Positions 1-13,044 of a stretch of DNA of 13,044 bases are shown piece by piece (the first letter of the stretch is position 1; each line of letters opens with the position of its first letter). Made by a program: the position numbers and the translations under genes. The notes beneath the pieces were generated by a model. It ran no database searches and was not told the DNA's origin. It saw nothing but the letters and a program-made list of their open reading frames with translations. The stretch comes from Pseudobacteriovorax sp. (GTDB taxonomy: Bacteria; Bdellovibrionota_B; Oligoflexia; Oligoflexales; Oligoflexaceae): contig JBNKNM010000160.1 in assembly GCA_050293845.1 (NCBI GenBank), forward strand, positions 1 to 13,044. Direction: 5' to 3'.

Positions 1-2
1 TA

Positions 3-848
3 TTGGAAGCGGAGCTATTTGGCTATGAGCAGGGGGCATTTACCGGCGCGCACCGCTCTAAGGAGGGGAAGTTTTCTCGGGCCCATGGAGGCACCATTTT
101 CCTAGATGAAATTGCCAATGCTAGTTTGTTACTTCAAGAAAAACTGCTACGGATTATTGAATATGGAGAATTCGAGAAGGTTGGTGGCAATAAAACCCTT
201 GAAGTTGATGTAAGAATTGTAGCGGCCACTAACGAGGACCTTAGGGAAAAGGTAAAGCAAGGACAGTTTCGTGCAGATTTGCTGGATAGACTTTGTTTTG
301 ATGTTTTGCTAACCCCAGCACTTCGCCAACGTAAAGAAGATATCCTGCTTCTTGCTGAGTTTTTTGCTAATAGATTCATCCATCTACTGGATGAAAAAGA
401 TGCTGTTACCTTTTCTTCATCTTTTGTGGAACAGCTTTACCATTACTCGTGGCCAGGAAATGTAAGAGAACTGCGTAACGTCGTTGAGCGGTCCATTTTT
501 CATCATAATGGTCCTCTTCCCGTAGAACGTTTGATCGTTGATCCCTTTCAGGCATGCAGCCACTCAAAACCTCTAACGACAGCTACTGAGAATCAAGATT
601 TTAGCTTTACCTATGACGATGAAAAGAGCTTGCCGGAAAATCTCCGGACTATCGAATATACTGTATTGAAAAGGGTTCTGAATGCCTCAAGATTCAATCA
701 GACGGAGACTGCTGAACGCTTGCAGATAACCTATCATCAACTAAGGAATTATCTAAAGAAACATAAGTTAATTAGTAAAAGGCAAGGAGCAAAATTGGGG
801 GAGAAAGATAAAAAAACGGAAGAAACGGCTGTGGTTTCTCCCTATTAG
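3..848 (+). CDS. pspF: Phage shock protein operon sigma54-dependent activator PspF (5'-truncated by window edge)
   Basis: Contains ELFG...GAFTGA loop, Walker [39 protein letters not shown] and a Fis-type HTH FNQ...[12 protein letters not shown]. The IEYGE, DLLDRL.FDV and TYHQ motifs are PspF-typical. The frame is open at the window start. Confidence 0.9.
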
Positions 849-879
849 CCACTCACTATTTGCCATTCTTAATGGAGGC

Positions 880-1545
880 TTATTGCCAAGCTATAGCGTC
901 CTGGACGCGACCGATGGGGGTGGTCGATAATTGAGATATTTGTACATATCCTCGATTGGGAAGATTAGCCCATTCACCCTCAATAGTAGCTAGGCAAGGT
1001 TCGCCTTGGGGTAACGTTTTTATGGTACTACCGTTGGGGCTGTCTTTAAGCTCGGCACCCCCGTTAATAACAAAGTATACTTTAGCATCTCCTGGTGCCG
1101 GAGCTGCCGCAGGTGGTACTTCTCCCATAGCAGTATCGGTAGGAGCGGGTGTCATCATGCTATCGGCCATAGCATTGGCCTCATCACCCCCTTGATTCAT
1201 CAAGGAGTTAAGGTCCTCCATCCCTGCCATATTTCCTTGGGAGGGTATGTTATTGGTATCCTCTTGCATGTTTTCCGGAATACCCATACCTTCCGCCCCA
1301 AGCATGCTGGCATCGTTATTTGCTAGGTTCGCCATGCTATCGCCAATGTTAAAGTTACTGGCATTGTTTTCTTGGTTTGTTTCCTCATCACCTTCTTGCT
1401 CATCTTCCTGGTCTTCATCATCCGTCTCTTCTAAACTATCGATTTCTTCCTGCTGGCTGCCGCCTCCAAATAGAGCGCAGCCTTGGATACTAGCAACGCA
1501 TAAAAAGCACCCTAAGATCCATATTAACGAGTGGCGTAATTTCAT
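880..1545 (-). CDS. Lipoprotein with acidic/Met-Asn-rich disordered region and C-terminal SH3b-like domain
   Basis: Start re-placed at ATG 1545 (AAGGG upstream). Signal peptide MKLRHSLIWILGCFLCVASIQG-C has a lipobox-like Cys, followed by an E/D-rich tract. The C-terminal VYFV...AELKDSPNGSTIKTLPQGE...GEWANL...GYVQISQLS matches the bacterial SH3 pattern. Confidence 0.75.
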   Translation of the reverse strand: MKLRHSLIWILGCFLCVASIQGCALFGGGSQQEEIDSLEETDDEDQEDEQEGDEETNQENNASNFNIGDSMANLANNDASMLGAEGMGIPENMQEDTNNIPSQGNMAGMEDLNSLMNQGGDEANAMADSMMTPAPTDTAMGEVPPAAAPAPGDAKVYFVINGGAELKDSPNGSTIKTLPQGEPCLATIEGEWANLPNRGYVQISQLSTTPIGRVQDAIAWQ

Positions 1546-1787
1546 ATCTCTGATACCCTTTCTAAATCGCAATCCAAATTTTTGCCTAACCCATTCTCGG
1601 AACAAACTGCTACTTTGCTAACTAAATGGAGATAACTATCTATAATCACATATAGTTTATTTTCATCTGCGCAAACAAACCTACCGAGGGAAGGGGAGAT
1701 GAAATTAGTTTCTTTTGCAAAGAAAAAATTGTTAGATTGCTTAGCTGTGGCAAAATTACGATTCAGTACAGGGAGATTGGATATATA

Positions 1788-2819
1788 ATGAAGCAGACGT
1801 CGCCTTGGGGCGATCAGCCAACCCAGTTGTTCTATGGACTCACCCCCGAAAAAATCCTCGATGCTCTTGAATCAGCACTTGAGGTGCGGTGCACAGGGAG
1901 AGCTTTTGCCCATAACAGTATGGAAAACAGAGTTTATGAACTTGAGATTGATGTGGATCCAGAGAAATGCAGCTCGCCTTACGATCAGCAAAAGATCGTT
2001 AAGTTTTATCGTCCCGGACGCTGGAGCGAAGAGCAGATTTTAGAGGAGCATAGTTATCTGCTTGCCCTGGAGGAACATGAAATTCCGGTTGTGGCACCCT
2101 TGCATCTGACGGGGGGTAAAACTTTGTTGGTACACCCTCACCTCAAGCTGTTTTTTGCCGTATTCCCAAAAGTAGGTGGCCGGTCACCTTTTGAACTCGA
2201 TAATGAGCAGATAGATCGTGTGGGACGTCTCCTAGCCAGAATGCACAATGTAGGGGCTACGATGAACTGCCAGAGTCGGGTTAAAATCAGCCCTCAAACT
2301 TATGGACACAATAACTTATCGACTTTATTGCAGGGAGAATATATTCCCTCTGATTTAGTTGAAGATTATCGCCGCTTGGTGGAACAGATCTGTGAGCAGA
2401 TTGATCCTTTATTTAAGTCTGTGGAACAAATCCAAATTCACGGGGACTGCCACCTGGGGAATCTGCTTTGGAATGATCAAGGGCCATTTTGGGTTGATTT
2501 TGACGATTCGGTCCTAGGTCCCCCTATTCAAGATCTATGGTTGATGATTCTAGGGCGCGACGAATTTCATAGGGAGCAGCTTTACCGCTTGATTCGAAGT
2601 TACGAAATGATGCGTGAATTTGACTGGGAGACCTTAAATCTAATTGAACCATTAAGAGCCTTGCGAATGATTCATTTTTCTGGCTGGATTGCTAAGAGGT
2701 CTGAAGACCCTGCCTTTATAAGAGCTTTTCCTGAGTTTGGTAAAAGGCAGTACTGGCAGCAACAGATCCATGACTTAAGGGATCAGAGCGAAGTGATTCG
2801 TACAAACCCCTGGAAATAG
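1788..2819 (+). CDS. srkA: Stress response Ser/Thr kinase SrkA (RdoA/YihE), APH-like kinase family
   Basis: Motifs NSMENRVY, VKFYRPGRWSEEQILEEH, IHGDCHLGNLLW, VDFDD, GPPIQDLW, LIEPLRALRMIH and DPAF..AFP. ATG 1788 with GGAGA upstream is preferred over TTG 1737. Confidence 0.93.
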   Translation: MKQTSPWGDQPTQLFYGLTPEKILDALESALEVRCTGRAFAHNSMENRVYELEIDVDPEKCSSPYDQQKIVKFYRPGRWSEEQILEEHSYLLALEEHEIPVVAPLHLTGGKTLLVHPHLKLFFAVFPKVGGRSPFELDNEQIDRVGRLLARMHNVGATMNCQSRVKISPQTYGHNNLSTLLQGEYIPSDLVEDYRRLVEQICEQIDPLFKSVEQIQIHGDCHLGNLLWNDQGPFWVDFDDSVLGPPIQDLWLMILGRDEFHREQLYRLIRSYEMMREFDWETLNLIEPLRALRMIHFSGWIAKRSEDPAFIRAFPEFGKRQYWQQQIHDLRDQSEVIRTNPWK

Positions 2820-2857
2820 TGCAAGTAATATCTAGTCAAATGGCAACCAATCTAGGG

Positions 2858-3907
2858 TTAGTTGCCTGGGATCGCCATCATCCTATCGATCGAACGTTTG
2901 GCTTTTTCGGCAATGTCTGCTGGGACATTGATTTCATATTTTAACTCCAAAAGCGCTGCTTTGGTTTGTTCTAAGGTAATTTGAGCCATGTGGGGGCAGC
3001 GATGGCTACACAGTCTCAGAACATTTTCTTTATGGGTTTCAGCAATGATATTATCAGCCATGGAGCATTCGGTAAGCAGCAAGTATTTTTCTGCTTTTAC
3101 TTCTTTTACATATTTAATCATCGCTGAAGTACTACCAGAATAGTCTGAAGCTTCAACCACATCAGGCGGGCACTCCGGGTGGGCTAAAACCACAACTTGG
3201 GGAAATTGTTTCCTGACATTAACGATGTCAGAAACGGTGAACTGATCGTGAACTTCGCACTTTCCTGGCCAGCCTATGAAAACTTTCTTCAGGTTTTCAT
3301 GGGGTACCTGGCTCAGTTGTTTAGGGTCGGTTTCAGGTATGATCAGTCTTTTACCTGTTTCCCGGGCAACGTTTCTAGCCAGATATTCATCAGGAATAAA
3401 AATAACAGCTTCGCTATCTAAAGAAGCTACAACACGACTAGCGTTTCCCGACGTGCAACAAATATCCGTTTCGGCTTTAACATCAGCATGGGAGTTGATG
3501 TATGTCACAACGGGTACACCCGGAAATTGTTGTTTCAGATTCCTCACGTCCTCTGCAGTAATTGAAGATGCCAAGGAGCAACCAGCACGATCCGAAGGTA
3601 TTAGTACTTTGCGATCAGGGTTCAATATTTTGGCCGTTTCTGCCATGAACTCGACTCCACAGAAAACAATTATGTCAGCATCAGCCTCTTTGGCTCTATG
3701 GCATAGCTCTAAGGAGTCACCAGTGTAGTCTGCAACCCCGTGATAGACGGCAGGTTCCATATAATTATGACCTAATATCACGGCATTTTTTTCTTTTTTT
3801 AATTGGTTGATTTCATCTACTAGCTCGGCTTTTTGGCGAAGCTCAAAATCTGGAATTAAGTTAGCCATTTTCGACTTTAGCGCCTGGTAAGTACTTTCAA
3901 TGGTCAT
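2858..3907 (-). CDS. nadA: Quinolinate synthase NadA ([4Fe-4S])
   Basis: Motifs ILGHNY, GDSLEL, IVFCGVEFMAETAKILNP, AGCSLA, YINS, DICCTSGNA, CEVH, LAHPEC, GSTS and CPHM. ATG 3907 is preceded by GGAGG. Confidence 0.96.
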   Translation of the reverse strand: MTIESTYQALKSKMANLIPDFELRQKAELVDEINQLKKEKNAVILGHNYMEPAVYHGVADYTGDSLELCHRAKEADADIIVFCGVEFMAETAKILNPDRKVLIPSDRAGCSLASSITAEDVRNLKQQFPGVPVVTYINSHADVKAETDICCTSGNASRVVASLDSEAVIFIPDEYLARNVARETGKRLIIPETDPKQLSQVPHENLKKVFIGWPGKCEVHDQFTVSDIVNVRKQFPQVVVLAHPECPPDVVEASDYSGSTSAMIKYVKEVKAEKYLLLTECSMADNIIAETHKENVLRLCSHRCPHMAQITLEQTKAALLELKYEINVPADIAEKAKRSIDRMMAIPGN

Positions 3908-3952
3908 AATATTTCCTCCGTCAGGACTATCGGGACACAGAGTGTGGACAAT

Positions 3953-3980
3953 ATATCGGAAAAGTTCAACTGAGATTTGA
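3953..3980 (-). promoter_or_regulatory. sigma28(FliA/SigD)-like promoter upstream of nadA
   Basis: Minus strand reads TCAA-N16-TCCGATAT, about 45 nt upstream of the nadA ATG. It resembles TAAA-N15/16-GCCGATAA. Confidence 0.4.
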
Positions 3981-4099
3981 AAAATTTGTTCAGAATAGTT
4001 TTCGGAACTCTTGCTATTCGGGGGGATGTAGCTATTTCCCACCCCCAGAGTATTTTATAAAGTATATATTTTGGATAAGCAGACATTGTTACCAAAGGG

Positions 4100-4123
4100 A
4101 AAAAGCTCGCATGCGCGAGCTTT
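4100..4123 (-). terminator. Rho-independent terminator of the TPR-wHTH / secreted-protein unit
   Basis: Perfect inverted repeat AAAGCTCGC-atgc-GCGAGCTTT (4102-4123). On the minus strand it reads GCTCGC-GCAT-GCGAGC followed by TTTTT. Confidence 0.8.
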
Positions 4124-4156
4124 AAACTGGGCCTACCTCATATGGAATGAAATGAC

Positions 4157-4184
4157 TTCCCGTTTTTAATTTCCCGTTTTTAAT
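4157..4184. repeat. Perfect 14-bp tandem duplication (TTCCCGTTTTTAAT x2) overlapping a stop codon
   Basis: 4157-4170 and 4171-4184 are identical. Confidence 0.95.
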
Positions 4185-4681
4185 ATAAAGGAAAGGCCAG
4201 ATGCATCCGTTTCGATAGTCTCTCTCACTTGTCCTTTAAAGATATCAGCCTGAGAGCTATTAGTCTCCAGGTAACCGTCGAGAATAATGTCTTGTCCTGA
4301 GCTGTTTTTCCCGTAGACTATGCGGAAACGCTTACCTGATTCATCTAGAGCACAGATCTTCATCAATCTATAAGTCCTAACACCGTAGTTAATGGTACCG
4401 GAGCTACTATAAGAATCCATTCCTCTGGAGCAATTGACATTTGCAATAATAGCAAAGTTTTCAGAATGAGAAGAAGTTGCTGTAATTCCATTGACTTTCG
4501 ATATATTCACATCGGTAAATGTGAGGTTTAGGGGTGTCGAGTTATTGTTTGCATCGAATACTGTTCCCTCCATACCAAACGGCAAAGTACCATCGCCAAA
4601 AGGTAAAGTACCATCACCTCCCCATAGTGAGGCGCTCCAAATTAAAATTGCGCTTAAAAAAACTTGCTTGATATATCTCAT
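4166..4681 (-). CDS. Secreted hypothetical protein (171 aa) with N-terminal GDGTLPF tandem repeat
   Basis: ATG 4681 has RBS GGAGGG and lies 25 nt after the upstream gene's stop. Sec-type signal MRYIKQVFLSAILIWSASLWG is followed by GDGTLPF-GDGTLPF and a beta-rich region with two Cys. Confidence 0.8.
   Translation of the reverse strand: MRYIKQVFLSAILIWSASLWGGDGTLPFGDGTLPFGMEGTVFDANNNSTPLNLTFTDVNISKVNGITATSSHSENFAIIANVNCSRGMDSYSSSGTINYGVRTYRLMKICALDESGKRFRIVYGKNSSGQDIILDGYLETNSSQADIFKGQVRETIETDASGLSFILKTGN
4577..4618 (-). repeat. 21-bp coding tandem repeat encoding GDGTLPF twice
   Basis: GGT GAT GGT ACT TTA CCT TTT / GGC GAT GGT ACT TTG CCG TTT: three differences, all synonymous. Confidence 0.95.
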
Positions 4682-4706
4682 CTGACCCTCCGACTTTCTC
4701 AAGCAT

Positions 4707-5813
4707 TTACATATATGCGGCATGCTCTGCTTCAGCATGTACCTGGGACACCGGTTGATTATTTACCACAGAATTGTGATCTTTGGATGCTAATTTGTAA
4801 CCGAACCTTCCTGAGAGGAGACAAATGGGTTGATTTTCGTATGGCTCTATGAGGGTGCGAATACGTCGTGCTAAATCAAATATTCGAGGATCGTGAGTGC
4901 GGGCCTTGTATTTTTGATCAGGCCATAAGTGGCAGGCTATTTCTTGCTTGGAAACGAACCCAGGTTTTCGATGTAAGAATTCCAAAAAATTATAGATGAG
5001 CGGTTTGTCATGTAGGGGGATCCACTTACCAAGGACAGCAATCCTCTTGAATTCATGGTCAAATTGAAGAGGTGAAGAGAGTGAAAAATTGACATCCTTA
5101 AATTGCTCATTGACCAGGTAAGTTAGATATACCGATTCGTTGGTATTTAGGTAACAGTTTAAAAGCTCTAGGGTATTTTCTAGGGATTCCAGCTTTCCAA
5201 TTTCTTGATACATGGAGGACAATCCATAGAGACTTTTAATAATAAAATAGTTCCATTTATGGGAAATGGACTCCTTAATGACGTCATAAAAGATTTTTTT
5301 GGCAGCAGGGATATTGTTATCAAACAAGTAGGCAACATTTGCCCGTATTAGCTGATAGCTTAGGGCTTGGTCGAGAGGAACTAGATCGAGCATCTCTTCC
5401 AACTCATCAAGCAGGCGCTTAATTTCATTCGATTTATGGATGGAATAGTAGGTATTGGCTAAACCTAAAATAGCTTTGAAATAGTCTTTCACTGACTCGC
5501 TTTTGTCCGCCAAAAGTCTAAATAGTCGGATCGACTTTTCCCACTCTTTATCGCTATAATGAAGTTTTGCCATCACATAAAGGTAGAAGTCAGACTGCTT
5601 TTCTTCATGGTCAGTCAGGTTTTTTAATAAATCCTTGGCTTCTTCCACGCGATGCATTTCAAACAAAGCTTGGGATTTGTATAATTGGAGTTTAAAAAAA
5701 CTTTCTGGGGCTGGTGTAAGTTTGAGAGACTCATCAACAGCGTTTACGACTGCGCGGAACTCGCATTGGTAGCATAGGTCTTTAACTTCTTCAATAGTAG
5801 CTGTCCAGTTCAT
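4707..5813 (-). CDS. TPR-repeat protein with C-terminal OmpR/PhoB-type winged helix-turn-helix (putative transcription regulator)
   Basis: The N-terminal ~240 aa has TPR-like helical repeats (YKSQALFEMHRVEEA, VMAKLHYSDKEWEKS, LGLANTYYS, YGLSSMYQEIG). The C-terminus FVSKQEIACHLW...HDPRIFDLARRIRTLIEP...RFGYKL fits the trans_reg_C wHTH pattern. Start is ATG 5813 or 5828. Confidence 0.8.
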   Translation of the reverse strand: MNWTATIEEVKDLCYQCEFRAVVNAVDESLKLTPAPESFFKLQLYKSQALFEMHRVEEAKDLLKNLTDHEEKQSDFYLYVMAKLHYSDKEWEKSIRLFRLLADKSESVKDYFKAILGLANTYYSIHKSNEIKRLLDELEEMLDLVPLDQALSYQLIRANVAYLFDNNIPAAKKIFYDVIKESISHKWNYFIIKSLYGLSSMYQEIGKLESLENTLELLNCYLNTNESVYLTYLVNEQFKDVNFSLSSPLQFDHEFKRIAVLGKWIPLHDKPLIYNFLEFLHRKPGFVSKQEIACHLWPDQKYKARTHDPRIFDLARRIRTLIEPYENQPICLLSGRFGYKLASKDHNSVVNNQPVSQVHAEAEHAAYM

Positions 5814-5856
5814 GCACCAGTTTCCCATTTAGCAATTCATGAATGGATTATGCAAC

Positions 5857-5872
5857 TGCAGTTTTTATGCCG
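5857..5872 (-). promoter_or_regulatory. sigma54 (-24/-12) promoter for the TPR-wHTH unit
   Basis: Minus strand CGGCAT-AAAAA-CTGCA has exact GG-N10-GC spacing, is close to TGGCAC-N5-TTGCW, and lies about 30-45 nt upstream of the start codon. Confidence 0.6.
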
Positions 5873-5922
5873 CTGAAAAACTTCCATTATTGGCGGAGAA
5901 AAAGGCATAAATCGAACCAATT

Positions 5923-5938
5923 TGGCTTGATTTTAGCT
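5923..5938 (+). promoter_or_regulatory. Possible divergent sigma54-like promoter toward the DUF420 gene
   Basis: TGGCTTGATTTTAGCT has GG-N10-GC spacing but a weaker consensus match. Confidence 0.3.
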
Positions 5939-6070
5939 TAGGCGGTATAGAAATGTTACCGGTTTCATAAAAGATGATACTAAACTGCTACCATAATGCC
6001 ATGGAAAAGCCGTTTACTTTCCTCTATTATCGGGAGCTTTTCAAATTTTATTATTCTGCAGGGAGGGTTG

Positions 6071-6538
6071 ATGGAAGGACAGGGATTTTTAGGGACGAGA
6101 GCTCCATTTATTTTAGATATTTTGGCTATTAGCTTAGTGTTTGTTATCTTTTTTCAGATTTTGAGTATTATTCTTGTAAAAGCTAGACATTATGGAGTGC
6201 ATAAGAAGATTCAGTTAGTAACTGGCTGGGGTATAGGTTTTTTAATTATTGGGTTTGAATTGCAGATGAGGATCATAGGTTGGCGGCACCTGGCGGAGGA
6301 CTCCCCTTATTTTGATAGCTTTCTTTACCCGTCTCTATTGCTACATCTAATTTTTGCTATTCCAACGTTTTTACTCTGGGTTTTTACAATTTATGGTGCA
6401 ATTAAAAATTTTGACGTGTCACCAAGGCCGTCTAAATATAGTATCATACATAAGAGGTTTGGAAAGTTATCCTTTGCTTTAACAATAGGAACTTGCTCAA
6501 CAGCTTGGTTATTCTACTGGTTGGCTTTTGTCAGTTGA
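6071..6538 (+). CDS. DUF420 family inner-membrane protein (4 TM)
   Basis: GFLGTRA..LD start, HKKIQ, H..FA and HKRFGK histidine motifs, with four hydrophobic segments. ATG 6071 follows GGAGG. Confidence 0.8.
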   Translation: MEGQGFLGTRAPFILDILAISLVFVIFFQILSIILVKARHYGVHKKIQLVTGWGIGFLIIGFELQMRIIGWRHLAEDSPYFDSFLYPSLLLHLIFAIPTFLLWVFTIYGAIKNFDVSPRPSKYSIIHKRFGKLSFALTIGTCSTAWLFYWLAFVS

Positions 6539-6571
6539 CATGGACTAGCAATACCGGAGGGTCTCTTACTG

Positions 6572-7303
6572 ATGACTCAAGAGGTGTCGATGAAGGAAAA
6601 GCGCGGAGTTTTGGTCTGTATCTCCGGGAAGAGAAAAGATGAAATAGTTAAGTTACGACGTGATAATACAATTTTCGGTCGGGAAAAGGCCGATATCATT
6701 GTTAGTGATACAGAAGTATCGGCAACCCATTGTCAGATTCAAAATATCGACGATCATTACCATATATTTGATATGAATAGCAGCAACGGTACCTACCTGA
6801 ATGGAGAACGGATCGTCAAAGCCAAGCTATCTGAAGGAGATGTGATAGAAATTGGTAAAACAAGTTTCCGTTTTGCCCTTGAGGATGAGAAAAATGTTCG
6901 CCACATTCCCACTCTTTTTACATCAAGTCAGCAGAACCCCAAAGATCGGTCGACAAGTATAGTAGATACTCTTATCGAAGACGAACTTAATGCCACAAAA
7001 GATGTTCAATTAATCATTCATGTAGAATACGGCGACGGTGAGAATGAAGTGATTGAACTCCTGCAAAGAGTTGCTTTTATTGGTCGTGCTTCTAGTTTTG
7101 GACATTTTGATCAGGATACAGAGATTTCGCGTAAGCATTTAATGATAAAGCTGAACGATACTGGAGAAGTTTTTGTTGAAGACCAAGGATCTACCAATGG
7201 TTCATATATCAATGGTGAAAAGATTAGTGGTATGCATCTCGTCAAGCCCACCGATCAAATTAAGGTGGGGCGGTGTCTTTTGTCAATATTGCCAAAATCC
7301 TAA
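6572..7303 (+). CDS. Tandem FHA-domain protein
   Basis: Two FHA signatures: FGR...VSATH...DMNSSNGTYLNG and IGR...ISRKH...DQGSTNGSYING. Alternative start ATG 6590 follows GAGG. Confidence 0.9.
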   Translation: MTQEVSMKEKRGVLVCISGKRKDEIVKLRRDNTIFGREKADIIVSDTEVSATHCQIQNIDDHYHIFDMNSSNGTYLNGERIVKAKLSEGDVIEIGKTSFRFALEDEKNVRHIPTLFTSSQQNPKDRSTSIVDTLIEDELNATKDVQLIIHVEYGDGENEVIELLQRVAFIGRASSFGHFDQDTEISRKHLMIKLNDTGEVFVEDQGSTNGSYINGEKISGMHLVKPTDQIKVGRCLLSILPKS

Positions 7304-7318
7304 TTCCTTGTGAGCATT

Positions 7319-7456
7319 CTAATTGAGACTGTCTACCAGCTTATCACTCGATTCATCGTCGTCATGGTTGCTGATGATGTCAACTAGGAAGAATATTGTG
7401 ACAAGTGACGATAAAGCTGTAAGCACTTCGAACCGATGCAAGGGCAATTCTTCCAT
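7319..7456 (-). CDS. Putative 45-aa single-pass membrane small protein
   Basis: Translated by hand as MEELPLHRFEVLTALSSLVTIFFLVDIISNHDDDESSDKLVDSLN*: a hydrophobic helix plus acidic tail. It fills the gap downstream of the 7511 gene and is below the ORF-track cutoff. Confidence 0.45.
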   Translation of the reverse strand: MEELPLHRFEVLTALSSLVTIFFLVDIISNHDDDESSDKLVDSLN

Positions 7457-7510
7457 CCCTTAAGAGCCTAGTACTTTAATCATCCTTGTTATTTCGTGAG
7501 TTAATTGAGT

Positions 7511-8872
7511 TCAGCCTTTTTTTGCAAAAGGATAATAATCTTCCTTGAGAAACGGGCTACTTAGTTGACAAACTACGATACTATTGCCGTGCTCAGAAGA
7601 ACGAATATCGACGACCTTTCCATAGACTTCCATTTTTTCTCGCGTATCAATCACTCTGATTAGGCCAAAATTTGCTAAACGTGTTTCTGTTTGAATTTCT
7701 ACTAAATCGTGCTCCCAGGCAGTGATTGTTCCCGAAAATTCAAGCTCACTATAAGAGAAACGATGGGTGGGGGAAATGTATATATTTTTATCATTTTTTT
7801 TCCCTTTTTTAGTTAAATATGTAGTTAGAATCAGCTCGGGAAGGTTTTTGGGAATTTGCGCAAGGGATTCGACGCGTCGCCCTGAGGAGAAGTTGCGGAA
7901 GCTTGGTAACTGTTCTTCCTTAGCTCCAACAACTACAATTGTACTGTTTTCAGGAATATAATTAACCATCTCCTGAAATCTGGACATGGCTTCGCCTTCA
8001 CAAAGGCGATACTCAATAAAAACCAAACGTGGGGTGAAGTATTTAGGTTCACTCACTAGGCTTTTTTTCTGTAAAGCAGTGTGGACATCATATAATTCGG
8101 GGTTAAGATATTTTAGTAAAGTATTTCTAAGTGCCGGAGACTGGATTGCTAGAAAAACTTTTGTTCTAGACCCAATATTGTGTTCTCGTAGCTCGTCGAT
8201 AACATCGCTGATCTTTTCTGATTGCGTTGACTTTGCGAGCCAGTCGCAAACCATGCCCTCAGAAAACCGATAGACAAGATTATTTTGTTCATGGGAACAT
8301 ACTTTGAGCTCTAAACTAGAGCATCCCATATCTTCTGCAAGACACCCTACTAATTTAAGGGAGTCAGAAGTTTTGGGTCGGGCTCGACTTTCGACCCAAA
8401 TCTGTTCTCCATTTATCCAGGCTATTCTGGAAGGTATAAAAATTTTGATGGCTGTAGGAGCCTTGGCTTTCTCTGTGTGAAAAACATTATCAGCACTCTT
8501 GCTTGCCGTTGAAAATTGAAACCTCGCTAACCATTTATTGTCATCAAGAGTGATGGGTATGATATCGCGAAACCCATTTCCTGCAGCATAGCGACAAAGG
8601 TTGACACTCATCTCTGACTGGGAAAGTATTAGCCTTGCCCCTTGTATGACTGGCAAATTAGATAAGATATCTATGGCTTCCACACAAGCAGACTCTTCTC
8701 CTTCATCCCCAATGATGACAATCGATACCCTCTTTGCATTAAGGCTTGCGGTCAACTCTTGAATCGATGCAAAGAAAGTCACATCAAAGTCAATATCAGC
8801 CAGAAGTTGTGCTCGGGCTTCATGGAGAGGTTTTGTCTTGTTAACTAGCCAATAAATACCTTGGCGTTTCAT
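7511..8872 (-). CDS. Hypothetical protein with two degenerate receiver(CheY)-like domains, each followed by a beta-rich domain
   Basis: Start re-placed at ATG 8872 (GGAGA RBS). REC-like patterns are KRVSIVIIGD...ARLILS...GFRDIIP and KVFLA...PRLVFIE...TIVVVG. The phospho-accepting Asp is not clearly conserved. Confidence 0.6.
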   Translation of the reverse strand: MKRQGIYWLVNKTKPLHEARAQLLADIDFDVTFFASIQELTASLNAKRVSIVIIGDEGEESACVEAIDILSNLPVIQGARLILSQSEMSVNLCRYAAGNGFRDIIPITLDDNKWLARFQFSTASKSADNVFHTEKAKAPTAIKIFIPSRIAWINGEQIWVESRARPKTSDSLKLVGCLAEDMGCSSLELKVCSHEQNNLVYRFSEGMVCDWLAKSTQSEKISDVIDELREHNIGSRTKVFLAIQSPALRNTLLKYLNPELYDVHTALQKKSLVSEPKYFTPRLVFIEYRLCEGEAMSRFQEMVNYIPENSTIVVVGAKEEQLPSFRNFSSGRRVESLAQIPKNLPELILTTYLTKKGKKNDKNIYISPTHRFSYSELEFSGTITAWEHDLVEIQTETRLANFGLIRVIDTREKMEVYGKVVDIRSSEHGNSIVVCQLSSPFLKEDYYPFAKKG

Positions 8873-8913
8873 ATCTTCTCCCTGGAAAATTGAATTCCAG
8901 CATATGAAATTAT

Positions 8914-8940
8914 GCATCGGTTTGTCTAAGGCAGAATTAA
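8914..8940 (-). promoter_or_regulatory. sigma28-like promoter upstream of the pseudo-receiver gene
   Basis: Minus strand TTAA-N15-ACCGATGC, about 40 nt upstream of ATG 8872. Confidence 0.35.
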
Positions 8941-9025
8941 GATTCTCGCCTGGATACTAAGAAGCCACAATCTAATTAGCTGATAATATAAGCCAAAGGT
9001 GCTGGGAATAATTATCCTAGCGACT

Positions 9026-10066
9026 TTATAGCTTTTCTGCAGCTTCCAGCAATAGGCTTTCGGTTTGCGAGAAGCTAATACAAGCATCAGTGACACTTTG
9101 GCCGTATGTCATGTGCGAAGTGTTTATCTTTTGGTTACCCTCAACCAAAAAACTTTCTAGCATCATACCCATAATATGGTGATGATCTGCTCGAAATTGT
9201 TCGATGAGATGATGGAAAACTTCGGGCTGTTGCCGGTAGTCCTTATTACTGTTACCATGACTGCAATCAACCATAATCAACCTTTTGTTGGAATCATCTC
9301 CCAATAGCGACTGGGCTTTCAGCAAGGACTCTTTGTCATAGTTTGATCCTTGAACTCCGCCACGGAGGATGATGTGAACATCAGGATTCCCGGCTGTTTT
9401 TACAATCGCTGTTCGTCCCGATTTGTCAATTCCAAGAAATCCGTGCTGTGACTGCGCTGAAATCATAGCGTTACTGGCTACTTCTAAGCTTCCATCAGTA
9501 GCATTCTTAAAACCAACTGGCATGGATAGTCCACTAGCCAATTCACGATGGGTTTGGCTTTCTGTGGTGCGTGCGCCAATAGCAACCCAGCTCACTAAAT
9601 CTGCAAGATAGTGAGGTACGATTGGGTCTAAGAACTCAGTGGCGCTAGGGAGCCCAATATAAGCAATATCGCTTAACATTTTTCTGGCCAAAAACAAACC
9701 CCTTTCGATATCTATGGAGCCATCTAAGTGAGGATCATTGATAAGACCCTTCCAGCCCACAGTGGTACGAGGCTTTTCAAAGTAAACACGCATGACCACA
9801 AAGATTTTTTCGCTAACTTTTTCAGCAAGCGCTTTTAATTTTCTTGCATATTCTAAGCCAGCATTGGGATCGTGGATGGAGCATGGTCCCACGATTACCA
9901 GCAGTCGTTTATCGCTACCACCCATGATATTTCGTATATGTTCCCGATATTCTGATATTTTTTCTATAATTTCTAGGGAATTAGGGATTTCTTTGCGGAG
10001 GTTTTCGGGGCAGATTAATGGCTCGAAACTTTTCACATGTATATCATCAGTTTTGGGATAACTCAT
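9026..10066 (-). CDS. aroF: 3-deoxy-D-arabino-heptulosonate 7-phosphate synthase, type I-alpha
   Basis: Motifs VGPCSIHD, MRVYFEKPRTTVGWKGLINDP, AIGARTTESQTHRELASGLSMPVGFKN, HIILRGG, VDCSHGNS and YGQSVTDAC. The QTHRE/SMPVG variant is more AroF-like, but feedback specificity is not established. Start is ATG 10066 or TTG 10072. Confidence 0.93.
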   Translation of the reverse strand: MSYPKTDDIHVKSFEPLICPENLRKEIPNSLEIIEKISEYREHIRNIMGGSDKRLLVIVGPCSIHDPNAGLEYARKLKALAEKVSEKIFVVMRVYFEKPRTTVGWKGLINDPHLDGSIDIERGLFLARKMLSDIAYIGLPSATEFLDPIVPHYLADLVSWVAIGARTTESQTHRELASGLSMPVGFKNATDGSLEVASNAMISAQSQHGFLGIDKSGRTAIVKTAGNPDVHIILRGGVQGSNYDKESLLKAQSLLGDDSNKRLIMVDCSHGNSNKDYRQQPEVFHHLIEQFRADHHHIMGMMLESFLVEGNQKINTSHMTYGQSVTDACISFSQTESLLLEAAEKL

Positions 10067-10170
10067 ATCCAACCCCTTTATTCTTTAAAATAGGCTTGAC
10101 TATAAGGGAAACAAAGACTGCTTACAATTCAACATCTTGATTTCGGGTTCTGGAAACTACAATCTTGTTG

Positions 10171-10201
10171 AAAAACAAGAGCCACCGGGATTCGATGGCT
10201 C
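10171..10201 (-). terminator. Rho-independent terminator about 105 nt upstream of the DAHP synthase gene, same strand
   Basis: Minus strand GAGCCATCG-AATCC-CGGTGGCTC-TTGTTTTT. The 9-bp stem has one G-U pair that forms only on the minus strand. Confidence 0.7.
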
Positions 10202-10270
10202 ATCTAAGAGGATAAAAGTACAAGGTTCATGTTTACTTTCGATAAACTCTAAGTCTTCTGACATAACTTT

Positions 10271-10298
10271 TTTTCGGTATTCTCGACCTCAAAACTGA
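10271..10298 (-). promoter_or_regulatory. sigma28-like promoter upstream of the terminator / DAHP synthase leader
   Basis: Minus strand TCAG-N16-ACCGAAAA. Confidence 0.3.
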
Positions 10299-10519
10299 AT
10301 GTGGTATAAATAATTCAATTATTTTAGCTAGTTAAATACGGTTAAATTTTGATATGAGGTACTACCTCTAAATATCGAATATTTATGGATTATTTTCACT
10401 ACAATGCATTGGAATGATTTCCATTTTGAAACTAACCTTCGCAGGTACGAAAAATGGGGTTTATATATCTGCTTTTACTTGAAAAAATAAGAAACTTCAT
10501 TACCAAGTTAAAAAGATCC

Positions 10520-10547
10520 TCAAGGCTTAATTTAAAACAGCCGATAC
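10520..10547 (+). promoter_or_regulatory. sigma28-like promoter upstream of the TIGR02147 gene
   Basis: TCAAG-N15-GCCGATAC, 21 nt upstream of ATG 10569. The -10 box matches GCCGATAA at 7 of 8 positions. Confidence 0.55.
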
Positions 10548-10568
10548 GGTGAGCAAGGACGGGTCTGT

Positions 10569-11444
10569 ATGAGTAAATCAGAATTTCATAAGATTGCGCT
10601 AGAAATTAAGCCTAGCCGTTTTATTGATTACAAAAATTACCTGAAAGAGATGTACCTCCATGCAAAGCAGCATTTCGGTAGGTACTCCTACATCAAGTTT
10701 ACAGAGGAACTTGGCTTAGGGCACTGTAATGCCATGTATTTGATAATCCATGGGAAGCGTCCTTTAACTTTAAAAGCTGCCAAGAGAATTGTGCAGGCCT
10801 TAGGGTTAGTTGGTATCGAAAGACAGTATTTTTTGAAACTCGTTGAGGTTTCAAAGGTTACTGATCCTGCGGAACGAGACAAGGCATTTGACGCGCTGCT
10901 TCAGGTTAAAAGTCGCGCCTTACCCCGAGATATCGATAAGGATCACCTAAAATTTTACACAGAGTGGTACCATGGGGCTATCTTAGAGCTTTTAGGTCAA
11001 AGGCACTCTAGCGGTGATCCAGAGTGGTTAGCAAAAACATTAATACCGCGCATCACACCTACCAAAGCACAACAAAGCCTTGAGCTTCTTGAAAAAATTG
11101 GTTTTGTGAAACACGATTCAGATACAAATCGATTGGTTCCTTCACAAGAACATATTTCAACTGGGCCCGAAGTCATTGGCATGGCCGTGATTTCTTACCA
11201 TCAGCAGATGATTCAATTAGCAAAAGAATCATTAACCCGGATTGATCCCTTCGACAGAAATATTTCAAGTGTAACCATCTCTCTTAATCGCGCAGAACAA
11301 GAATTACTCAAACAAAAAATGGATGAGTTTAGACGCGAGATCATTGGAATGTCAGAAGAAAGCGCAGCAGATAAAGATGTTATGCAGGTTAATCTGCAAA
11401 TGTTTCCGCTGGCAAAAACAGGAAAGGAACCAAGTGATGAGTAA
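10569..11444 (+). CDS. TIGR02147 family / DUF4423 domain protein (N-terminal HTH-like, putative regulator)
   Basis: Family motifs DYKNYLKE, YSY..F.EELGL, IIHGKRPLT, E..YF..LV, WYH.AILEL, DPEWLAK.L.P.IT, YHQQMI.LA.ESL, RNISSVTI and VMQVNLQMFPL. Confidence 0.9.
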   Translation: MSKSEFHKIALEIKPSRFIDYKNYLKEMYLHAKQHFGRYSYIKFTEELGLGHCNAMYLIIHGKRPLTLKAAKRIVQALGLVGIERQYFLKLVEVSKVTDPAERDKAFDALLQVKSRALPRDIDKDHLKFYTEWYHGAILELLGQRHSSGDPEWLAKTLIPRITPTKAQQSLELLEKIGFVKHDSDTNRLVPSQEHISTGPEVIGMAVISYHQQMIQLAKESLTRIDPFDRNISSVTISLNRAEQELLKQKMDEFRREIIGMSEESAADKDVMQVNLQMFPLAKTGKEPSDE

Positions 11445-12513
11445 TCTGTGGTTACTGACCCTGATTTTAATAGCTTCCTGCGCCATAGAAGTAGGAAACC
11501 CGCACCCGACTTCAACGGGAGGTGGTAAATCAGCGGTACAGTTGACATTACAATCAAATGGAGATTTAGCTGTCGATCAAGTCGATCTCAACCTTGTCGG
11601 GTTAAAACTAATCCGCCGTGATGCTGAAACCCGTAATATTAGTTTCTCAAGTTTTAAGGAAATTACAATTAAAAAATCCCAAGGCGAAGCTTTTCGGATT
11701 TATAAAGGAAGTACTCAAAAAACAGGAAACTATGACAGAGTTCGTATGTATTTTAACAAAGAAAATTTTGGGAAAGTGATCTCAAAGCAGCAAGAGTATC
11801 CTCTTTCCCTAGGTCAGCAAGAAAGTTTTCTGGATGTTCCGATTCAATTCAGTTTACGCTATGGTGAATTAACTAAAATTAACCTAACTATAGATGCAGC
11901 CGATATTATTCAAGAGATAAAGGACGGTTCAGGTCAGGTCACATCATATCAGGTCAATGCTAACCAGATGAGTGCAGAAGCAAATTCAGAGGTTGAAGAT
12001 GTCCGTGTGATTACTGATGAGCCAGCTTACAAAAAATTTAGGATAGCTGTTAGCAAAGTCAATGATGGTAGCGAATTTCACATGCAGAGACTTGCATTAA
12101 TGGTCAATGGGACCTGGGAAACGAGTGTGGTTGAAAAGGGGGATGGAGTTACTGACCTGGGAAATAATAAATCTGGCCTCAATATTGGCTCCTATAGTGT
12201 CATTGTTTCGGCATCTGGAAACTCAAAAGATGCTTGGCGGATATTTGCCAACGATGAGATCGTCAGGAATATTTACGAATCGAATGGAGAATATAATAAC
12301 GATGGTATCCATAGAAATGGAAGTGCAGAATACGTAGAAATTGAATTCTACCAAGATGTTTCCATCACAGGTTATGAATTTTCTGGAGATGATAATAAAA
12401 ACTGCGCTGATGACTATGAAATGCAAGCCACGGTAGATGGTGTTAGCTGGGTCACTATTGAAGGTTCTCGGTCAACTTTTGAAGCCTGTGAATTAGTTAA
12501 TGTTAATTGGTAA
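11437..12513 (+). CDS. Lipoprotein with DUF4382-like N-terminal domain and discoidin/F5-8 type C-like C-terminal domain
   Basis: The likely true start is ATG 11437 (AAGGA RBS, 8-nt overlap ATGAGTAA with the upstream stop). Lipobox LIAS-C. DUF4382-like VDQVDLNLVGLKL...GNYDRVRM...FSLRYGELTKINLTID. Discoidin-like SAS...AW..F...EYVEIEF...ITGY...YEMQATVDGVSWVTI. Confidence 0.75.
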   Translation: MSNLWLLTLILIASCAIEVGNPHPTSTGGGKSAVQLTLQSNGDLAVDQVDLNLVGLKLIRRDAETRNISFSSFKEITIKKSQGEAFRIYKGSTQKTGNYDRVRMYFNKENFGKVISKQQEYPLSLGQQESFLDVPIQFSLRYGELTKINLTIDAADIIQEIKDGSGQVTSYQVNANQMSAEANSEVEDVRVITDEPAYKKFRIAVSKVNDGSEFHMQRLALMVNGTWETSVVEKGDGVTDLGNNKSGLNIGSYSVIVSASGNSKDAWRIFANDEIVRNIYESNGEYNNDGIHRNGSAEYVEIEFYQDVSITGYEFSGDDNKNCADDYEMQATVDGVSWVTIEGSRSTFEACELVNVNW

Positions 12514-12611
12514 CTTGTTTCTATGAGAATTAGAGTTTGCAAATGAATTCACATATTCTTCAACATTTGTAGTGATGTCAATCTAATACGACTGATTTTA
12601 GATCGTGATAT

Positions 12612-12642
12612 AATGCCCCAAATGAGATTTTTTTGGGGCATT
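12612..12642. terminator. Inverted repeat, probable terminator downstream of the lipoprotein gene
   Basis: AATGCCCCAAA-N9-TTTGGGGCATT is a perfect 11-bp stem with no strong U-tract. Confidence 0.5.
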
Positions 12643-12826
12643 GCTATGACCAACGATTTTCTTAAGATATTTTCGGAGGGTGGGGATAGTTTTAAAAAGT
12701 TGTTTCCTCCTACGATAACGACCACTGCAATAAGCAAGAATCAGCCATTTTAAAGTGTGGTGATCCTGAGTTTGGTTTTTCTTAATACCTTTGTCTTAGC
12801 AGCGGCAATTCCAGCGAGGTCATGTC

Positions 12827-12972
12827 TCATTCTTGCAAGTTTAAGCGTTGTCTCAGATGTGGCAGGGTATAGAGAATTTTGCGGAGCCCATAGCGGGCAA
12901 GCTTTACGAGGATGTTGATGACCGCCATGTTGTACTGGCTATTGCATCGCAGCTTTGACGAATTTTCTTCAT
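12827..12972 (-). pseudogene. Possible ISAs1-type transposase C-terminal remnant
   Basis: The minus frame reads (D)EENSSKLRCNSQYNMAVINILVKL, spaced like the ISAs1 C-terminal EDxSxxxxxNxxxNxAxL motif as recalled. The match is short and degenerate. Confidence 0.25.
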
Positions 12973-13044
12973 CAAACTTCTCCAGGAAACCTGGTCTCTT
13001 TAGGGCCGGGAGGAATGGAGAAGCCCTGCGGCGAGCATCGAATC
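12973..13044. mobile_element. IS200/IS605-superfamily element end (TnpA Y1-type hairpin), cut by window edge; compatible with an IscB/IsrB-type element
   Basis: TTCAT (12968-12972) is followed by CAAA CTTCTCCA GGAAA CCTGGTCT-CTTTA-GGGCCGGG AGGAA TGGAGAAG: an inner imperfect hairpin with a CTTTA loop and 5' GAAA, enclosed by an 8-bp outer stem. The minus frame reads ...ASPFLPALKRPGFLEKF, resembling ORF tails that run through such ends. Confidence 0.7.

Follow-up and report, generated by a model that had tools for sequence, protein, structure and literature searches.

A pair of adjacent genes in Pseudobacteriovorax sp. looks, from its sequence, like a peptide-signaling unit of a kind undescribed in Gram-negative bacteria. 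It was retrieved from a 13,044-nucleotide stretch of contig JBNKNM010000160.1 (assembly GCA_050293845.1), which is called the window below. The first gene encodes a regulator and the second a predicted exported protein. Both proteins carry the annotation "hypothetical". We tentatively propose, with a little less than even confidence, that the TPR sensor of the regulator recognizes, as its ligand, the DGTLP units at the front of the exported protein. The logic would be like that of the RRNPP systems, in a different architecture.

The introduction of one article assigns peptide signals to Bacillota and small molecules to Gram-negative bacteria (PMC10075063). The RRNPP_Detector study aside, no paper in the library searched matched a TPR/wHTH one-component regulator with a secreted peptide in Gram-negatives. 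A conserved pair of TPR regulator and exported peptide in Oligoflexales would, if true, widen this Bacillota-centered picture of peptide signaling. The system is compact and testable, with two genes, a 7-residue candidate ligand, and natural variants in copy number (one to four) and in motif. Two results would hold without the TPR domain as receptor. These are an exported barrel family outside Pfam and NCBIfam, and unusually clear per-copy selection on a short linear motif.

Layout of the unit and its promoter

The unit covers positions 4102-5960 on the minus strand. It contains, in order, a conserved palindrome, a sigma54-type -24/-12 box, the regulator gene, the exported-protein gene, and a terminator. 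The first-pass annotation had described a self-contained minus-strand unit, and all of its elements are present at or near the positions it gave. The regulator gene (4707..5813) encodes 368 amino acids from M6. The longest open reading frame starts at 5828 and encodes 373 amino acids; 5813 is the likely start because homologs begin at the equivalent of M6. A gap of 25 nt separates the regulator stop from the exported-protein gene (4166..4681), which encodes 171 amino acids and has the same start in its orthologs. Its ribosome-binding site reads GGAGGG (4686-4691, minus strand). This agrees with the earlier call of a signal-peptide gene 25 nt after the regulator, as does the Sec-like start of the product. 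The terminator that had been placed after the second gene was also recovered, as an intrinsic terminator (4123-4102, minus strand) with a 9-bp stem, a 4-nt loop, and a T-run. The two genes overlap or nearly overlap across the family and are, on this arrangement, predicted to be co-transcribed. Five DNA sequencing runs from two studies contain this stretch or a portion of it, and no RNA run was listed for positions 4100-5900. The window also contains a fragment of an enhancer-binding protein (3-848), which has no demonstrated link to the unit.

The sigma54-type promoter element (5857..5872, minus strand) has the form cGGCAT-N5-cTGCA and was identified by a consensus scan and from homologous loci. 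Its core, GGCATAAAAACTGCA, spans 5857-5871 (minus strand); ten bases separate the GG at 5871-5870 from the GC at 5859-5858. It is the sole match to GGCAY-N5-YTGCW in the window. At least one match was found in 34 of 200 shuffles, so the box is not significant at this single locus. Of 24 homologous loci, 21 have a comparable box in the 160 nt before the regulator, where a box is any GG-N10-GC that agrees with the consensus at 8 or more of 11 positions. The background per 160 nt was 0.075 in the homologous loci and 0.061 genome-wide. The box that had been read as a sigma54-like promoter is confirmed, and its position is conserved. The source genome encodes rpoN.

The palindrome-like element (5944..5960, minus strand) is conserved in an alignment of four upstream regions. 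It is 17 bp long, GGTAACATTTCTATACC (GGTAwCA-N5-TwwACC), and its center lies ~82 nt upstream of the -24 GG. A GGT-N11-ACC form of it is present upstream of the -24/-12 box in most loci of family f1 and in some loci of families f3 and f13. This element could be where a sigma54 enhancer-binding protein acts on the promoter from upstream; alternatively, it could be the operator of the regulator itself.

Predicted structures of the regulator and its exported partner

The AlphaFold2 model of the regulator has a pLDDT of 88.2. It contains 13 helices, then a beta-sheet, three helices, and a beta-hairpin. The 13 helices form a TPR-like superhelix (residues 8-242 of the 373-aa frame; 5103..5807, minus strand) according to AlphaFold2, VIA-align, and Foldseek, and pLDDT is >90 over most of this region. 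Foldseek returned 17 matches for the regulator at E<=0.001, which were TPR proteins throughout, among the matches listed. Matches to Pfam TPR families were all below cut-off, and ComR_TPR matched 1 of 24 family members (E=0.0015). In VIA-align, the TPR domain scored Z 19.4 against the APC subunit 4ui9_O, and other TPR proteins also ranked above the RRNPP receptors. PlcR (2qfc) scored Z 16.9 (rmsd 3.8, 210 residues aligned), Rap Z 16.8, NprR Z 16.7, and AimR Z 14.7. The likeness of the modeled domain to PlcR, Rap, NprR, and AimR falls inside the generic TPR range. The model places it among superhelices of the kind that binds extended peptides.

The remainder of the model has the topology of an OmpR/PhoB-type wHTH DNA-binding domain (residues 252-346 of the 373-aa frame; 4791..5075, minus strand). 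It contains strands 252-257, 262-265, and 268-271, helices 276-287, 294-301, and 314-327, and strands 337-340 and 343-346. The family profile matched the RegX3 effector domain 2oqr (E=0.0024, 95 positions) and 2k4j (E=0.013). Pfam PF00486 (Trans_reg_C) remained below its curated cut-off in the regulator (12.9 vs 26.2 bits, E=0.12). It appeared at E<=1 in 6 of 24 family members, with a best E of 0.025. Every helix of the model is assigned to the TPR or the wHTH domain. No receiver domain was found in the model or the sequence, and no hydrophobic segment was seen in the sequence of the 373-aa protein. The order given earlier, with TPR first, an OmpR-type wHTH last, and no receiver domain, is shown by the model topology; the Pfam scores are sub-threshold. 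As modeled, the regulator is a cytoplasmic one-component protein with the TPR superhelix as its only sensor domain and a C-terminal OmpR-type wHTH as its output.

The partner begins with MRYIKQVFLSAILIWSASLWGG, which resembles a Sec signal as read from the sequence. The n-region, h-region, and AXA pattern at this N terminus are common to all orthologs. By this pattern, the predicted Sec-type signal peptide covers residues 1-21 (4619..4681, minus strand), and cleavage is likely after SAS at residue 18. The tandem GDGTLPF-GDGTLPF follows at residues 22-35 (4577..4618, minus strand) as two 21-nt units. The first-pass annotation had made this tandem the predicted mature N terminus. It does stand just after the signal peptide; cleavage after SAS by the -3/-1 rule would leave LWGG ahead of it, so the repeat is near the mature N terminus, not exactly at it.

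A beta-rich domain of ~135 amino acids had been expected behind the tandem, and the AlphaFold2 model (pLDDT 77.2) has eight strands there. They form a predicted eight-stranded meander beta-barrel (residues 35-169; 4175..4579, minus strand). The pLDDT is 59 for residues 21-30 and 85 for residues 31-40. In the model, the proximal (last) motif copy runs on into strand 1 of the barrel, and distal copies lie outside it with low confidence. A Cys pair is conserved across the family, with one Cys nearly invariant. Since the barrel itself is conserved and has this Cys pair, the exported protein is more than a propeptide.

VIA-align of the barrel gave Z 10.6 for the designed barrel 6czj_B, 10.3 for Cap15, and ~9 for avidins and OmpA-type barrels. 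The outer-membrane barrels OmpA, OmpW, and PagL scored Z 8.6-9.4, close to the 9-10.6 of soluble barrels. Such matches of a modeled barrel are generic. A C-terminal aromatic residue was absent from every member of the partner family, and the last strand has 6 residues. The conserved Cys pair favors a soluble exported protein, as far as sequence can indicate. Foldseek returned nothing for the partner at E<=0.001, and no Pfam family matched it. Three matches were rejected as noise. These were the NCBIfam fimbrial model StfG (E=0.0021, 17.7 bits vs a 253-bit cut-off), Ivy in a PDB profile search (E=0.034 over 45 positions), and the ESM Atlas matches (best score 0.79, with only hypothetical clusters as the top three). 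The partner profile search recovered 147 cluster representatives of a family that has no Pfam or NCBIfam model.

Conservation of the pair and of the DGTLP motif

The regulator was directly followed by a partner homolog in 52 of 56 assessable homologous loci from four GTDB families and metagenomes. This includes 25 of 26 genome loci and 27 of 30 metagenome loci. Both genes share a strand, and -59 to +65 nt separate the regulator from the partner that comes after it. At three to four loci the regulator is divergent and has no partner, and a contig break divides the pair of one genome (G014). Two genomes (G007 and G068) contain two regulator-partner pairs each; in G007 the motifs of the two pairs read GDGTLPF and GDVILPL. 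A reciprocal search of 131 genomes with the partner profile gave 27 matches, of which 26 adjoin a homolog of the regulator and the last stands alone as an orphan. Conserved pairing with a gene for a signal peptide and a GDG-type motif had been named beforehand as a test, and these counts bear it out; they also exclude an absence of conserved pairing, which had been named as a refuting outcome.

The neighboring genes vary between families. Across different families, none of the neighbors proved to be a conserved third gene, and the module contains no protease or importer gene. The source genome contains no paralog of the regulator or of the partner. The gene pair appears only in Oligoflexales in these searches. 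At least two cultured, non-pathogenic species are carriers, Oligoflexus tunisiensis Shr3 and Pseudobacteriovorax antillogorgiicola. The algal predator strain FD111 (Oligoflexales, Bdellovibrionota) is also a carrier.

The partner diverges fast, at 16-35% identity, and the motif is its best-conserved part. The regulator diverges more slowly (27-82% identity). The family motif is [DE]GTLP[LFI] in one to four copies just after the signal peptide, and the unit in the tail spans 7-10 residues, [DE]GTLP[LFI]x[LM]xG. The repeat period is 7 residues in the genus Pseudobacteriovorax and in locus L071, and 10 residues in family f13. Many lineages have a single copy and others up to four. The motif is nearly constant across four families and is therefore not pherotype-like. 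Natural variants are DGVLPL, DGSLPL, and D[GS]TWPL, which occur with matching receptor variants.

The two 21-nt GDGTLPF units of the source gene differ at 3 synonymous sites only. Among 43 copy pairs from 18 loci, 139 of 258 codon comparisons differed synonymously and 18 non-synonymously. Each copy is thus old, and purifying selection acts on it individually. We rejected a recent duplication and gene conversion as sources of the identical copies, since more than half of the compared codons differ synonymously. Motif positions 3-4 were common to all copies in 45 of 57 multi-copy representatives, and 0 of 2,000 shuffles reached that number. The six-frame open reading frames of the 6.68-Mb genome contained nine loose motif matches, and only the two copies of the partner stand after a signal peptide. 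A general sorting tag was ruled out, as no other open reading frame of the source genome has the motif behind a signal peptide. The strings DGTLPF, DGTLPL, GDGTLP, and DGTLPI appeared in no paper of the library searched.

The motif may covary with the TPR domain. All 38 regulators whose partner has Thr at motif position 3 carry F at residue 190, and all 3 whose partner has Ser or Gly there carry W. The TPR residues singled out as conserved or covarying are Y86, F98, N120, W187, and F190. The three W190 lineages are in three places in a quick maximum-likelihood tree with long branches, and its starred branches force at least two changes. As a null, 15 of 1,100 triples from three clades, and 4 of 71 long-branch triples, agreed in some deviant residue at one of the conserved TPR columns. 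At these columns, regulators with variant motifs showed more deviations than others of equal divergence (5 vs 12 loci, one-sided p=0.006); the equivalent test on the wHTH gave p=0.12. The grouping was chosen after looking, and the lineages are few and related. The covariation looked for since the first reading is thus suggested by F190W in all three Ser/Gly lineages. When residues 1-240 of the regulator (TPR domain, alignment A3) were co-folded with residues 21-171 of the partner (mature form, alignment A4), the score was 0.00 in two runs without folded controls, which counts neither for nor against binding.

Proposed mechanism and comparison with known systems

The earlier reading of this DNA as a candidate peptide-signaling unit was supported in part, namely, for the unit, the pairing, the signal peptide with its motif, and the regulator architecture. 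It changed in two respects: the partner is more than a propeptide, and the motif does not behave like a pherotype. In the mechanism that we propose, the sigma54 promoter with its upstream palindrome would give a single transcript for both genes. The first product would be the cytoplasmic TPR-wHTH one-component regulator. The second would be a Sec-exported, disulfide-bearing, eight-stranded barrel whose flexible N-terminal tail displays one to four units. Cleavage in the envelope would most likely free the DGTLP units from the barrel, and the cell would then take them up. Binding of a unit to the TPR domain would switch the wHTH, and the switch would close a loop, either of feedback or between cells. 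The motif is exported while the regulator has no membrane segment, so the mechanism requires a protease and an importer; this mismatch of compartments speaks against the proposal. So do the conserved barrel with its Cys pair, the last motif copy that enters strand 1, the near-constant motif, and the loci that lack a partner. We infer the binding of the motif to the TPR domain, the release and import of the peptide, and the direction of regulation. In the most complete form of the proposal, Oligoflexales would use a genetically encoded peptide signal, with the partner as a multi-copy pro-pheromone or as a protease reporter. A protease of the cell itself, of prey, or of a host would cut the DGTLP units free in the envelope; after import, the units would bind in the TPR groove and thereby change transcription. 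No RRNPP-like system with a cytoplasmic peptide receptor would have preceded it in a Gram-negative phylum, and it would have evolved independently, with a reversed architecture. We consider this complete form conceivable but rather unlikely.

The best-surviving alternative is a regulator encoded beside its cargo. DGTLP would bind a conserved partner in the envelope or outside the cell, e.g., by beta-strand augmentation on a periplasmic protein or on prey or host material. The TPR-wHTH protein would control this cargo or be co-expressed with it, and would sense something else. The folded, disulfide-bearing exported barrel is what such a cargo would look like, and a near-invariant motif across families fits a conserved housekeeping target. 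The module encodes neither importer nor protease, and one partner is an orphan without a regulator. Against these points, the co-occurrence is strict and reciprocal, the genes, which overlap or nearly overlap, are predicted to be co-transcribed, and the pair is present twice in two genomes. Changes at conserved TPR positions also track the motif variants, and the TPR superhelix is the sole sensor domain of the regulator. We regard the cargo explanation as possible but doubtful.

It is improbable, in our view, that the switch is coupled to secretion itself. The TPR domain would then bind the motif on the cytoplasmic precursor; export would remove an antagonist or co-factor, and regulator activity would report export flux. 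Neither protease nor importer would be needed, and the position of the motif directly behind the signal peptide, the fixed ratio of both proteins from one transcript, and the avidity that several copies would add are all in keeping with it. It can be likened to the TPR chaperone/co-activator logic of type III secretion and to FlgM export. Sec precursors, however, are usually short-lived in the cytoplasm, and the conserved Cys pair and the barrel point to a function after export. We know of no precedent with a Sec signal for such a partner switch.

An indirect relay has a similarly small chance. The barrel would bind a small periplasmic ligand and signal through an unlinked membrane protein; the motif would dock the relay, and the TPR domain would receive its cytoplasmic part. 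The barrel resembles avidin, calycin, or Cap15, which are often ligand-binding folds, and ToxR/ToxS and VtrA/VtrC are wHTH regulators co-transcribed with periplasmic barrels. However, no third conserved gene accompanies the pair across families, and the regulator has no membrane segment of the kind used by ToxR/ToxS and VtrA/VtrC. That the motif is merely structural or processing context (a barrel cap or signal-peptidase environment) and its duplication a neutral accident is disfavored and very improbable; the last copy does enter strand 1 with high model confidence and single-copy forms occur in many lineages, but distal copies lie outside the barrel, the peptide was kept identical despite diverged codons, and there are up to four copies with lineage-specific repeat periods.

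Our proposal, DGTLP as the ligand of the TPR domain, comes closest to the RRNPP systems (Rap/Phr, NprR/NprX, PlcR/PapR, PrgX, and AimR/AimP). In RRNPP systems, a cytoplasmic TPR receptor is encoded beside the precursor of an exported peptide of 5-10 residues, which binds the TPR groove after import; in the Oligoflexales pair, a candidate receptor is encoded beside an exported protein with units of 7-10 residues. RRNPP proteins have an HTH (or a phosphatase helix bundle) followed by the TPR domain, and the Oligoflexales regulator has the TPR domain followed by the wHTH. The DNA-binding domain is an XRE-type HTH in the former and an OmpR-type wHTH in the latter. The RRNPP peptide occurs once, at the C-terminal end of a small propeptide; the Oligoflexales motif occurs in one to four copies at the N-terminal end of a precursor of 120-230 amino acids with a folded barrel. 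RRNPP hosts are Bacillota, whereas Oligoflexales are a Gram-negative lineage. Typical pheromone systems diversify their peptides, and the Oligoflexales motif has not diversified into pherotypes. An architecture different from RRNPP, with the peptide fused to a beta-rich domain, had been predicted, and the order of residues 8-242 and then 252-346 agrees with this. The pair is at most an RRNPP analogue because it lacks the architecture that defines RRNPP. PapR7 (ADLPFEF) contains the LPF core of the Oligoflexales motif, a resemblance only (PapR7 sequence from the abstract of PMC6568020).

The regulator shares the topology of its C-terminal effector domain with OmpR/PhoB response regulators, to which its profile match is weak. 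Unlike them, it has no receiver domain or phosphorylation site and has a TPR superhelix instead. In ToxR/ToxS and VtrA/VtrC, too, the gene for a small exported beta-barrel protein comes after that of an OmpR-type wHTH regulator in one operon. In ToxR and VtrA, the periplasmic domain contacts the barrel co-sensor. Both proteins span the membrane and have an N-terminal wHTH, whereas the Oligoflexales regulator has no hydrophobic segment and a C-terminal wHTH. SARP/BTAD and HilA-type regulators also combine an OmpR-type wHTH with TPR-like helical repeats in one protein. Their wHTH is N-terminal and that of the Oligoflexales regulator is C-terminal; Pfam BTAD matched it only at E=0.17. We know of no secreted-peptide partner for SARP/BTAD or HilA-type regulators.

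Yeast alpha-factor and multi-core RiPP precursors contain several peptide copies each. The Oligoflexales tail differs from them in that it has no recognizable dibasic or leader-type processing sites and is followed by a folded domain. Its units abut directly or sit 3-10 residues apart. As in those precursors, identical short units, each preserved by selection, stand in tandem within an exported protein.

Organization and promoter of the locus

The module is a sigma54-type bicistronic unit that encodes a TPR-wHTH one-component regulator and an exported barrel protein with individually selected peptide tail units. It lies on the minus strand of contig C160, and the genome contains 6.68 Mb in 741 contigs and is 96% complete. 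The closest named relatives of the window's proteins are from Pseudobacteriovorax antillogorgiicola (74% identity) and Oligoflexus, both members of the Bdellovibrionota, class Oligoflexia and order Oligoflexales. From its upstream end, the module contains a 17-bp palindrome-like element (GGTAACATTTCTATACC, 5960-5944), a sigma54-type box (cGGCAT-N5-cTGCA, 5872-5857), the 373-aa regulator ORF (5828-4707), a 25-nt spacer with GGAGGG, the 171-aa partner ORF (4681-4166), and a terminator with a 9-bp stem (4123-4102). NadA follows downstream (2858-4042, minus strand). A DUF420 membrane protein (5996-6538, plus strand) and a double-FHA protein (6572-7303, plus strand) lie upstream and are divergent from the module. 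These flanking genes are ordinary and unrelated to it. The gene order double-FHA, DUF420, regulator, partner, NadA is preserved across genera of family f1, and other families carry different genes beside the pair.

The first-pass annotation proposed a sigma54-like promoter. The box is the sole match in the 13-kb window, but at least one match arose in 34 of 200 shuffles, so the case for the promoter comes from conservation across loci and not from the single window match. In 21 of 24 homologous loci, the 160 nt before the regulator start contain a GG-N10-GC element that fits the consensus at 8 or more of 11 positions. The background per 160 nt is 0.075 in those loci and 0.061 genome-wide. The genome encodes rpoN, and the promoter was upheld. 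Most f1 loci, and some of those in f3 and f13, carry the element GGTAwCA-N5-TwwACC 5' of the box. It is likely the site of the enhancer-binding protein; it could instead be the regulator's own operator.

Other genes in the window were also noted. A sigma54 enhancer-binding protein (3-848, plus strand) is cut by the window edge, which leaves its C-terminal part with the AAA+ domain and Fis-type HTH, 5 kb from the module's promoter. A 241-aa ORF (880-1605, minus strand) opens like a signal peptide or lipoprotein, with a Cys behind the hydrophobic segment. Its extended central region is acidic and of low complexity, and the protein lacks a Pfam match. The 468-aa ORF at 7511-8917 (minus strand) had no Pfam or NCBIfam match at an E value of ≤0.01. 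A TIGR02147/DUF4423 family protein (10569-11444, plus strand) is overlapped at its 3' end by a 396-aa ORF (11323-12513, plus strand). The only match of this ORF is a weak one to DUF4382, and translation probably begins farther downstream.

The regulator and its exported partner

Alignment of 41 database homologs places the family start at the equivalent of Met 6, at nucleotide 5813, and shows the strongest conservation in the C-terminal third. All Pfam TPR matches were subthreshold, and Trans_reg_C scored 12.9 bits against a cutoff of 26.2 bits. The AlphaFold2 model (pLDDT, 88.2; pTM, 0.83) contains 13 helices in residues 8-242, which in the model are a TPR superhelix, and a three-stranded sheet, three helices, and a beta-hairpin in residues 252-346. 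Foldseek matched the helical part to LapB, Rap, APC subunits, MalT domain III, NprR, and PlcR. VIA-align Z scores were 19.4 for APC, 16.9 for PlcR, 16.8 for Rap, 16.7 for NprR, and 14.7 for AimR. These lie within the range that helical repeats give, so they speak for the fold, and not for shared descent with RRNPP receptors. The family profile aligns across the entire effector domain of OmpR-type RegX3 (E = 0.0024) and 2k4j (E = 0.013). The regulator contains neither a receiver domain nor a hydrophobic segment. It is therefore a cytoplasmic one-component regulator, and the TPR domain is its sole candidate sensor. The earlier description as a TPR and winged-helix regulator without a receiver agrees with this architecture.

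The partner begins with a Sec-type signal (MRYIKQVFLSAILIWSAS), then LWGG, and then two copies of GDGTLPF (residues 22-35). The tandem repeat was predicted earlier as the mature N terminus; the repeat is present, and LWGG precedes its first copy. No Pfam or NCBIfam family fits the protein. The model (pLDDT, 77.2) is an eight-stranded meander barrel in residues 35-169, in line with the beta-rich domain first suspected to be fused to the repeat. Model confidence is low at the first repeat (pLDDT, 59; residues 21-30), and the second continues into strand 1 (pLDDT, 85; residues 31-40). Fold searches returned only generic eight-stranded barrels with Z up to 10.6, among them designed barrels, Cap15, avidins, Gid4, and OmpA-type barrels. 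Family members share a Cys pair, and none has an aromatic C-terminal residue, which favors, as far as sequence can tell, a soluble exported protein over an outer membrane barrel. Profile positions 87-131, around the conserved Cys, weakly match Ivy, the inhibitor of vertebrate lysozyme (E = 0.034), probably by chance. The partner is fast-evolving overall. Its relatives share 16-35% identity with the window's protein, far below the 27-82% identity of the regulator to its homologs.

The regulator was found in 27 of 131 genomes of the window's GTDB phylum (E ≤ 1e-20). By family, the counts were 18/21 in f1, 5/12 in f13, 2/2 in f3, and 1/1 in f6. A pattern scan of 185,579 species, with one genome per species, retrieved 23 loci. 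Twenty were titled Oligoflexus, Pseudobacteriovorax, Oligoflexales, Oligoflexaceae, or Bdellovibrionota, and the remaining three carried generic Proteobacteria or Pseudomonadota labels. The module is restricted to one order, the Oligoflexales.

Pairing was counted with HMMs of both proteins against all fetched loci, requiring a regulator at an E value of ≤1e-30 and sufficient downstream DNA. The partner lies directly 3' of the regulator on the same strand in 25 of 26 genome loci (exception, genome G071) and 27 of 30 metagenome loci (exceptions, L072, L077, and L084), so the gene pairing first proposed from one locus is conserved across genomes. The loci are mutually related, so these counts are not independent events. 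They omit L014, L047, and L056, which are cut short by a contig end, and L048 to L050, whose regulator hits are weak; L044 and L046 coincide with L053 and L054. The gap between the genes is -59 to +65 nt. The pair is divided between two contig ends in genome G014, and genomes G007 and G068 encode two complete pairs apiece. The reverse search with the partner profile gave 27 hits in 24 of the 131 genomes, 26 of which adjoin a regulator.

The remaining hit is an orphan in G007 (L087, G007:C29, 2442-2885, plus strand) and the third partner-family copy in that genome, beside its two complete pairs. It encodes a signal peptide and then GGDGTLPFN. No regulator lies within 2.4 kb, and a PilZ-like ORF and a small ORF precede it. 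Metagenome locus L072 has NadA directly after a divergent regulator and no partner gene. L077 encodes a signal-peptide protein with NGSLPV that the partner HMM did not detect. At locus L054 (G071:C87, 1033-3677), the genes encode, in this order, a divergent homolog of the regulator (E = 2.8e-72), a membrane protein of 254 aa, and a protein of 198 aa with a signal peptide and GGTVPV; the partner HMM does not recognize the last of these. The locus may represent a reworked form of the module.

The peptide motif and readings of its role

The mature N-terminal region contains [DE]GTLP[LFI] in every lineage, usually followed by x[LM]xG into strand 1. One copy is present in, for example, P. antillogorgiicola and genomes G007, G008, G003, G023, and G026; two in the window's genus, G005, and G069; three in G063 and G068; and four in metagenome loci L071 and L079. 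Against 1.84 billion cluster representatives, the partner profile matched 147 proteins at an E value of ≤0.001, 100 of them at ≤1e-10. The loose core pattern was present in 0, 1, 2, 3, and 4 copies in 12, 78, 41, 14, and 2 of these, and the strict pattern in 0, 1, 2, and 3 copies in 43, 65, 30, and 9; the zero-copy proteins include some N-terminal fragments. Variants (DGVLPL, DGSLPL, D[GS]TWPL, DGTLPV, and GTIPL) are usually common to all copies of a protein. Motif positions 3 and 4 are identical among all copies in 45 of 57 multicopy proteins, a value reached in 0 of 2,000 shuffles.

Between copies within a gene, 139 codons differ synonymously and 18 nonsynonymously (43 pairs, 18 loci, 258 codon comparisons). 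This rules out young duplicates as the origin of the copies. It indicates purifying selection on the peptide of each copy, including distal copies outside the barrel. The four EGTLPF units of L071 each have a different DNA spelling, and the window's two GDGTLPF units differ by three synonymous changes and no others. A purely structural role, or an accidental repeat, is disfavored because this synonymous excess argues strongly against it. A general sorting tag was rejected: the loose pattern occurs at nine places in the window's genome (six-frame ORFs of at least 60 aa), and a signal peptide precedes it only for the partner's two copies.

The TPR domain may covary with the motif, as the first-pass annotation had suggested checking. 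We paired 41 full-length regulators with their own partners. Residue F190, numbered from Met 6, sits in the conserved WNYF segment of the TPR domain. It is F in 38/38 regulators paired with Thr at motif position 3 and W in 3/3 paired with Ser or Gly (L020, L045, and L076). These three fall at three places in a quick maximum-likelihood tree, and its well-supported branches require two or more changes. In an empirical null, 15 of 1,100 three-clade triples shared any deviant residue at a conserved TPR column, as did 4 of 71 triples with similarly long branches. The Trp-variant partner of L073 pairs with regulator changes Y86H, F98I, and L50Y, and the GDVILPL paralog of G007 pairs with N120G and W187M. 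Variant-motif regulators have 6, 5, 3, 6, and 8 changes at conserved TPR columns, against twelve values of 1 to 5 in comparators of similar divergence (one-sided Mann-Whitney P = 0.006; wHTH counterpart, P = 0.12). The covariation is suggestive only, since the grouping was post hoc, the lineages are few and interrelated, the branches are long, and the tree is a quick one.

We tentatively read the peptide units as the ligand of the regulator's TPR sensor, and put this at a little under an even chance. The favored route would be clipping of the units in the envelope and then uptake, as in RRNPP systems. The main rival, which we consider rather unlikely, is that the motif docks on a different conserved partner, in the envelope or outside the cell, and that the regulator responds to another input. 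A minority alternative is that the regulator binds the unexported partner precursor. The original peptide-signaling proposal is partly supported: the points open to sequence testing were strengthened, and the ligand role itself we still infer.

Comparison with known systems

The annotations of the two proteins in P. antillogorgiicola call them hypothetical or uncharacterized, and one UniRef entry names the regulator, by its C-terminal domain only. The motif strings were found in no paper in the literature searched, with subscription papers and supplements outside its scope. The combined topic of TPR, wHTH, secreted peptide, and Gram-negative bacteria matched only the RRNPP_Detector paper, whose introduction places peptide signals in Bacillota (PMC10075063). 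The PapR7 peptide ADLPFEF, given in the abstract of PMC6568020, has an LPF core in common with the motif, a likeness that we would treat as coincidence until tested.

The module also resembles two systems that couple a wHTH regulator to a cotranscribed periplasmic barrel, ToxR/ToxS and VtrA/VtrC. Those systems depend on a membrane-spanning segment, whereas the module's regulator is without one. RRNPP pairs are the nearest known system in logic, but the module fails their defining architecture. Unlike theirs, its regulator has the reversed domain order and an OmpR-type wHTH, its precursor is large and folded, its peptide is at the N-terminal end in several copies, and its host is of a Gram-negative lineage. 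The module may be a new form of TPR receptor beside an exported peptide precursor, a form whose defining interaction we infer.
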